Source: an uncultured cyanobacterium (GTDB lineage: Bacteria > Cyanobacteriota > Cyanobacteriia > Cyanobacteriales > Cyanobacteriaceae). From it: DNA of 64,000 nucleotides. The position numbers and the translations under genes are program-made. The stretch covers positions 1,248,001 through 1,312,000 of the forward strand of contig CAVQBA010000004.1 in assembly GCA_963710605.1 (NCBI GenBank). The letters are read 5' to 3'. How positions within the stretch are numbered: position 1 is the first letter of the stretch; every line of letters starts with the position of its first letter. This document shows, piece after piece, positions 1 to 64,000 of the stretch. Under the pieces are notes generated by a model that saw only the letters and a program-made list of their open reading frames with translations, had not been told where the DNA came from and did not search any database.

Positions 1-1936
1 AATTTTAGTCAAGTAAGTATCTCTTTAACTGAATCAACAGGAAATGGTGTAGTCTCTATTGTGCAAGATGTTAATAATAATGGCATCACAGATTCAGGAG
101 AATCAATTTACAATGTGAGTTCTTTTTCCGATCAAGGAGTGGTCAATTTAAATAGTGGTATTTATTTTGCCAGAGTTGCGATAGTTGGTAATAGTGATGC
201 AACTAACTATGACTTGAATTTAAGCGGTACAGCTCTCGATAATCCTAATCCTCCCGTCAATCCAGGTAATAGACCGAGCGATGCTTATGATGTTGGTATT
301 CTCAATGCACCACAAAGTTTTAGCCAGACGGTTTCTCAAGTTGATACAGATGATTATTACCGCTTCAGCTTAAATGATTTTAGTCAAGTAAGTATCTCTT
401 TAACTGAATCAACAGGAAATGGTGTAGTCTCTATTGTGCAAGATGTTAATAATAATGGCATCACAGATTCAGGAGAATCAATTTACAATGTGAGTTCTTT
501 TTCCGATCAAGGAGTGGTCAATTTAAATAGCGGTACTTATTTTGCCAGAGTTGCGATAGTTGGTAATAGTGATGCAACTAGCTATGACTTGAATTTAAGC
601 GGTACAGCTCTCGATAATCCCAATCCTCCCGTCAATCCAGGTAATTCACCAAGGGAAGCTTACAATCTTGGTCTTTTGAATACACCACAAAGTTTTAGCC
701 AAACAGTTACTCAAGTTGACGCAACTGATTATTATCGATTTAGCTTAGATGATTTTAGCCAAGTAAGTATCTCTTTAACCGAATCAACGGGAAATGGTGT
801 AGTCTCTATTGTACAAGATGCTAATAATAATGGCATCAGGGATTCAGGAGAATCAATTTATAATGTTGAGTTCTTTTTCCGATCAAGGGATGGTCAATTT
901 AAATAGCGGTACTTATTTTGCCGAGTTGCGTATTGGTAATAGTGATGCAACTAGCTATGACTTGAATTTAAGCGGTACAGCTATCAATAATCTTAATCCT
1001 CCCGTCAATCCGGGTAATTCACCAAGGGAAGCTTACAATCTTGGTATTCTCAACACACCACAGAATATTAGCCAGACAGTTACTCTAATTGATAGAACTG
1101 ATTATTACCGATTTACTTTATATTATAGTAGTCAAGTAAGTTTATCTTTATCTGAATCAACTGGAAATGGTGCAGTCTTTATTGTGCAGGATGTCAATAA
1201 TAATGGCATTAGTGATTCAGGAGAATCAATTTATAATGTTGGTTCTTTTAGCGATCAAGGGGTAGTCAATTTAGATAGTGGTACTTATTTGCCTAAGTGC
1301 TTAGTTGGTAATAGTGATGCAACTAGCTATGACTTGAATTTAAGTGGTATAGCTCTCAATAATAATTTAACTTTAGTACAGGGAACGGCACAAATTGCTT
1401 ATGTAGCCTATTACGGTCGTCCTGCTGACCCCGGTGGTTTGGATTATTGGAACGGACGTTTAGGTGATGAAAGAATCAACTATTCTCCTCGTAGCGGAGA
1501 CACTCTCACCGATTCTGAGCGAAGTGTTTATAACGAGTTGGTTTCAGGTTTCGGTAATGTCGAGGAAGCTAATCGAATTTTTGATAGTTTAAATAATCGT
1601 CAAAAAGTAAATCAGGTTTATCAGTTTGCTTTTAATCGTGATGGAGATTCAGGTGGTTTGGATTATTGGACTAACCAAATCGATCGAGGTTTTGTCAACC
1701 TAACTACTTTCGCCTTAGAAGTGGCATTGGGTGCACAAAACCAAGATTTTGAAGTCTTGGCAAATAAAATTGAGAGTGCCGATTTATTTTCTCGAGGAGT
1801 TGAGACTAATCCAGATGGCAGTGCTTATTCTGGCTCTAGAGGCGAAATTTTTGGTCGTGATTGGTTAGCAGGTTATGGCAATACAGTTGCTACCATAGCT
1901 AATGTTGATACTGCTTTAAGCGAATTAAACAGTTAA
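1..1936 (+). CDS. Surface protein, 5'-truncated, with tandem pre-peptidase C-terminal (PPC)-like repeats and a C-terminal DUF4214/RsaA-N-like domain; apparent frameshift near 870-930
   Basis: ~375-bp repeats (DYYRFSL...VQDVNNNGI...YDLNL) start at ~3, 378, 753 and 1127. C-terminus has AYYGRPADPGGLDYW and FNRDGDSGGLDYW motifs. ORFs 61..906 and 809..1936 continue the same repeat in different frames. Confidence 0.75.
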
Positions 1937-2011
1937 ACATATTCGATCGTAAGGTGATTTCTAAATCATAAAAATACTAGTAGCCATTACCATAACTTTT
2001 TTTAATTCTAA

Positions 2012-2152
2012 CTCCCCTCTCCTCGCAGGAGCGGTCAGACCCCGCTCAGGAGCGTAAGACGCAAGCGGTGAGACCCCGCGACGACTATAAGTCGCAAGGG
2101 AATGCTCACCAAGACGGGAACGCTGACCAAGACAGAGGGGCTGGGGGTGAGG
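2012..2152. repeat. Composite small dispersed repeat: CTCCCCTCTCC..AGG/AGAGGGGCTGGGGGTGAGG repeat interrupted by a nested pair of ~51-nt GCGG..AAGAC units (outer 2031-2133, inner 2065-2115)
   Basis: An uninterrupted host repeat occurs at ~30136-30173. Related units occur at 4497-4597 and 58304-58353. Confidence 0.85.
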
Positions 2153-2297
2153 TAGGAGCAAAAATGATTTTTTTCTTCGATCGTTAATTATTGATTATCG
2201 TTTGTGATCGTGTTACATTCGATCGGGTAAATTAAGCCATAATAGTGTTAATATTTTGTAACAAATAGTTATCACACCTTTTTATTTTTTTTTAAGT

Positions 2298-2675
2298 ATG
2301 TCTTATTATTTACCAGAGCCACCGATCGGGTTATTATTTTTTGGTTTTTTTATCGGGATTACCTGTGGTTTCGCTTTTGATGCAGCTTTAAAACAACAAG
2401 TTAGATCGTGGCAAAATGAAGTTCAAACAGGTCAAAATACCGATTTAGCTAAGATGTCGCAATTTTTACTTCCATTTGCTGGAGTTTGTATTGGTATTTG
2501 TATTTTTCTCACCGCTGGTTTAGAGATTTTTATTTATAACCGAGCGATTTCCTTTGCTGTAGCCGCACCTTTAACTCTTCTAACTGCGGGATTAGTTTGG
2601 ACACAGTTAAGAAAATTAATCACCCAACTACTAGAAGGTGGCTCTAAAGCTCTTGATTTGGACGCTTTCTTTTAA
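2298..2675 (+). CDS. Conserved cyanobacterial membrane protein (about 3 TM)
   Basis: 125-aa ORF with three hydrophobic segments. Confidence 0.7.
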   Translation: MSYYLPEPPIGLLFFGFFIGITCGFAFDAALKQQVRSWQNEVQTGQNTDLAKMSQFLLPFAGVCIGICIFLTAGLEIFIYNRAISFAVAAPLTLLTAGLVWTQLRKLITQLLEGGSKALDLDAFF

Positions 2676-2690
2676 TTAGTAATTTATAAT

Positions 2691-2939
2691 TTAGGTGGGA
2701 ATTGCTTCTCCTGGACGTAATCTCGCCCATTTACCCATATCTTTGGTAAAGCTGTTGCATCCCACTACATCCCATTCCATTTCGATGTATTCTCCTTGGG
2801 GGCTAATATTAACGTTAATCGAAGGTTTGTCTGGTTCAAAACTTGGTGTTTGGGTAAGATGTTCTTGTTGATGTTGTGCTTCTACGGCATGATAAGTATT
2901 ACAACGATCGACATATTCACAATTTATACAAATACACAT
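2691..2939 (-). CDS. ycf34: Ycf34 family Fe-S protein
   Basis: MCICINCEYVDRCNTYHAVE...EWDVVGC signature. Confidence 0.9.
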   Translation of the reverse strand: MCICINCEYVDRCNTYHAVEAQHQQEHLTQTPSFEPDKPSINVNISPQGEYIEMEWDVVGCNSFTKDMGKWARLRPGEAIPT

Positions 2940-3249
2940 AATCAGTTAAAAGTTAAAAGTTAAGAGTTAAGAGTTGATAATTATTTCATTCTTCATTGCT
3001 GATTGTTCTATCTGTAATGTAACTCAATTTTTCTTAAATTAGCACGATTAACTGTTAAGATTTTATACCTAACTAAATTGATGATTAACAATCACAGACC
3101 AAATAAATAGTAAATGTGAGTGAAAAGAAAAACGTAATTACTACTTCACGACAGCTATCTGACTAGATGTAATGTTTATTTTGATGCACAGAAAAAGAAC
3201 GAGGTAGGTAAAACAATTATTTATTATTCATTATTCATTATTCATTATC

Positions 3250-4474
3250 ATGTTTTCTTTACCTGAATTTGTTACAGCTAACCTTCCTTTCGATTTAGAT
3301 TTGCTACCTGATGATAGTTATTTAGTTGGTGGTGCTGTTAGAGATGTTTTGTTGCAACGCAATAGAGATTATTTAGATTTAGATTTTGTAGTGCCTAAAA
3401 ATGCGATTACACGGCTAAAAAAATTGCTAACAAATATAATGCAGGTTTTGTAATTTTAGACGAACAAAGAAATATTGCTCGTGTCGTTTTCCCTACAGCA
3501 ACAATTGATATTGCCCAGCAAGAAGGAAAGTCTTTACTTAATGATTTAGCTCGTCGTGATTACACCATTAATGCGATCGCTTATGATTGCCTAAAACAAA
3601 AAATAATTGACCCATTGCAAGGACAAAAAGACTTAAGAGAAGGGATAATCAGGATGATATCTAAAAATAACTTGAAAGAAGATTCTTTAAGATTATTAAG
3701 AGGTTATCGTCAAGGATGTCAACTTAATTTTACGATCGAAAATCAGACTCGCATAGCAATAAAAGAATTAGCACCACTTTTAGCTAATGTTGCCGAAGAA
3801 AGAATCAATCGTGAATTAGAATATATCTTGAGTAATATTCGTGGTAGTAAATGGTTAAAGGATGCTTTTGAATCTGGCTTGTTATCGGTTAACTTTCCTC
3901 ATCTTAACTCCAATAATCTCGATCGACTTGTCAAAATTGATAATGCCATTGAATGGCTTGAAAAAAATCACAAAGCAAATTAACACCAATAGAATCACAA
4001 TGGCGTAGTTTAGCTAAATTAGCTTGTCTGACGGAGACTAACCCCGAAATTGTCGCCGTGCAATTAAATCATCTCAAATATTCTCGTCAACAAGTTAAAA
4101 CAATTATTACAATACATCAACAAATACCAAAGTTAAAAGAAGAAGATTTTGCCAACAATTTAACTAGTCAATATTTTTTCTTTCAATCCGTGGGTGATAT
4201 TTTTCCAGTATTAGCTATTTTCGCCCTTACTGATGATATATCTCCAGATTTACTATCAATGTTAATCAAACGATATTGTAACCCTGAAGATAAAGTCGCT
4301 CATCCACAACCATTATTAACAGGAAACGACTTAATGCAAGAGTTGCAACTACCTCCTAGTAAATTAATTGGTGAATTGTTGACTGAAGTACAGATTGCTT
4401 ATATTAACGATGAAATTGACGATCGAAATCAAGCCATTATTTGGGCAAGACAACAATTGACAATTAGTAATTAA
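3250..4474 (+). CDS. CCA-adding tRNA nucleotidyltransferase / poly(A) polymerase family, broken by two apparent frameshifts (~3410 and ~3975)
   Basis: YLVGGAVRDVLL..DLDFVV in the first fragment, DLARRDYTINAIA and EDSLRLLRGYR in the second frame, LLTGNDLMQEL...IGELL in the third. Confidence 0.85.
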
Positions 4475-4496
4475 TACTCCTTACTCCTTACTCCTT

Positions 4497-4597
4497 GCGG
4501 TGGAAGCCCGCGTCGGCGTAAGACGCAAGCGGTCAGAACCCGCGACGACGGCAAGTCGCAAGGGAAGGCTGACCAAGACGGGAATGTCCACCAAGAC
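4497..4597. repeat. Nested pair of ~51-nt structured repeats (inner 4529-4579) inserted in an (ACTCCTT)n heptamer array
   Basis: Same architecture as 2031-2133; ACTCCTT on both sides. Confidence 0.85.
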
Positions 4598-4602
4598 ACT
4601 CC

Positions 4603-6240
4603 TTACTTAAGTTTTCCCGATCGTAATATACTGACAATCAACCATAAACCAAGAAAACTAGCAGTAGCAAAAAGAATACCACTGAGAATGAGCAAATTTT
4701 TGCTTGTAGCGGTACTAGAAATAATCGCCGCACCGATGGTTAACGAGCCAACTACGATACTAAAAGAGAGTCGGTTAGCTGAATAATCCAAACTTCTTCT
4801 TAAACCGTCTATTTCAGCGATTCTTAAATTCCAACGTAACTTTTCAGAACTAATACGCTCTAGAATAACATCAAGCTGACGGGGCGATCGTAAACTAATT
4901 GATTTTAAATCCAAAACCGTCCTAAATAAAGTTTGAAAAGGAGTATCACCCACTAACTGACGACGAAATAAATCAGTCATTAAAGGTTTGATTTCTTCAA
5001 GCAAATTGATTTGCGGATTCAAATTACGGGCAACACCTTCTAAATTAGCCAAACTTTTAGCATACAATCCCATATTTCCGGGCAGACGGATTTTGTTTTT
5101 ACGGGCAACTCCCAAAATGTTATAAAAAACTTCACTAAAATTTAACTGCGAAAGTGATAGATTATAATACTTCCTTAACATCCGTTGATAATCATTTTCT
5201 AATTGAGCTAGATTAGTTTTACTCGGATTACCTTCAGATAACTCTAAAGTAAGTTGAGCACATCTTTGAGCATCAATATCAACAATAGCCAGTAACATCT
5301 CAGTTAACAATTGCTGTGTATGGACATCTAATTTACCCACCATGCCACAATCGATAATTCCCACCTTACCATTATCAAGATAGAATATATTACCAGGGTG
5401 AGGATCAGCATGAAAAAAACCATCAACAAATATCTGCTGAAAAAATGCCCGAAACAACAAGGTACTAATTTCTTGACGTTTAAGAGTATCATCTACAGCG
5501 ATATTCGCTTCTAAAAGTGGCTTACCGTATAACCATTCTAAAACTAATATTTTTTTACTCGTAAATTCCCAATAGACATGAGGTACAATCAATTTTTCGG
5601 AATCTACCCAACTACTATTAGCCAAGTTAAGACATAATTTATCTGTATAAGCACCTTCTTGACAAAAATCTAATTCGGCTTTGACTGCTTCTGTGAATTC
5701 CTCGGCTAGTGCAACAATATCATAGTCACTACCTATATCTGTCATCGCCATAATATCCGCAATCCCTCGTATTAATTTAATATCTTGGGTTACTATCTGC
5801 TCAATATAAGGGCGTTGAATTTTGATGGCTACTTCTTCCCCTGTGATTAATGTAGCACGATGTATCTGAGCGATCGAACCTGCGGCGACAGGTTGAGGAT
5901 TAATTTTGCTAAAAACGTTTTCTAAAGGTAAAGGTAATTGCTCCCTTAAAGTTGCTTCCATCAACTCCCATTCTACAGTAGGCACTTGGGCTTGAAGTGC
6001 AGTTAAGGCTTCGATATATCGAGGAGGTAATAAATCTGGACGAGTACTTAATAGTTGCCCAAATTTGACATAAAATGGTCCTAATTCAATTAATATTTTG
6101 CGAAATACTTCTGGTTGTGGTAGTCTTGGTTCATTAGATTTACCACGAGTTAGTATTCCTCGCATATAATCCCAACCATTACTAAATACAACTTCGATAA
6201 TTTCTCTTTGTCTGGTACTAGTTTTAGTTAATGAAAACAT
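4603..6240 (-). CDS. AarF/ABC1/UbiB family atypical kinase
   Basis: LGPFYVKFGQLLSTRPDLLP, AAGSIAQIH, VAIKIQRP, FFHADPHPGN, C-terminal TM pair; likely start MFSLTK at 6240. Confidence 0.92.
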   Translation of the reverse strand: MFSLTKTSTRQREIIEVVFSNGWDYMRGILTRGKSNEPRLPQPEVFRKILIELGPFYVKFGQLLSTRPDLLPPRYIEALTALQAQVPTVEWELMEATLREQLPLPLENVFSKINPQPVAAGSIAQIHRATLITGEEVAIKIQRPYIEQIVTQDIKLIRGIADIMAMTDIGSDYDIVALAEEFTEAVKAELDFCQEGAYTDKLCLNLANSSWVDSEKLIVPHVYWEFTSKKILVLEWLYGKPLLEANIAVDDTLKRQEISTLLFRAFFQQIFVDGFFHADPHPGNIFYLDNGKVGIIDCGMVGKLDVHTQQLLTEMLLAIVDIDAQRCAQLTLELSEGNPSKTNLAQLENDYQRMLRKYYNLSLSQLNFSEVFYNILGVARKNKIRLPGNMGLYAKSLANLEGVARNLNPQINLLEEIKPLMTDLFRRQLVGDTPFQTLFRTVLDLKSISLRSPRQLDVILERISSEKLRWNLRIAEIDGLRRSLDYSANRLSFSIVVGSLTIGAAIISSTATSKNLLILSGILFATASFLGLWLIVSILRSGKLK

Positions 6241-6435
6241 AAGTAAATAATTGACAATTAACAATTACCTTCACCAGTTAAAGTGAGGCTTTTATCCTTT
6301 GCTTTTTGGTAATAATTTAGAGACTCTTTGTTTAATATCTTACTCTAACCTTGAATTCACATTTTTTTTTATGGTAGTCATTCTAACCCTATTTTCCAAC
6401 AACAAAGAATTGTTATCAAAATCCTAAGTAAGTCA

Positions 6436-6550
6436 ACAAAGGGCAAAGGTAAGTAATGAGTAAGGAGTAAGAAGTAATAAGAAAAAATAACACCGTTACT
6501 ACCATTAAAATCCAATACGCCTATCAAAGAAGTATCCCCCCCATCCCTAC
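6436..6550. repeat. Dispersed intergenic repeat (CAAAGGTAA...ACTACCATTAAAATCCAATACGCCTATCAAAG)
   Basis: Related copies at ~20252-20330, ~41090-41143 (reverse strand) and ~45186-45253. Confidence 0.75.
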
Positions 6551-6846
6551 GCAGGGCTGTTTCATTCAAAGGAAGAAGAAAATAGCTATCTGCTCAAAAC
6601 AAATAGCTAGAAGCTATTACTACATACTCGATCGAGCGATTTGGTCATCTTATCTTTTTATTTTTAGAAAAAAACGGCTAAATTTACTGGTATTTCTTAG
6701 TTGTAGAAAATAGAAGAAACATAATTAATTGTTAAATCCGAATAATTTGTATGGTAAAAGTATTACTTATTACTTCTTACTTATTATTTCTTACTTATTA
6801 TTTCTTACTTGTTACTTTTTACTTCTTACTCGTTACTCACAATAAT

Positions 6847-7743
6847 CTAACATCCCGCATCTCCTACTACATCAAATTGCTGAGTTTTATCTTCTATTAT
6901 CACAGTTATTGTACCATTAGGAATATTAACCGATTCAATTTCACCTTTAGCACCCAAAGTCACATCGACTTCCACCAATATTCGATCGTCTTCTGTAGTA
7001 AAAACTTGATTTGTTTTTTGTCCGTAAAATTCTTCTCCTTGAGATGATTTTCTGATCAGTTTAGTTAACTTACCATCAAAAGACATAAATGCGTCAGTAT
7101 CTCCTTGAGTATCTTCTATTCCATTAAAGAATAAAAATCCTCTTTGATTAGTTTGGGCTTTTTTATCTAAACTCATACCACAACCGCCTCCACCCGCATC
7201 GAATAATTCATCGGTGGTGAATCTCGTAATTTCGATCGATGAAGAAGTTGTTTTATCTTCAAGAGTAACATTAGGTATTTCGGTTAGTAGTGTGTCACCA
7301 CAATAAATCATGACGGAGCGATATTCATTGATTGTGGTGGGCATGGTGTAATTCACTTTTGTCGGCGTAATTACTTGAATAGCAACGCCTTCTGGGGGAA
7401 TAGGTGAAAAAGAAATACGTTGTGCTGGTGGTTGTCGTCGATCGAGTATTCCGGGTTTCCATTCAACTTGATAGTTAGGAGTCGGCATATCCACTTCTCC
7501 TGATATATTTAAACGCAATTCACCATCCCCAACATTATCTATCCAAGCTTGCCAGTTACGACTTTGGGTTACTGTACAAGAAGAATTATTATTGATAGTT
7601 TGCACAATTTCGTTATTAGAAGATGTTAAGTTTTCCTCTGTTTTAGCACCTGTTATTTGTGAATTAGGATTATCACATCCAGCCATTACCAAAGAGAGAA
7701 AAATTAGGCAAGTTAAAAAGTAAGAATTAATTTTTTTAAACAC
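6847..7743 (-). CDS. Hypothetical lipoprotein
   Basis: Hydrophobic N-terminus ending in a lipobox (VMAGC); 298 aa. Confidence 0.7.
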   Translation of the reverse strand: MFKKINSYFLTCLIFLSLVMAGCDNPNSQITGAKTEENLTSSNNEIVQTINNNSSCTVTQSRNWQAWIDNVGDGELRLNISGEVDMPTPNYQVEWKPGILDRRQPPAQRISFSPIPPEGVAIQVITPTKVNYTMPTTINEYRSVMIYCGDTLLTEIPNVTLEDKTTSSSIEITRFTTDELFDAGGGGCGMSLDKKAQTNQRGFLFFNGIEDTQGDTDAFMSFDGKLTKLIRKSSQGEEFYGQKTNQVFTTEDDRILVEVDVTLGAKGEIESVNIPNGTITVIIEDKTQQFDVVGDAGC

Positions 7744-7956
7744 GATCGACTCTTAAGATTGATATTTCTTTTGTTTAGATAACTTTTTATCATGATGTCG
7801 GCAGAATACCCTTATGTCCTTGACTTAGGGATGAATGCCGACAAATCAATTGAGGGCGATTAGCCCATCCCCTCATTAAAAAAAATAAGTGAGAAAATTC
7901 AATTTTGTCACTTATAATTAAAATGATTAAAAAATACTGAATAATCAGTAATTCTC

Positions 7957-10900
7957 ATGATATTAGCTTTTTGCTACAAATTAAAACCTAGTTTGTCCCA
8001 ACAAAGGACGATCGCTCATTGGATGGCAATGTTGAGGTCGCACTACAACTATTGCCTAGCCGATCGAATTGGTAGTTATGAAGAAGTTCGATCGCCTAAA
8101 CTAGGAGAATATTGCGACTTGCGAACTAAGGCAGTTTGTTCTCCCTTAAGCTGTGCCATCTCTAAAAATTCTAATATGGGCGAACCATTTAAAGGTAATG
8201 GTAAAAGACGTAATGCCTATGAAATGCAATCTTCAGAACTACCTATTCTTAAAAAGTCTCGCCCGTGGTATGCCACCATTAGCTCAACTGTCCTTCAACA
8301 AAATCTTCGACGATTGAATGATGCCTTTGAGGGGTTTTTCAATGGTAAAGGCTATCCTGCTTTTAAAAGGCGTAATAAGTTTAAAAGTTTTTCCTATGCC
8401 CCAAACCAAGTTCAGTTTAATCCGCAAAAAGTCTATTTGCCCAAAATAGGATGGATGCGGTTTTTCAAGTCTAGGGCTTTTCCTAATGGGTTCACTCCCA
8501 AGACTGTTACCGTTAGGCAAAAAGCCGACGGGTACTATATATCTGTACGCTTGGAAGACAAAACTGTCCCTGACTTTGAACCAATGGAAATCGATCGAGT
8601 AAAATCGATTGTCGGAATTGACTTAGGAGCAAGACCTCATAAGTTATGTTGTTTGTCCACAGGAGAAAATATCCCTAATCCCATGTTTGCCAAACAATCT
8701 AGTAAACGTCGAACATTACTACACCGTAGGGCTAGTCGTAAAGTGAAAGGCTCAAAAAATCAAAAAAAAGCCTACCAAAAATTAAGCAAATTTGAACTTG
8801 GAGTTATAAATCAAAGAAATGATTACCAGTGGAAAGTGGGACACCAGCTAGTACGCAAGTTTGATGCGATCGTCATGGAAGCCTTGCAAATTCAAAATAT
8901 GACTCGTCGATGCAAACCAAAACTAGATGAGCAAGGGAAATACCTTAAAAATGGACAATCGGCTAAACGGGCATTAAGCCGCTTAATCCAAGATTGTAGT
9001 TGGGAAAAACTAAAGGGCAAAATACGTCAAGTCGCTGAAAAGTGTGGGCGTATTTTTCTAGAAGTAGAACCTAAATTTTCCTCTCAAACCTGTTCGTCTT
9101 GTGGGTTCAAAAGTAAAGAAAACAGAAAGAAAGAATCATTTTTGTGCCTAAACTGTGGAATGTCTCATGATGCGGATACCAATGCGTCGCTCGTATTAGC
9201 AACTCGTGGAATTGAAAAACTTGGTATTAGTGAAAATACCCTATGGGGGGTCACCCCAAAAGTTACGGCTACCTCTGAAACCTCAGAGGTGACTAGAAAT
9301 AGTCAGGAGATCAAATCAGTGGCGTTGGCGACTGAGCCTAGCAACCCTCTACAACGTGCGATTCGTTCTTACGAAACCTTTATCTAAAGGTGGATGTGAG
9401 GCTTTCAGTTAAGTAACTCCCCCTGAGTTGTGCTCGCACTTTAATCCTTAACTGAATTAATAACTTGTAATTCATGGAGGTGAATCAGTATCCTAGAACA
9501 TAAGTCCTCCCGACCTTGTGCGGGTTGAAAAGCATACAGCGTCCCCACTCGTGAGGGTGGTGAGAAGTTTCCCCAATTTCTGAGGTGACAACTCAGAGGT
9601 TGAAGCGGGAGTAAAAGCGGATAGTAGCGATAATTGCTGAAAACGCCTCACCGCAAGCAAGTGTTTTATAAGCGACCCAGGACTGAGATAATCTCAGGGA
9701 AATGGACATCGTGGGGTAGATAATCAAAGTATCTATTGAAGCGTCTCAAAGGGTTAGCAAGGGATATAAGCTAGTGGATAATGCCACACCTTGCATTCCG
9801 AAATAACGGAAGAATAATAATATGTGGTTCTGTTGTAAAGTCACATCGCACAATTAATTCAAATAGGCGTAAAGGTACACCCTAAAGAACACAAATCAAC
9901 TGGTTGCACCGTCGCAACCAGCAATGGAATACAGGAACGAAGTAAACCAATATAAGCCCCAGAATAACTGGTAGGTCGTCAAACCGTATGCTTAAGTTGG
10001 GAAAGGATGGGTCAAGAAGCTAATGCCTAGCTCGAAAACACGAGCATTGCTGGAAAAGAGAAGGGGTAACGCCCAGGATACGCAGACGTGACTCGCAATA
10101 TATCAAATGCTAAAGGTGTCAGTAGTAGTAAATATGTCTAATACAGAATCGAATCAGAATACTGTGGAATGGGAAAATATCGATTGGCGTAAAGTCGAAA
10201 GATATGTCTTTAAGCTACAAAAACGCATTTACGCTGCTTCACGTCGTGGTGAAGTTAAGAAAGTACGCAAACTCCAAAGAACCCTTATGAGGTCTTGGTC
10301 TAATAAGGTACTTTCGGTCAGAAAGGTAACACAGGATAACAGAGGTAAGAAGACGGCAGGAGTGGATGGAGCAAAAGCACTTTCCCCAGAAGAACGTATG
10401 AACCTCGTAGGTCAACTAAAAATCACAGGAAAAAGTAAACCAACTCGGAGAGTATGGATACCGAAACAAAATAGTGGTGAAAGAAGACCATTGGGAATAC
10501 CAACTATATATGACCGAGCCTTACAAAACACTGTTAAATCAGCGATTGAGCCAGAATGGGAAGCTCGTTTTGAGTCAAACAGCTATGGTTTTAGACCAGG
10601 ACGGTCAGTCCACGATGCTATCAAGCAAATTAAAAATGCAATTCAAAAGAAACCAAAATACGTTTTGGATGCCGATATTGCAAAATGTTTTGATAAAATC
10701 AACCACTTATCCTTACTTAAGAAGCTCGGATACACGGGTAAAATCAGGCAACAAATTAAAGCCTGGTTAAAATCTGGGGTCATTGACCAAAAGGTTTTTA
10801 CTACTACGTCTGAGGGTACACCGCAAGGTGGGGTTATTAGCCCTTTACTCGCTAATATTGCCCTCCACGGGATAGAAATTATGTTAAAGGAGTTTGTCAA

Positions 10901-12130
10901 AACATTAGACTTGCGAAGAAAAGACTATCCAAGCAGTCAAATAAGTTGGCAGAAGAAAGTTCGTTCGCTGTCTTTTATAAGATACGCAGATGACTTTTTA
11001 CTAATACATGAGGACTTAAAAGTGGTCCACAGATGCAAAGAATTAATCTCTGAATGGTTATATGACATTGGACTAGAACTAAAACCATCAAAAACCAGAA
11101 TCACTCATATACTCAAACCAGAATTGAGCGAGGATAGAAAAGCTGGGTTTGATTTCCTCGGACATCATATACAGCAATATCCAATAAGTAAGTACCAAAG
11201 TGCGAAGCTAAATGGAAAACCACTAGGCTTTAGGACTCTCATAACACCAAGTAAGGAAGCACGTTTAAAGCATCAGAAAGATATGAGGGACATTGTGAGA
11301 AAACATAAAAACTCTCACCAAGCAAAATTAATCAAGAAGTTAAATGAGTGTATAAGAGGTTGGTGTAATTACTATGTCAACTCAGACGCTCAAACTGTTG
11401 GTGAATTTTCCAGACAAGACCACCTTGTATATCAAAAACTTAGAACTTGGGGCAAACGGAGGTGTAAAGGAAGCCTCAATAAAGCACATAAGAAATACTG
11501 GTGCAAAGTAGGTAATAATAACTGGGTATTTGCAGTCAATCAAGAGACGAAGAATCCCTTGAGGTTACTAACACATAGTGAATATAAATGTAGTAGTACA
11601 AACTATGTGAAAGTTAAAGATGACGTAAGCCCCTTCAACGGTGACTTGGTTTACTGGAGTACACGGATGGGCAAAAGCCCAGAGATGCCAAATCGAAAAG
11701 CGAAATTGCTTAAGATTCAAAAAGGGGTCTGCCCTTGGTGTCAACTTAGATTTCGTGAAGAAGATGTATTAGAAGTTGACCACATTCAAGCTCGTGCCTT
11801 GGGAGGAAAGGACACATACAAAAATCTTCAACTACTTCACGGTCATTGCCACGATGAAAAAACTGCCTTGGATATGAAGGAAATTTGGAAGCACAAGACT
11901 CTCAGTGATTTTTTAAAATCTAATAATATATTGGAAAATTACAATTGGTACTGGGATGAAAACGATATTCTAATAACCTTCAAGAAAATAAAGTGAAGTT
12001 CAATAACAAGATAGATATGTTGAGTAGCCGTGTGAAGCGAAAGTTTCACGCACGGTTTCGGAGGAGAGGAGTAGAGTGGAAACACTCACTTCGACTCTAA
12101 CTATCGTTGTTTGAGTGGATGGACGGCTGA
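7957..12130 (+). CDS. tnpB: RNA-guided endonuclease TnpB, intron-split: exon 1 7957-9355, exon 2 12102-12130 (spliced 475 aa ending NPLQLSLFEWMDG; unspliced ORF ends at 9387)
   Basis: N-terminal YKLKPS, RuvC residues GIDLG / IVMEAL / DADTNA, zinc ribbon CSSC..CLNC; the exon join stays in frame. Confidence 0.9.
9356..12101 (+). mobile_element. Group IIB (chloroplast-like class) intron, 2746 nt
   Basis: 5' GTGCGATTCGTT; domain V AGCCGTGTGAAGCGAAAGTTTCACGCACGGTTT at 12026-12058; domain VI ending CGACTCTAAC; EBS1 GTTGTA at 9832-9837 and EBS2 AGGGTT at 9750-9755. Confidence 0.93.
10107..11996 (+). CDS. ltrA: Group II intron reverse transcriptase/maturase with C-terminal HNH endonuclease
   Basis: RT0 GKKTAGVDG, RPLGIPTIYDR, GTPQGGVISPLLANIAL, RYADD, X domain RGWCNYY, CPWC..EVDHI..NLQLLHGHCH; start may be 10134. 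Confidence 0.95.
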   Translation: MLKVSVVVNMSNTESNQNTVEWENIDWRKVERYVFKLQKRIYAASRRGEVKKVRKLQRTLMRSWSNKVLSVRKVTQDNRGKKTAGVDGAKALSPEERMNLVGQLKITGKSKPTRRVWIPKQNSGERRPLGIPTIYDRALQNTVKSAIEPEWEARFESNSYGFRPGRSVHDAIKQIKNAIQKKPKYVLDADIAKCFDKINHLSLLKKLGYTGKIRQQIKAWLKSGVIDQKVFTTTSEGTPQGGVISPLLANIALHGIEIMLKEFVKTLDLRRKDYPSSQISWQKKVRSLSFIRYADDFLLIHEDLKVVHRCKELISEWLYDIGLELKPSKTRITHILKPELSEDRKAGFDFLGHHIQQYPISKYQSAKLNGKPLGFRTLITPSKEARLKHQKDMRDIVRKHKNSHQAKLIKKLNECIRGWCNYYVNSDAQTVGEFSRQDHLVYQKLRTWGKRRCKGSLNKAHKKYWCKVGNNNWVFAVNQETKNPLRLLTHSEYKCSSTNYVKVKDDVSPFNGDLVYWSTRMGKSPEMPNRKAKLLKIQKGVCPWCQLRFREEDVLEVDHIQARALGGKDTYKNLQLLHGHCHDEKTALDMKEIWKHKTLSDFLKSNNILENYNWYWDENDILITFKKIK

Positions 12131-12349
12131 GGTAATTGGCTGTCAGAATTCCCATTGTCTAAGGCGATAGCCGTACGGTGGGGTTCTTCAACTAATCATA
12201 ATATTTACAAGACACGATCGATTTAATAATTGTTCCGAAAGCTTAATTAATTCTCTTTTTCTCATCGTATTACTTTTATTGATTACATTAAATTGTTCTG
12301 TAATCTTTCTTTAAGAGATGGTAGTATTTTTAGAATATCGATCGTTTTA

Positions 12350-13084
12350 CTATTTTGCTCTTACTAAACTTGGTTTTTGTGTCCAAAAATGTAACAAGTT
12401 TTCGCTAATTAACTCAGGTTGAAAATAATGAAAAAAGTGATCTCCAGTTGGGCATTGCCACAACCTATCTTCTGGTTTGAGTTTTGATTGCCATTTTTGC
12501 ATTTCACTCCAAGGTACAATTTTATCTTCAATACATCCTGCAATCATTAAGGGGCATTGAATAAAATCGATCGCACTTTTGGAATTACTTTGGTATAGTG
12601 AATGATTAGATAAAGAATAAGGGATTGCTTTTTCTAAAATTTTGATAAATGCAAGACGATAATGATGGCTATGACAACCAAATAAATATTTAGCTACATG
12701 GGCTAAAACTATCTCTTGACTACAATGCCAATTGTTTCGCCAAAAATAATAATAACTAAGCCAATCTACGGCTAAATTTGTACCTACTCCTAAAAGAGTT
12801 AGCGACTTTACTTTTTCGGGATATTTTTGGGCATAAAGTAAGCCTAGCAAACCACAAGTACTATGACCGACTAAATGAATTGGTTTATTTAATAAACTCA
12901 AATAATCATTTAATAAATAAACCGCTTGCTCAATTGATGTGCCTTCGTCTTCTGTTTGTTCATATTCCCAATGAGCAATATCGACAGATTTTGATAAATA
13001 TTGAATTGCCGGTAAATTAAAGCGACGCAAGTAAGGATTTGTGTTTAACCAAAGAACTTCTGGATTTTTGAACATCTTTCTCAA
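12350..13084 (-). CDS. Alpha/beta hydrolase fold protein
   Basis: IHLVGHSTCG nucleophile elbow; GDHFFH. Confidence 0.8.
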   Translation of the reverse strand: MRKMFKNPEVLWLNTNPYLRRFNLPAIQYLSKSVDIAHWEYEQTEDEGTSIEQAVYLLNDYLSLLNKPIHLVGHSTCGLLGLLYAQKYPEKVKSLTLLGVGTNLAVDWLSYYYFWRNNWHCSQEIVLAHVAKYLFGCHSHHYRLAFIKILEKAIPYSLSNHSLYQSNSKSAIDFIQCPLMIAGCIEDKIVPWSEMQKWQSKLKPEDRLWQCPTGDHFFHYFQPELISENLLHFWTQKPSLVRAK

Positions 13085-13175
13085 TTAGAAAATAAAAATA
13101 CAGCGATCGCAATGATAACTTTTTAAAACAAAGGGCAATTACGAATTTATTTTAAACTTAATTACCGCTTCTTAT

Positions 13176-13190
13176 TGATAAATATTATCA
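13176..13190. promoter_or_regulatory. Putative Fur box
   Basis: TGATAAATATTATCA, one mismatch from the 7-1-7 consensus TGATAATnATTATCA, ~100 bp upstream of the hydrolase. Confidence 0.5.
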
Positions 13191-13362
13191 TCAACGATTT
13201 TAATAGGATAACTATTTTTAGATTTTATTGCAAGTTATTATCATTAATCTTGATTACAATCATTAAAATAATTGCAACGATCGATATTAGGTTGATTTCA
13301 AATCAAAATGCCATGAAAATGGTTAAGGATGATCACAAAATATTTATGTTTAGATTGTTTTA

Positions 13363-14169
13363 CTATTGCTTAAACTCAGTCACCAAAGTAACATTAACCC
13401 ATCTACCTTGCTCATCGTATTGTCTAATCATGCGTAATCTTTTATTCGGTTCGACTAACCAAGCAAACTCAACAAAGAAAGAATTTCGAGGTTTAATTGT
13501 GATAGGTGTGACTGAAGATGCACCATCAGGAAGTAATAAGACACGGATATCTAACTCTCCTTGACTAAAAGTGATCGCATTGCCATCTATTTGCCCTTTT
13601 GTTGTAACATTCATTTGGGGAGTGACTAATGTTTGAGACAAAGTATCACCTTGTTTTTTGATCGTTAAAGTAGTCTCATAATCATCTGTATTACGCCAAT
13701 CAGGATATAGGGTTTGGGCTTTTCCTCGCCATTCTCCTTCTAATTGTTCGATCGATAATTGTGGGCGTTCGACAGCATTGCTATTTTGTCTAAATTCCCT
13801 GATTAAAGTAACAGTTTCTAGATTACCTTTAGTATCAAATAGTTGTACTAACCGACAACGTCGATCGTTAATAATAAAACCATATTCAGCCGCAAAGATA
13901 GCATAAAGGCTAAATTGTTGCGAACCTTTAGCAAAATGACCTTCTTCAAATAAAAAGATGTTACGATTGAGATAAGTAAATTCACTAACAACAGGTTGAT
14001 TATTTTCACGAGTTAGAGTTAGTCTGAGAGTTTTATTTTCGTTAAGAGATTCAAGTCTCAATTCAGAAGGAGTATTTTTAATTTGCTCTGCTGTCGGTGA
14101 AAACTGAGTAAACGAACCGTTCCAAATACCTGTATTACTAACTAATCGTTCCCATTGAGAAATATACAT
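13363..14169 (-). CDS. DUF3598 family protein
   Basis: SQWERLVSNTGIWNGSFT, LEGEWRG, LLPDGASS, RMIRQYD motifs. Confidence 0.75.
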   Translation of the reverse strand: MYISQWERLVSNTGIWNGSFTQFSPTAEQIKNTPSELRLESLNENKTLRLTLTRENNQPVVSEFTYLNRNIFLFEEGHFAKGSQQFSLYAIFAAEYGFIINDRRCRLVQLFDTKGNLETVTLIREFRQNSNAVERPQLSIEQLEGEWRGKAQTLYPDWRNTDDYETTLTIKKQGDTLSQTLVTPQMNVTTKGQIDGNAITFSQGELDIRVLLLPDGASSVTPITIKPRNSFFVEFAWLVEPNKRLRMIRQYDEQGRWVNVTLVTEFKQ

Positions 14170-14718
14170 AATAATTGCTAAATATAATAATCTTATATGT
14201 AATTAATTTTACAATTTTTATCCACTTTAAATTAAGCAACTATTTACGATCGATTTTAAAGCACTTCCAATTAAAAATACTCATCACCATAAAATAAATA
14301 GTAAAGACAAGAGTAAAAACTATCATTCTTTAGATAGATATTGTTGCTTTGAGGCGATGTTATATTTGATACTTATAGCTTACTATTGAAAAAAATTTAA
14401 GCATTTTTAACAGAAGATAATTGCTTACTATATTTTAGTATGTATTACATTTTATTTATTACAAAAATCTTTTTATCTAATAATAATTAGTGAAATTAGA
14501 AAAATAAGCAAATAAAATTAATAATTCATAGATTAAAAAAAGCTAAATAATTTAAAAAAATAAATAAATACTTTGATATTGAGGTTTTAAACCCGTAATA
14601 AAAGGTAAAGATTAGTTACTGATTATCTATTATTTAGTTACGCATCAAAAATATTTTTAATTGTCATCGATAATTTTTTAATCATAACAGCTTGAAACAT
14701 AATAACCTTAAATAACTA

Positions 14719-16944
14719 ATGTTAAATTCGCCAAACAGTAAATCAATCGAATGGAAAAAAATTAGCGATGAAGAGGCTAAACTTGCTTCTTTATATAGTA
14801 ATAGAATTAATACTTTAAAAAAACAAAGACAAGAGTTACTAAATTCTTATAGTTTGTTAGAAGAAGAAATTAAAAGAAAACAAAAAACACAACAGGTTTT
14901 ATTGGCAACTAAAACTAATTTAAAAAAATTACTTAATTATTCTCCCTCTGTGGTTTATAGTCGACAAGCCGATCATAATTTCGGGATTACTTTTGTTAGT
15001 GATAGTATCAAACAATTTGGTTATCAACCTAATGATTTTTTACAAAACGAAGAATCATGGAAAGAATATATTCATCCTACGGACTTAGAAAACATAACTC
15101 AAAAATTATCTTTACTTAATTCGGGACAAAAAATTGTTACCGAATATCGTTTTGTGTTACCAGATGCTAGTTGTTGTTGGATTCAAGATCAATTTAACTT
15201 GGTTTATGATAGTAATGGAAAAGCGATCGAAATAATCGGTTCGTGGCATAATATTAGCGATCGTAAAAAATTTGAAGAACAACTATTTCAAGAAAAAGAA
15301 TTAGCTCAAACAACATTAGAATCGATTGGTGAGGCTGTCATCACTACAGACAGTCAAGGAAATATCCAATATCTCAATCCTGTGGCTCAAAAAATTACAG
15401 GATGGACAATTGAAGAGGCAAAAAATCTCTACTTCACTACAGTTTTCAAGACTCATGTTCAATCTTCAACCCAAATAGTCTCAGAAGTAATCGAAGATGC
15501 ATTAAAAGAAGGAAAAACAATTAGCGGCGAATGTGTTTTAACCAATCGTGATGGACAAAAATACTGCATTCATAAATCCATCGCCCCAATTCGAGATAAA
15601 GAGCAAAAAAATATTGGGATGGTCATTATTTTTCAAGACATGAGTCAAAAACATCAGTTATCAGAACAATTATTTTGGCAAGCGAATTATGATTCCTTAA
15701 CAGGATTGATGAATCGTTACTATTTTGAAGATAATCTCCAAAAAGCAGTGGTTAGTTGTCAAGCCAAAAATATCTGTCATAGTTTGTTATATTTAGACCT
15801 CGATCGTTTTAAAATTGTCAATGATACTTGTGGTCATCACGCAGGAGATGAATTGTTAAAACAATTAGGGGAAGTGCTTCAAAGCAAAATTCGTCCGCAA
15901 GATATGATTGCTCGTTTAGGGGGAGATGAGTTTGGTATTTTATTAAAACGAGCAGATTCAGTCTTTGCTCAAACCTTTGCCGAACAAATTCGTTGTGCTG
16001 TGGAAAAATTTGTCTTCTTATGGAATGATAATAGTTTTCATGTTGGTGTTAGTATTGGTTTAATAACAATCAATCGTACTTTTACACCCGCTCAAAACAT
16101 TTTAAGTTTGGTTGATAATGCTTGTTATGTTGCCAAAAACAACGGACGTAATCGAGTTTATGCTTGTCAGTTAAACGATCGACAATTACTTCAAGAAAGA
16201 AAACAAACCGAATGGATAATAAAAATTGAGCGAGCATTAAAAGAAAATCGTTTTTGTTTGTATAAACAAGCTATCGTCTCTCTTAACTCAAAAAATGGTC
16301 AAGCTGAAAAGCATTATGAAATATTATTACGAATGGTTGACAATGACCAACAAGTAATAGCACCGATGGCGTTTATTCCTTCAGCCGAACGTTATGGTTT
16401 GATGCCTAAAATCGATCGTTGGGTGATTGAGTATTTTTGTTCTGTGTATAAAAATTTATATATTTCTGATAGTCGTTTTTTTGCAATCAATCTTTCGGGT
16501 GCAAGTATCAACGATGAATTTTTGTTCGATTTTATTCAAAAGCAAATTAATACCTATCAAATTCCTGCGAATAAATTATGTTTTGAAATAACTGAAACTG
16601 TGACTATTGCTAACTTGACTAAAGCAAGTAAACTCATCAGTCAACTTAAACAACTAGGTTGTTTCATTGCTTTAGATGACTTTGGCAGTGGTATGAGTTC
16701 GTTTGGATATTTGAAAAACTTTCCTTGTGATTATCTTAAAATTGACGGTAATTTTGTTAAAGATATAGTTACTGATGCCACAGATGAAGTGATGGTAGAT
16801 TGTATCAATCGTATGGCAAAAGTAATGGGTATTAAAACTATTGCTGAATATGTAGAAAATAATGCCATCAAAAATAAACTAATAGATTTAGGTATCAATT
16901 ACGGACAAGGTTACGGTATTGATATCCCTGAAATACTTTGCTAA
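14719..16944 (+). CDS. PAS-PAS-GGDEF-EAL c-di-GMP signalling protein
   Basis: IHPTD/PAC motif, YDSLTGLMNR, ARLGGDEF, EILLRM, LDDFGSG, LKIDG. Confidence 0.93.
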   Translation: MLNSPNSKSIEWKKISDEEAKLASLYSNRINTLKKQRQELLNSYSLLEEEIKRKQKTQQVLLATKTNLKKLLNYSPSVVYSRQADHNFGITFVSDSIKQFGYQPNDFLQNEESWKEYIHPTDLENITQKLSLLNSGQKIVTEYRFVLPDASCCWIQDQFNLVYDSNGKAIEIIGSWHNISDRKKFEEQLFQEKELAQTTLESIGEAVITTDSQGNIQYLNPVAQKITGWTIEEAKNLYFTTVFKTHVQSSTQIVSEVIEDALKEGKTISGECVLTNRDGQKYCIHKSIAPIRDKEQKNIGMVIIFQDMSQKHQLSEQLFWQANYDSLTGLMNRYYFEDNLQKAVVSCQAKNICHSLLYLDLDRFKIVNDTCGHHAGDELLKQLGEVLQSKIRPQDMIARLGGDEFGILLKRADSVFAQTFAEQIRCAVEKFVFLWNDNSFHVGVSIGLITINRTFTPAQNILSLVDNACYVAKNNGRNRVYACQLNDRQLLQERKQTEWIIKIERALKENRFCLYKQAIVSLNSKNGQAEKHYEILLRMVDNDQQVIAPMAFIPSAERYGLMPKIDRWVIEYFCSVYKNLYISDSRFFAINLSGASINDEFLFDFIQKQINTYQIPANKLCFEITETVTIANLTKASKLISQLKQLGCFIALDDFGSGMSSFGYLKNFPCDYLKIDGNFVKDIVTDATDEVMVDCINRMAKVMGIKTIAEYVENNAIKNKLIDLGINYGQGYGIDIPEILC

Positions 16945-17118
16945 TTTATTCGTTAACTGACATTTTTTCAACCATAAATCTTTGTACCTTATCAAAGGTT
17001 ACTAGTTAGATAACCAAGGCTTTAGGCTTGAGAAAAAATATTTAAAAACATAATTCATTTATTAAATACTCTACCTTAAACAGCAGTAACAATTAAAATG
17101 ATTAATAGTTAATACTTC

Positions 17119-17158
17119 TTACTCATTACTCATTACTCATTACTCATTACTCATTACT
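17119..17158. repeat. STRR-type heptamer tandem repeat (ACTCATT)n
   Basis: About 5 direct copies. Similar arrays at ~3224, ~20197 (AAAGGGC), ~39393, ~45305 and ~46209 (GATAGTT). Confidence 0.9.
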
Positions 17159-17159
17159 T

Positions 17160-17921
17160 ATGGATTGGTTATTATATATTTGTACGGGTTTAGTTTCTGG
17201 TAGTTTGGCGGGTTTATTTGGTATTGGTGGCGGAATGGTGTTAGTAAGTAGTTTGCAAGCATTAGGTTTTAGTTACCCTCAAGCGATCGCTACTAGTAGT
17301 TTAGCCATTGTCATTACCTCCTTTGCTGGTAGTTATCAGAATATGGCGATGGGTTATCTGAAATTAAATAAAGTAATTGCCTTAGCCATTCCTGCGATGA
17401 TAACAAGTTTGATGGCGACTTACTTAGTAAATATTATTAATGAAAATATTTTACAGTTTTTATTTGCTTTATTATTGTTAACTAATATTTATCTCACTTC
17501 TTTAAAGAAAAAATTAGCTAAAAAAGAGCAAACTCCTCAACCAAAGAGTCAATTAAAACAAACTTTAGCTTTATTGTTTACAGGTGCGATCGCAGGAGTT
17601 TTAGCAGGAGTATTTGGTGTTGGCGGTGGGGTTATTTTAGTCCCCTTTCAAATGATTTTTCTCAACGAAAAAATTAAACAAGCGATACAGACTAGTTTAG
17701 GCACGATCGTTTTTACTTCCATTGCCGCTACGATCGGTCATTATTATAACGGTAATATATTATTCTCCGCAGGTATTCTCATCGGAATAGGTGGCTTAGT
17801 GGGAGCTCAATTAAGTACCCGATTTTTACCTAAAATACCCGATGATAAAGTTCGTCTAATGTTTAGTTGTTTGTTAGTTGTACTCGCTTGTTATTCATTC
17901 TATTTGTCTTTTAATAATTGA
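17160..17921 (+). CDS. Sulfite exporter TauE/SafE family membrane protein
   Basis: Duplicated GLFGIGGG / GVFGVGGG motifs; A.ATSS / A.QTSL. Confidence 0.88.
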   Translation: MDWLLYICTGLVSGSLAGLFGIGGGMVLVSSLQALGFSYPQAIATSSLAIVITSFAGSYQNMAMGYLKLNKVIALAIPAMITSLMATYLVNIINENILQFLFALLLLTNIYLTSLKKKLAKKEQTPQPKSQLKQTLALLFTGAIAGVLAGVFGVGGGVILVPFQMIFLNEKIKQAIQTSLGTIVFTSIAATIGHYYNGNILFSAGILIGIGGLVGAQLSTRFLPKIPDDKVRLMFSCLLVVLACYSFYLSFNN

Positions 17922-17959
17922 GACATCAATAATTACCCACATTAACAATTATCCACATT

Positions 17960-17987
17960 GTAGAGACAAGGCATGCCTTGTCTCTAC
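17960..17987. repeat. GTAG-type REP-like palindrome between convergent genes (possible terminator)
   Basis: Perfect palindrome GTAGAGACAAGGCATGCCTTGTCTCTAC. Similar REP-like hairpins at 20864-20892, ~45132-45160, ~49562-49584 and 63238-63258. Confidence 0.75.
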
Positions 17988-18016
17988 GGAAAAAATAAAA
18001 AACAAAAAATAAATTA

Positions 18017-20182
18017 TCAATTATCCTTAATAATCACAACTAAAGAAGGTTTAGGAAATTGATTTGCTTTTCTAGATGGCCAATTTGAGCCTTGGGGAAT
18101 CGATCGTTTTTGGCTAAATTGTTCATTACCATCAAGAGTCAAAACAGTCATATCTTGTTGCTTGAGTGCCATATCTTTTCTCGTACCCGTTACCTCCCCT
18201 GGATGTTGTACAGCTACAAATAAACTAGTTTGGTCATTACTAAAACAAATACCACAAGGCTCAGATTCCATCGGCATAGTTGCAAAAGGATAAGCATTAC
18301 CCGCATTTTCTCCAGACAAAGGTAAATACCATAAAGCATTATTACCTAACACACCGATCGAATTACGTTGCCCATTCGCAGAAGGTTGATTAAGCATACC
18401 CCCCGGCATATCTGTCACCATCCACAAATTGCCCTGCTTGTCAAACTCCAAATTATCAGGCATCGCAAAACCTAAACCACCATTAGCAGGTTCGCCTCCT
18501 GTGGCTATTATCTGCCAATCAAAAGTCATCGATGCAGGATTATTATCAGTTTCAGTTAAACGCATGATGCAACCTAAGTCATACATATTACCATTACGAT
18601 CGCTAAAAACACGTTTGTCTGGACTACCACTACTTCCAGAAATAGCAGAAGTAAAAGCAATCACCAAAGAGCGATCAATTGGGTGCAAAGCCACATCTTC
18701 AGGGCGAGCAGTATTTGTACCACCAATTACGTTACCTGCATAATGAGCATCAATTAAAATCGCCCCTTGTATTTCTTCTGAGGTATCGCCTTGATATAAA
18801 TCTCCTAATTGACGATACTGCTGAGCAAATTGCTCTAAATCTTTTTGTTGTTTAACATTAACAAACCCTCCTTCTGTGCGATTTGGGTTCGGTATCGGTA
18901 ACATTTCCCCTGCCAAATTTTCGATCGTAATTGGTTGAATCAAAGTATCAGCTTTTAAAGGTATCCATTTACCTGTGCCGTCTGCTTCCATTCTGGCTAC
19001 ATATAACATTCCTGCTTGTAATAGTTGCGAATTAGCTTTATCCTTGGGATCAACGACTTTAGCTTGAGAAACAAACTTATATAAATGTCCGCCAGTGCGA
19101 TCGCATCCTGAATAAAAAACAGCAGGTTGATTAGTTTCAGCACTAATCGCCACCGCTTCATGACGAAAACGCCCTAACCATGTATGTTTAGTGCCGTAAT
19201 CATTCGGGTTAGCAGGATCAACTTCTACCATCCAACCATATTTATTTCCTGCCAAACCAAAAGGATTTCCTTGCCCTGTAAAATTAGATACGGGTACAAA
19301 TTCAGGAGGAAATGATGTCCCATCTGCTTTTACTGCTTCGGGTACATAATTCTGATAATTTTCTTCAGCACTAAATACTGTACCCCAAGGGGATATACCC
19401 CCCGCACAATTACCAAACGTACCGATGATTTTATCGCCTAGATTGTCGATGTAACCGATGCCTGTTTGCTTTTTAAATATTGCGGTTGCAGGACCAGTTG
19501 AGGCTAAATAACGATCGTCTTGCCAACCAGATATTCCTGTAATTCTTCGATCTTGCTCGTTATAAGTACGTTCCCATTTTCCTTTTTCGTTACGACGTAC
19601 ACTAATCACGCCAATACCTTGATCGGTTAAAATATCACCATAAAACTCTTGAAATTTGGTTTTAATTGGTTCACCATCTGCGATCGCAAAAATGTTTAAT
19701 GCTTGTTTATTTCTTCTAGCATCTTCTAACAAATTAATCACATCTCGATCGATTTGTTTACCGACAACAGTAGTGTAGCCTTCTAACCAAGGTATAGGAC
19801 TAACATACTCAAAATTGACAACTAAATAACCTTCATTCGGAGTAGTTTCAATTAAGGCTGTATAGTCGTTGTTATAACCAAAACGAGAATCACCTACTTT
19901 GTCTCCCCAACTGGCAATTAATTGATAGTTAAAACCTTCTGGTAAAACAAGATCATCTTCTACCTGAAACGATCGATAAACTTGTTTTTGTTCTTGATTA
20001 TTAAGCTGATTAAAATCTAAAGGAATCGGGTATTTAATTGGTTTAAAATTAGTAAAAGGAAGATTACCTGTTACAGTAGGTGAATTTTGGGCTTGTAAAC
20101 CACTTTTCCACATCGAACTACAAGCACTACTCGCTATTCCTAAACCTAAAAAAGTGATAAATTCTCGACGTTTGATAGCCAT
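18017..20182 (-). CDS. phoX: PhoX family alkaline phosphatase (Tat-exported)
   Basis: MAIKRREF twin-arginine signal, NCAGGISPWGTVFSAEEN, LGRFRHEA, RPED, PDNL, VQHPGE; likely start 20182. Confidence 0.9.
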   Translation of the reverse strand: MAIKRREFITFLGLGIASSACSSMWKSGLQAQNSPTVTGNLPFTNFKPIKYPIPLDFNQLNNQEQKQVYRSFQVEDDLVLPEGFNYQLIASWGDKVGDSRFGYNNDYTALIETTPNEGYLVVNFEYVSPIPWLEGYTTVVGKQIDRDVINLLEDARRNKQALNIFAIADGEPIKTKFQEFYGDILTDQGIGVISVRRNEKGKWERTYNEQDRRITGISGWQDDRYLASTGPATAIFKKQTGIGYIDNLGDKIIGTFGNCAGGISPWGTVFSAEENYQNYVPEAVKADGTSFPPEFVPVSNFTGQGNPFGLAGNKYGWMVEVDPANPNDYGTKHTWLGRFRHEAVAISAETNQPAVFYSGCDRTGGHLYKFVSQAKVVDPKDKANSQLLQAGMLYVARMEADGTGKWIPLKADTLIQPITIENLAGEMLPIPNPNRTEGGFVNVKQQKDLEQFAQQYRQLGDLYQGDTSEEIQGAILIDAHYAGNVIGGTNTARPEDVALHPIDRSLVIAFTSAISGSSGSPDKRVFSDRNGNMYDLGCIMRLTETDNNPASMTFDWQIIATGGEPANGGLGFAMPDNLEFDKQGNLWMVTDMPGGMLNQPSANGQRNSIGVLGNNALWYLPLSGENAGNAYPFATMPMESEPCGICFSNDQTSLFVAVQHPGEVTGTRKDMALKQQDMTVLTLDGNEQFSQKRSIPQGSNWPSRKANQFPKPSLVVIIKDN

Positions 20183-20928
20183 AAAAATAATTGTCAAAAG
20201 GGCAAAGGGCAAAGGGCAAAGGGCAAAGGGCAAAGGGCAAAGGGCAAGGGGCAAAGGTAATTTTAAAAATAGCTTGAACTACCATTAAAATCCAATACGC
20301 CTATCAAAGGAGTATCCCCCCCATCCCCCCTTATCGAAGGGGGGAGATTCGGGGCTTTAAACCCTTGATTTTTTGGTAATTCAAAAGTAAGGTAATTATA
20401 GATTATTAAATAATTATAATAATTTCTATCCAAAATTTGAAATATTTATTTAATATTTGAAGTTCTCAGTTATTTCTTGATAAAAATAAGATATATTATT
20501 TATTTTTTAGTATAAATATTTATGAACTTTAATCTACTATTTAAACGATCGTATTACGGTCAAATAATAATATTTGCATAATTGATTTAATCTCTATCAA
20601 TAACTAGCTTAGAGAGCCAAATAAATTGATTTGATATCTTACATTATATAACGAATATTTAGTTTAGTAATCATTATATTTTCTTTACTTTAAATTAATC
20701 TAATGTTAACTTTTAGTTAAAGTAAAATGGATAGATAATTATCATAATATTAGAGCAAAAAAACTTAAATATTTGTTGGCAAAATAATTCTAATCAATAA
20801 TTAGGTAAAGATAATTTTTAAATTCAGACAAAAACTTTAATTTTACTTGATAAAGTTCGCTTAGTAAGGGTTTAGCAGTGCCAAACCCTTACGCAATTAA
20901 TGATTAACGCTTAATTTACTAATAACGA

Positions 20929-22119
20929 CTAATCCCGAATCTGTACAGGCATAATCAAGTAAGTCATTTGTAAACCACTTAGGGGAGTGATAATAACGGG
21001 TTGAGTTGGATTATTAAAATTAAATTTAATCTCATTAGCCGATATTGCTTTCAAGCCATCCATCAAATAGCGAATATTAAAACCAATCTCAAAATCATCA
21101 CCAATAATTTCTGCTTCAATTGATTCGGTTGCATTACCTAATTCTTTGGCTTCTACAGAAACAACCACTTGTTTATCTTCGGTATTTAAGTTAAATTTAA
21201 CTAAGTTATTTTTTTGATCAGTTAAAACCGAAACTCTCTCTAAACTATCAATTAAAGTTCTACGCTCTATAACCATCGATCGTTCAAACTCTTGAGGAAT
21301 TAATTGATTATAATTAGGATAAGCACCATCTAACTTACGACTAGTCAAATGCTGAGTGCCTAACTCAAAAACAACTTGCCCTTCATCTACATATAAAGCA
21401 ATCTCATTTTCTTCCTTACTCATTGTCATCATTTTTTCTAATTCCCTCAAAGCACGTGCGGGAATCGTGATGGTAAAATTTTGCTCGGTAGTAGCAGTTG
21501 GTTTCTGGTTTTGCTCATCATCATCACCATCACCATCATCCTCATTTTGCTCACTAGTTTTTACCACCGCTAAACGATGCCCGTCGGTGGCGGCAAATTC
21601 CAAATCATCCATATCACGGGTTAGGTGTATTCCTGTTAATATTTGCTTCGTCTCATCACTACTTGCAGCAAATAAAGAACTTTTTAAACCTTCAGATAAA
21701 GCAGGGATACTTAATAATAATGCTTCATCTTTTTCGACGATAGGTAACTCGGGATATTCATCAGCAATTACTCCTCTTAACTGAAATTTGCCTGATAATG
21801 AATTTAAAGTTACGATCGGGTTATCTGCTAATTTTTCTTCATCATAATCTAAAGCGACTTGCCCTTCAGGTAAACGAGTGACAATATCATTAAAAAGTTT
21901 GGCAGGTAAAGTTATCACTCCTCCTTCTTCAACCTCAGCACTGAAAGTTGTCCGCATACCCAAACTTAAATCGAATCCGGTAAGGGTAACTAAGTTTTTG
22001 TCTTCGTCGGCTATCAATAATACGTTGGCTAAAATTGGATGTGTAGGGCGAGAAGGTACAGCACGAATTATTAATGATAAGTTATTGTTAAGATCTATTT
22101 GCGAACAAACTATTTTCAC
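20929..22119 (-). CDS. dnaN: DNA polymerase III beta sliding clamp
   Basis: PTHPILANVL, AATDGHRLA, YPNY, GFNIRYL, YLIMPVQ. Confidence 0.97.
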   Translation of the reverse strand: MKIVCSQIDLNNNLSLIIRAVPSRPTHPILANVLLIADEDKNLVTLTGFDLSLGMRTTFSAEVEEGGVITLPAKLFNDIVTRLPEGQVALDYDEEKLADNPIVTLNSLSGKFQLRGVIADEYPELPIVEKDEALLLSIPALSEGLKSSLFAASSDETKQILTGIHLTRDMDDLEFAATDGHRLAVVKTSEQNEDDGDGDDDEQNQKPTATTEQNFTITIPARALRELEKMMTMSKEENEIALYVDEGQVVFELGTQHLTSRKLDGAYPNYNQLIPQEFERSMVIERRTLIDSLERVSVLTDQKNNLVKFNLNTEDKQVVVSVEAKELGNATESIEAEIIGDDFEIGFNIRYLMDGLKAISANEIKFNFNNPTQPVIITPLSGLQMTYLIMPVQIRD

Positions 22120-22404
22120 GGTTTTTCAATTCCTTTGGTTAATATTCTTAGTTCTATTGTACTAAAAAATAAGCTATTTTAATAGGCGATAGACAGTATG
22201 ATAACCGATTTGAAAATTAAAAGTCAAAATTTCACCTCCTCAGCAGTGACCTTTAGTTTAATCTGTTAAGAATAGGTAATTTAGTTGATAATGAACAATT
22301 GACAATTGACAGTTGACGGTTGAAAATTAAAAAGACTTCTTCTTCTGTCTTACTTTTTATCTAATTTATTCTTCATCCTTCATTTTTGATTCTTAACTTT
22401 TTTT

Positions 22405-24672
22405 ATGTCTCATCCTTTATATGTTGCTTTTATTTGGCATCAGCATCAACCTTTATACAAATCTAATGTTTCTACTAATGATTTTGGTGGTCAATATCGC
22501 TTACCATGGGTGAGATTACATGGTACTAAAGATTATCTCGATTTAATTTTAACTTTAGCAAAATATCCTAGTTTACACCAGACAGTAAATCTTGTTCCCT
22601 CATTGATGTTACAATTAGAAGACTACGCCAATGGTAAAGCGATCGATCCTTATTTAGCTCTAACTATCTCTTCTTTAGCAGATGCTAATTTTACGCAAAA
22701 ACAATACATTTTAGAGCATTTTTTTGATGCTAATTATGAATACCTAATTCGTCCTCATCCTCGTTATGACGAACTGTACCAACAAAAGCAAACAAAAGGG
22801 TTACAATGGTGTTTAGAAAATTGGCAAGATAATGATTACAGTGATTTATTAGCATGGCATAATCTAGCATGGTTCGATCCTTTATTTTGGTCTGATTCAC
22901 AGATTGCTAATTGGCTAGAAAGAGATAAAGATTTTACATTAAGCGATCGACACAACATCTATCGTAAACAACAAGAAATTATTCGTCGCATCATTCCCGA
23001 ACATAAAAAGATGCAGGATAAAGGGCAGTTAGAAATAACCACGACTCCTTACACTCACCCGATTTTGCCTTTATTAGCTGATACCGATGCGGCAAGAGTG
23101 GCTGTACCTAAAATGACTTTACCTCAACAAAGGTACCAATGGTCAGAAGATATTCCTCGTCATCTAGACAAAGCATGGCATATTTATACAGAAAGATTTG
23201 GTCAAGCACCCCGTGGATTATGGCCAAGTGAAGAATCTGTTAGCCCTTCTATTTTGCCTTATGTTGCCCAAAGAGGTTTTAAATGGTTATGTTCAGATGA
23301 AGCTGTTTTAGGTTGGAGTTTAGGATATTTTTTCGATCGTGATGATGCAGGTAATATTAATCAGCCAGAGTATCTTTATCGCCCTTACAGATTACCTACC
23401 CCTGATGGTGACTTGAGTATTGTGTTTCGAGACCATACTTTATCGGATTTAATTGGGTTTAATTATAGCTCAATGAATCATGATCAAGCCGCTGAAGATT
23501 TGATTGGGCGTTTAGAGCATATTGCTAGTAATCTTAAAGATAAACAAGAAGACAACAAGCAAGTTTTAGGACAACCAAACCTAGTAACGATCGCCCTTGA
23601 TGGTGAAAACTGTTGGGAATTTTATGAAAAAGATGGTCAGTTATTTTTAGATTCATTATACAAGCGTTTAGCTGATCATTCACAAATTGAATTAGTAACT
23701 GTCTCCGAATTTATTGAAAAATTTCCCCCCACAGAAACGATCGATCCTGCTAAACTTCATAGTGGCTCTTGGATTGATGGTAATTTTACGACTTGGATTG
23801 GCGACAAAGTTAAAAACAAAGCCTGGGATTATTTATATCAAGCCCGTTTAATGCTGGATAAGCACTCAGAAGCAACCGAAGACGTGAATCCTCAAGCGTG
23901 GGAAGCATTATACGCTGCTCAAGGCTCAGACTGGTTTTGGTGGTTCGGTGAGCCTCATAATTCTACCCATGATGATATGTTTGATCAATTATTTAGAGAA
24001 CATTTAATCACACTATATCAAGCTTTAAATGAACCTGTACCCGATTACCTTTATCAACCTGTTGCCGAGGCTGTAATTAAATCTGAAGAGAAAAAGGCAT
24101 CAACTGAAGAATATATTCACCCGACTATAAATGGTCAAACAGATGAGGATGAATGGCAAAAGGCGAACAAAATCATTAATGGTGGTTCAAGGGGAACAAT
24201 GCACCGTGCGAGTATAATTCCGACAATTTTTTATGGTCAGGATAAGAGTAATTTTTACCTCCGTTTAGATTTAAAATCAGGAGCAAAAATAGGTCAAGAT
24301 TTAGCCTCTGAGTTACATTTAGTTTGGTTTTATGAAGATAAACAGGGTGCTAATAATCCGATTCCTTTAACTAATTTACCCGATCGTCAACCGCTTAATT
24401 ATTTTTATCATCACCATTTAGGAATTAATTTATTAGAAAAAACTAGTTATTTAGAAGAAGCACAAGCTGATCTAGTTTGGCATACTCGTGAGTTTCATGG
24501 GCAAGTAGCGATCGATAGTTGTATTGAAATAGCAATACCTTGGAATGATTTAAAGATTGATGATCACGATCGACTTTGTTTACTAGTTGTTCTCGCTGAT
24601 GATAATCAATTTAGAGAGTATTTCCCCAAAGAGCAATTAATTCGGTTGGAAAAAAGAACAATTAATAATTAG
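22405..24672 (+). CDS. Glycoside hydrolase family 57 (amylopullulanase-like)
   Basis: WHQHQP, TPYTHPILPL, WPSE, ALDGEN, GSDWFWW. Confidence 0.93.
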   Translation: MSHPLYVAFIWHQHQPLYKSNVSTNDFGGQYRLPWVRLHGTKDYLDLILTLAKYPSLHQTVNLVPSLMLQLEDYANGKAIDPYLALTISSLADANFTQKQYILEHFFDANYEYLIRPHPRYDELYQQKQTKGLQWCLENWQDNDYSDLLAWHNLAWFDPLFWSDSQIANWLERDKDFTLSDRHNIYRKQQEIIRRIIPEHKKMQDKGQLEITTTPYTHPILPLLADTDAARVAVPKMTLPQQRYQWSEDIPRHLDKAWHIYTERFGQAPRGLWPSEESVSPSILPYVAQRGFKWLCSDEAVLGWSLGYFFDRDDAGNINQPEYLYRPYRLPTPDGDLSIVFRDHTLSDLIGFNYSSMNHDQAAEDLIGRLEHIASNLKDKQEDNKQVLGQPNLVTIALDGENCWEFYEKDGQLFLDSLYKRLADHSQIELVTVSEFIEKFPPTETIDPAKLHSGSWIDGNFTTWIGDKVKNKAWDYLYQARLMLDKHSEATEDVNPQAWEALYAAQGSDWFWWFGEPHNSTHDDMFDQLFREHLITLYQALNEPVPDYLYQPVAEAVIKSEEKKASTEEYIHPTINGQTDEDEWQKANKIINGGSRGTMHRASIIPTIFYGQDKSNFYLRLDLKSGAKIGQDLASELHLVWFYEDKQGANNPIPLTNLPDRQPLNYFYHHHLGINLLEKTSYLEEAQADLVWHTREFHGQVAIDSCIEIAIPWNDLKIDDHDRLCLLVVLADDNQFREYFPKEQLIRLEKRTINN

Positions 24673-24675
24673 TAG

Positions 24676-24777
24676 TTATAGCCAAATTCAACAAGACAGA
24701 GCAAGCCCCCGCGCATCCCCCAAGTTTGGGGGACTTTCTGTGAAAAACGGTTGCAAATTTTATTTGAATTGGTATTA
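24676..24777. repeat. MITE-like repeat with CCCCC/GGGGG core
   Basis: Imperfect terminal inverted repeats; reverse-strand relative at ~56170-56279. Confidence 0.55.
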
Positions 24778-24894
24778 GATTTGAGTTCAATTTATTGAAC
24801 GGTTTTATTTTAGCCTTGAACTTAAGTTCAAGGATAATCTTTTAAGCTAAAACAAGAGAGTTTACACCCTTATTAACAAAATATTACCCCCAGT

Positions 24895-26019
24895 TTAATA
24901 AAGATCGTATCTAAGTAAAGTACAACTAATACCACCATTATCGATCGGTACACGACGAGAAGTACGTAAACCAATCTTTTTAGTCAACTCCTTATTACCA
25001 CTAAAAATATAAGCTGTCCAACCTGTAAATCTTTGCTTTAAAATGTCTCCGAGTAATTTATATAAAGGAAATAAACTTTCAGTATCAGATATTCTTTTCC
25101 CATAAGGTGGATTACAAATCAAAATACCCGATTCTGCTGGAGGTTGAATATCAATTAAATGTTTTTGGTATATTTTTACTTCTTGATGTAATTGGCAAAT
25201 ATGGGCATTTGTTTGAGCTTGTCTAACAATGTCTCGATCGGCATCACTACCGATAATCGGGGCTACTTGATTTTTTTGTGCAGTTTCGGCTTCGTTTAAT
25301 ACTTCTTCCCACAATTGCTCGTCATAGTCTGCCCAGTTTTGAAAATAAAAATAATCACGAGATAAACCGGGAGCAATATTTAAACCAATTAAAGCCGCTT
25401 CTAAAATAATTGTACCTGAGCCACAAAAAGGATCATATAAAACTTGTTCACCTTCCCATTCAGTTAGATAAAGTAGAGCGGCGGCTAAGGTTTCTTTTAG
25501 AGGTGCTAAACCAACTGCAGGGCGATAACCACGACGATGAAGACTTTCACCTGTACTATCTAAACTTAAGACACAGTCATCGTTATAGATATGTGCGTTA
25601 AGATAAAGATCAGGATCTTTTGGATCTACACTTGAGCGAGAACCAGTTTGCTTCATTTGTTGATCAACGATCGCATCTTTGATCTGTAAAGCGGTAAAAT
25701 GAGTATGATTAAGCTCATCGTTTTTACCTGTAGAACGAACAGCTAATGTTTGATTTGGTTGTATATATTCTGACCAATCAATCTTTTGTATTTCTTCGTA
25801 GAGTTGTTTTCTATTTTTACTTTTAACAGTTTTAATTACTTTTAAAACCCGAAAAATCGTTCTTCCCCAAAGATTGACTTTATATAATAAACGTTTGTCT
25901 CCTTGAAAATGTACTCCTGTGAAATCTGTTTCAACTTCTTTTGCTCCTAATTTAATCAATTCTTGAGCCGTTATCTCTTCTAATCCTCTAGCGGTAGTTG
26001 CAAAATAAGATTCTGTCAC
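24895..26019 (-). CDS. THUMP-domain SAM-dependent RNA methyltransferase (RlmL-like)
   Basis: SLHRRGYR, APLKETLAAA, DPFCGSGTI, NPPYG. Confidence 0.9.
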   Translation of the reverse strand: MTESYFATTARGLEEITAQELIKLGAKEVETDFTGVHFQGDKRLLYKVNLWGRTIFRVLKVIKTVKSKNRKQLYEEIQKIDWSEYIQPNQTLAVRSTGKNDELNHTHFTALQIKDAIVDQQMKQTGSRSSVDPKDPDLYLNAHIYNDDCVLSLDSTGESLHRRGYRPAVGLAPLKETLAAALLYLTEWEGEQVLYDPFCGSGTIILEAALIGLNIAPGLSRDYFYFQNWADYDEQLWEEVLNEAETAQKNQVAPIIGSDADRDIVRQAQTNAHICQLHQEVKIYQKHLIDIQPPAESGILICNPPYGKRISDTESLFPLYKLLGDILKQRFTGWTAYIFSGNKELTKKIGLRTSRRVPIDNGGISCTLLRYDLY

Positions 26020-26377
26020 GTTATTTCTTCTTCCTTTTATAATTCTAATCTCAAACTAACTTGTTCTTAGCTTAATAAATTCAACAAACTTTATCTAAAA
26101 AAGCTTTTAATTATTTTTTATTGTCAACTAAAAATTTATTTGAATTTCACTTTATTATAAAGCCAACTAGTTATACGAGAAGCTAGATTTTTTTTTACCA
26201 ATCGCCAAGCAATTATTTTGACGATCGGTTTAGGAGTATTCATGATAAATTTCAAGTTTCAGGAAATAAGTGTAGAGGCAATTATCAATTATCAATTATG
26301 TAAACAGTACTTAATAACTATCAAAAACGTTAATATATTAAACTAATAAATAAATTATCACTAATTAATATACGATC

Positions 26378-27049
26378 GTGCGTTTACCCTTACCCAAAGT
26401 TAACAATGAAGGTAGAAATTCAGATCATATTGGAGAAGTAATCGAAACTTCCACGATCGAATTTTTAGCACAATGTCTTGAGCCTGAAGAATTAAATTTC
26501 CCTGCTATGCCACCATTTGGTAGTTGGGTAAAATCATTTGATGAAGAATCAGGTAATAAAATTTTTTCTTTAGTCACGAATGTTACCACAGCCCCGATAG
26601 ATTCGGTACACAGAGCAAGGGCGTTAGGTTTAACTCTAGCAGAATTAAAAGAGCAACAACCGCAAATTTTTGCAATGCTTAAAACTGAATTTAGAGCAAT
26701 TATCATTGGTTTTGAAACTCCTCCTACTAACGAAGAAAATGGTTATAGCCCTAGCGATGGTAGTATTTTTCAGTATTTACCACCTCGCCCACCTCAAATT
26801 CACCAAGCAGTTTTTCGTGCCGAACCCGTGGAAATAATCAAGTTTACTAATAATCCCGATTTTTTAAGAGTATTATTACAATTACCTAATGCCCCAGTAG
26901 AATCACTAATTGCGGCTACTTTAAGAGAAAGTTATAGTCTGCGAGGAGGTGACAGACAATGGTTAGTTAGTGCCGGTAGAACTTTGAGTGTTTTACTGAA
27001 AAATGACTATGATTGTCTCAAATATATCTTAAGTCAAGTTCATTGGTAA
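26378..27049 (+). CDS. HAS-barrel domain protein
   Basis: IGEVIETSTIEF..PPFGSWV, PIDSVHRARALG, YLPPRPPQIH; resembles the conserved cyanobacterial family. Confidence 0.7.
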   Translation: MRLPLPKVNNEGRNSDHIGEVIETSTIEFLAQCLEPEELNFPAMPPFGSWVKSFDEESGNKIFSLVTNVTTAPIDSVHRARALGLTLAELKEQQPQIFAMLKTEFRAIIIGFETPPTNEENGYSPSDGSIFQYLPPRPPQIHQAVFRAEPVEIIKFTNNPDFLRVLLQLPNAPVESLIAATLRESYSLRGGDRQWLVSAGRTLSVLLKNDYDCLKYILSQVHW

Positions 27050-27286
27050 TAAATAATAAATAATTGAGGTTGAATTTAGGTATTAATCGTTTTGTTCAAT
27101 TTACTTGAGTGTACGATCGCTTTTTGCTAATACTCTTATCTAATTTGAACCAATAAACGATCGTGTCTTGATTATGACAAACAAATTACTAATCCTCAGA
27201 GATAATTCATTAATCAAAAAAGTTTTTTGTTTGATTACGTTGAAATATTATAGTATATACTTATTAAGTACATATATATTAAAAAG

Positions 27287-30130
27287 GTGATGATGGAGCA
27301 GTTAATATCGATCGCTAAACAAGACTTACAATCATTTATTGATTATCCAGAGTCTTTAATTGAACAAGACAAAGTAATACAAATAGCCGTTGCGACTCAT
27401 GCCGATACACCCCGTGAATTTTTAGCTATTTTAGTTAATAGTGGTATAGATGAAGTAGCAGACACCGCTCAACTCCATGTTAATTATGCAGGAGAAATTG
27501 AAGAAAATTGGCAAGATATTGTTGATCAAAAGTTAAAGTCTCGTTATCTGGGGCAAAACGACAAATTAGCAGTAGAATTATTGAAGTTTGCTCCTGTGCC
27601 TGATTATTTTTTAAGCGAATGGGTACCAGGTAATTATTTAAGTCAAGCATTAAAAAATCCCTATTTACCTTCTCGTTACAAAGCTAATTTATTAAATAGG
27701 TTAGTTCACGATGAATCTTTAGAAGCTCGTTTACAAATAGCAGAATCTTTAGAAACACCTGTAGCAATCTTAAAAAGTTTAATTGGTGACTTGAAATTTG
27801 CAGTACGCTTAGCAGTAAAACATCATCCGAATTGCCCTTTGGAATTAGTTAAGTTGGTTAAGGAGCAACAAAAAATAGCTAGTGATTGGGATACTGATAA
27901 AAAACAATTAGATAGTTTAAGTAATAGTGATTGGGATTGGATTAGACAAACAGTAGCCCAAAATACTTCTACTTCAGAGGAAACTTTATTAAAGTTAGCA
28001 GAAGATAAAGTATATCCGATTCGATTAGCTGTAGCGAAAAATCCTGCAACATCAGCTATCGTTTTAGCAAAATTAGCCGAGGATTCTAGTTACGAAATAC
28101 TTTCTAAGGTGATAAAACATTCTAATACTCCATCTAAAATACTAATTAAACTAGGTCAAAAACCTAAGACAAAGACTGAAAACAGTCTTAGCTCAGATAT
28201 ATTCAAAAGCTATCGCTCATCGATTTCAATAGAAGAAATAAAAGAGTATGAACAGGCTCGTCAAATATTAAATAGAAGAGTTAATACTCCTTACATTTTA
28301 AATAAGGTAGTCGAAACAGGAAACCAAAATGCTAAAATTTCCGTCATTAGAAATCCTCAAACCCCAATTCAAGTAATTGAAAAACTCGCTAAGGATGAAG
28401 ATGAAACTGTACGTAAAGTTGTTGCAGAAAATAAAAATCTACCTTTAAATATTTTACTAAAATTAGCAGAAGATTCTAGTTTTGGCGTTCGATCGGCTCT
28501 AGCGTACAAAAATACTTACAGTAAAATACAAACTCCCGTTGAATTACTAGAAAAATTAGCCCAAGATGAATCAGAACAAATCAGACAAGAAGTAGCTAAC
28601 CATCCTGATACACCAGAAGAGTTATTAATCAAGTTAGCTAATGATTCGAGCATCAACGTTAAAAAAGTACTAATAAGAAATCTGAATACTCCTGTAACCG
28701 TTCTTAATCGTTTAGGATTAGAGGAAAACTTAGTTGATGCAAGTAACCCCAATACACCAGCAGAAGTATTAGCCAGTCAAGTTAATAGTATTTTACGATC
28801 GCAAAGTAATTCCCGTCAGAGTAATTCCGAATCAGCAAACAAACCTTTAGTAGAATTAATTAAGCATCCTGTTAAAGGGACAAAGATGCCAATAGAAATT
28901 TTAGATAAGTTAGCTAGTCATCATTATTCTTCTGTGCGTTATCGTGTAGCTTCTCACCCCAATACTTCGACTAGTACATTAGAAAAACTCGCTCGTGATT
29001 CTTATGTGCCGACAGTTAGAGCCGTCGTTGATAACCCAAAGACACCACCAAATATATTAGAATATTTCGCTAAATATACCGATCTTACTACTCGTTTGAG
29101 TCTTGTAAGTCATCCCAACACTCCTGCTAGAGTTTTGAGACAATTTGTAGAGGATGCTCAAAAATCAATTAATGCACCCAACAATACTAAAGATGCTCTT
29201 AAAAGTGGTATATTTGGTGATGCTTATAGTTTGTTAATTGCGATCGCATCTAGCCCAAAAACTCCGATCGATGCTTTGGAAATTATTGCTAGAAGAGAGT
29301 TTGTCACTCCTATACTCGATCCTGATTCACTATTTCCCACTAGAACAGATGATGATGTAATACGATCGCTAGTTTATTATAATCCTAATTTGACTCCAGA
29401 GTTACTTAATATACTGATTCACGATCGTTGTGTTGATGTTCGCATTGCCTTAACTCGTCATTCTAATTTAACCGATGCCTTATCTTTGAAACTAGCAAAA
29501 GATGAAGATGTATCGGTCAGAAAGGCGATCGTATCTCAAACGGCTATCCCTGAGATTTTAGAAACTTTAGCAGAAGATGAGATGTCAGATGTTCGCTCAC
29601 AAGTAGCGGAGAATACGAATACTTCTAAAGAGCTTTTAAGACAATTGTCACAAGATACAGAAGCGATCGTATTAACTAAAGTAGCAGGAAACCCTAATAC
29701 TCCTAATGCTGTGTTAGAAAATCTAGCTCAAGACAAATCAGTAGAAGTACGCCGTGCGGTAGCTAATAATTCTAATACTCCCAAAATGATTAAGGATTCT
29801 CTCAAAGATTTGTTACCAACAAGGGAAAAAAGTACTCAAACTCGATCGTCTAGTTCTACTTTAAAAGGATTAAGTCGTATTTATAACCCCAAAACTGATG
29901 ATTTACCTACTGTCTTATCAGAATATAGTAATTCAGAAGTTGCTTTTGTGCGTTTTGTCTCTTTACTGCATCCAAATACACCAGTTGAAATATTAGAAAA
30001 TGGGGCAAATTCGGCTTCTTGGATAGAGCGTTATGCGGTAGCGGATAACCCAAATACACCCACAGAAATTAAACAAAAATTGGCTCAAGATGCGAATCAA
30101 ATTGTCCGTGCCGTGGCGAGAAATACCTAA
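27287..30130 (+). CDS. Leucine-rich-variant (LRV)/HEAT repeat protein, 947 aa
   Basis: Many ~24-aa LAxDxxxxVRxxVAxNPNTP repeats. Confidence 0.88.
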   Translation: MMMEQLISIAKQDLQSFIDYPESLIEQDKVIQIAVATHADTPREFLAILVNSGIDEVADTAQLHVNYAGEIEENWQDIVDQKLKSRYLGQNDKLAVELLKFAPVPDYFLSEWVPGNYLSQALKNPYLPSRYKANLLNRLVHDESLEARLQIAESLETPVAILKSLIGDLKFAVRLAVKHHPNCPLELVKLVKEQQKIASDWDTDKKQLDSLSNSDWDWIRQTVAQNTSTSEETLLKLAEDKVYPIRLAVAKNPATSAIVLAKLAEDSSYEILSKVIKHSNTPSKILIKLGQKPKTKTENSLSSDIFKSYRSSISIEEIKEYEQARQILNRRVNTPYILNKVVETGNQNAKISVIRNPQTPIQVIEKLAKDEDETVRKVVAENKNLPLNILLKLAEDSSFGVRSALAYKNTYSKIQTPVELLEKLAQDESEQIRQEVANHPDTPEELLIKLANDSSINVKKVLIRNLNTPVTVLNRLGLEENLVDASNPNTPAEVLASQVNSILRSQSNSRQSNSESANKPLVELIKHPVKGTKMPIEILDKLASHHYSSVRYRVASHPNTSTSTLEKLARDSYVPTVRAVVDNPKTPPNILEYFAKYTDLTTRLSLVSHPNTPARVLRQFVEDAQKSINAPNNTKDALKSGIFGDAYSLLIAIASSPKTPIDALEIIARREFVTPILDPDSLFPTRTDDDVIRSLVYYNPNLTPELLNILIHDRCVDVRIALTRHSNLTDALSLKLAKDEDVSVRKAIVSQTAIPEILETLAEDEMSDVRSQVAENTNTSKELLRQLSQDTEAIVLTKVAGNPNTPNAVLENLAQDKSVEVRRAVANNSNTPKMIKDSLKDLLPTREKSTQTRSSSSTLKGLSRIYNPKTDDLPTVLSEYSNSEVAFVRFVSLLHPNTPVEILENGANSASWIERYAVADNPNTPTEIKQKLAQDANQIVRAVARNT

Positions 30131-30279
30131 TTAAACTCCCCTCTCCTTTGAAGGAGAGGGGCTGGGGGTGAGGTTGATTTGAGCCTTGTTTAACCCCTCA
30201 CTCATCTTCCCTTCAGAAGGGGAGACTTCATAAATACTTTTGCTTTTTTTTTAACTATATATAATTAATCGAAAAAATC

Positions 30280-31272
30280 ATGAAACCTGAAACAGAACAA
30301 ACATTAGCAACAATAGAACTAATTTTAGAGCAAAAAATTGATTGCAATATACCTTGTCATTGGGGGGATACTTTAAAACCTTATGTTTGGAATAGTCAAC
30401 AGCAAGGTATATTTAGCCCATTATCTTTTCTTAAATCGCAAGGATGGATACAAGAAACTGATCTCGAAAAAGCGATCGAAAATTGGCAATGGTCAGAAAA
30501 CACAGGTTTAGCGGCAAAAAGAATATTAGAAGATGACCCCTGTTGCATAGAAGAAGATGAAGATGAAGCAGAAATATTACTGGATGAAAAAACAAAAATA
30601 ACTAGAGCAAAAAACTATCAAAATATATTGCAACTTTTATCAAGTAAAACCACTAACTTACAAGCATTTGAGTTAAATTGTAATCAAGATTATTCTTTAT
30701 CGGTTGCTGTTGCAGAAGTTGCACCTCAACAATGGATTGCTTTAAGCCCTACTGTACCTCAAGAAACCTCATCTTATATTGGATGTAATCAAGCAGTAAA
30801 CACGACTGATGACAATTGTTCAATTATATGCTCACCCCACAATAAGGAAAAAAATGATTGTCAATTTACTGACGATGTAATTTTAGAAATCAAAAAACAA
30901 ATCGATCGATTATCGAAGATAGAAGTTTATGGTTGGTATGACGGAGGTTATGAAACCACTCATGAATATCAGATTCTTATGGCGACAGGGGATAGTAAAG
31001 AAGTAGCGTTGCAAAATATTCTGCTCAAATCTAAGTTTTTGGAAATATATAAATTCGATCGTTTTAATATTGATTATCAGCTTGATAATGATCACGAATG
31101 TGAAGCCGACAACTATCATTTACTTCACCGCTTCTTACAGCAAAGTTTTTCTGAGTTATTACTTTATCGTTTTTGTTTTTGGGATTACGAACATATTTAC
31201 ATCTTAGGAGAAAAGGGAGAGAACGATCGAGTTGGCGTGTATTTTAACAGTCAATTTACTTATAATCCTTAA
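30280..31272 (+). CDS. Acidic protein with probable tandem NuiA (nuclease A inhibitor)-like domains
   Basis: C-terminal LLYRF..EHIYILGEKGENDRVGV resembles the NuiA strand pattern VYRLG..DVYVIG..G...GI; paralogue of the next gene. Confidence 0.55.
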   Translation: MKPETEQTLATIELILEQKIDCNIPCHWGDTLKPYVWNSQQQGIFSPLSFLKSQGWIQETDLEKAIENWQWSENTGLAAKRILEDDPCCIEEDEDEAEILLDEKTKITRAKNYQNILQLLSSKTTNLQAFELNCNQDYSLSVAVAEVAPQQWIALSPTVPQETSSYIGCNQAVNTTDDNCSIICSPHNKEKNDCQFTDDVILEIKKQIDRLSKIEVYGWYDGGYETTHEYQILMATGDSKEVALQNILLKSKFLEIYKFDRFNIDYQLDNDHECEADNYHLLHRFLQQSFSELLLYRFCFWDYEHIYILGEKGENDRVGVYFNSQFTYNP

Positions 31273-31328
31273 TTTTAAATCTAAATAAATACATTTAAAC
31301 CTTTTCTCACAGTCATTTTTTATAGCTT

Positions 31329-32237
31329 ATGAAACCTGAAACAGAACAATTACTCGGTACATTAGAAATTCTTGGTAGTTATAATGATTTCCTCTGGGAA
31401 ACAGAAAAACAAGGAGAATTTAACCCTTGGAATTTAATGAAATCTCAAGGATTTGTCAAGCAAACAGATTTAGAATTAGTATTTGAACATTGGCAAAATA
31501 TCGAAAACTGGGGTACTCCCACCGACCAAAAAAGCGATGGCTATGAATATGCACCATCTCGCACTCATGATGAATATAACGATCGAAATGATGAAGATTG
31601 GAATGATGAGATAGCCCAACAACGTCAACAATACTATCAGCAATTACAAAAGATATGCCAAGAAAATCTAGAAATTATCGAAGCATATTCTTTAGAAGTT
31701 ACTAACTCTGAATGGGAATGGGAGCGCCCCTATTTTTATGTTTCAATCATTGTTGGTAAAACTACTAACCATAATTGGATTTGTTTAGCACCAATCGTCG
31801 AAGATTTATGCCTTTACGATCGAAATACAAGTAGTTACGATCAATCTTCAGATAACATTCAAGATGATACATTGTCTAATATAGAATCAATTGTCGATCG
31901 TCTTACACCAATTACTCTTTATGATTATTGGTATGGTGGCTACAATCAAACTCATCAGCATCAAATAGTTACAGGAAGAGGGGAAACAAAAGAAGAAGCA
32001 ATTTCGATCGCTTTACAAAATTCGGGTATGCTAACTTGGCAATTGACTCAAATAGAATATGCAGATGATTATAATCACAGTCAAAGATTGAGTCAATTTA
32101 TGAATCAATGCTTAGAAAATAGAACTCAGATAAAAGTTAGTTTTTGGGATATTGGTTACAGTTATGAGGTAGGTTGCACACCTGCTAATGATTGGATTGG
32201 GATTTATTCTTATGCAGAATTTGAGTATAATCCTTAA
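31329..32237 (+). CDS. Acidic protein with probable tandem NuiA-like domains (paralogue)
   Basis: Shares MKPETEQ start, W/YxGGY core and FxYNP end with the previous gene; YQQLQKICQENL..IIVGKTTNHNWIC and YEVGCTPANDWIGI. Confidence 0.55.
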   Translation: MKPETEQLLGTLEILGSYNDFLWETEKQGEFNPWNLMKSQGFVKQTDLELVFEHWQNIENWGTPTDQKSDGYEYAPSRTHDEYNDRNDEDWNDEIAQQRQQYYQQLQKICQENLEIIEAYSLEVTNSEWEWERPYFYVSIIVGKTTNHNWICLAPIVEDLCLYDRNTSSYDQSSDNIQDDTLSNIESIVDRLTPITLYDYWYGGYNQTHQHQIVTGRGETKEEAISIALQNSGMLTWQLTQIEYADDYNHSQRLSQFMNQCLENRTQIKVSFWDIGYSYEVGCTPANDWIGIYSYAEFEYNP

Positions 32238-32336
32238 CTTTAATGTTTGATAGCGATCGACAATTATCTAAAAACAACAAATACAATGTCTGTGTTTTAA
32301 TTCTTCGCAAATAAATAGATTATTCTTATTGAAATT

Positions 32337-35300
32337 ATGATGGAACAACTTATACCCATTAACAATCAAGACTTACAAACTTTTATTACTAATCCTGAAT
32401 CTTTGAAAATTCAAGATCCAGATGTACAAATTGCGATCGCTACTTACCCACAAACCCCCGTAGAGTTATTAGCAATCTTAGTAAATAGTGAATTACCTGA
32501 AGTAGTTGAAGCCGTTCAATTACACGTTAATTATGCAGGAGAATTAAATCAAAATGGGTATGAGGTTGCCGAAGAAAAAATCAACTCTCGTAATTTGGGG
32601 CAAAACGACAAGTTGGCAGTAGAGTTACTCAAAATTGCTCCTGTACCAGATTATTTTTTGAGTAAATGGGTACCGGCAGATCGTCTGATTGAGGGGTTAA
32701 GCAATTCTTATTTACCTTTACGTCATAAAATATCTTTTTTAAGTAGATTAGCTCAAGATGAATCTTTAGAAGCTCGTTTACAAGTAGCAGAAGCGAAACA
32801 AACACCGATCGCTATCTTACAAAATTTGATAGGCAATTTAGAATTACCAATTCGTTTGGCAGTCGAACATCATCCTAATTGTCCGCCACAACTAGTTTCT
32901 TTAGTTAAAGGGCAACAAGAAATAGCCAGTGATTGGAATACGGATAAAGAGCAGTTGGAAAGTTTAAGTAACAGTAACTGGGATTGGATAAGACTCGCAG
33001 TGGCACAAAATCCCACTACTAGTGAAGAAACCTTATTAAAGTTAGCAGGAAATAAACTATATAAGATTCAATTAGCTGTAGCGAAAAATCCCAATACACC
33101 CGCAAGTATCTTAAAAGTATTAGCCCAAAATTCAAATCATGTACAAGTTGAGGTAGTTAGACATCCTAATGCAACTGAAGAGATTTTACATAGTCTGTTT
33201 GAAACTCAGCAAAGCGTGATCAAAAATCGTGAAAATTTACCCGCAAGTATTTTAGAAAGAATCTTTGATAACAGAGATAAAAATACTCCTGCTTGGAAAG
33301 ATCATAATTTTAGATATTATTTTCGGAAACAACCAAATACACCTACTTGGATTCTAGGCGAATTAGCTGATATTGATATTGAACAATTAACGGCAGAAAG
33401 ATTAGAGTTAGAAGGGAAAAATAACCGTAATACGGGTATTCACAAAAAATGGGTTAGTGATGATATAGAGTTTTTAGCTAATGTTGCTGAGCATTCTCAA
33501 GTATCAACAGAAATATTGGAAAAAATTATTGAGTATCCTAACCAAAATGCAAAGTTAGCCGTTGCTCAAAATAATAAAATTTCCCCACAATTAAAATTAA
33601 AGTTATTCAGGGATTTTATTAATGATAATTGGGATTATGAGTGTCAACAAAGAATTGTCAAAATAGCAGAGAATCCTGATACACCTGTAATCATTTTAGA
33701 AGAATTAATCAATAAAATCTCACCAACTAGAGCAAAACTAGTACAAAAACTGACCAATTTTACAACTGCAATTTCTGAGATTTCATCTTCTTTATTAGAT
33801 AAACTTAGCAATTTTATCGATCGTTATCAATCTCCAGAACAAATATTATCTGGACTTAGAAAAAATGAAAAATTGAGAAAAACGATCTTACAAGATTGGA
33901 CTCAATTAACCAATTCTTTAAACGAAGTTGAAACACAACATCTGATGGGAATAGCTCAGATAACATTTTTAGGAATTGGGATGAGTGGTAGTGGAATTCC
34001 AAGACAAGATCGAGGTTGGATTGATTATGGTTTAAATCAAAAGCAAATTAATAGAAGTGATTTTTTAAGCAATTTACCAGCAAATTATACTCTTTTTGGC
34101 GTAATTTCGTTGTTAGACAGAGACGATTATAGAGATCGTAGTTTTATAGAGATTATTGCGGCATTATTAAGAAATCCATCTACACCAATTAAGGCACATA
34201 GTCTTTTTTGGCAAAAACCACGACAAAAATTTGATTACAATAGTTTCGATCGCTATTCTCCACAAGCATCTTATTTACTTGCACTTGCACTAAATCCTGC
34301 TGTACCAGAAAATGAAAGAAAAGAATATTTAGAACAATTAGTTGATTGTGGTCATGGTAATGAAACGATCGCTAAAAACCCACATACTCCTGTTGAAATT
34401 TTAGCAAAAATGGTCAGCAAGAAATTAGTTCAACTATCTCTAGTTGCCAAAAATCCTAACTGCCCTGATTATCTTCTTAGACAAATTGTCGAACAAACAC
34501 AAAACACTAGTGGATACAATTATATTTTCCAAGAGGTAGCTCAAAATCCTAATGCTTCTATGGCTTTGTTGAAAGAATTAGTTTTAGCCAACATAGTAGG
34601 TGAAGATGTGTTAAAAAATCCGTGTCTTAATCTTCAATCTACTTATGAAATTCAACTAATAATTAATCAAAAAAAAGAAACTAAAGAAGCAAATAAAATA
34701 TTAGTAGAAAGAATCGATCGTGCTTATGCTTTAGCTAGAGTATTAGAAACAGGCGATCAATATACCAAAATTTTTGTTGCCAGTAATAATAAAACACCCA
34801 TAGAAGCATTAGAAAAATTAGCTCAAGATGAAGATAAAGGTGTTCGCCAAGCAGTAGCACAAAACCCTAATCTTTCTCCAAAAATAATTACCCAACTAGC
34901 TCAAGACAAAGATAGTTCTGTTCACTTAGGTTTAGTAAAATCAAGAAACAATCTATCAGTAGAAATATTACAAAAACTAGTCCAAACTGGAAATGAATGG
35001 ATACGCAAAGAAATAGCTCAAAATAACAATACTCCTGTCGTTATCCTCAAACAATTAGTTAGCGACAAAAAAAGACAAGTAGAAGTACTTACAAATCCAG
35101 CTACACCAAGAGATATTTTAGCGGAATATATACCCCAAATCAGTGACGAAAACCAGATAGAATCAATTCTTAGAGGTAGTAATAGTACTCAAAAGAAAAA
35201 TCCGAATATGCCAAGTGAAATACTCGAAAAACTATCTCATCATTCTAATAAAACTATTCGCCATTTTGTCGCACTTTACCCAACAATATCTAGCACTACT

Positions 35301-36344
35301 TTAAAACGTTTGGCTTTTGATAGTGATGACTTAGTTAGACAAACTGTGGTTGATAATCCTAATACATCTGCTGATATCTTACTAGAGATGGCAAAAGCAC
35401 TAGAAAACAATATTACTACTAGTATTGGTTCAGCTCATAGCGTCGCTTATAAAATAGCAGGGAGAAAAGAAACACCAGCACAAGGGTTAGATTATCTTGT
35501 CAAAATGCCAGTCTCGATGGTTCGTGCTACGGCGGTAAATAACGATAATATTTCGCTTGAAACCTTAGATTGGTTAGTTGATAATGAAACTCAGGAAAGT
35601 ATTTTAAGTTCGATCGCTCAAAAGCAGAAAATAAAACCTCAAACACAAGAAAAACTAGCTTCTCATCCATCAAATCAAGTTCGCTTAAATTTAGCAATGA
35701 ATCCTAATGCAACAGAAGACACTTTAAGCATTATTTATCTAACCATGATGACGGCACAAACCAACATCGGAATACAAATAGCAGTTGCATCTCATCCGAA
35801 TACACCAGTCAGTTTTTTAGAAAATTTATCAGAAGCTAACGATAAAATGATTCGTGCTGGTGTTGCCAGTAATCCTAATCTACCTCAGTATCTAATCGAA
35901 AAATTAGCAAAAGATGAATTAGTAGAAGTACATCGTGCTTTGAGCAAAAATAAAAATACACCAGAATTGATTAGAAATAGTTTTCAAGAGTTATCATCAG
36001 TAAGCCAACAAACTAACCAGAATAACCAGAAGACACAATCTTTAAGTCCTACTCTAAGAGGATTAAGTCGTATTTATAACCCCAAAACTGATGATTTACC
36101 AACCATATTATTAGAATATAGTAATTCCGATGTTGCTTTTGTCAGATTTATTTCTTTATTACATCCATTGACACCAGTAGAAATATTAGAAAATGGAGCA
36201 AATTCGGTTTCTTGGATAGAGCGTTATGCAGTAGCAGATAATCCAAATACACCAACACAAATCAAACAAAAACTGACACAAGATAGTAACCAAATTGTAC
36301 GATCGATTGCCAAAAATAATAAGGAGGAATTAAATTATTCTTAA
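32337..36344 (+). CDS. LRV/HEAT repeat protein, 1335 aa (paralogue of 27287..30130)
   Basis: Same repeats; highly similar N-terminal ~260 aa and C-terminal ~90 aa. Confidence 0.88.
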   Translation: MMEQLIPINNQDLQTFITNPESLKIQDPDVQIAIATYPQTPVELLAILVNSELPEVVEAVQLHVNYAGELNQNGYEVAEEKINSRNLGQNDKLAVELLKIAPVPDYFLSKWVPADRLIEGLSNSYLPLRHKISFLSRLAQDESLEARLQVAEAKQTPIAILQNLIGNLELPIRLAVEHHPNCPPQLVSLVKGQQEIASDWNTDKEQLESLSNSNWDWIRLAVAQNPTTSEETLLKLAGNKLYKIQLAVAKNPNTPASILKVLAQNSNHVQVEVVRHPNATEEILHSLFETQQSVIKNRENLPASILERIFDNRDKNTPAWKDHNFRYYFRKQPNTPTWILGELADIDIEQLTAERLELEGKNNRNTGIHKKWVSDDIEFLANVAEHSQVSTEILEKIIEYPNQNAKLAVAQNNKISPQLKLKLFRDFINDNWDYECQQRIVKIAENPDTPVIILEELINKISPTRAKLVQKLTNFTTAISEISSSLLDKLSNFIDRYQSPEQILSGLRKNEKLRKTILQDWTQLTNSLNEVETQHLMGIAQITFLGIGMSGSGIPRQDRGWIDYGLNQKQINRSDFLSNLPANYTLFGVISLLDRDDYRDRSFIEIIAALLRNPSTPIKAHSLFWQKPRQKFDYNSFDRYSPQASYLLALALNPAVPENERKEYLEQLVDCGHGNETIAKNPHTPVEILAKMVSKKLVQLSLVAKNPNCPDYLLRQIVEQTQNTSGYNYIFQEVAQNPNASMALLKELVLANIVGEDVLKNPCLNLQSTYEIQLIINQKKETKEANKILVERIDRAYALARVLETGDQYTKIFVASNNKTPIEALEKLAQDEDKGVRQAVAQNPNLSPKIITQLAQDKDSSVHLGLVKSRNNLSVEILQKLVQTGNEWIRKEIAQNNNTPVVILKQLVSDKKRQVEVLTNPATPRDILAEYIPQISDENQIESILRGSNSTQKKNPNMPSEILEKLSHHSNKTIRHFVALYPTISSTTLKRLAFDSDDLVRQTVVDNPNTSADILLEMAKALENNITTSIGSAHSVAYKIAGRKETPAQGLDYLVKMPVSMVRATAVNNDNISLETLDWLVDNETQESILSSIAQKQKIKPQTQEKLASHPSNQVRLNLAMNPNATEDTLSIIYLTMMTAQTNIGIQIAVASHPNTPVSFLENLSEANDKMIRAGVASNPNLPQYLIEKLAKDELVEVHRALSKNKNTPELIRNSFQELSSVSQQTNQNNQKTQSLSPTLRGLSRIYNPKTDDLPTILLEYSNSDVAFVRFISLLHPLTPVEILENGANSVSWIERYAVADNPNTPTQIKQKLTQDSNQIVRSIAKNNKEELNYS

Positions 36345-36519
36345 TATTTCAAGCAGTAATTACCATTTATCAATCCAATTTTAAGTTCATGCCTATGAGC
36401 GTTTTCTATCAGCCTTAAATGACCCAATTCAAAGTAAGCAACACACACAACCAATTAAGATTATTCAATCGTCTGCTCACCCGATAACGAAGAAAAAAAA
36501 GATTGTCAATTCTTAATAA

Positions 36520-37610
36520 CTACTTATGTTTTGGTCTTCTCGGAGAGTTAATTGGACCTAAAATACTATTTAATATTCTTAATTGCTCTGCTGTACCCAT
36601 ACAAATTAAGGAATCACCAGCTTCTAGCAGACTATTACCTGTAGGGCCGGCTATTAAAGTTCCGTCAAAACGACGAATAGCAACGACTAACGCTCCTGAT
36701 TTTGATCTTAAATCTGTTTCCATCAAAGTTTGCCCCAAACAAGGACAAGTTTCTTGAGCTAATAAATATTCTTCGAGATAAAATGATTTTTCGCCTCCAC
36801 TAAGAATACCATCAACAAAATCCATTACCTGTGGGCGTAATGCCGCCGCCGCTAGTCTTTTACCACCTGTAATGTAAGGAGAAACTACTACATCTGCACC
36901 CGCTCTTTCTAATTTTTTGACGGCTTCTTCTGTACTAGCACGAGCAATAGCTCTAATTTTCGGATTTAAAGCTTTAGCAGAAATAACAGTATAAAGATTG
37001 TCAGCATCTGAACTAATTGCTGTAACAATACAAATAGCAGTTTCAATTTTAGCTAAAGAAAGATATTCATCTAAAGTAGCATCTCCTTGAATAACCAGAT
37101 AACCAAGTTGTTGTGCTTTTTCTATTTCTTCTATATCTGAGTCGATAATTATAAAAGGAATGGTTTCAGCGGCAAATTCACTAGCTACATAAGAGCCTGT
37201 TCTACCAAAACCACAAATTATATAATGATTTATTAGTTTATCAATCACGTTTCTTTTTTGTCTCAAACGAATGCCTTCTTGAAAATAACCTTGTAATAGT
37301 GCTTCTGTAAAACGATTGACTAAATAACCAATGGTAATCAAACCCATTAAAATTAAGACAATCGTAAAAAGTCGAGAACGTTCAGAAAGAGGATGTATTT
37401 CGCCAAAACCAACACTAGAAAGAGTTATCATTGTCATGTAAGCTGAATCTAGTAATGACCATTTTTCGATCAACCAAAACCAAAAAGTACCTGACAGAAA
37501 AATACCAAATAAGACGACACTACCTGCTCTAAGTTCTCTTTTTAGACGATAATAATTTTGCTCTGAGTTCGATCGACTCGCTTTGACATTTCGGGAGTAT
37601 ATTGTGCCAA
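36520..37610 (-). CDS. Potassium channel protein with TrkA-N/TrkA-C (RCK) domains
   Basis: Pore ITLSSVGFGE and Rossmann ICGFGRTG. The frame stays open upstream of 37473 through the first TM helix, so the start is uncertain. Confidence 0.88.
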
Positions 37611-37952
37611 TCCTCTTAACTGTTGATCACTAACTGATTTGATTATAGATGACTTTTAGTTATTATTTCTTTTCGTTATTTGAATTATTTATAGATATTT
37701 AATTTTAATTTTAGGTTTTTTTAGAACCAATTAACTAAGAATTAGGCAATTTTTAATAGTTAAAGTATAAACTAGTAAGAATACAGCTAAAAGATCTATT
37801 GAACGCACCACACAACTTGATTAAATAATCTCGAACTATCAATTCTCATTATGGATTAGTGATCATTTTTCGCTTTGTCTGAGTTGATAATGATTACTTA
37901 GATAGAGTAGAATACAATAATTATTTAGTAAATTTAAATTGTCAATTCATAT

Positions 37953-38645
37953 TTGATGAAGACGCAAAAGCTAAGCGATATATTTTCTTTGTTTCGTAAT
38001 ATTAATATTGACATTTTAGAAAGATTTTTATCGATCGCTAACCTTGAAGAATACCAAGCACAAACAGTATTGATAGATGAAGAAAGTTGGGGTTCAAACG
38101 TTTACTTTATAGTTTCAGGATGGATAAAAAGAGAAACTATTGAGCCTGAGAACAAATATACTTTAGAAATAATGGGTAAAGGTAGTTTTATTGGTGAAGA
38201 AGGTATCCTAACTAATAACACTCTTAATAGTCAGATTGTTACTATTTCTGATGTCCAACTTTTAATTATTCCTGCTCAGCAATTTTTACAATTTTTATAT
38301 CAATATACTCAAATATTAAATCGGTTTTTAAGTATTACAATTAATCGGGTAAAAGAATATCAAAAATATTGTCAATTTTATCGTCAACCAATCAAAGTTA
38401 GATTAGCTACAATTTTAATTGATTTAGCTCAAAAATATGGTGAAGAAACAGACGAAGGTATTTTAGTTTATAATTTTTTAGAGCAAGATTTAGCTGATTT
38501 AGCTCAATTATCGATCGCCGAATGTCGGCAAATTTTATCTGGGTTACAACAAAAAAATTTACTCATAATTGAGTCTGATAGTGATAGTCTTTATTTTCCC
38601 AATTTAAAATTATTACATCATACGATCGGTAAGCTCGGTCAATAA
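37953..38645 (+). CDS. Crp/Fnr family transcriptional regulator
   Basis: VYFIVSGWIK, GSFIGE, RLATILIDLA, C-terminal HTH QDLADLA. Confidence 0.85.
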   Translation: MMKTQKLSDIFSLFRNINIDILERFLSIANLEEYQAQTVLIDEESWGSNVYFIVSGWIKRETIEPENKYTLEIMGKGSFIGEEGILTNNTLNSQIVTISDVQLLIIPAQQFLQFLYQYTQILNRFLSITINRVKEYQKYCQFYRQPIKVRLATILIDLAQKYGEETDEGILVYNFLEQDLADLAQLSIAECRQILSGLQQKNLLIIESDSDSLYFPNLKLLHHTIGKLGQ

Positions 38646-38739
38646 TAAAATTAATAATTAATAATTAATAATTAATTATTAACAATTATTTAAATAAGTA
38701 ATTAAGCGTTTGTCCTTAGAACTTTTATCGATCACATTT

Positions 38740-39381
38740 ATGAAATCAACAAAATATTATGTAGTTTGGAAAGGTAGAAAAACGGGAATATTTACAACTT
38801 GGGCAGAATGTAAGCAACAGGTTGATAAATTTGCTGACGCTAAATATAAATCTTTTAAAACTAAAGCGCAAGCCCAAAGTGCTTTTAATTCATCGCCACC
38901 TAATTACTACTCCAGCAAATCTAAATCTAAAGCCAATAAATCTGTAACTATAACCACACCGAGTAATGGGCAGATTATAGAGCAAAGTATCTCAGTTGAT
39001 GCTTCATGTTTAGGTAATCCCGGAATTATGGAATATCAAGGAGTAGAAACAATGACTAAAAAAATTTTATTTCGTCATGGCCCGATGAATAATGGAACTA
39101 ATAACATAGGAGAATTTTTAGCTCTAGTTGATGGTTTAGCCTATCTTCAGGATCATAATCAGCTTACAATGCCGATTTATTCAGATTCTAAAATAGCGAT
39201 CGGTTGGGTCAGAAAAAAACAACCCAAAACTACCTTAAAACCAAATTATCAAAACCAAGAAATATTTACTCGTCTAGAAAATGCGATCGATTGGCTAAAA
39301 AACAACTCTTATACTAATCCTATTTTAAAATGGGAAACACGATCGTGGGGAGAAATTCCCGCCGACTTTGGCAGAAAATAA
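38740..39381 (+). CDS. rnhA: Ribonuclease HI with N-terminal viroplasmin-like hybrid-binding domain
   Basis: YYVVWKGRKTGIFTTWAEC; SVDAS, TNNIGEFLA, IYSDS, WGEIPADFGRK. Confidence 0.9.
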   Translation: MKSTKYYVVWKGRKTGIFTTWAECKQQVDKFADAKYKSFKTKAQAQSAFNSSPPNYYSSKSKSKANKSVTITTPSNGQIIEQSISVDASCLGNPGIMEYQGVETMTKKILFRHGPMNNGTNNIGEFLALVDGLAYLQDHNQLTMPIYSDSKIAIGWVRKKQPKTTLKPNYQNQEIFTRLENAIDWLKNNSYTNPILKWETRSWGEIPADFGRK

Positions 39382-39579
39382 CAGATAACAGTGAACAATG
39401 AACAATGAACAATGAACAGTTAAAAGCTATAAGCTAAAACCTAAAAGCTAAAACTCAAAACTTAAAACCTAAAACCTAACTCTTAACTGTGAAATTGATC
39501 CCAGACCATGATAATCTTGATAGTGGCAAATCTTATTATAAATTAATAATTAAGTCAATAAATTAAAAGTATAAATTAG

Positions 39580-41028
<1,449 letters not shown>

Positions 41029-41279
41029 TTCGAAGAATGGAGAATGGAGAATTAACTAAAAAATAAAGGGTGATTACGCTCTGTCAAGTGTTTGGCATTC
41101 TGGATTTTAATGATAGTTCAAGCTATTTTTAAAATTACCTTTGTTCTTTATTCTTGAATTGACAGTTCATTTGGAGATAGGGGGTAGGTTGAGATTGCTT
41201 AATTTCTTTACCTATTCGCTATTTCTTCCTTTTTTTAACTATAAATAAAATTTAGATTATTAATTAATACATTAAAATT

Positions 41280-41675
41280 ATGGCTTTAACAGTAAGGGTA
41301 ATTACTCCCGATAATATAGTCTGGGATGATACTGCCCAAGAAGTAATTTTACCTAGTAGTACAGGGCAATTAGGTATTTTAAGCGATCACGCTCCTTTAC
41401 TAACTAGTTTAGATATTGGCGTTTTGAGAGTGCGTACTGATAAAGATTGGAAATCGATCGCCGTTATGGGTGGTTTTGCTGAAGTTGATAACAATGAAGT
41501 TAAAGTATTAGTTAATACTGCTGAATTAGGCGACAGCATCGACAAAGAAGAAGCGACTTCTGCTTTAACCGCCGCTGAAAATGCTTTAACCTCTGCTGGT
41601 GATGACTCTCGTGAAAAAACAAAAGCATCTCAGAATATTAAAAGAGCAAGAGCAAGATTACAAGCCGCTGGTTAG
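41280..41675 (+). CDS. atpC: F0F1 ATP synthase subunit epsilon
   Basis: [24 protein letters not shown]; follows the beta gene. Confidence 0.97.
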
Positions 41676-41704
41676 TCTGCGTCTATTTTCTGATGACATT
41701 TATT

Positions 41705-41745
41705 AAAAGCGATCGATTAGTTATAATTAACATCGATCGTTTTTT
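41705..41745 (+). terminator. Probable intrinsic terminator of the atpD-atpC operon
   Basis: AAAAGCGATCGAT..ATCGATCGTTTTTT stem with T-run, 30 bp after the stop. Confidence 0.6.
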
Positions 41746-42803
41746 ATTGAAAAGATATAATAAATAGGTTTATTTTTTGTTTCTAATTCTGTTAAAATAA
41801 CTTATTTTTTTTACTTTACGATCGTTTTTTTACTCTTGATAATTATTCTAAACTATGTCTTTAAATTAACTCTCTTCACACAGTAATATTTAACTTTATT
41901 ATTCTAAATTATTTTTTATATATTTGGTTTTTGTTTGATAGTAAATACTACATTATCAACCCTCTTTAATATTAATTATCGTTGTAAAGAATATAATAAT
42001 ACCTCACATTTTTTTGTGATGGAAAGGGCTATTTTCTTCTTCCTTTGAATGAAACAGCCCTGCCTTACTAAAGGGGACTTGAAAACAATTATGAGACACT
42101 TTGCTATATCTAAATTTAAGTTTAATTTATTAAACGAACAGGATATTAGCCTTGCACGATAGTTCAAGGCGGGTTTAATACTTTGTTTTTGTTATTATTA
42201 TTGTCTAAATCGAAAAAGGAAAAAGGAAGTAAAGCAGATAATTAATTTTGCGTACCGACTTATTGCATCTATCTAATGAAAAAAATCGATTAATGAGTAA
42301 AGAATAAAGGATAAGAACAGAAAATCAAGAATATTAAAGCGTTAATTATCATCTAGTCAATTATCTAACTATACACAATGATGACCGAACCATTTTTTAT
42401 ACGGTTGACGCTAATCCATAATAGTGTGATTCGTAGTGAGCTATCATTTACAATAGAAATTAATAATTAAATTATAAATATTTTTTTGATAAAGATAACT
42501 TTTTATCTAGTTCAATAATGATGATTAAAATCGATCGAAGATAGTTAATTTTAGAGCTAATTGTTTTCGTGTTATTAGAAAGCAAAGATCATTTGATTGG
42601 TGCTTCTAACCATAGGAAGATGTTAATTGTCGGTTTTTTCTCTTTAATAGTTTATATAATAATAAATTTTTTTCAATTTATGAATATTAATTTGCTTAGT
42701 TAATATTCACTGCAACGTTCGACTTAAACTGATAATTAATTATCAATCAATAGTAAACGTTATTAAATTATTTTGCAATTTTATCAATCGGAGATTTATT
42801 TGT

Positions 42804-43919
42804 ATGAATGGCAATATCAGAGTAGGTAATCTATTTGGGATACCGTTTTATGTCAATCCTTCATGGTTTATAGTTTTAGGGTTAATGACTCTAAGTTTTG
42901 GTACAGATTTAGCAATTCAAACCTCCCTTTCAGGTGCTTATCCTTGGATTTTGGGTTTAGCTACTTCTTTATTACTTTTTGGTTCGGTATTAGCCCACGA
43001 ATTAGGACATAGTTTTGTCGCTATTTCCCAAGGCATTGAAGTAAAATCGATCACTTTATTCATTTTTGGTGGTTTAGCGGCGTTAGGAAAAGAATCAGAA
43101 ACCCCTGAGCAATCTTTTCTAGTTGCGATCGCAGGACCACTGGTAAGCTTGATCTTGTTTGCTATTTTAACAGTAGTACTCAACACATCTTCTTTACCTT
43201 TATTCTTGAATATTATTGTTTCTTTACTCGCATATATCAACCTTGTTTTAGCTTTATTCAATATGATTCCTGGCTTACCCCTTGATGGTGGTAATGTCTT
43301 AAAAGCGATCGTTTGGAAAGCAACAGGTAATCCTCAAAAAGGTGTAATTTGGGCAGGAAGAGTTGGACAGTTTTTTGGTTGGACAGCAATTTCGATCGGT
43401 ATTTTAGGTACATTACAAGTACTTCCTTATGGAAGTTTCTGGACAGTATTTATCGGTTGGTTTTTACTCAAAAATGCAGGCACAGCGGCTCAATCAGCCA
43501 GTTTTGAAGACAAGTTGAAAAAATATTCGGCTAGTGATGCTGTTTCAATTGAAAGCCCAGTTATCAAAGAAAATTTAACTTTGCGTCAATTTGTTAACGA
43601 ATATGTTATTGGTAAACAGTCTTGGCAGAAATTTTTAGCTACCACAGAAGAAGGTAATTTAGTTGGTGTATTACACGTTAAAGATTTACCCTCAGTACCC
43701 ACTTCTAAATGGAATGAAGTTTGTGTAGCTGATTTGATGAAATCGACTGAAGATGTCAAAACTGTCAATGATACAGTACCATTATTAGACGTAATCAAAT
43801 TACTTGAAAAACAAACAGAATTGGAGCTAACTGTAATTAAAGAAGACGGAGAAGTACTCGGACTAATAGAAAAACAAGGTATAATAAAATTTCTAGAATC
43901 TAATCTGACTACCGCTTAG
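42804..43919 (+). CDS. Site-2 protease (M50) with CBS domains
   Basis: HELGH, AGPLVS, FNMIPGLPLDGG. Confidence 0.92.
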   Translation: MNGNIRVGNLFGIPFYVNPSWFIVLGLMTLSFGTDLAIQTSLSGAYPWILGLATSLLLFGSVLAHELGHSFVAISQGIEVKSITLFIFGGLAALGKESETPEQSFLVAIAGPLVSLILFAILTVVLNTSSLPLFLNIIVSLLAYINLVLALFNMIPGLPLDGGNVLKAIVWKATGNPQKGVIWAGRVGQFFGWTAISIGILGTLQVLPYGSFWTVFIGWFLLKNAGTAAQSASFEDKLKKYSASDAVSIESPVIKENLTLRQFVNEYVIGKQSWQKFLATTEEGNLVGVLHVKDLPSVPTSKWNEVCVADLMKSTEDVKTVNDTVPLLDVIKLLEKQTELELTVIKEDGEVLGLIEKQGIIKFLESNLTTA

Positions 43920-44069
43920 CCTATAGTTAATTATCTGCTGTTGTTATCAATAAACAAGCATAAAAACTAAAGGCGTAAAACAAAACAGTCTAAACTTGAT
44001 TAAATACTAAAGATTTCTTTGTTATTTCATATTCTGAAAATATAATTTAACTCAAGTATCAATAATATA

Positions 44070-45101
44070 TTGACTATGCAAAATTTACGGACAGCAGTAA
44101 TTAACTATTATGACGTTCTAGGAGTACCAAACAATGCTACTCCAGAAGAAATCAAAAAAGAATTTCGTCGTCTAGCTAGACGCTATCATCCTGATTTGAA
44201 TCCAGGAAACAAAGAAGCGGAGGAACAATTTAAGCAAATTAATGAGGCTTATGATGTTCTTTCGGATAAGGTAAAACGTCAGCAACATAATAATCAGCTT
44301 TTTACTGTTAAACGTCGATTTGTCCGTAGTACCCAAAATCAAAATCGTAATAATGGCTTTGGTTTTAAGAAAAAACCAGTCAATCAACAAAGTCAGGGTG
44401 AGGAGCAAACTACTAGAGTACCTCAAAACAAAAATCCTTATCAAACAACGATTAAAACTACTCTTAATACGAACAGTAATCGTACTTCGACAAATGATGA
44501 TTTTCGCCCTGGTGTAAACAAAACCATCAAGTCAGCGACTCCTCCTCCTCCTTCTGCCCCACCACCAATTCGTAGTCAGCCAAAAGATATTGAAGCAAAA
44601 TTAACTTTACCCTTGACAAAAGCTTATGAAGGTGGTAGAGAAAGAATAAGATTAGAAGATGGTCGTTCTTTAGAAGTTGATATGCCTCCTGCTATGTATC
44701 ATGGGCAAAAAATCCGTCTTAAAGGACAAGGTATCCGTGGCGGTGATTTATATCTTAAGATTTTAGTAAAATCCGATCCCTTTTTTCAATTAGAGGGTTC
44801 GGATATTTGTTGTGAGATACCCATAACACCTTCAGAAGCGATCGTTGGTGGAGCAATTGAAGTACCGACGATTGATGGTTTAGTACAAATGAATATACCT
44901 TCAGGCATTAAATCAGGACAAAGATTAAAATTAGCAAACAAAGGTTATCCTAATATTAGAGGCGAAAGAGGAGACCAATTAGTTATTTTAAATATCGAAT
45001 TTCCTCCAGATATTAGTGATGCTGAAAAAGAACTTTACGCCAAAATTAGAGAAATAGAGCAGTTTAATCCTCGTCATAAATTAATTGAAGATTTTAGTTA
45101 A
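44070..45101 (+). CDS. DnaJ family chaperone (J domain plus DnaJ-C, no zinc finger)
   Basis: [31 protein letters not shown]. Confidence 0.92.
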
Positions 45102-45338
45102 ACAATTAATCAATTCAAAATTAAGTTATTTGTAAAGACGTTACATAGTGCAACGTCTTTTATTAATCGTCATAAGCTGTCAAAAGGGCAAAGGTGATTT
45201 TTGCTCATTAGCTTGTACTACCATCAAAAATAATTACGCCAATCAATGGAGTAAGCTAAAAATTTAAAAATTAATTATTTTAATCTTTTATCCTTCTTTC
45301 TTTCTTACTCATTACTTATTACTCATTACTCATTACTC

Positions 45339-45785
45339 CTACTTTATCCCCGTGCCATAAGCCATAACTTCGATCGAAATTAAACCTTGTTTACCTGGTG
45401 TATTACCACTAATACTAGAAGTTTCAAAACGAACATTAAGAATCTGAGTAGCACCCCAAGCCATAGCACTTTCTTTCATTCTCAAAATAGCTTCTCTACG
45501 TCCTCTGTCTAATAAACTTTCAAAAACGACAACTTTACCACCGAGTAAATTACGTAGTGCAAAAGCAAAAAGTTTAAAATAATCAGCCGAAATCACAACA
45601 CTACCAATAAATAATTGAGAATCACGGGCTTCGGGAAGCTTATCTTTTTTACCAAAAGTCATCATGGGCAAATGAACAGTTTTTCTCTCTCGTATTTTAA
45701 TATTCTGGTAATGTTTTTTTTCAAAATAGTTTCCAGCAAAATAACCTATACCGATCAAAATCAAAAAAATGGTTATGTCTATCAT
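45339..45785 (-). CDS. YbjQ/UPF0145 family protein with N-terminal TM
   Basis: LRNLLGG..ESLLDRGRREAILRM, NVRFET, AYGTG. Confidence 0.85.
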   Translation of the reverse strand: MIDITIFLILIGIGYFAGNYFEKKHYQNIKIRERKTVHLPMMTFGKKDKLPEARDSQLFIGSVVISADYFKLFAFALRNLLGGKVVVFESLLDRGRREAILRMKESAMAWGATQILNVRFETSSISGNTPGKQGLISIEVMAYGTGIK

Positions 45786-46114
45786 TGTTTATCCATCCTT
45801 GTTGCTACTCTAACTGCTGTACCATACACAAATAATTCTGCCGCCCCTTGAGCAACAGAAGAAGTGGCATAACGAACATTAACTACTGCATTTGCACCTA
45901 ACATATCAGCTTGAGAAATCATTCTTTGAGTTGCTTCTTCTCTAGCTTCTTGCAATAATTCGGTATATCCAACTAATTCACCGCCAACTATATTTTTTAA
46001 TCCTGCTAGAATATCTTTACCAACATTTTTTGCCCTAACGCTACTACCTTGAGCAATACCATAATGTTGAGTTATCTCTTTACCCGGGACACCTTCTAAG
46101 GTTGTAATAATCAT
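45782..46114 (-). CDS. YbjQ/UPF0145 family protein
   Basis: LKNIVGGELVGYTELLQEAREEA, GANAVVNVRY, YGTAV. Confidence 0.92.
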   Translation of the reverse strand: MIITTLEGVPGKEITQHYGIAQGSSVRAKNVGKDILAGLKNIVGGELVGYTELLQEAREEATQRMISQADMLGANAVVNVRYATSSVAQGAAELFVYGTAVRVATRMDKQ

Positions 46115-46260
46115 AATTATTAGTAATTATATTTTTTATGACTAATTTACGATAGCTGAATCTTATCTCAACCAAGATAAATTATTAACCATTGTTTACA
46201 ATCGTCAAATAGTTGATAGTTGATAGTTGATAGTTGATAGTTAATTATTTACTATTATTA

Positions 46261-46346
46261 AGTACACTCACCATCCCCCTAAATCCCCCTTACCAAAGGG
46301 GACTTGCAAATATAAACTGTACCTCATAATTATGGGAAACGCTATA
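46261..46346. repeat. CCCCCTAAATCCCCC-family repeat (partial MITE) between 24-bp direct repeats
   Basis: Matches 53496-53580. Core motif also at ~20316, ~49805-49920, ~56214 and ~56387. Confidence 0.75.
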
Positions 46347-46385
46347 GTTAATTATTTACTATTATTATCTGTATAGTCAAAGGTT

Positions 46386-47159
46386 TTAACTGTAGTCAAC
46401 AAATATAGTTAAAACAGATAAAATAAGAGCCTCGCTCCATTCGACAGTTGCTCCATAAGTATCTCCTGTATGTCCTCCTAATTTGTAATTAAACCACCAA
46501 CCGACAATAAGTGCGATCGTAATAGAAAGTAAATTAATCAAAAGAATAAAAACAAGTGAATGATGAAGGTAAAAATATTCTCCTAGCACGACAGGAACAA
46601 TAAATAAAGAAGCCAAAATAAGATCAAAGGGTAAAACCAAGTTTTCTTTCAAAAAAGCTCCCTTACCTTCGGTTCTCAGGTATGGGTAAAAAACGATCGC
46701 CATTAGTTGCCCCCAACGCCCCCAACTCATCGCTAAAATCAAACCCCACCACCAATTATTATTTGAAAGAGAAAATAAAGCCCCCCATTTCAAAGCTAAA
46801 ACAATAATCGCCGCCATTACACCAAAAGCACCTGTATAACTATCACGCATCACTTCTAGTTGACGATTAGTGTCTCCTCCAACTATAGCTAAACCATCGG
46901 CAGTATCCATCACACCATCCAAATGTAATCCACCAGTTAACGAAATAGCGAAAGCAACCAAAAAAATAGCCGTCATTAAATTCGGAAAACCAACTAACAC
47001 AAATAAGTAACCAATGATACTCAATATACAACCAAGTAAAATACCAATCCACGGTAACCAGACAGCAATTCTGATGAAATTAAGAGCTAATGCAGAAGGA
47101 AGATTAATTGTCGTGTAAAAAACTAACGCTCCCAAAAATGATGAAAGGAAATTTTTCAT
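46386..47159 (-). CDS. cobS: Adenosylcobinamide-GDP ribazoletransferase (cobalamin synthase)
   Basis: TGGLHLDGVMDTADG, MRDSYTGAFG, GGHTGDTYGA; likely start 47159. Confidence 0.93.
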   Translation of the reverse strand: MKNFLSSFLGALVFYTTINLPSALALNFIRIAVWLPWIGILLGCILSIIGYLFVLVGFPNLMTAIFLVAFAISLTGGLHLDGVMDTADGLAIVGGDTNRQLEVMRDSYTGAFGVMAAIIVLALKWGALFSLSNNNWWWGLILAMSWGRWGQLMAIVFYPYLRTEGKGAFLKENLVLPFDLILASLFIVPVVLGEYFYLHHSLVFILLINLLSITIALIVGWWFNYKLGGHTGDTYGATVEWSEALILSVLTIFVDYS

Positions 47160-47639
47160 AATCAAAAAAAAATTATTAATTAACCTGAACAAAAATTTAA
47201 TTTTAGGTTAAGATTAGGTGGGAACAAAAAAACAATTGATTATAACTTTTAATTTTGTGATCAATACTAAATTAAATATTGACTGTTTTGTCAAAAAAAT
47301 ATAGCCTATAACAGAGTCAGTATTTTGTTTTTATTGTTTAATTAATTTTGGACAGAATATATGTATTTTCAGTGCTTATTTCCACTCATCAAGTAAGACA
47401 ATGGTGTTTTTTACTGAGCAAAATTAACTGATAAATAAGACTATTTTAGCATTATGAAAACTAGTCGATTAAGAAAAAATTATCTATAATTAGATAAAGA
47501 TAATTTGCTCTAGAAACTTGAGATGTTAAAAAAATTAACTTTTCTTAACATTAAGTAACAAAGAGCTATTTGATCAACTGTTTTAAGTTTAATCAAACCC
47601 AATTATTTAGCATAGAGATAAAAAAAAGGTCAATAAATC

Positions 47640-48092
47640 ATGAATCATCAAACCAACAATTGTCACTTAGTTGCACCCTGTATTATTGAATCAGGTATTT
47701 TAGTGAACAAAGAAGATATCAAACGTCTGCTTAATGATTTGACTCAAGTCCGTTATGTACACGATATTGATGGGGTTGTGCAAAATCAAGGACAAGGTTG
47801 GATTTTAGAAGTATTTAATGATTTAACTCAAGCCACAATGATTGTTAATAATAGTTTATATATTAATATTCAAAGTTTTGATTATCTCAAAGTTAATCAA
47901 GTTAGTCCTTATGAAACACATTTTGATTTGATTCAAGATAACCGTACAATACGTTTAATTCCGATGGCAACTGGAAGTCAAGAACACCAACAACAAACAT
48001 CAAAAAATCTGGGTTTTAGCAGTTTTGATGAAATGATGGGAGAAGTTTTTTCAGCAAAATGGGATGTACAGTCAGACGAAGATTTTGTCTAA
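47640..48092 (+). CDS. Conserved cyanobacterial hypothetical protein
   Basis: 150-aa ORF, divergent from cobS. Confidence 0.7.
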   Translation: MNHQTNNCHLVAPCIIESGILVNKEDIKRLLNDLTQVRYVHDIDGVVQNQGQGWILEVFNDLTQATMIVNNSLYINIQSFDYLKVNQVSPYETHFDLIQDNRTIRLIPMATGSQEHQQQTSKNLGFSSFDEMMGEVFSAKWDVQSDEDFV

Positions 48093-48377
48093 ATAAAATA
48101 GTTTAGTTCAGACAATTTAAGTACAGAGGAAAGTATTAAGTAGGTGTTGTATTTGTATTGGATTGGCTATTTATTTAAATGTAAACAAAAAGCCTTTCAA
48201 TCAAAGTTTAAGTAAGTTACAGTGAACAAATAAATAAGTTTCTTGGGTAAAAAAATAGAGATAATATTATCTTGTTTCAAAAGGGAGAGAATCAAAGAAA
48301 AGTTCTAATTTCGCTTTAATATCTGTTTAACAGTAAAGTTAATCATTCATTGTTTTGACAACGATCGTATATATTGA

Positions 48378-49535
<1,158 letters not shown>

Positions 49536-49939
49536 TTAAAAGTTAAGAGTAAATCGACTTTGGGTTTATGCCATAAACCCCTACAGTTTTCTTGCTTGAA
49601 TTAAATTGTAACTATCAATTAATAAAAGTTGTCCCTCGCAATGTTTACATCAAGACGACAATGAATAGCTTCTTATCTTGTTTAATCGATCGTTACTTAG
49701 TCGTCATTTTTGTTACGAACATTATATTGTTATTACTAAATAATAATACATAGTGTTCTGCTTTTTATTTAATCTAAATACAGTTAGTTAGTTATATCTA
49801 GTAAGTCCCCCACTCTCCCCTTTCAAGGGGAGATGCAAAATAGGCAGAGGGGTCGGGGGGATTTAGGGGCTTTAAGCGGCTGTAAAGGATTAAGAGGGGA
49901 TTAGGAAATTTAGAGGGGGATATTAAAAAAAGTATTCAA

Positions 49940-50704
49940 TTAAAACAGTTCGATTATATTTTTTACTCTCTTAATATTTTCTTCAAGCTCCTCTAAAGTA
50001 TTACCATTACTTGAAGATTTCGGTTCATCATTTGTTTTTGATTGAGGTAAATTCAAAGTAACTGGTGGCTTTGAATCTGGAGTACTACTAGGAGGTAACT
50101 GCGAAGCAGACATAGAAATTAAATGAGCATCAATAAAGTAAAGTGCAGAACAGCGAAAACCAGAACTACCTAGTGAGTGAGAACATACAACTTCAATGGC
50201 AATGTTATCAATATTATTAAGATCGAGTACCATTGTCTTTAACTCTCCTGCATGAACTTTGTGATAGCCCTGAGGTACTCCGTCTAGATACACCTGAACT
50301 GTTACATAATTTTGTTTGGGATTTCCTATTGACACCATGTTGTAAGCATTATCTTCAATGCCAAAACTTAGTCGTAAAGTATTAAATGAATTGTTGCGTT
50401 CTTGAATTCCAGAGGTTAATGTTACTTTTTCTCCATTATAAAGTCCATTGCTACTCTTATTAAACCAAAAAATAGGAGAATGTAATTGTCTTTCGATTGA
50501 AACATTTCCACCATTGTTGGTATATAATCTGGTGTAGCGTTGAGAGCTAATCCATCGATAGGGAAATGAAAGTAAGGGAATCGAATCACCAGAACTTTTT
50601 TGTGGGCGTTGTGCTTGAGTATCTTTTACGTTTAAATTAAACAAAGTCAAACCAAGAACACTTAACGTCGTTACTTTTTTAAGTAGATTAATAGTTAATT
50701 TCAT
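49940..50704 (-). CDS. Secreted protein, possible NPCBM/NEW2-like beta-sandwich
   Basis: Signal peptide ending TQA-Q; LRLSFGIEDN..VYLDG..LDLNNIDNIAIEV; Pro/Ser-rich tail. Confidence 0.6.
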   Translation of the reverse strand: MKLTINLLKKVTTLSVLGLTLFNLNVKDTQAQRPQKSSGDSIPLLSFPYRWISSQRYTRLYTNNGGNVSIERQLHSPIFWFNKSSNGLYNGEKVTLTSGIQERNNSFNTLRLSFGIEDNAYNMVSIGNPKQNYVTVQVYLDGVPQGYHKVHAGELKTMVLDLNNIDNIAIEVVCSHSLGSSGFRCSALYFIDAHLISMSASQLPPSSTPDSKPPVTLNLPQSKTNDEPKSSSNGNTLEELEENIKRVKNIIELF

Positions 50705-51515
50705 TGTGGGTTAATAATTTTGTTTTTATCTATAACAGAAAACGGCTTATCAAAGCAACATTATTATAAATTGATTAAGTCCTCCAAACTTGTAGATTTT
50801 AGTGGGCTTTAGAGGATTAAGAGGGGATTGAGAGATGAGTCAGAGGTATATATATTAAAAAAAGTATTCAATTAAAACGAATCGAATATACCTTTTATGG
50901 TCTTAATAGTTTCTTCAAGCTCTTCTAAAGTATTGCCATTATTAGGAGATTTCGGTTCGTCTTTTCTTTCTTCTTCTGTAGGAAACTTCAAAGTAACTGG
51001 TGGCTTTGAATCTGGAGTACTACTAGGAGGATACTGCGAAGCAGACATAGAAACTAAGTGAGCATCAATAAAGTAAAGCTCAGAACATGAATAATTTTTT
51101 GAGTGAGAACAGACAACTTCGATCGCAATGTTATTAACATTATCAAGAATCGAGTAACATTGTCTCTAACTCTCCTGCATGAACTTCGTAATAGCCCTTA
51201 TCTACTCCGTCCGAAAACACCCTAACTGTTACATAATTTTGCTTAGGATTTCCACTTGACACCATTCTAGAAGCATTGTCTTCAATGCCAAAACTTAATC
51301 TTAAAGTATTAAACGAATTGCTGCGTTCTTGAATTCCACAAGTTAATGTTATTCTCTCCCCACTGTAGGTCGTACTAAACCAGAAAACAGAGGAAAATAA
51401 TTGTCTTTCGATTGAAATATTTACACTATTCTTGCTGTTTAATCGATTGTAGCCTATAGAGCTAACCCATCTACAGGGAAAAGAAAGTAAAGGTTTAGAA
51501 TCACCAGAATTTTGT

Positions 51516-53234
51516 CAGCAATTCTCATTTTGAAGAAGAATATATGTAACACAACAATAATTATATTGTAAATATTCATAATTAAATCTAAATTAGACGA
51601 TTATCAGTTCTGATTTTTCTTTTCTTTGTTATATTACATCAGCACTTCAAAAAAATAGTCATCACAAACTAGACCTAATTTTCTTGCTTGATAAAAATTA
51701 GGCTTCTTTCTGTGATATTCATTACTTCAAAATCAACTTACCTTTACTGTTTATTTTTTCTCTTTTTAACTTGTGTTGATTAACTTTCTTTCTTCTCCTT
51801 CCGTTAGTACAAATATGAATAAATCCTGCCAACTTTCAAACCATATATATTTCAATAACGCTCTTATATCATTAAAAAATGTTTTTCTCCTCACTAATTT
51901 GTCTCTAATTTTTTGATAGTTAACATTCACTAATTCTAAAACATTGTGAAAGAGAAATCCTAGTAGATTTAATGATAACAATATTTCGGACAAATTCTCT
52001 TGCCCATGACCAAAATTATGTTCAAAATTATATCCTTGATTTTTCAAGATATTATTACCTTCATTTTCTACTTTCCATCTTGTTCTTCCCCCTTTTATTA
52101 TTACTAATATATTGTCTTCTTTTAATTTATGATTAGTGATAAAGCTATTATAATAAATTACTTTATTCTTAATTCTATCAATTATCTCGACCTCATACCA
52201 ATTGACCATTAAGCTTGGCTTTTTTTCTCTCATTGGTACATTATTTACATACTTATAACGATAAATTATCGGTCTTCCTTTTTCATATTTTTTGATTTCT
52301 CCTTTCTTTATTTCTTCATTTTTTTCTAAAAAATCAAGCCATTCATATAAACTTTTATGAGATGATGGTAAAGCCACAAATATAAAATTATATCCTTGTT
52401 TTATCGCTAATTCACATATTGGCTGACGAGAATAAGAATCATCTCCCAATAAGGTTATTTGATTTTTTTCTTGGTCATTTGAATTTCGTAATAACCACCT
52501 TTTTACCGCTACGTTTTCACAATCTTGCTTCGTTTTACCATCCTGTTTTCTAATAAATTCAGGCTCTAAGTTAATTACTTGTTTTTTGTTTGGTGAGACG
52601 ATAACTGGAGTAATTACTTGATGATAATAAGTTGTTTCACCATTTCTATGATTGCGACAATTACAATGAGGACAATAAATCTTTTTAGAGGAATAATATT
52701 GGGTTCCATCCAATGCTACTAATATTTGATTTTCTAAGTATTCAAACTGTTTCATGATTTTATTTTCATCTAACCATTGAAATACCCTTTTAAATGTGGG
52801 AAAAACTATTTTTGCACTTACAGGGTCTAACAGTGTTCGCAGTTGATTATCAGATGGTACTTCTTCTAAACCAAATAAACTTAATGCATTATCTTTCCCT
52901 TTTTGTTGCTTCATCGAACGTTGATGTTCTAAAAAAGAAGGTAACTGGGTAAAAAAGACCGAAAACGCTGCCATAACAGCCTCAGAAATTTGATATTTGA
53001 TGTTTTTTCCAGTTCTTTTATCTGGTAATCCATTTAATTCTTGACGCAAAAATTCAATTAACTGTGATGGTTCGAACTCAGGACTTTTTTTCATGTAGTA
53101 TGAAGTTGAAGCAAAAATTAAGATTTTATTTCAAGTCACATCTATCATAACCACAAAAATTACTTCCGAGAACTATGATTCTTGTTTGTAAACAAAAGAA
53201 ATACGCTCTATTTTTTCCATAATGAGAATTGCTG
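51516..53234 (-). mobile_element. Insertion sequence (ISNCY-type DDE), 1719 bp
   Basis: Perfect 14-bp TIR CAGCAATTCTCATT; 9-bp target duplication GAATTTTGT at 51507-51515 and 53235-53243. Confidence 0.95.
51766..53094 (-). CDS. ISNCY family DDE transposase
   Basis: VALDGT, LLGDDSY, RTRWKVENEGNNILKNQGYNFEHNFGHG. Confidence 0.88.
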   Translation of the reverse strand: MKKSPEFEPSQLIEFLRQELNGLPDKRTGKNIKYQISEAVMAAFSVFFTQLPSFLEHQRSMKQQKGKDNALSLFGLEEVPSDNQLRTLLDPVSAKIVFPTFKRVFQWLDENKIMKQFEYLENQILVALDGTQYYSSKKIYCPHCNCRNHRNGETTYYHQVITPVIVSPNKKQVINLEPEFIRKQDGKTKQDCENVAVKRWLLRNSNDQEKNQITLLGDDSYSRQPICELAIKQGYNFIFVALPSSHKSLYEWLDFLEKNEEIKKGEIKKYEKGRPIIYRYKYVNNVPMREKKPSLMVNWYEVEIIDRIKNKVIYYNSFITNHKLKEDNILVIIKGGRTRWKVENEGNNILKNQGYNFEHNFGHGQENLSEILLSLNLLGFLFHNVLELVNVNYQKIRDKLVRRKTFFNDIRALLKYIWFESWQDLFIFVLTEGEERKLINTS

Positions 53235-53472
53235 GAATTTTGTTGTGGGCGTTGTGCTTGAGTCTCTTTTACGTTTAAATTTAATAAAGCCAAACCAAGA
53301 ACACTTAACGTCGTTACTTTTTTAAGCAGATTAATAGTTGATTTCATAGAGATTAAGTTTGTTTAAATTTAAGTTTATTAATAGGAGTAGCTAATCGTTA
53401 ATAGGTAAGTTTTTCATTCGTTTTTTCTGATTACGGAAAAATTTAAGTTAAATATGCATGAGTTGATTTTTT

Positions 53473-53580
53473 TATAGCAATTATTAATTAAATGAAGTAC
53501 AAACCAATCCCCCTAAATCCCCCTTTGAAAGGGGGACTTGCCAATTTTAACTGTAGCTCATAATTAAGATAAACGCTATA
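53473..53580. repeat. MITE-like repeat with TATAGC..GCTATA ends and CCCCCTAAATCCCCC core
   Basis: Imperfect ~29-bp terminal inverted repeats. Confidence 0.7.
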
Positions 53581-53583
53581 TTC

Positions 53584-55224
53584 TTAAATTGATAATTCAA
53601 ATGAATTCATTATAACTTCATTAAAAATTTTTTCATATTTTTGATATTCTTCTGTTTCTGCTTGATAAATAAAGACATACGCCTTCTGATTATCCAGAGT
53701 TATCAATTCTTTTGTTTTTATTTCTTGTCCTTGATCATTAAAATAACGATAAACTCTAGAATATCCTTTAAGATTATTTTCACCAATTGACACCATCTCT
53801 TCTTCAAGAATCTCTAGCTGAGAATATTGTTTTTTAAGATGTCTTTCTTCAGTTGTTTTGACATAATCAGATAAAGACTGAAGTCCAATATCTTCTTCTA
53901 CACGAACAAATATTTTATTGGTCAATTCTGATTCGTTTTTCTCATGGCTTACAGGAAAAAATTCAGCTACCACTGGATTAAACATACTGTAACCACTATC
54001 TCTTTTGCTCCAATTTAAAGGATAGTCAATTTTAAACTGACCATTAGGTGCTTCGTAAACAGTAGTTTCGACAACATTTGTTTTTTGTAATAGTAATGGT
54101 AAGGTATTAATTCCTAAAAAAGTGAGTATAGCAGAAACTATAATAATGAATCCTCGCTTTTTCAGAAAAAAAGGTGGTTCTTTTTCTATTTCTATACCAA
54201 GTAACCATAACCAGTTTTTTAACCGATCGGGTTTTTCTACTTTTTGAATTCTTTCAGAAGTGATTTTTTTCTCATCTTGTATAGCATCAAGTAAAATTAG
54301 CCATTCATCGATCGTCGGACGGTTTTTGAACTCTGTTGTCATCCCTATTTGAATAACTCGATCGAGCTTTTCGGAAATCTGTTTATTCAAAGATTTTGGT
54401 AATACCAAAGATTCCCCTTCACCTCGTTTGGCAGTTGTGGTTGGTACTTCTCCTGTTACTAAATAGTAAAGTGTTGCCGCTAAAGAATAAACATCTGTGT
54501 ACGAGCCTAGTTCGGCTTCAGAAGGATTTAGTTCGGGGGCGGCATATTTACGAGTTAATTGACCGCTAGTTGGTTGCAAACTATTTTTTTTGAACTTAGT
54601 AACTGTACCAAAATCGATTAAAAGTGCTTTTGGTTCGGGGTTATCGCAAATCAAAATATTCTCTGGTTTAATGTCTCCGTGAATGTATTGATTAGCATGA
54701 ACAACTGCTTCGAGAGCTTCGCTAATCTGCCGAATGAAATATAAGGCTTCGGATTCGTCAAGACAACTATTACGATAGACTAGAAATTCTTTGAGATTTT
54801 TTCCTTCAACATAATCCATGACGATACACCACTTACCGCTATTTCGATCTTGAATTATGTCTTGAGTTGGAACAATGTATTTGTGTTTAAACCTATTGTG
54901 ATTAAAGGCTTCTTGTACTAGCTTACCTCTTGACTTTCCTTCGTCGTTTTGAGAATTAGATTGCCGAACAACTTTAATTGCTACTTTTTGATTCTCTTCA
55001 TCTGAAGCCAAATAAGTAATACCATTACCACCCTTCCCTAGCTTACGATCGATTATATAAACTCGATCGTCATATGTCCAGATTTCGTAGCCTTTACGCC
55101 AAAATTTCATTTCACCACAACCTCGATCGCTCTTCTGTTTTTTTAATGCCTCTAACGGAGAAATAGGGAGAGAATTGGTGGTTTTCTCCTGTTCGGTTTG
55201 GTTTAATAATTCTTTGTTTCCCAT
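53584..55224 (-). CDS. Membrane Ser/Thr protein kinase with C-terminal PsbP-like extracytoplasmic domain
   Basis: LGKGGNGITY, VAIK, IHGDIKPENI, DFG, APE, DVYSLA; one TM; FKIDYPLNW..YVFIYQA; likely start MGNKEL at 55224. Confidence 0.88.
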   Translation of the reverse strand: MGNKELLNQTEQEKTTNSLPISPLEALKKQKSDRGCGEMKFWRKGYEIWTYDDRVYIIDRKLGKGGNGITYLASDEENQKVAIKVVRQSNSQNDEGKSRGKLVQEAFNHNRFKHKYIVPTQDIIQDRNSGKWCIVMDYVEGKNLKEFLVYRNSCLDESEALYFIRQISEALEAVVHANQYIHGDIKPENILICDNPEPKALLIDFGTVTKFKKNSLQPTSGQLTRKYAAPELNPSEAELGSYTDVYSLAATLYYLVTGEVPTTTAKRGEGESLVLPKSLNKQISEKLDRVIQIGMTTEFKNRPTIDEWLILLDAIQDEKKITSERIQKVEKPDRLKNWLWLLGIEIEKEPPFFLKKRGFIIIVSAILTFLGINTLPLLLQKTNVVETTVYEAPNGQFKIDYPLNWSKRDSGYSMFNPVVAEFFPVSHEKNESELTNKIFVRVEEDIGLQSLSDYVKTTEERHLKKQYSQLEILEEEMVSIGENNLKGYSRVYRYFNDQGQEIKTKELITLDNQKAYVFIYQAETEEYQKYEKIFNEVIMNSFELSI

Positions 55225-55315
55225 GAAGAATTTGAGTTCTAAAATGAGTTGGATAACAAGGTCATTATAATACAATAATAATTTCTCCAGAAAAACTAGA
55301 ATTTGCTTAAAAGAA

Positions 55316-56137
55316 TTAATTAACGATTTTAATTCCTTTAAAACGATAGCCTTTACCGACGACAGTGATAATATATTCAGGATCGGAAGGATTTGTCTCG
55401 ATTTTATTTCGTACCCGCATCGCAACCCCATTAACTGCATTAGGCGTATGACCGAAACGATCGTCCCACAAAGCATCAATCAATTCTTCATATGTACATC
55501 GTACTGCTCGTCCTTCATTAGCATGATTTTGTCGGATCATGTATTCAATAAAATCTAGTTCTTGCTTGGCAAGATAAATCTCTTCTCGATTACGTCCTGT
55601 TTTCCAGAAGAGAACACCTTCACTTAAACTAAAAGCAAGTTGGCGAGTATGCTCAAGTTGTTCGATGGTATCTGTTAGATCTTCTAGTAACGTCATTTCC
55701 CAAAAGCAGAGCTTATTATCGGGAACAGAAATTTTACCAACAATCAGAATTGTATCTCCTTGGTGAAGACGAATTCTTCCTTCTGAGCGGACATCAATTT
55801 CAGTTCCGCCTTCAGCACGCCGTAAATAAGTTCCATCAGTACTCGGCTTACCTCCAGAATTAAATTCGTCATCAATTACATACCAGTAGTCAGTATTACA
55901 TTCCAAACGACACTGTTGCCTTGAGACTATCTTCTTCCTATTTTTAGGAGTTGGTAAAACCAAATCGTTTTCTTCCGATCGTCCAATAGTCACTAGTTTG
56001 CGATCTTGAAGAGAGTACCAACCCTCTTCGCCATCTGGAGTTTTAATTTTTAAACCCGGAAGTTCTGGATTTTCTGGGATTGGTTGTTCGATCGTATTCA
56101 TACTTTTTATTAATGACTGCTCTATTGTTGTGTACAT
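55316..56137 (-). CDS. FHA domain plus OmpR-type winged-helix transcriptional regulator
   Basis: TIGRSEENDLVL..VSRQQC..STDGTY; C-terminal EELIDALW..RVRNKIETNPSDPEYIITVVGKGYRF. Confidence 0.88.
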   Translation of the reverse strand: MYTTIEQSLIKSMNTIEQPIPENPELPGLKIKTPDGEEGWYSLQDRKLVTIGRSEENDLVLPTPKNRKKIVSRQQCRLECNTDYWYVIDDEFNSGGKPSTDGTYLRRAEGGTEIDVRSEGRIRLHQGDTILIVGKISVPDNKLCFWEMTLLEDLTDTIEQLEHTRQLAFSLSEGVLFWKTGRNREEIYLAKQELDFIEYMIRQNHANEGRAVRCTYEELIDALWDDRFGHTPNAVNGVAMRVRNKIETNPSDPEYIITVVGKGYRFKGIKIVN

Positions 56138-56437
56138 TATATTTTCTTTTGAAGCTACTATCGGTTATGTAATACCAATTCCAATAAAATTTGTAACAGT
56201 TACTATTACCAAGTCCCCCTAACGCGCGGGGGATTTAGGGGGATTGATTTGTCTTTTTGTTGTTTAAATTTGGTATAACTTGAGTATATAAAAGATAGTT
56301 CAGTTAGAGCAATGTAAACTAAATTGAATTTGAATTTAAAAAATCACAACTTATATTATTTTCAAAAAATAATGTTATAAATCGATCCCCCTAAATCCCT
56401 CTATCCCCCTCTATCCCCCTTTCAAAGGGGGAAGGCA

Positions 56438-57238
56438 TTAAAGATGCTTCGCTTCTATATTAGATCCTACGTATTCTTGCTTTTGAGTTCCCCAAATCAA
56501 ATTAGTATCAGGGATTGTACCGTTAAATTTAACATTAGTGACAATTTTTCCTGTGTACTTACGACTTTGAATTCGCATTATCACCCGACCTAGATTAGGT
56601 TCTAGACGCTCATAACGACGAGTAACGATCGCATTCCCACGAGTTTCGTATTCTGCAAAGGAAATACCTTTAATTTGTTTACCTGTTTCGGGGTCGTAAT
56701 CTCCCGACCAACTAGACCAATCTTCATATGTCTCACGCCAAGGAAACACTAAATCGGCTACTTCTAAAGGAGAAAAACCTTTATCTGCTAAAACTTTACT
56801 CGATCGATCTATTCCTACGGCTGTAGGACCTGTAAATTGAGCAGTTTCTATTCCATAATTGTTACTAGGTTGAATAATCGAAAAACCAGGATTTGGTCCT
56901 ACATCTTCTTGCTTTTGAGTTCCCCAAATCAAGTTAGTATCACGTATTGTACCGTTAGGAGTTCGATTTTGGGTAAAACCTTGTTCCTGAAAATTTTGTT
57001 GTGCTGTGGTCATTGCAGACTGAGTTACAGGAGGTGGAGAAAAAATATGATTAACCAACTTTACCCCTGCATAAAGAATTAGATCATTAAATATATTACC
57101 AGTAGTTTTTCTACCTAAAAGAAAGTCAAATATCTCAGATGATTCAGCAGGTTTTGGGAAAAAAATGCTTGAAGAAGTAACAGCAGAAGCACCTCCTAAG
57201 ACAGCGAGTTTAGTAAACTTTCTTCGATTTAGCGACAT
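56438..57238 (-). CDS. Tat-signal hypothetical protein
   Basis: GGAGG RBS then MSLNRRKFTKLA at 57238. Confidence 0.75.
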   Translation of the reverse strand: MSLNRRKFTKLAVLGGASAVTSSSIFFPKPAESSEIFDFLLGRKTTGNIFNDLILYAGVKLVNHIFSPPPVTQSAMTTAQQNFQEQGFTQNRTPNGTIRDTNLIWGTQKQEDVGPNPGFSIIQPSNNYGIETAQFTGPTAVGIDRSSKVLADKGFSPLEVADLVFPWRETYEDWSSWSGDYDPETGKQIKGISFAEYETRGNAIVTRRYERLEPNLGRVIMRIQSRKYTGKIVTNVKFNGTIPDTNLIWGTQKQEYVGSNIEAKHL

Positions 57239-57459
57239 ACAACCTCCATGATGATTATTACTTAGGGTTTTGACAACAAGTCTTGATGTTATTTCGCCAG
57301 AAAACAAAACTATTTATTACTATAATAATAACCTGAGTTTTTATTAAACAAATTGAAACTAAATTTATTTTATAATAAAAAATTATTTGAGCTATTTAGT
57401 ATTTTTTTACATACTCACTTTTTTTTAGTCAACTAATTGTAAGTCTTAGTTTTTTTTTA

Positions 57460-58083
57460 ATGCAACTAAAATCGTTTTTATCTGTACTAATAAGTTTTAC
57501 AGTTTCCTTGGGAGCAGTTGTTAGTATCACCCCACCTAGTTCGGCTAATCTAACTCTCGATGAGTTTTCATGTAAACAAAATGAAGATGGAGATTATGTA
57601 ACATATATTAGGTTTAAAACAGAACCTAATGTATATTATGAGTTAGTACGTTGGATTTATTATCAGACAGATGAATGGTCATTTCAAAGACGTTGTAATC
57701 ATGTAACTAAAAAATTTCAAGCTTTATCGGATAATGGCTGGTTAAATGAAATTGGTATAGGTCGTTCAAATGGTCAACCTATTCTCTGTGGCGTTCGCTC
57801 ACCCCAAGATTATTGTCCTAGTGGTAATGTTGATAATATTTTAGTTACCCTTCCTCCAGGATCGAATCCTGACTTCGCAAGACATAGATTATGGGATGTG
57901 GGAAATCGATCGAGAAAAGAGCCACTTTCTTTATGTGGTGCGGGGGACAACTGCGAAAAGCTGATAACGATCGAGAATGGACAACGTTATCTGAATATGG
58001 ATGTACTTAAAAGAATCATTAGAGAAAATGAAACGCCAATTGATGAAAAAAGTTTTAATTCGATCGATACTCTGGTTGATTAA
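57460..58083 (+). CDS. COP23 domain secreted protein
   Basis: Signal peptide; FSC, W..QRRCNHVTKKFQ, GRSNGQPILC, LVTLPPG. Confidence 0.8.
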   Translation: MQLKSFLSVLISFTVSLGAVVSITPPSSANLTLDEFSCKQNEDGDYVTYIRFKTEPNVYYELVRWIYYQTDEWSFQRRCNHVTKKFQALSDNGWLNEIGIGRSNGQPILCGVRSPQDYCPSGNVDNILVTLPPGSNPDFARHRLWDVGNRSRKEPLSLCGAGDNCEKLITIENGQRYLNMDVLKRIIRENETPIDEKSFNSIDTLVD

Positions 58084-58162
58084 AATATATAGCAAGTAAC
58101 GAGTAAGGAGTGGACATCTCTACCACCGCTTACCCTTCTTTCAAAGGATGGAGAACTCTATT

Positions 58163-58375
58163 TATAGTCGTTTAAAATAACAATGAGACAATTTTCGAGA
58201 TTAAGTTTTAGTTTAATTTATTAAACGGTATCTATTAGCCTTGTCAATTTATTGCAAGGCGGGTTTCGGGTTCTTCTTTTTACTATTATTTATACTGTCT
58301 CAAGCGGTCGGACCCCGCGACGACGGCAAGTCGCAAGGGAACGCCGACCAAGAAAACTTAATTAAAACAACTATA
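58163..58375. repeat. MITE-like repeat (TATAGT..ACTATA ends, TAGCCTTG..CAAGGCGGG core) with one ~50-nt GCGG..AAGA unit (58304-58353) inside its right end
   Basis: Related cores at ~42090-42206 and ~24782-24833. Confidence 0.7.
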
Positions 58376-58447
58376 ACTGTTTAAAACAACTCGTTTACTA
58401 CTATATTTTCAAGATTAAATAATCATTTTCTAATTAAATTTATCGCT

Positions 58448-59917
58448 ATGTTTAATTTTATTAAAAAGTTTCCTCTCGCCATATTATTATTAAGTGTAAC
58501 AGTAGCAACAAACCTAGTACAATTTCCAGTAGTCGCACAGCAGTTAAACAGCTCTGAGGTGTTGGATAAGTTGAAAAAATTATCAGTACGTATAGAGGGG
58601 TTACAAAGTGGTTCTGGAGTGATTGTGGATCGTAAAAAAGATGGAGATGGCTATATTTATACTGTGCTGACAAATGCTCATGTAGTTGCCAGTTCTGGTT
58701 CTTATCAGGTTATAACTTATCATGATGAAAAATATGATGTTTCTTACGACCAGATTAGGGTTTTTGAAAATCAGATCGATTTAGCAATTTTACAATTTAA
58801 CACTCAGACATACTATCAAGTAGCTGAATTAGGAGATTCTAGCCGTCTTCAGTCTCATGATGATGTTTGGTTTGGAGGTTGGGCAGAAGACATAAACCAG
58901 AATTCCGATAAACCTTCTGATATACAATACGACACAAGAATTATCAAACTGCTCGATCGTCAAGAAGAATCTTGGTGTACAGAGAAAACAATATTCTGTG
59001 GTTATAAAATTTTTTATAAAGAACCTGGACATCTGGGTATGTCTGGTTCACCTGTGTTAGATCTTAGCGGTTATTTAATTGCTATTCATGGTGGCTCACA
59101 TTGTCCAGGTGGTGGACATAGTTGCGGAGGTTGGGCAATCCCGATTAATACTTATAGAGAAAGTGAAGGAATTGACTTTAAACCTCTTCCACCAAAAATT
59201 TTACCACTACAAAATTTGGTTGCTCTGGGGGAAAGCAAAGTAAAAAATGGAGACTATGCAGGGGCGATCGTCGATTACACTAAAGCTATAGAAGAAAATC
59301 CTCGTAACTTAGATGCTTACTACAGAAGGGGTGAGGCTTATTATGCCCTGAAGAAGTATCCAGAAGCAATTAATGACTTTGACGAATATTTAGGTCTGAA
59401 TCCCAACAACTACTATGGCTACTTCTATCGAGGTCGTATTTATGCCGATCGACAAGATTACCAAAGGGCAATTTCTGACTATAATAAAGCCATTGAGATT
59501 AAATCCGACTTCGCTAAGGCTTACAATAACAGAGGTTATGCTCGTTTCCAATTAGGAGATACGCAAGGGGCGATCGTTGATTACACCGAAGCGATCGAAC
59601 TTAATTCAGATTATGCTAAAGCCTATTACAATCGTGGATTAGTTTTTGGTCGTTATTTACAAAAGTACGAAGACGCTTTAGCCGACTTAAATCAAGCAAT
59701 TAATTTAAATCCAGAAAATGCAGATGCTTATTTTATCAGAGGCATCATATACAATTCAGTTGAAAAAAGAGATCGAGCAATTAATGACTTTACCGAAGCT
59801 ATTCGTCTTCGCCCCCATTTTACAGAATCTTACGAAAACCGAGCTTTAGTTTATTACTTTATAAATGAACGTGATTTAGCTCTCAAAGACTTAGAAGATG
59901 CTCTCGATTCTTTTTAA
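58448..59917 (+). CDS. Secreted trypsin-like serine protease with TPR repeats
   Basis: TNAHVV, DLAIL, GMSGSPV catalytic triad; repeated AY.NRG TPR motifs. Confidence 0.92.
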   Translation: MFNFIKKFPLAILLLSVTVATNLVQFPVVAQQLNSSEVLDKLKKLSVRIEGLQSGSGVIVDRKKDGDGYIYTVLTNAHVVASSGSYQVITYHDEKYDVSYDQIRVFENQIDLAILQFNTQTYYQVAELGDSSRLQSHDDVWFGGWAEDINQNSDKPSDIQYDTRIIKLLDRQEESWCTEKTIFCGYKIFYKEPGHLGMSGSPVLDLSGYLIAIHGGSHCPGGGHSCGGWAIPINTYRESEGIDFKPLPPKILPLQNLVALGESKVKNGDYAGAIVDYTKAIEENPRNLDAYYRRGEAYYALKKYPEAINDFDEYLGLNPNNYYGYFYRGRIYADRQDYQRAISDYNKAIEIKSDFAKAYNNRGYARFQLGDTQGAIVDYTEAIELNSDYAKAYYNRGLVFGRYLQKYEDALADLNQAINLNPENADAYFIRGIIYNSVEKRDRAINDFTEAIRLRPHFTESYENRALVYYFINERDLALKDLEDALDSF

Positions 59918-60279
59918 AAGCCAAAAAAATACAAGAGGTTATCAACGAACTTTAGACCGTATTAGACAAATTTTAGGGGAGAGAATAATATTAGTATATA
60001 AAAACTAATAGAGATAAATCCATTACCTTATATAAATATTGTACCGAATCTCCTTTGCTCTCCTTTGCTACAACTATAGTTGTTTAAATTAAGATTAGGA
60101 TAGCGTTGATAATCGTAAAAATGTGAGCCTATACCCCGACAAGCAATTATCATTGCAAGTCTCCCCTTTGAAGGGGAGGGGCTGTCTCCTGAATTCATTT
60201 CAGGTGAATGGAATACGCCCAGTGAGAAACAAGAGGGGTTGCCGAAAGTATAAGTAATCACAAATTCATTCGGTTATAA

Positions 60280-60774
60280 TTATTGCAACTGTTGTAGTTG
60301 TCTTTCAGCCTCGCTAATCTGTTGTTGAATCTGTTGTAGTTGAGCTTCAGCAATTTGTTGTTGAACTTCTAACAGTTGTGTTTCTTTTTTAAGACGCTCC
60401 ATTCGTATTTGGTGAGAATTCGATCGTCCAGGTTGATATATAACACCTAGATAGACAGTAACGTTACTAGAATCAAGAGTATTAAGTCCTACTGACATAT
60501 TAAAACCCCAATCGTTTTCAGTATTAGCTGGTGTGTAAATCGGATTATCTAAGGGATAATTAGGGACATTAAACTCATTAATATTAGTATTTTGAACGTT
60601 ATTTTGATTGGGTATTTGAATAACATCGTTAAAGTCACCATCGATCGTCGATGCTGGATTAGCCGTTTGTTCTGCTGTTTGAGCAAAAATAGGTTTAACT
60701 GCTACTCCTTCTAAGAAAAAAAAAGCTAATATTATGGAAGTAATCCAAAAGGATAATTTTTCATTCAATTTCAT
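60280..60774 (-). CDS. Secreted hypothetical protein with amphipathic beta-hairpin and C-terminal coiled coil
   Basis: Signal peptide; WGFNMSVGL / VTVYLGVIYQPG; Q/E-rich heptads. Confidence 0.7.
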   Translation of the reverse strand: MKLNEKLSFWITSIILAFFFLEGVAVKPIFAQTAEQTANPASTIDGDFNDVIQIPNQNNVQNTNINEFNVPNYPLDNPIYTPANTENDWGFNMSVGLNTLDSSNVTVYLGVIYQPGRSNSHQIRMERLKKETQLLEVQQQIAEAQLQQIQQQISEAERQLQQLQ

Positions 60775-61262
60775 CTGACATCAATAACTAAGATTTGATT
60801 AATTTGACCGCTACCTGAGATATTTTGGACAACTTGTGTATTTAATCCGATAAACTCAACTTTAACTAAGGAGTTAGCTGGATAGTAATTCCCGCTGATA
60901 GCAACTCTATGTCTTCCTTTAGCTAAAAAAGGTGACAAATTAATTTGCGTACTATGCTTGTTAAGTGTTTGAATTACTTTCCCATCAAGTTTAATATCGC
61001 CTGTTAATTCGGCGGTAACGTTTGGGGTAGCAACTGTTAATATATGAGGTTGTCTCAGGGCTGTGGCATCTAGGGTAACTGTTGTTTGTTGAATGCTTTG
61101 GTTTAATCCGAAAAGTCGATCTACCTCTTTAAACTCTTCTCGATCGCGATCGACTTGATTTGTTTCCAAAGTGGGAAAAATAGAGTTATCATCTATATTA
61201 GGAAATTCTATACAAAATGGTATAGAAACAATAATAACTAAAGAAAAAATTTGATAATTCAT
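60771..61262 (-). CDS. Secreted hypothetical beta-rich protein
   Basis: Hydrophobic N-terminus; 4-bp ATGA overlap with the downstream gene. Confidence 0.7.
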   Translation of the reverse strand: MNYQIFSLVIIVSIPFCIEFPNIDDNSIFPTLETNQVDRDREEFKEVDRLFGLNQSIQQTTVTLDATALRQPHILTVATPNVTAELTGDIKLDGKVIQTLNKHSTQINLSPFLAKGRHRVAISGNYYPANSLVKVEFIGLNTQVVQNISGSGQINQILVIDVR

Positions 61263-61392
61263 TAGTTTTAACTCAAAGAATATTTTTTATTTGCTAATTG
61301 AATGTCGTTATTACCTAAGAGGATAAGTCGCTCAAAAATTAATTGATTATCCTCTTAGATACGATCGAGCAATGAAATATAGAATCTAGAGT

Positions 61393-61776
61393 TTAATATT
61401 CAAAACGATCGGCGGGATTGATAATGTCCACAATTACTCCGTTTTTAAACTGAATTGTTTGACTGTCAATTCCAGTTTCATTACCTTCACTTTCTTTAAT
61501 AGTTTGATTCACCTCTCTATTTTGAGTGGGTGTGCCTCTGCCTCCCGTGTTTAGTTGTACCCCTGTCGTCGATTGTACATTACCAGTACAGCGAGGATGG
61601 CTAGTCATTTTTCTTTTTGTTTCTCTGTTTGCAGGTTGCTTTGAGCCACTCAAATTAGCCTGAATAGACATATCACTTTGGATACATTGGGCATTAACAG
61701 CATTAGGGAAAATGGTTGCACAACAAACAAAAGCAAACAATACCAATTTTGGGTTTAAAAATTTTGTGAAATCCAT
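61393..61776 (-). CDS. Small secreted G/N/Q/T-rich protein with two Cys in the mature part
   Basis: Signal peptide ending VNA-QC. Confidence 0.72.
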   Translation of the reverse strand: MDFTKFLNPKLVLFAFVCCATIFPNAVNAQCIQSDMSIQANLSGSKQPANRETKRKMTSHPRCTGNVQSTTGVQLNTGGRGTPTQNREVNQTIKESEGNETGIDSQTIQFKNGVIVDIINPADRFEY

Positions 61777-61901
61777 ATACTTTACAAGATCAATTTGTAT
61801 GCGTTAAAAAAAGATAAATCGGCTATTATTTATAATGAATAGTGCTAGTAAAACCAACACTATTCGTGAAATCTCCAATATAGAGATTAGACTCAAGATT
61901 A

Positions 61902-62213
61902 TTAACGATTATTGACTCTTCTTTGAGGACGAATTACAGAGCGTTGGTCGCTTTCTTGGACGCAAATATTTCGTTCCCCAACAATGTCACAGTATTGGTC
62001 TTGTTTTTGAATACCAACTTCTGTACGAGAAAAACCATCACGTTCGGTTTTTGAATCTTGATTTGTTCGTTGATAGCTGCTACTATCTGTTCCTGTAATC
62101 ACGCTTGTTTGACGAGAGTCTTGCGCAGTGCCAGTATCAGCAAAAGTAGGTGATAATGGAATCGCTCCAAAAATGGCACAAAAAAGTACAGCAGAAATTA
62201 AATTTTTGTTCAT
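61902..62213 (-). CDS. Small secreted protein with two 22-aa Q-rich repeats
   Basis: AAGGAG RBS; signal peptide ending TFA-D; QxxxQxxxIxGxx(S/N)xxxQxxxQ twice. Confidence 0.75.
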   Translation of the reverse strand: MNKNLISAVLFCAIFGAIPLSPTFADTGTAQDSRQTSVITGTDSSSYQRTNQDSKTERDGFSRTEVGIQKQDQYCDIVGERNICVQESDQRSVIRPQRRVNNR

Positions 62214-62487
62214 GATTGTTCTCCTTATTGAGAATAAATTTATTAGCCTTTCGACTATAATCCCATTTTGCCTCAGTCTTTTTTATGTGTCGATGTAGAT
62301 AGAAAATTTTAATTAGGCTAGAAAAATTTTATTTTAAATTCAATTCTAGTCTAAATTATATTGACAGGTAAAACTACTAGTTTGTGTAGAGTACAAGTAT
62401 TTTAATTACCCGATTCGAAAGAAATTTTAGCCCTAAATAATATAGATATATTTAATATTTTTAGGACTAAAGTCCTTACTACAAACT

Positions 62488-62739
62488 TTAATTTTTAAGT
62501 ACTTGTGCGATCGCTTTTTTCTGTTCGTCGTCGTATTGCCAACGTTTGAGAAATTTTTGGTATTCTCCTTCTCCTTGCTCGATTGTTTCTTGTAATTTTT
62601 GAGTTTTTGTTTCTGTTTGAGCTAGATTTAATTTGTCGATTAATTCTTTACTTCTTTGAGTTACTCTCGCTGATTTATTTGCCATTTCTTCATCATTGTT
62701 GCGGTGATGGGCAAGTTTCATGGCAGTTGACATAGCCAC
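62488..62739 (-). CDS. Short helical hypothetical protein, possibly a gene remnant
   Basis: 83-aa ORF. The frame is open ~65 bp further upstream without a clear start. Confidence 0.4.
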   Translation of the reverse strand: MAMSTAMKLAHHRNNDEEMANKSARVTQRSKELIDKLNLAQTETKTQKLQETIEQGEGEYQKFLKRWQYDDEQKKAIAQVLKN

Positions 62740-63308
62740 GTTTTTAACTAATAATTCGCTGACAATTTCAGGTGAGCTTTTTAAACCATCAATAATTCCT
62801 GTAGATTGTCATCAACCCAAGAAACCAAGTCTAAATCTAGATTGACTTCTAGCTCAATTTATTACCCCGAACTGAGGTTATTTACTAATATGAGAGATGA
62901 AAAAGAACACTACAGATAAAATCAAGTTAAAAGTGATTAAGTAAAGGTTAAATATTATTCAACCCCTACAGTCGTTTAGTTATTTAAAAAAAATTGATGA
63001 CGATTATTCTGCTGTCAAAAGTTTGTTGATAGCTCTTCATTTGGGTAATTAACATAACATTAGTTACCACTCGTGTTGTTCACATTAAAACTACTAGCGA
63101 GACGTTATTTTTTTTTGTCTCATCAATCGTCACAAATCAATTTTTCAGATCAAATACTATGGTATTACTCAATGATTACACGTGTTGTTGCGATTAAATT
63201 AACTATCAACTCTTAATTTTTAACTTTTAACTACAAAGGTGGGCAATGCCCACCCTACATTTTTGATTAAAGACGATCGATTCAGATCGAAATATTGTCA
63301 ATTGTTAA

Positions 63309-64000
63309 TTATCTTCCGCCGACGGTAATTGAATCAACTTTAATATGAGGTTGCCCAACAGTAACATAAACACTACCGCTAACTGAGCCACAGAAACCAG
63401 CCGCCAAACCAATGTCTTTAGATGACATCGAGATTTTGGTCATAATTTCTTTAGCTTCACCGATAAGAGTCGCACCTTTAAGAGGTTTGGTAATTTTACC
63501 GTTTTCAATGAGATAGGCTTCATCAACACCAAAGTTAAATTCACCAGTATGACCAACACTTCCGCCACCCATTTTTTTACAATAGATACCTTTGTCCACA
63601 GAAGAGAATATATCATCATTACTAAATTCTCCAGGAGCAATATAGGTGTTACGCATCCGAGATGCCGCAGGAAAACTATAGTTTTGTCTTCTGCCACTAC
63701 CAGTACGAGGATGACCTGTGCGTAATGAACCTGCTCTGTCAGCTAAGAAATTTTTTAAGATACCGTTTTCGATTAATAAGGTACGTTGAGGTGCCATACC
63801 TTCATCGTCCATATCGATCGTACCGAAAGCATTTTCAGATAATCCTTCATCCCACGCAGTTAGGTTTTCATGAGCAATTTTTTCACCTTTTTTATCGATG
63901 AAAGGAGTACTCTTACGTTCAATTTGAGTAGTTTCGAATAAATGTCCACAGGCTTCATGGAAGATAACTCCACCAAATTGATTAGCCATAATTACAGGAT
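63309..64000 (-). CDS. tldD: TldD family metalloprotease (5' part outside the window)
   Basis: [43 protein letters not shown]. Confidence 0.93.

What the first reader, a model, noticed from the sequence alone, without database searches (positions are those of the whole stretch)
7796..12210. Group II intron nested in tnpB and its omega-RNA: a possibly splicing-dependent RNA-guided nuclease
Seen in sequence: the intron starts (GTGCG, 9356) about 10 codons before the apparent tnpB stop and ends (..CTCTAAC, 12101) 90 nt before a right-end-like hairpin and TCAA. Joining 9355 to 12102 gives an in-frame tnpB end and a contiguous ~200-nt right-end region. All three RuvC acidic residues are intact, as are the intron YADD and HNH motifs. 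Established: TnpB guide (omega) RNAs come from the tnpB 3' end and right end; group II introns often target IS elements; IStrons have the opposite nesting (tnpB inside a group I intron). Inference: the omega-RNA scaffold is split by 2.75 kb, so a functional TnpB RNP would need maturase-assisted splicing. The intron would then both ride on and gate the element.
Basis: partly seen in the sequence, partly recalled or inferred. Interest (0 to 1): 0.9.

Follow-up and report, generated by a model that had tools for sequence, protein, structure and literature searches.

The report
Group II intron splitting TnpB guide RNA
A self-splicing group II intron sits exactly inside the guide-RNA gene at the end of a small transposon that carries the RNA-guided nuclease TnpB, so the guide can only be whole after splicing; introns in such transposons are known, but a split TnpB guide RNA does not seem to have been described.

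Summary
Window 7793-12191 is a tnpB-only IS200/IS605 element. It is preceded by the TAM-like TTTATCA and its right end stops at TCAA (12191). It carries an intact 2746-nt group II intron at 9356-12101.

The intron has a 5' GTGCG, an RT/maturase/HNH protein and domains V/VI. Intron-less homologues in related cyanobacteria read straight across the junction.

An alignment of 23 homologues shows a covarying RNA scaffold of about 200 nt. Three helices lie upstream of the intron site, two straddle it and two lie downstream. The intron sits in the apical loop of one helix, 90 nt before the right end. Candidate EBS1 and EBS2 sequences in the intron pair with the 13 nt just upstream of the site.

So the guide (omega) RNA really is split, and only splicing can restore it. 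Splicing, and any "gating", remain untested because no RNA data could be found.

This is not an isolated case. Two further introns in the same genome sit in tnpB elements. Among 80 metagenomic loci with related introns, 13 have tnpB coding sequence on the intron strand and none on the opposite strand. The closest intron clade inserts 8-10 nt before right ends.

Introns in IS200/IS605 elements are in print (2010, 2016). I read this as a parasite on a parasite.

The parts
7786..7792 (+). TAM-like target motif TTTATCA directly 5' of the left end
   Evidence: Four close IS relatives (L059, L061, L072, L078) lose similarity to each other upstream of a shared TT(T)TATCA. The window has TTTTATCA at the aligned place. 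Calling it a TAM is inference.
7793..7956 (+). Left end (LE) of the IS200/IS605-type element, with the best promoter-like site (7889-7918)
   Evidence: LE start comes from the alignment with relatives. The promoter-like site matches 10 of 12 positions, but the number of sites in the region is not above the shuffles (15 found against 11.6 +/- 3.2).
7957..9355 (+). tnpB exon 1 (codons 1-466 and the first base of codon 467)
   Evidence: Pfam OrfB_IS605, Cas12f1-like_TNB and HTH_OrfB_IS605. ISDra2 TnpB 8bf8 matches at E 1.3e-32, with the D/E/D motifs aligned.
9244..9355 (+). 5' half of the omega-RNA scaffold. Helix 1 is 9244-9258, helix 2 is 9272-9289, a GAAA hairpin is 9291-9304 and helix 3 is 9316-9335. 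The 5' arms of helices 4 and 5 are 9346-9348 and 9351-9354.
   Evidence: Covariation in 23 intron-less homologues. The window forms 32 of 34 consensus pairs. Third codon positions become as conserved as the others from helix 1 onward.
9343..9355 (+). Intron target: IBS2 AACCCT (9343-9348) and IBS1 TACAAC (9350-9355)
   Evidence: These are complementary to AGGGTT (9750-9755) and GTTGTA (9832-9837) in intron domain I. A related intron (L068) has ATCTC at the aligned EBS2 place, which matches its own exon GAGAT.
9356..12101 (+). Group II intron, 2746 nt, 5' GTGCG ... 3' CTAAC
   Evidence: Split BLAST match of an intact right end. Rfam RF00029. Sequence read directly.
9750..9755 (+). Candidate EBS2 (AGGGTT)
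   Evidence: Three other hexamers in domain I also match the distal exon, so the assignment rests on spacing and on the L068 comparison.
9832..9837 (+). Candidate EBS1 (GTTGTA) in the loop of an ATGTG...CACAT stem
10107..11996 (+). Intron-encoded protein, 629 aa: RT (YADD), maturase X and HNH endonuclease
   Evidence: Pfam RVT_N, RVT_1, GIIM and HNH. The best solved relative is the T.el4h maturase/RT 6me0_C, E 2.9e-88.
12023..12101 (+). Intron domains V and VI
   Evidence: Rfam Intron_gpII, 53 bits, full model 1-77.
12102..12191 (+). tnpB exon 2 (9 codons, stop at 12128-12130) and the 3' half of the omega-RNA scaffold. The 3' arms of helices 5 and 4 lie at 12107-12117, helix 6 is 12122-12144 and the terminal hairpin is 12145-12187. 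The right end stops at TCAA (12188-12191).
12192..12207 (+). Predicted guide segment (flank just 3' of the right end, CTAATCATAATATTTA...)
   Evidence: Position only. It follows from how TnpB guide RNAs are built (recalled knowledge) and was not tested.

Best explanation
A mobile chloroplast-like/IIB-type group II intron (RT-maturase-HNH) retrohomed into a tnpB-only IS200/IS605 element. It landed at a 13-nt site (AACCCTCTACAAC|T) that forms the 5' arm of a conserved hairpin in the middle of the TnpB guide (omega) RNA, 90 nt before the right end.

The element is transcribed from its left end as tnpB exon 1 - intron - exon 2. Unspliced RNA can give a TnpB with a different 10-residue tail, and it can give the intron protein. 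It cannot give a contiguous guide scaffold.

Maturase-assisted splicing rejoins the two halves. That restores the native tail and a scaffold of about 200 nt followed by the flank-derived guide. TnpB activity is therefore capped by splicing. This is a by-product of a parasite-on-parasite nesting, not an evolved switch.

The intron gains a harmless, transcribed, conserved and often multi-copy target.

Shown: the anatomy, the intactness of the parts, the split scaffold, and the recurrence of such nestings. Inferred: transcription, splicing, and the dependence of the RNP on splicing.
For: Exact boundaries come from the split match of an intact homologous right end. All 12 intron-less loci examined read across the junction.

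Scaffold: 34 pairs in 6 helices. 96.4% of cells are paired, against 31.5-50.7% with slid partners. There are 114 compensatory cells, against 12-28 slid, and 0 of 500 shuffles reach this. Helices 1-3 lie upstream of the site, helices 4 and 5 straddle it, and helix 6 lies downstream.

The window's joined exons keep 32 of 34 pairs. Folded alone they give the same helices, MFE -83.6 kcal/mol, z -5.3 against 200 shuffles.

Third codon positions are relaxed upstream of helix 1 (0.61 against 0.78 and 0.82). From helix 1 onward they are not (0.87 against 0.88 and 0.82).

The parts are intact: RuvC motifs, a full IEP, domains V/VI and EBS/IBS complementarity.

Y1 transposase genes are present in the genome, 7 matches at E 1e-35 or better, so mobilisation in trans is possible.

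Recurrence:
- Own genome: one intron sits one base before a tnpB right end, and one sits inside a tnpB ORF.
- Of 80 metagenomic loci with related introns, 13 have tnpB-like coding sequence on the intron strand and 0 on the other strand.
- Introns with identical or nearly identical IEPs sit in diverged IS copies.

Print: T. elongatus F4 introns lie at a conserved site in an IS200-family element (PMC2882425, passages). RT-HNH introns lie in cyanobacterial IS605 elements (PMC4810608, passage).
Against: There is no RNA evidence at all: no sequencing run could be listed. Splicing, the 5' end of the TnpB-bound RNA and TnpB activity are untested.

The element and the intron are each single-copy in this genome. 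No identical junction was found elsewhere: 0 hits in the metagenome pattern scan, and none in the 60 relatives searched. So there is no sign of ongoing activity of this particular pair.

Helices 4 and 5, which straddle the site, vary little. They have 6 compensatory cells in 2 of 7 pairs.

The structure was derived from the same alignment on which it was counted, which favours it over the slid controls. The EBS2 assignment is one of four hexamer matches.
Confidence: 0.65

Rival explanations
1. Evolved gate or mutualism. The intron has been kept at this site because splicing control of the guide RNA regulates TnpB. An antagonism between TnpB binding and splicing, as in IStrons, would benefit one or both elements.
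For: The closest intron clade (9 rows, support 96) includes four introns inserted 8-10 nt before right ends. So the guide-RNA region is hit repeatedly. IBS1 is the 5' arm of a scaffold helix, and EBS1 has the same sequence as that helix's 3' arm. Scaffold folding and exon binding could therefore compete.
Against: Insertion sites of related introns are spread over the whole tnpB gene: codon ~9, GFPKF|KKK, the zinc finger, the RuvC-III region, and right end -1, -10, -56 and -90. That looks like target opportunism. This pair is single-copy. There is no expression data.
Confidence: 0.1
2. Dead nest. The intron no longer splices efficiently in vivo, or the IS is no longer active. The locus is then a fossil in which the guide RNA is permanently broken.
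For: Both partners are single-copy. The genome holds decayed examples. The intron at the C5 right end has an IEP that matches in three separate stretches and gave no open frame of 480 aa. Contigs C2 and C5 carry clusters of intron fragments. A relative (G012) keeps only domains V/VI plus 56 nt of a right end.
Against: Here every testable part is intact: the 476-codon tnpB frame with D/E/D, the 629-aa IEP with all domains, domains V/VI at full model length, 32 of 34 scaffold pairs, and EBS/IBS pairing.
Confidence: 0.15
3. The split does not matter. The 90-nt 3' exon (helix 6, the terminal hairpin and the adaptor) is a sufficient scaffold. It is made from read-through or from a start inside the intron, so TnpB works without splicing.
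For: Recalled from memory, no call: published work on ISDra2 found that 5' parts of the omega-RNA can be trimmed.
Against: Helices 1-3 upstream of the site covary strongly, and helices 4 and 5 need both exons. RNA-level constraint starts about 112 nt upstream of the site. No promoter-like site was found on the + strand in the last 1.3 kb of the intron (a weak test).
Confidence: 0.08

Closest known systems
Family F4 group II introns (CL/IIB1) of Thermosynechococcus elongatus, in insertion element ISEL1 of the IS200 family (Mohr, Ghanem & Lambowitz 2010, PMC2882425; passages read)
   Same: [quoted passage not shown] The paper names this as a way for introns to proliferate. The window's IEP is most like the T.el4h protein among solved structures (E 2.9e-88).
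   Different: The passages I read say nothing about tnpB, right ends or guide RNA. Whether the ISEL1 site lies in an omega-RNA is not known to me. The window's intron carries its own IEP, and its site is shown here to lie inside a covarying RNA scaffold.
[quoted passage not shown] PCC 7107 (Kapitonov, Makarova & Koonin 2016, PMC4810608; abstract and one Discussion passage read; Fig. S9 not seen)
   Same: The same kind of nesting in the same phylum: an RT-HNH intron inside an IS605-family element.
   Different: It was mentioned in one sentence, as a possible source of the HNH domain of IscB. It predates the discovery of omega-RNA. The insertion positions are in a supplement that I could not open.
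IStrons: group I intron fused with IS605/IS607 tnpA/tnpB (Tourasse 2014, PMC4227781, listing only; Zedaveinyte et al. 2023, PMC10690162, abstract start and Introduction passage)
   Same: A self-splicing intron and a TnpB guide RNA share one transcript, so splicing and guide-RNA formation interact.
   Different: The nesting is opposite (transposon inside the intron), the ribozyme class differs (group I, no RT), and it is one composite mobile unit. Here Rfam finds only group II domains, and the intron is a separate retroelement inside the transposon.
ISDra2 TnpB-omega-RNA complex (PDB 8bf8, 8ex9, 8h1j)
   Same: A TnpB with the same domain order and catalytic motifs. The guide scaffold overlaps the 3' end of tnpB and the right end.
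   Different: About 30% identity or less. The scaffold here is a different, unnamed family, with no Rfam match at E up to 1 in three intron-less loci. It is interrupted by an intron.

Membership tests
IS200/IS605 family, tnpB-only (IS1341-like) element | TnpB with a RuvC D-E-D triad and a zinc finger | tested here: met
   Pfam OrfB_IS605 and Cas12f1-like_TNB. The motifs align to ISDra2 TnpB. The residue numbers of ISDra2 are recalled, not from a call.
IS200/IS605 family, tnpB-only (IS1341-like) element | Defined left and right ends with subterminal hairpins, insertion 3' of a short target motif, no inverted repeats | tested here: inconclusive
   The right end ...TCAA is shared with homologues. 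The left-end start and TTTATCA come from alignment with four relatives. No empty site could be found, because relatives are only 66-71% identical in the neighbouring gene.
IS200/IS605 family, tnpB-only (IS1341-like) element | Structured guide (omega) RNA overlapping the tnpB 3' end and the right end | tested here: met
   Covariation in 23 homologues. Codon-position test. Binding to TnpB was not tested.
IS200/IS605 family, tnpB-only (IS1341-like) element | Y1 transposase TnpA, in cis or in trans | tested here: met
   There is no Y1 ORF in 7793-12191. The genome has 12 PF01797 matches, 7 of them at E 1e-35 or better.
Mobile group II intron (bacterial CL/IIB type) | 5' GUGYG, domain V with its catalytic stem, domain VI, 3' AY | tested here: met
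   GTGCG at 9356. RF00029 over its full length, 53 bits.
Mobile group II intron (bacterial CL/IIB type) | IEP with RT, maturase (X) and En (HNH) domains in domain IV | tested here: met
   Pfam RVT_N, RVT_1, GIIM and HNH.
Mobile group II intron (bacterial CL/IIB type) | EBS1 and EBS2 complementary to IBS1 and IBS2 at the insertion site | tested here: met
   There are 6 + 6 nt of complementarity in the right order, 82 nt apart. In 43 of 5000 shuffles both hexamers occurred in that order. EBS2 is supported by a matching change in L068. EBS3 was not identified.
Mobile group II intron (bacterial CL/IIB type) | Placement in the CL lineage or the IIB1 RNA subclass | not tested
   There is only the similarity to the T.el4h IEP and that paper's statement that T. 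elongatus introns are CL/IIB1 (PMC2882425). I built no tree with reference classes and no full RNA model.
Mobile group II intron (bacterial CL/IIB type) | Splicing and retrohoming activity | not testable with these tools
   No RNA run was listed.
IStron | Group I ribozyme that encloses an IS605/IS607 module | tested here: not met
   The Rfam scan of 6000-14000 at E up to 1 finds group II families only, and no group I. The transposon encloses the intron, not the reverse.

The most novel reading that the evidence does not exclude
A clade of cyanobacterial RT-HNH group II introns has specialised on the guide-RNA and right-end module of TnpB transposons. In these elements splicing is an obligatory step of omega-RNA maturation.

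Exon binding (IBS1/EBS1) and scaffold folding or TnpB binding compete for the same bases. That would give a group II counterpart of the IStron intron-versus-guide conflict.

TnpB-driven restoration of excised copies in polyploid cyanobacteria would in turn drive the intron.
Probability: 0.2. Interest if true: 0.8.

Novelty: new variant of a known kind. Interest (0 to 1): 0.6.

Why it matters
TnpB is the ancestor of Cas12, and how its guide RNA is made is an active question. The only described link between splicing and a TnpB guide is the group I IStron.

This locus is a clean natural case in which a group II intron cuts a TnpB guide scaffold in two. All parts are intact and the junction is defined to the base, so the case can be tested directly with spliced, unspliced and ribozyme-dead constructs.

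The survey also suggests that tnpB elements, including their guide-RNA region, are a major home of one cyanobacterial intron clade. That bears on three things:
- how both elements spread;
- annotation, since split tnpB genes and split guide RNAs will be missed;
- mining of TnpB and omega-RNA pairs for genome editing.

Tried and rejected
- RNA evidence: the look-up of sequencing runs listed no run, so no RNA holder is listed.
- Identical junction elsewhere: the pattern scan of metagenome contigs gave 0 matches. No junction-spanning match appeared in the 60 relatives searched.
- Empty site: the right flank finds only the neighbouring hydrolase gene at 66-71% identity in 11 of 20 relatives, and nothing in the one genome of the same genus (67% complete). 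So no empty site could be defined.
- Known omega-RNA families: there is no Rfam match at E up to 1 in the window region or in three intron-less loci.
- IStron reading: rejected, because there is no group I ribozyme.
- EBS1 check by comparison with L068 and L070: failed. The alignment falls apart after about 450 nt.
- G012 (L095/L106): I hoped for a second full case. It is only a relic, with domains V/VI plus 56 nt of a right end behind a znuABC-like operon.
- Related introns L068 and L070 have unrelated 5' exons.
- Left-end similarity by BLAST found only the start of the ORF.
- Earlier notes on this genome: none.
- The careful treekit search did not finish, so the quick tree was used.
- One literature query was rejected for a slash in a term and was re-sent without it.
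- Searches for a paper on a group II intron that splits a TnpB guide RNA found none. The library lacks most subscription journals.


Full report
**What is there.** The ORF at 7957-9387 is a TnpB. It matches Pfam HTH_OrfB_IS605, OrfB_IS605 and Cas12f1-like_TNB. Its best named solved relative is ISDra2 TnpB (8bf8, E 1.3e-32). In that alignment GIDLG, VMEAL and HDADTNA lie opposite GVDVG, GTEHL and HDRDENA, so the three RuvC acidic positions are kept. That these are D191, E278 and D361 of ISDra2 is recalled, not from a call.

From 9356 the sequence reads GTGCG. Rfam's group II model (domains V and VI) matches 12023-12101 over its full length at 53 bits, against a gathering score of 40. Between them, ORF 10107-11996 encodes a 629-aa protein with RVT_N, RVT_1, GIIM and HNH domains. 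It is closest to the T.el4h maturase/RT among solved structures (6me0_C, E 2.9e-88).

**Boundaries.** The element is single-copy in its 3.93-Mb, 7-contig genome, and so is the intron. I therefore looked for intron-less relatives elsewhere.
- A scan of genome contigs gave three loci at 51-52% protein identity, from cyanobacterial records. L042 continues across the predicted junction. L043 and L044 end with the same GGTGGGGTTCTTCAA as the window.
- A DNA search of 60 relatives gave closer copies. All 12 loci I pulled out read ...GAGCCTAGCAACCCTCTACAAC|T..GTTGTTTGAGTGGA... without interruption.
- The intact right-end region of one of them (L059:1540-1822) was searched in 301 genomes of the order and matched 19 of them. 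In the own genome it matched in two pieces. Query 16-193 ends at window 9355, and query 191-277 covers window 12099-12192.

The intron is therefore 9356-12101 (2746 nt). The right end stops at TCAA, 12188-12191, as it does in the homologues.

On the left, four close relatives lose similarity to one another upstream of a shared TT(T)TATCA. The window has TTTTATCA at the aligned place. So the left end starts at 7793, and TTTATCA is the likely target motif. The element is 7793-12191. It has no Y1 transposase ORF. The genome has 12 PF01797 matches, 7 of them at E 1e-35 or better.

**Is the guide RNA really split?** I aligned 23 intron-less homologues (A1). RNAalifold predicted 39 pairs, 22 of them with compensatory changes.

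I then counted a cleaned-up structure of 34 pairs in 6 helices.
- 96.4% of cells are paired, against 31.5-50.7% when partners are slid by 1-3 columns.
- There are 114 compensatory cells, against 12-28 when slid.
- 0 of 500 shuffles reach the observed values.
- Caveat: the structure was derived from this same alignment, which favours it over the slid versions.

Helices 1, 2 and 3 lie upstream of the intron site. Helices 4 and 5 use both exons. Helix 6 lies downstream, and so does a terminal hairpin that the alignment does not resolve. The intron sits between alignment columns 248 and 250, in the apical loop of helix 5.

Three further checks agree.
- The window's exons, joined inside a script, keep 32 of 34 pairs.
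- Folded alone, the joined exons give the same helices. They also give a GAAA-loop hairpin and the terminal hairpin. The MFE is -83.6 kcal/mol, z -5.3 against 200 shuffles.
- In the 20 closer homologues, third codon positions are less conserved than first and second positions in the purely coding stretch (0.61 against 0.78 and 0.82). From helix 1 onward they are equally conserved (0.87 against 0.88 and 0.82, then 0.85 against 0.84 and 0.81).

RNA-level constraint therefore starts about 112 nt upstream of the intron, at window 9244. That is just after the point where the alignment to ISDra2 TnpB ends (query residue 427). The scaffold is about 200 nt long, with 112 nt before the intron and 90 nt after it. 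It is not a family in Rfam 15.

**Why the intron is at this site.** The last 13 nt of exon 1 are AACCCT-C-TACAAC. Intron domain I contains AGGGTT (9750-9755). 82 nt further on it contains GTTGTA (9832-9837), in the loop of an ATGTG...CACAT stem. This is the arrangement expected of EBS2 and EBS1. Both hexamers occur in that order in 43 of 5000 shuffles. Three other hexamers also match the distal exon, so EBS2 is the less sure of the two. A related intron (L068) carries ATCTC at the aligned EBS2 position, which matches its own exon GAGAT at -13 to -9.

The target is the 5' arm of scaffold helices 4 and 5, which explains why it is conserved. The exact 13-mer is present in 2 of 23 homologues, and with at most one mismatch in 11 of 23.

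**Consequence.** The unspliced frame runs 10 codons into the intron and stops (476 aa). The join gives ...NPLQ-LSLFEWMDG-stop (475 aa). The tail varies in length among homologues, so the protein is probably little affected. The guide RNA, however, cannot exist as one molecule without splicing.

Everything testable is intact, which argues against a fossil. But no sequencing run could be listed. Transcription, splicing and RNP formation are therefore inference. The best promoter-like site lies in the left end (7889-7918), and there is none on the + strand in the last 1.3 kb of the intron. The number of sites in the region is no higher than in shuffles.

**This is not an isolated case.** The genome has 12 domain V/VI matches.
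- On contig C5, a tnpA-tnpB element ends ...GGGAGTATGTCA|GTGCG..., and the intron ends ...CCTTAC|CCGATAGG. Two intron-less sister copies end GGGAGTATGTCAC. So that intron sits one base before the right end, between scaffold and guide. Its IEP matches in three separate stretches and gave no open frame of 480 aa.
- On contig C6, an intron splits a tnpB ORF at ...GFPKF|KKKTRSVEYKTSGWKL.
- A genome of another genus (G012) keeps a relic. It has domains V/VI joined to the last 56 nt of a homologous right end, behind a znuABC-like operon.

A metagenome scan with the IEP found 362 relatives and kept 80 loci, at 49-76% identity.
- With the window's TnpB as query, 10 of the 80 have tnpB on the intron strand.
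- With a panel of 25 TnpB stretches, 13 of 80 do, and 0 of 80 on the opposite strand. Many contigs have almost no flank, so this is a floor.

The junctions fall into site families.
- 8-10 nt before a right end (...hairpin-GGG|AG(G)ATGTCAA): L107, L110 and L116 show both exons, L114 the 5' exon only, and L109 the 3' exon only. tnpB was detected upstream only in L107.
- After ...GLG(I/V)F: L122, L123, L125 and L126.
- In the zinc finger (...C|S.CG): L139, L142 and L164.
- At codon ~9 (YRIYP|): L149 and L153.
- Several single sites.
- The tnpB genes of L125 and L164 each carry two introns.

In a quick maximum-likelihood tree of 76 IEPs, the window's protein lies in a 9-row clade (SH-aLRT 96). Four of those rows are the right-end introns present in the tree (L107, L109, L110, L114). 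The enclosing 23-row clade (99) holds the zinc-finger and GLG(I/V)F families. The careful search did not finish, and rows shorter than 480 aa were left out, among them L116 and L150.

Introns with identical or nearly identical IEPs sit in IS copies whose exon sequences differ (L107/L114, L122/L123, L139/L142). That is what retrohoming into conserved sites would give, rather than co-transposition.

**What is known.**
- Mohr, Ghanem & Lambowitz 2010 (PMC2882425, passages read) report three T. elongatus introns at a conserved site in ISEL1, an IS200-family element. They name insertion into other mobile elements as a route to proliferation, and they class those introns as CL/IIB1.
[quoted passage not shown] The figure is a supplement I could not open, so I do not know where in the elements they lie.
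- The IStron preprint (PMC10690162, passages) deals with group I introns only.
- Three full-text searches and look-ups in five further papers found no description of a group II intron that interrupts a TnpB guide RNA. The library lacks most subscription journals.
- Earlier notes of this scan report a group II intron splitting an IsrB guide RNA in another cyanobacterium, and an intron at codon 10/11 of a tnpB. These are leads, not evidence.

**Verdict.** The most likely reading is a parasite-on-parasite nesting, in which dependence of TnpB on splicing is a by-product. An evolved gate is possible but unsupported. The kind (a group II intron in an IS200/IS605 element) is known. The interruption of a TnpB omega-RNA, and its recurrence at several scaffold positions, is a new variant that can be tested directly.

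Noticed in passing
G000:C5:124879-127260 (minus strand), outside the window: A second group II intron in the same genome sits one base before the right end of a tnpA-tnpB IS605 element (...GGGAGTATGTCA|intron|CCGATAGG). That is exactly between guide scaffold and guide. Its IEP matches in three separate stretches and gave no open frame of 480 aa. In unspliced RNA the 'guide' would be intron sequence.
   Followed up: partly
G000:C6:937362-939860 (minus strand), outside the window: A third intron splits a tnpB ORF in frame at ...GFPKF|KKKTRSVEYKTSGWKL. Another tnpB copy and a tnpA lie just upstream.
   Followed up: partly
L106 (G012:C11) 520-700, minus strand: A relic. Group II domains V/VI are joined to the last 56 nt of a homologous right end (...CGACTCTAC|CTAATTGGCGGTTAGAATCCC...TTCTTCAA). 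There is no IEP and no tnpB upstream, and it lies behind a znuABC-like operon.
   Followed up: yes
L107, L109, L110, L114, L116 (metagenome contigs): The closest relatives of the window's intron share a homing site 8-10 nt before IS right ends (hairpin-GGG|AG(G)ATGTCAA). In L110 and L116 no tnpB was detected in about 1 kb upstream, so the hosts may be miniature, end-only elements. L107 has a second right-end-like sequence about 200 nt downstream.
   Followed up: partly
L125 and L164 (metagenome contigs): Each has a single tnpB gene that carries two group II introns (two domain V/VI matches each, flanking tnpB coding segments).
   Followed up: partly
G000:C5:11000-30000 and G000:C2:3000-10000: Dense clusters of group II intron pieces: several IEP fragments and domain V matches within a few kb, on both strands. 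They may be nested introns or an intron graveyard.
   Followed up: no
L074 1385-1692; L089; L093: Variants of the same guide scaffold in relatives. L074 has a 24-nt insertion in the loop of helix 5, the same loop that the window's intron occupies. L089 and L093 keep only the last 150-200 nt, with unrelated sequence upstream, so they are solo right-end or guide remnants.
   Followed up: no
window 6847-7743 (-) and 12350-13084 (-): The neighbours of the element are a 298-aa protein with no Pfam match (it has a lipoprotein-like N-terminus) and an alpha/beta hydrolase. The hydrolase is conserved at 66-71% DNA identity in 11 of 20 relatives searched.
   Followed up: partly

Follow-up and report, generated by a model that had tools for sequence, protein, structure and literature searches.

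Within a window of 64,000 nt (the whole stretch of DNA analysed) from an uncultured cyanobacterium of the Cyanobacteriaceae, a group II intron, which probably arrived by retrohoming, splits a tnpB gene whose 3' end overlaps a predicted guide-RNA scaffold, and splicing would restore both a hairpin of the scaffold and a putative beta-clamp-binding tail, QLSLF, close to the protein's C-terminus. We place the probability of this joint reading, in which the intron itself is incidental, at roughly 0.6; included in it, and sharing that figure, is the claim that purifying selection has probably acted on the QLxLF peptide itself, in addition to the constraint set by the RNA. In this model, the last ~75 tnpB codons would double as guide (omega) RNA scaffold, and a mobile intron encoding a reverse transcriptase, maturase and HNH endonuclease would have retrohomed into tnpB, its EBS2 and EBS1 pairing with 13 nt (AACCCT-C-TACAAC). 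Rejoining of the exons would then bring back both the hairpin and, overlapping it, the family-typical tail ...EPxNPxQLxLFEW..., and this tail may tether a clade of cyanobacterial TnpB proteins to clamps remaining on freshly replicated DNA.

Exon 1 of tnpB (7957..9355, plus strand) comprises 466 codons and the first base of a Leu codon, and carries the Pfam domains HTH_OrfB_IS605, OrfB_IS605 and Cas12f1-like_TNB, with D222, E308 and D405/D407 in invariant columns of alignment A1, of which the window protein is the first row. No Y1 transposase ORF was found upstream of tnpB and no tnpA adjoins it; by its sequence, the gene is a stand-alone RNA-guided nuclease gene of the IS200/IS605 type (IS1341-like). 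Left unspliced, the ORF (7957..9387) stays open for 10 more codons past exon 1 and ends in ...EPSNPLQ-RAIRSYETFI. Exon 2 (12102..12130, plus strand; TA TCG TTG TTT GAG TGG ATG GAC GGC TGA) encodes (L)SLFEWMDG and the stop codon TGA (12128-12130), such that the joined exons read ...NPLQLSLFEWMDG before the stop, with the tail ...NPLQ-LSLFEWMDG. The five QLSLF codons, all on the plus strand of the joined exons, lie at 9352-9354, 9355 with 12102-12103, 12104-12106, 12107-12109 and 12110-12112, the intron splitting the first Leu codon after its first base.

The intron (9356..12101, plus strand, 2746 nt) shows the features of group II. It starts with GTGCG, a sequence of the GUGYG type, which begins at 9356 and so places the end of exon 1 at C9355, a codon's first base. 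Domains V and VI (12023..12101, plus strand) match the whole model of Rfam family RF00029 (positions 1-77 of 77) with 53 bits, above the gathering threshold of 40 (E 1.2e-08), the match ending exactly at 12101 with an AY-type 3' end, ...CTCTAAC. The intron-encoded protein ORF (10107..11996, plus strand, 629 aa when counted from the first start codon listed), of the kind that group II introns carry in domain IV, matches the Pfam reverse transcriptase, maturase and endonuclease domains RVT_N (3.9e-35), RVT_1 (1.3e-40), GIIM (1.9e-12) and HNH (1.6e-11). Six plus six bases are complementary between intron and exon: EBS2 AGGGTT (9750..9755, plus strand) to IBS2 AACCCT (9343-9348), and EBS1 GTTGTA (9832..9837, plus strand) to IBS1 TACAAC (9350-9355), the last six exon bases. 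The IBS2-IBS1 segment (9343..9355, plus strand, 13 nt) spans the N-P-L-Q codons and the following C, and doubles as the 5' strand of the hairpin in the scaffold. EBS sequences differ among related introns, each being complementary to its own 5' exon: at the same aligned places, EBS1 is TGAAAA in L090 (exon end TTTTCA) and GAAAGA in L100 (exon end TCTTTC), whilst EBS2 is GCATCC in L090 (exon GGATGC) and GAAGCG in L155 (exon CGCTTC). With the intron removed, the window row of the MAFFT alignment is gapless at the junction and colinear with uninterrupted homologues such as L026 (...CCTCTGCAACTTTCGTTGTTTGAGTGGATGAAT). Splicing of this intron is predicted from sequence. The original prediction had read an unspliced end RAIRSYETFI, a spliced end LSLFEWMDG and an intron within the Leu codon, all of which can be read directly from the sequence, and its intron boundaries agree with the GTGCG start, the RF00029 match, the EBS/IBS pairing and the gapless junction.

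The exons on both sides of the intron contribute to a predicted omegaRNA-like scaffold that overlaps the 3' end of tnpB. Its upstream part lies inside the ORF (9240..9342, plus strand; placed by eye, the 5' limit being approximate), where the window text ctatggggggtcaccccaaaagttacgg resembles, again as read by eye, the consensus CTACTGGGAGTCCCnCAGAAAGTTACG of alignment A2 near helix 1. The 3' strand of the hairpin, TTG TTT GAG TGG (12107..12118, plus strand), pairs with 9345-9354 after exon joining, this window pairing having been read by hand onto helix 3 of A2. The rest of the scaffold and the right end of the element occupy 12131..12191 (plus strand), a boundary set by alignment decay, since the nucleotide match to homologues ends with ...GGGGTTCTTCAA (12180-12191). 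Across A2 the scaffold forms four helices with 32 pairs, of which 21 have changed on both sides; 96.8% of cells are paired, many as G-U, compared with 79.8% in shuffles (0/500 reached the observed value) and 33-50% when the alignment was slid. Helices 1 and 2 covary, helix 3 (A2 columns 162-171 with 178-189) is paired in 94.7% of cells with four pairs changed on both sides, and helix 4 is paired in 99.3% of cells with 8/9 pairs changed on both sides. Guide-RNA scaffolds overlap the 3' end of tnpB in TnpB/omegaRNA (OMEGA) elements; as there, the last ~220 nt of the gene and the right end form covarying helices up to a conserved ...CTTCAA, beyond which homology stops. Unlike in those elements, the RNA described here is predicted from sequence covariation, and a search of Rfam returned no family match for the scaffold.

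The intron sits at the 5' edge of the hairpin's apical loop and breaks the scaffold ~90 nt before its 3' end. Since the guide scaffold is split, the unspliced locus would be left without a guide, and with a tail-less protein and a split scaffold the unspliced element is expected to be inactive rather than to provide a second working isoform. This bears on a further proposal of the original prediction, namely that the intron is a selected device toggling between a spliced TnpB isoform that binds the clamp and an unspliced one that is blind to it. Only the architecture speaks for such a switch, in that the 10 extra open codons of the unspliced ORF could yield a tail-less protein. Against it, a survey of 160 fetched loci (tblastn with the intron-encoded protein and blastn with the intron ends) found no intron at this tnpB site in any other locus covering it (82 regex hits and 12 anchor-bearing variants), and related introns occurred only in L086, L090, L100 and L155, each elsewhere in tnpB. 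The tnpB element is single-copy in its own genome, in which the intron has one full-length match, the other hits, on C2, C5 and C6, being partial (65-83% identity; blastn). On the loci surveyed, a switch of this kind is therefore very improbable, and the intron is best seen as incidental, an insertion private to this element. IStrons, in which group I introns are fused with IS605-type tnpB and the intron and guide RNA overlap, offer a parallel, as in both cases overlap in sequence between an intron and the guide RNA of a TnpB links splicing to the integrity of that guide RNA. The present case differs from IStrons in that a group II retro-intron with its own reverse transcriptase has inserted secondarily into one copy, in the loop of a scaffold hairpin, and in that intron and tnpB do not form a conserved composite. 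In practical terms for annotation, an ORF call of the deposited style (476 aa, ending in RAIRSYETFI) is an unspliced artefact, whereas the real product would end in QLSLFEWMDG.

The spliced Q-L-S-L-F matches the quoted clamp consensus Q-L-S-L-F/L exactly, and the gapless alignment with homologues makes the junction more than chance. QL.LF was found within the last 75 residues of 92 of 119 protein homologues (50-64% identity), all retaining Q1, L2, L4 and F5, whilst position 3 was free (S46 N15 T9 I5 C4 L4 K2 V2 A2 E2 R1); the remaining 27 lacked the motif, and sequence counts in these surveys are not counts of independent events. A DNA search with flanking anchors blind to the 15 motif nucleotides returned 50 hits in 40 unique contexts, and all 40 contexts translate to QLxLF, with nothing but synonymous change in the codons of the four fixed residues (Q, L, L and F). 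Leu1 alone uses five codons (TTA19 CTT12 TTG5 CTA3 CTG1), and a third-base pyrimidine occurs in 0/24 T-starting but 12/16 C-starting codons (Fisher 3e-7, a value that ignores relatedness), just as the genetic code would have it. The motif recurs in a second subfamily, represented in the same genome by the paralogue L006 (34% identity; C-terminus ...YTQLSLF), where QL.[LI]F lies in the last 40 residues of 79 of the 119 listed homologues, forming the final residues in 33, and is missing from 40. Conservation of the C-terminal motif in homologues, the check originally proposed, was recovered at both the protein and the DNA level.

Some of this conservation could have a different source, since the motif codons form the apex of a covarying hairpin and part of their conservation is therefore RNA-driven. 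The third base of Q covaries with the first base of Leu2 (A-T 21, G-C 16, G-T 2, A-C 1; n=40), and the third base of Phe with the second base of the preceding codon (G-C 7, G-T 6, A-T 20, T-T 6, A-C 1). Taken to its limit, this would mean that the conserved hairpin (...CTC.CAR / YTGTTTGAG...) merely happens to encode QLxLF, on a tail with neither protein function nor DnaN binding. Such a by-product would account for the covariation of helix 3, for the position of the motif codons at the hairpin apex in every subgroup folded, and for a downstream tail that follows the RNA and not the peptide, since its stop codons move. It would also account for four apparently full-length proteins (P0027, P0047, P0055 and P0086) in which the apex is exchanged for a GC-rich palindrome and QLSLF is lost with the downstream frame kept. 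Likewise, 12 anchor-bearing loci lack the codon pattern, and most (about ten) keep a hairpin despite loss of the peptide: the apex has given way to a GC-rich palindrome in L049/L108, L128, L157/L035, L079 and L102, frameshifts or deletions affect the motif in L036, L104, L044 and L110, and the anchor match in L178 is a different sequence. However, pairing does not readily explain four residues kept in all 40 contexts through synonymous change only, beside a loop codon, Leu1, that varies just as the code allows. Neighbouring scaffold hairpins covary through non-synonymous compensatory changes and shifting stop codons, whereas in helix 3 the changes, which fall in the codons for Q, L2 and F, are all synonymous. 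In subgroups L058/L155, L177 and L006 the motif is still at the hairpin apex and its residues are constant, yet the pairing register differs. The exact consensus match and the placement of the motif on a terminal tail in two subfamilies point the same way, and we consider a pure RNA by-product unlikely. Conservation of the nucleotides without the frame or peptide had been named in advance as the outcome that would count against a clamp motif; the nucleotides are indeed conserved by an RNA hairpin, but frame and peptide are kept as well, consistent with selection on the peptide in addition to the RNA.

The proposed partner, the beta sliding clamp, is encoded in the window by dnaN (20929..22119, 396 aa, all three DNA_pol3_beta domains), at the position originally given and on the minus strand. 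Structure prediction of window DnaN with residues 433-478 of P0004, a 63%-identical homologue (alignment A3), scored 0.68, against 0.17 for the best of three controls; the mark applied to this score is reached by 116/157 solved complexes and 2/215 mismatched pairs. The runs agreed in at least 40% of contacts with a partner pLDDT of at least 43. Confident contacts joined tail residues 461-468 and 470 (NPLQLSLF and W) to DnaN residues 178-183 (TDGHRL), 346-348, 372-374 and 388-395. The peptide-clamp modelling proposed in the original prediction thus places a family tail in the DnaN pocket, with the qualification that the docked tail is the homologue's and not the spliced tail of the window copy, and that the partner's own fold is uncertain. 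As clamp-peptide complexes have already been solved, the passing score may also reflect memory of them. The motif lies eight residues from the C-terminus after a sequence-variable linker, with a partner pLDDT of 43-47 in the complex model. Alternatively, EPxNPxQLxLFEW might be a functional protein element with a different contact, for instance TnpB itself, the guide RNA or some further host factor. Residues on either side of the pentapeptide are indeed conserved too (EP.NP preceding, E/D-W following), clamp-like sequences, being short, also occur by chance, and the literature searched holds no experiment linking IS605 TnpB to DnaN, including any binding experiment for an IS605-type TnpB. These flanks, however, belong to the base-paired portion of the hairpin and vary from subgroup to subgroup (NKNEQLLLFDFDLWS, EYAFQLSLFNQEN, ...TQLSLF), with only QLxLF persisting, and the model puts exactly these residues in the DnaN pocket, far above controls. 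We regard another binding role as improbable, more so than an RNA by-product. QLxLF is most likely a DnaN-binding motif on a C-terminal tail, an assignment drawn, like the purpose proposed for clamp binding, from the consensus and the structure model.

The idea of a clamp motif in cyanobacterial OrfB (TnpB) is not new, having been printed as putative by Gomez, Diaz-Maldonado, Gonzalez-Tortuero and Lopez de Saro in 2014 for the C-terminus of IS200/IS605 proteins (PMC3971601). There, the clamp consensus is given as Q-L-S-L-F/L with Q1 and L4 most conserved, OrfB examples in supplementary file 2 include ...QLSLFDPTLFGG at the terminus, ...QLNLFDLVKS... and terminal ...QLSIFDLLK, and the peptides tested came from E. 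coli transposases only, not from OrfB (PMC3971601). Our locus shares with these examples the kind of protein, the phylum and the near-C-terminal pentapeptide, the QLSIFDLLK type corresponding to the L006 subfamily. It differs in that the 476-aa EPxNPxQLxLFEW family is absent from the examples in the supplementary passage (page 14), and in the guide-RNA hairpin overlap and the intron, which were not then known. Clamp binding by other mobile-element proteins has been described with experimental support for Tn7 TnsE (as cited in PMC3971601), by two-hybrid for IS608 TnpA with DnaN (PMC5027513) and with experimental support for a group II intron-encoded protein (PMC6698660). Like these, the TnpB described here would be a mobile-element protein using the replisome clamp to find replicating DNA; the candidate here is the RNA-guided nuclease and not the transposase, and its clamp binding is predicted from sequence and a model.

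Overall, we see about even odds that a clade of cyanobacterial TnpB proteins, spanning at least two subfamilies, is tethered to the clamp through a C-terminal QLxLF peptide that is dual-coded with the apex of a guide hairpin. Cas12 descends from TnpB, which on the current view aids transposon survival by cutting the empty site, which is then repaired from the sister copy. Because that repair needs a sister copy, the strategy works only just behind the replication fork, and a clamp-docking tail, in print as a putative motif since 2014, would connect TnpB physically to replication in a simple way. With its native DnaN, tails with a free third position and natural variants that keep the hairpin and lose the peptide, the locus provides a clean test set, as well as a candidate case of a single sequence under selection for both peptide and RNA structure. 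If the proposal is true, one 15-nt stretch would serve as both protein signal and RNA structure, and RNA-guided cutting and transposon homing would be coupled to the passage of the replication fork.

The tnpB gene of the window, which encodes an IS200/IS605-type RNA-guided nuclease and has no tnpA found upstream of it, is read in its unspliced form as an ORF of 476 codons (7957..9387; Pfam HTH_OrfB_IS605, OrfB_IS605 and Cas12f1-like TNB). It is interrupted by a group II intron that starts with GTGCG at 9356 and carries a 629-codon ORF (10107..11996; RVT_N, RVT_1, GIIM and HNH). Given this start and an Rfam domain V-VI match (12023-12101; 53 bits against a gathering score of 40) that ends exactly at 12101, exon 1 ends at C9355, base 1 of a codon, and exon 2 (12102-12130) reads TA TCG TTG TTT GAG TGG ATG GAC GGC TGA. 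The unspliced ORF ends NPLQ-RAIRSYETFI, whilst the joined exons end NPLQ-LSLFEWMDG, such that the original prediction of an intron-split tnpB with QLSLF restored on joining was correct to the base by ORF, Rfam match and exon reading. The intron is single-copy in its own genome and the element has no close paralogue there (best relative 36% identical), hence no intron-less copy was available for comparison. Segments resembling group II introns or their reverse transcriptases, 65-83% identical to parts of the window intron, were observed on three other contigs of the genome (C2:4500-8534, C5:12517-27856 and C6:366051-366680), with clustering on C2 and C5. A near-perfect inverted self-match (31 nt, 90%; 7885-7915), which precedes the start codon of tnpB by approximately 45 nt, could represent a subterminal hairpin at the element's left end. 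Immediately beyond the element, an ORF of 244 aa occupies the minus strand (12350-13084), and the intergenic space before it contains the right end together with the presumed guide region (from 12192).

Three independent lines of sequence comparison indicate that the intron boundaries are real, as predicted. The joined exons, sliced by script, align with uninterrupted relatives with no gap at the junction (for example L026, a fetched relative locus, ...CCTCTGCAACTTTCGTTGTTTGAGTGGATGAAT), and the protein tails of relatives read ...EPTNPLQLSLFEWMNG.... Exon-binding sites (EBS) also fit, with GTTGTA (EBS1, 9832-9837) complementary to TACAAC, the final six bases of exon 1, and AGGGTT (EBS2, 9750-9755) complementary to AACCCT (9343-9348). 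Related introns carry different hexamers where they align with these sites, each being complementary to its own exon end, both for EBS1 (TGAAAA against exon TTTTCA in L090; GAAAGA against TCTTTC in L100) and for EBS2 (GCATCC against GGATGC in L090; GAAGCG against CGCTTC in L155); the EBS1 comparison covered L090 and L100, the intron alignment of L155 decaying after ~417 nt and its contig ending. Another EBS2 candidate, GAGGGT at 9553-9558, was rejected, as it lies inside a stem-loop with covarying arms (CTCTCG/CGAGAG in L155, TCTAC/GTAGA in L090), and in these related introns the segment does not complement the exons. Placing the 3' splice site after AT at 12104 instead, which would give QPLFEW, was likewise rejected, with the Rfam model (RF00029) ending at 12101 and homologues aligning gaplessly only with 12101.

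Alignment of homologues bore out the expected conservation of the C-terminal motif. From a large protein collection, 119 relatives of the window TnpB were listed (50-64% identity, all cyanobacterial where named), 92 of which carried QL.LF within the last 75 residues, with position 3 free (S46, N15, T9, I5, C4, L4, K2, V2, A2, E2, R1). Among the remaining 27 listed relatives were truncated or early-terminated proteins and slight variants of the motif (QLIWF, QPQLF, PLSLF, QLGLS), and in six a Pro/Gly-rich insert stood in place of the motif (P0027, P0047, P0055, P0086, P0070 and P0091). A paralogue from a second subfamily in the same genome, L006 (405 aa, 34% identical; L006:1378-2595, from the C4:1129623-1130627 region), ends ...YTQLSLF; no other among the 20 paralogue ORF rows inspected had a QLSLF tail. 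Amongst 119 listed relatives of L006, QL.[LI]F occurred in the last 40 residues of 79, and formed the very last residues in 33.

The same nucleotides also appear to serve an RNA. Relatives' DNA was fetched as 80 loci from genomes and 80 from metagenomes, and an alignment of 34 distinct uninterrupted tnpB tails folds into four helices, with standard pairs in 96.8% of cells compared to 79.8% in column shuffles (0/500 reached the observed value) and 33-50% when the partner was slid by 1-3 columns. Changes on both sides were seen in 21 of 32 pairs, and G-U pairs were common. Homology between loci stops just after a conserved ...CTTCAA (12186-12191). With this end point and the covarying fold, the final ~220 nt, gene and right end together, behave like the scaffold of a predicted TnpB guide RNA (omega RNA). 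The motif sits in helix 3, whose strands read AAC CCT CNN CAR and YTG TTT GAG TGG, the loop comprising the first motif leucine (Leu1) and the variable codon. The third base of the Gln codon covaries with the first base of the second leucine (Leu2) across the 34 rows (A-U 19, G-C 14, other 1), and thus the motif nucleotides are conserved for RNA structure.

Conservation of nucleotides for RNA structure, without the frame or peptide, was the alternative set against the original prediction; the first half holds, helix 3 being covariant, and the second does not. To avoid the circularity of a peptide search, the 15 motif nucleotides were taken by flanking anchors only (50 matches, 40 unique contexts), and QLxLF was encoded in 40/40 unique contexts. 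Across these, Gln was CAA in 22 and CAG in 18, Leu2 was TTG in 23, CTG in 15 and CTT in 2, and Phe was TTT in 32 and TTC in 8. Leu1, unpaired in the loop, varied (TTA19, CTT12, TTG5, CTA3, CTG1) yet was never TTY: a third-base pyrimidine occurred in 0/24 T-starting versus 12/16 C-starting codons (Fisher 3e-7, relatedness ignored), a pattern that matches the genetic code and not an RNA loop. The codon after Leu1 varied freely (10 different codons). Pairing of the Gln third base with the Leu2 first base (A-T 21, G-C 16, G-T 2, A-C 1) and of the preceding codon's second base with the Phe third base (A-T 20, G-C 7, G-T 6, T-T 6, A-C 1), together with the codon counts, shows that compensation in helix 3 proceeds through synonymous sites only. 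Elsewhere in the scaffold, at helices 2 and 4, compensation alters amino acids, and the position of the stop codon shifts (…IGC, …SESPTIARRV). Distant subgroups still hold the motif at a hairpin apex in a different pairing register, with the Gln codon inside the loop in L058 and L155, a loop AAUU across Gln and Leu1 in L177, and a small hairpin, ACUC-AACU-GAGU (stem ACUC/GAGU), in L006. Because the same residues are kept under different pairings, these registers point to selection on the peptide. On the combined comparative evidence, conservation of QLxLF is dual, acting on RNA and peptide. Literature on TnpB and the clamp, or on group II introns and TnpB, seen mostly as abstracts, yielded no description of such dual coding in TnpB.

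Twelve anchor-bearing loci did not have the codon pattern, most retaining some hairpin there. In seven, a GC-rich palindrome (for example ...GATCCCCCCTGCCCCCCTTAGTAAGGGGGGAGCAAGGGGGGATGA...) replaces the apex with the lower stem retained (L049:2862-2925 and L108:1564-1625; L128:1257-1320; L157:1267-1330 and L035:1584-1645; L079:2911-2975; L102:2055-2110). Four protein variants return to frame at ...EW.NG..., with tails such as NPIPPAPLSKGGARGDEW. The replacement has the appearance of a hairpin swap, or of a small palindromic element, favouring the QLSLF loop. Other losses arose by frameshift (L036), deletion (L104, L044) or stop (L110), and the L178 anchor match is a different sequence. The existence of such loci indicates that at least some copies, be they active or inactive, can persist without the peptide.

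PMC3971601 (Gomez et al., 2014) gives the clamp-motif consensus as Q-L-S-L-F/L, typically carried by a flexible peptide at the C-terminus, describes such a motif at TnpB C-termini as restricted to Cyanobacteria, and reports tests of E. coli transposase peptides only; PMC5027513 reports a two-hybrid interaction with DnaN for IS608 TnpA, not TnpB. No TnpB-clamp binding experiment was found in literature, mostly at abstract level, on TnpB with 'sliding clamp' or DnaN. Structure prediction, the proposed check, was run with the window's DnaN (20929..22119, minus strand) and, in place of the window's own isoforms, residues 433-478 of P0004 as an alignment of relatives, P0004 being a 63%-identical relative with the tail ...EPTNPLQLSLFEWMNGRVIGC. 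This homologue tail gave a positive result, scoring 0.68 (runs 0.70, 0.68 and 0.67) against 0.17 for the best of three controls; the mark used is reached by 116/157 solved complexes and 2/215 mismatched pairs. Runs shared at least 40% of contacts, with partner pLDDT of at least 43. Confident contacts joined tail residues N461-F468 and W470 to DnaN T178-L183 (TDGHRL), 346-348, 372-374 and the C-terminal 388-395 (LIMPVQIR), segments that would line the domain II/III peptide pocket in bacterial clamps. Clamp-peptide complexes of this type have already been solved, and a pass by the model therefore signals likeness, not proof. Overall, the reading of QLSLF as a clamp motif emerges strengthened and plausible; we place it at a probability of about 0.6, and it is not new in kind for TnpB.

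The further proposal, that splicing switches between clamp-binding and non-binding isoforms, found no support. None of the other fetched loci covering the site has an intron there, and the intron splits the scaffold hairpin ~90 nt before the scaffold 3' end, such that the unspliced transcript would have neither the tail nor an intact guide RNA; with no second genome copy, no substitute guide RNA would be at hand. We regard the unspliced product as most likely a non-functional by-product. Literature on group II introns, TnpB and cyanobacteria, mostly abstracts, did not describe any TnpB guide-RNA scaffold interrupted by a group II intron. The tail of P0049, represented by protein only (464 aa), ends ...EPSNPLCDPF and would be consistent with GTGCGA... 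directly after an exon end, in which case a further intron might sit no more than a few bases away from the site in the window. Related group II introns, with the same 5' GTGCGATTCGTT and intron-encoded proteins 58-74% identical, occupy same-family tnpB genes in other cyanobacteria, where four distinct positions were seen: in the right end, starting 78 nt past the Gln codon (L155:2058-2583); after ...IGWMRF (L090, 2091 onward); within the IDLG motif (L100, 2155 onward); and at about 1268-2155 in L086. With its site empty in the other fetched loci that cover it and its relatives at other places, the window intron represents a private retrohoming event, in a lineage that seems to have colonized tnpB elements repeatedly.
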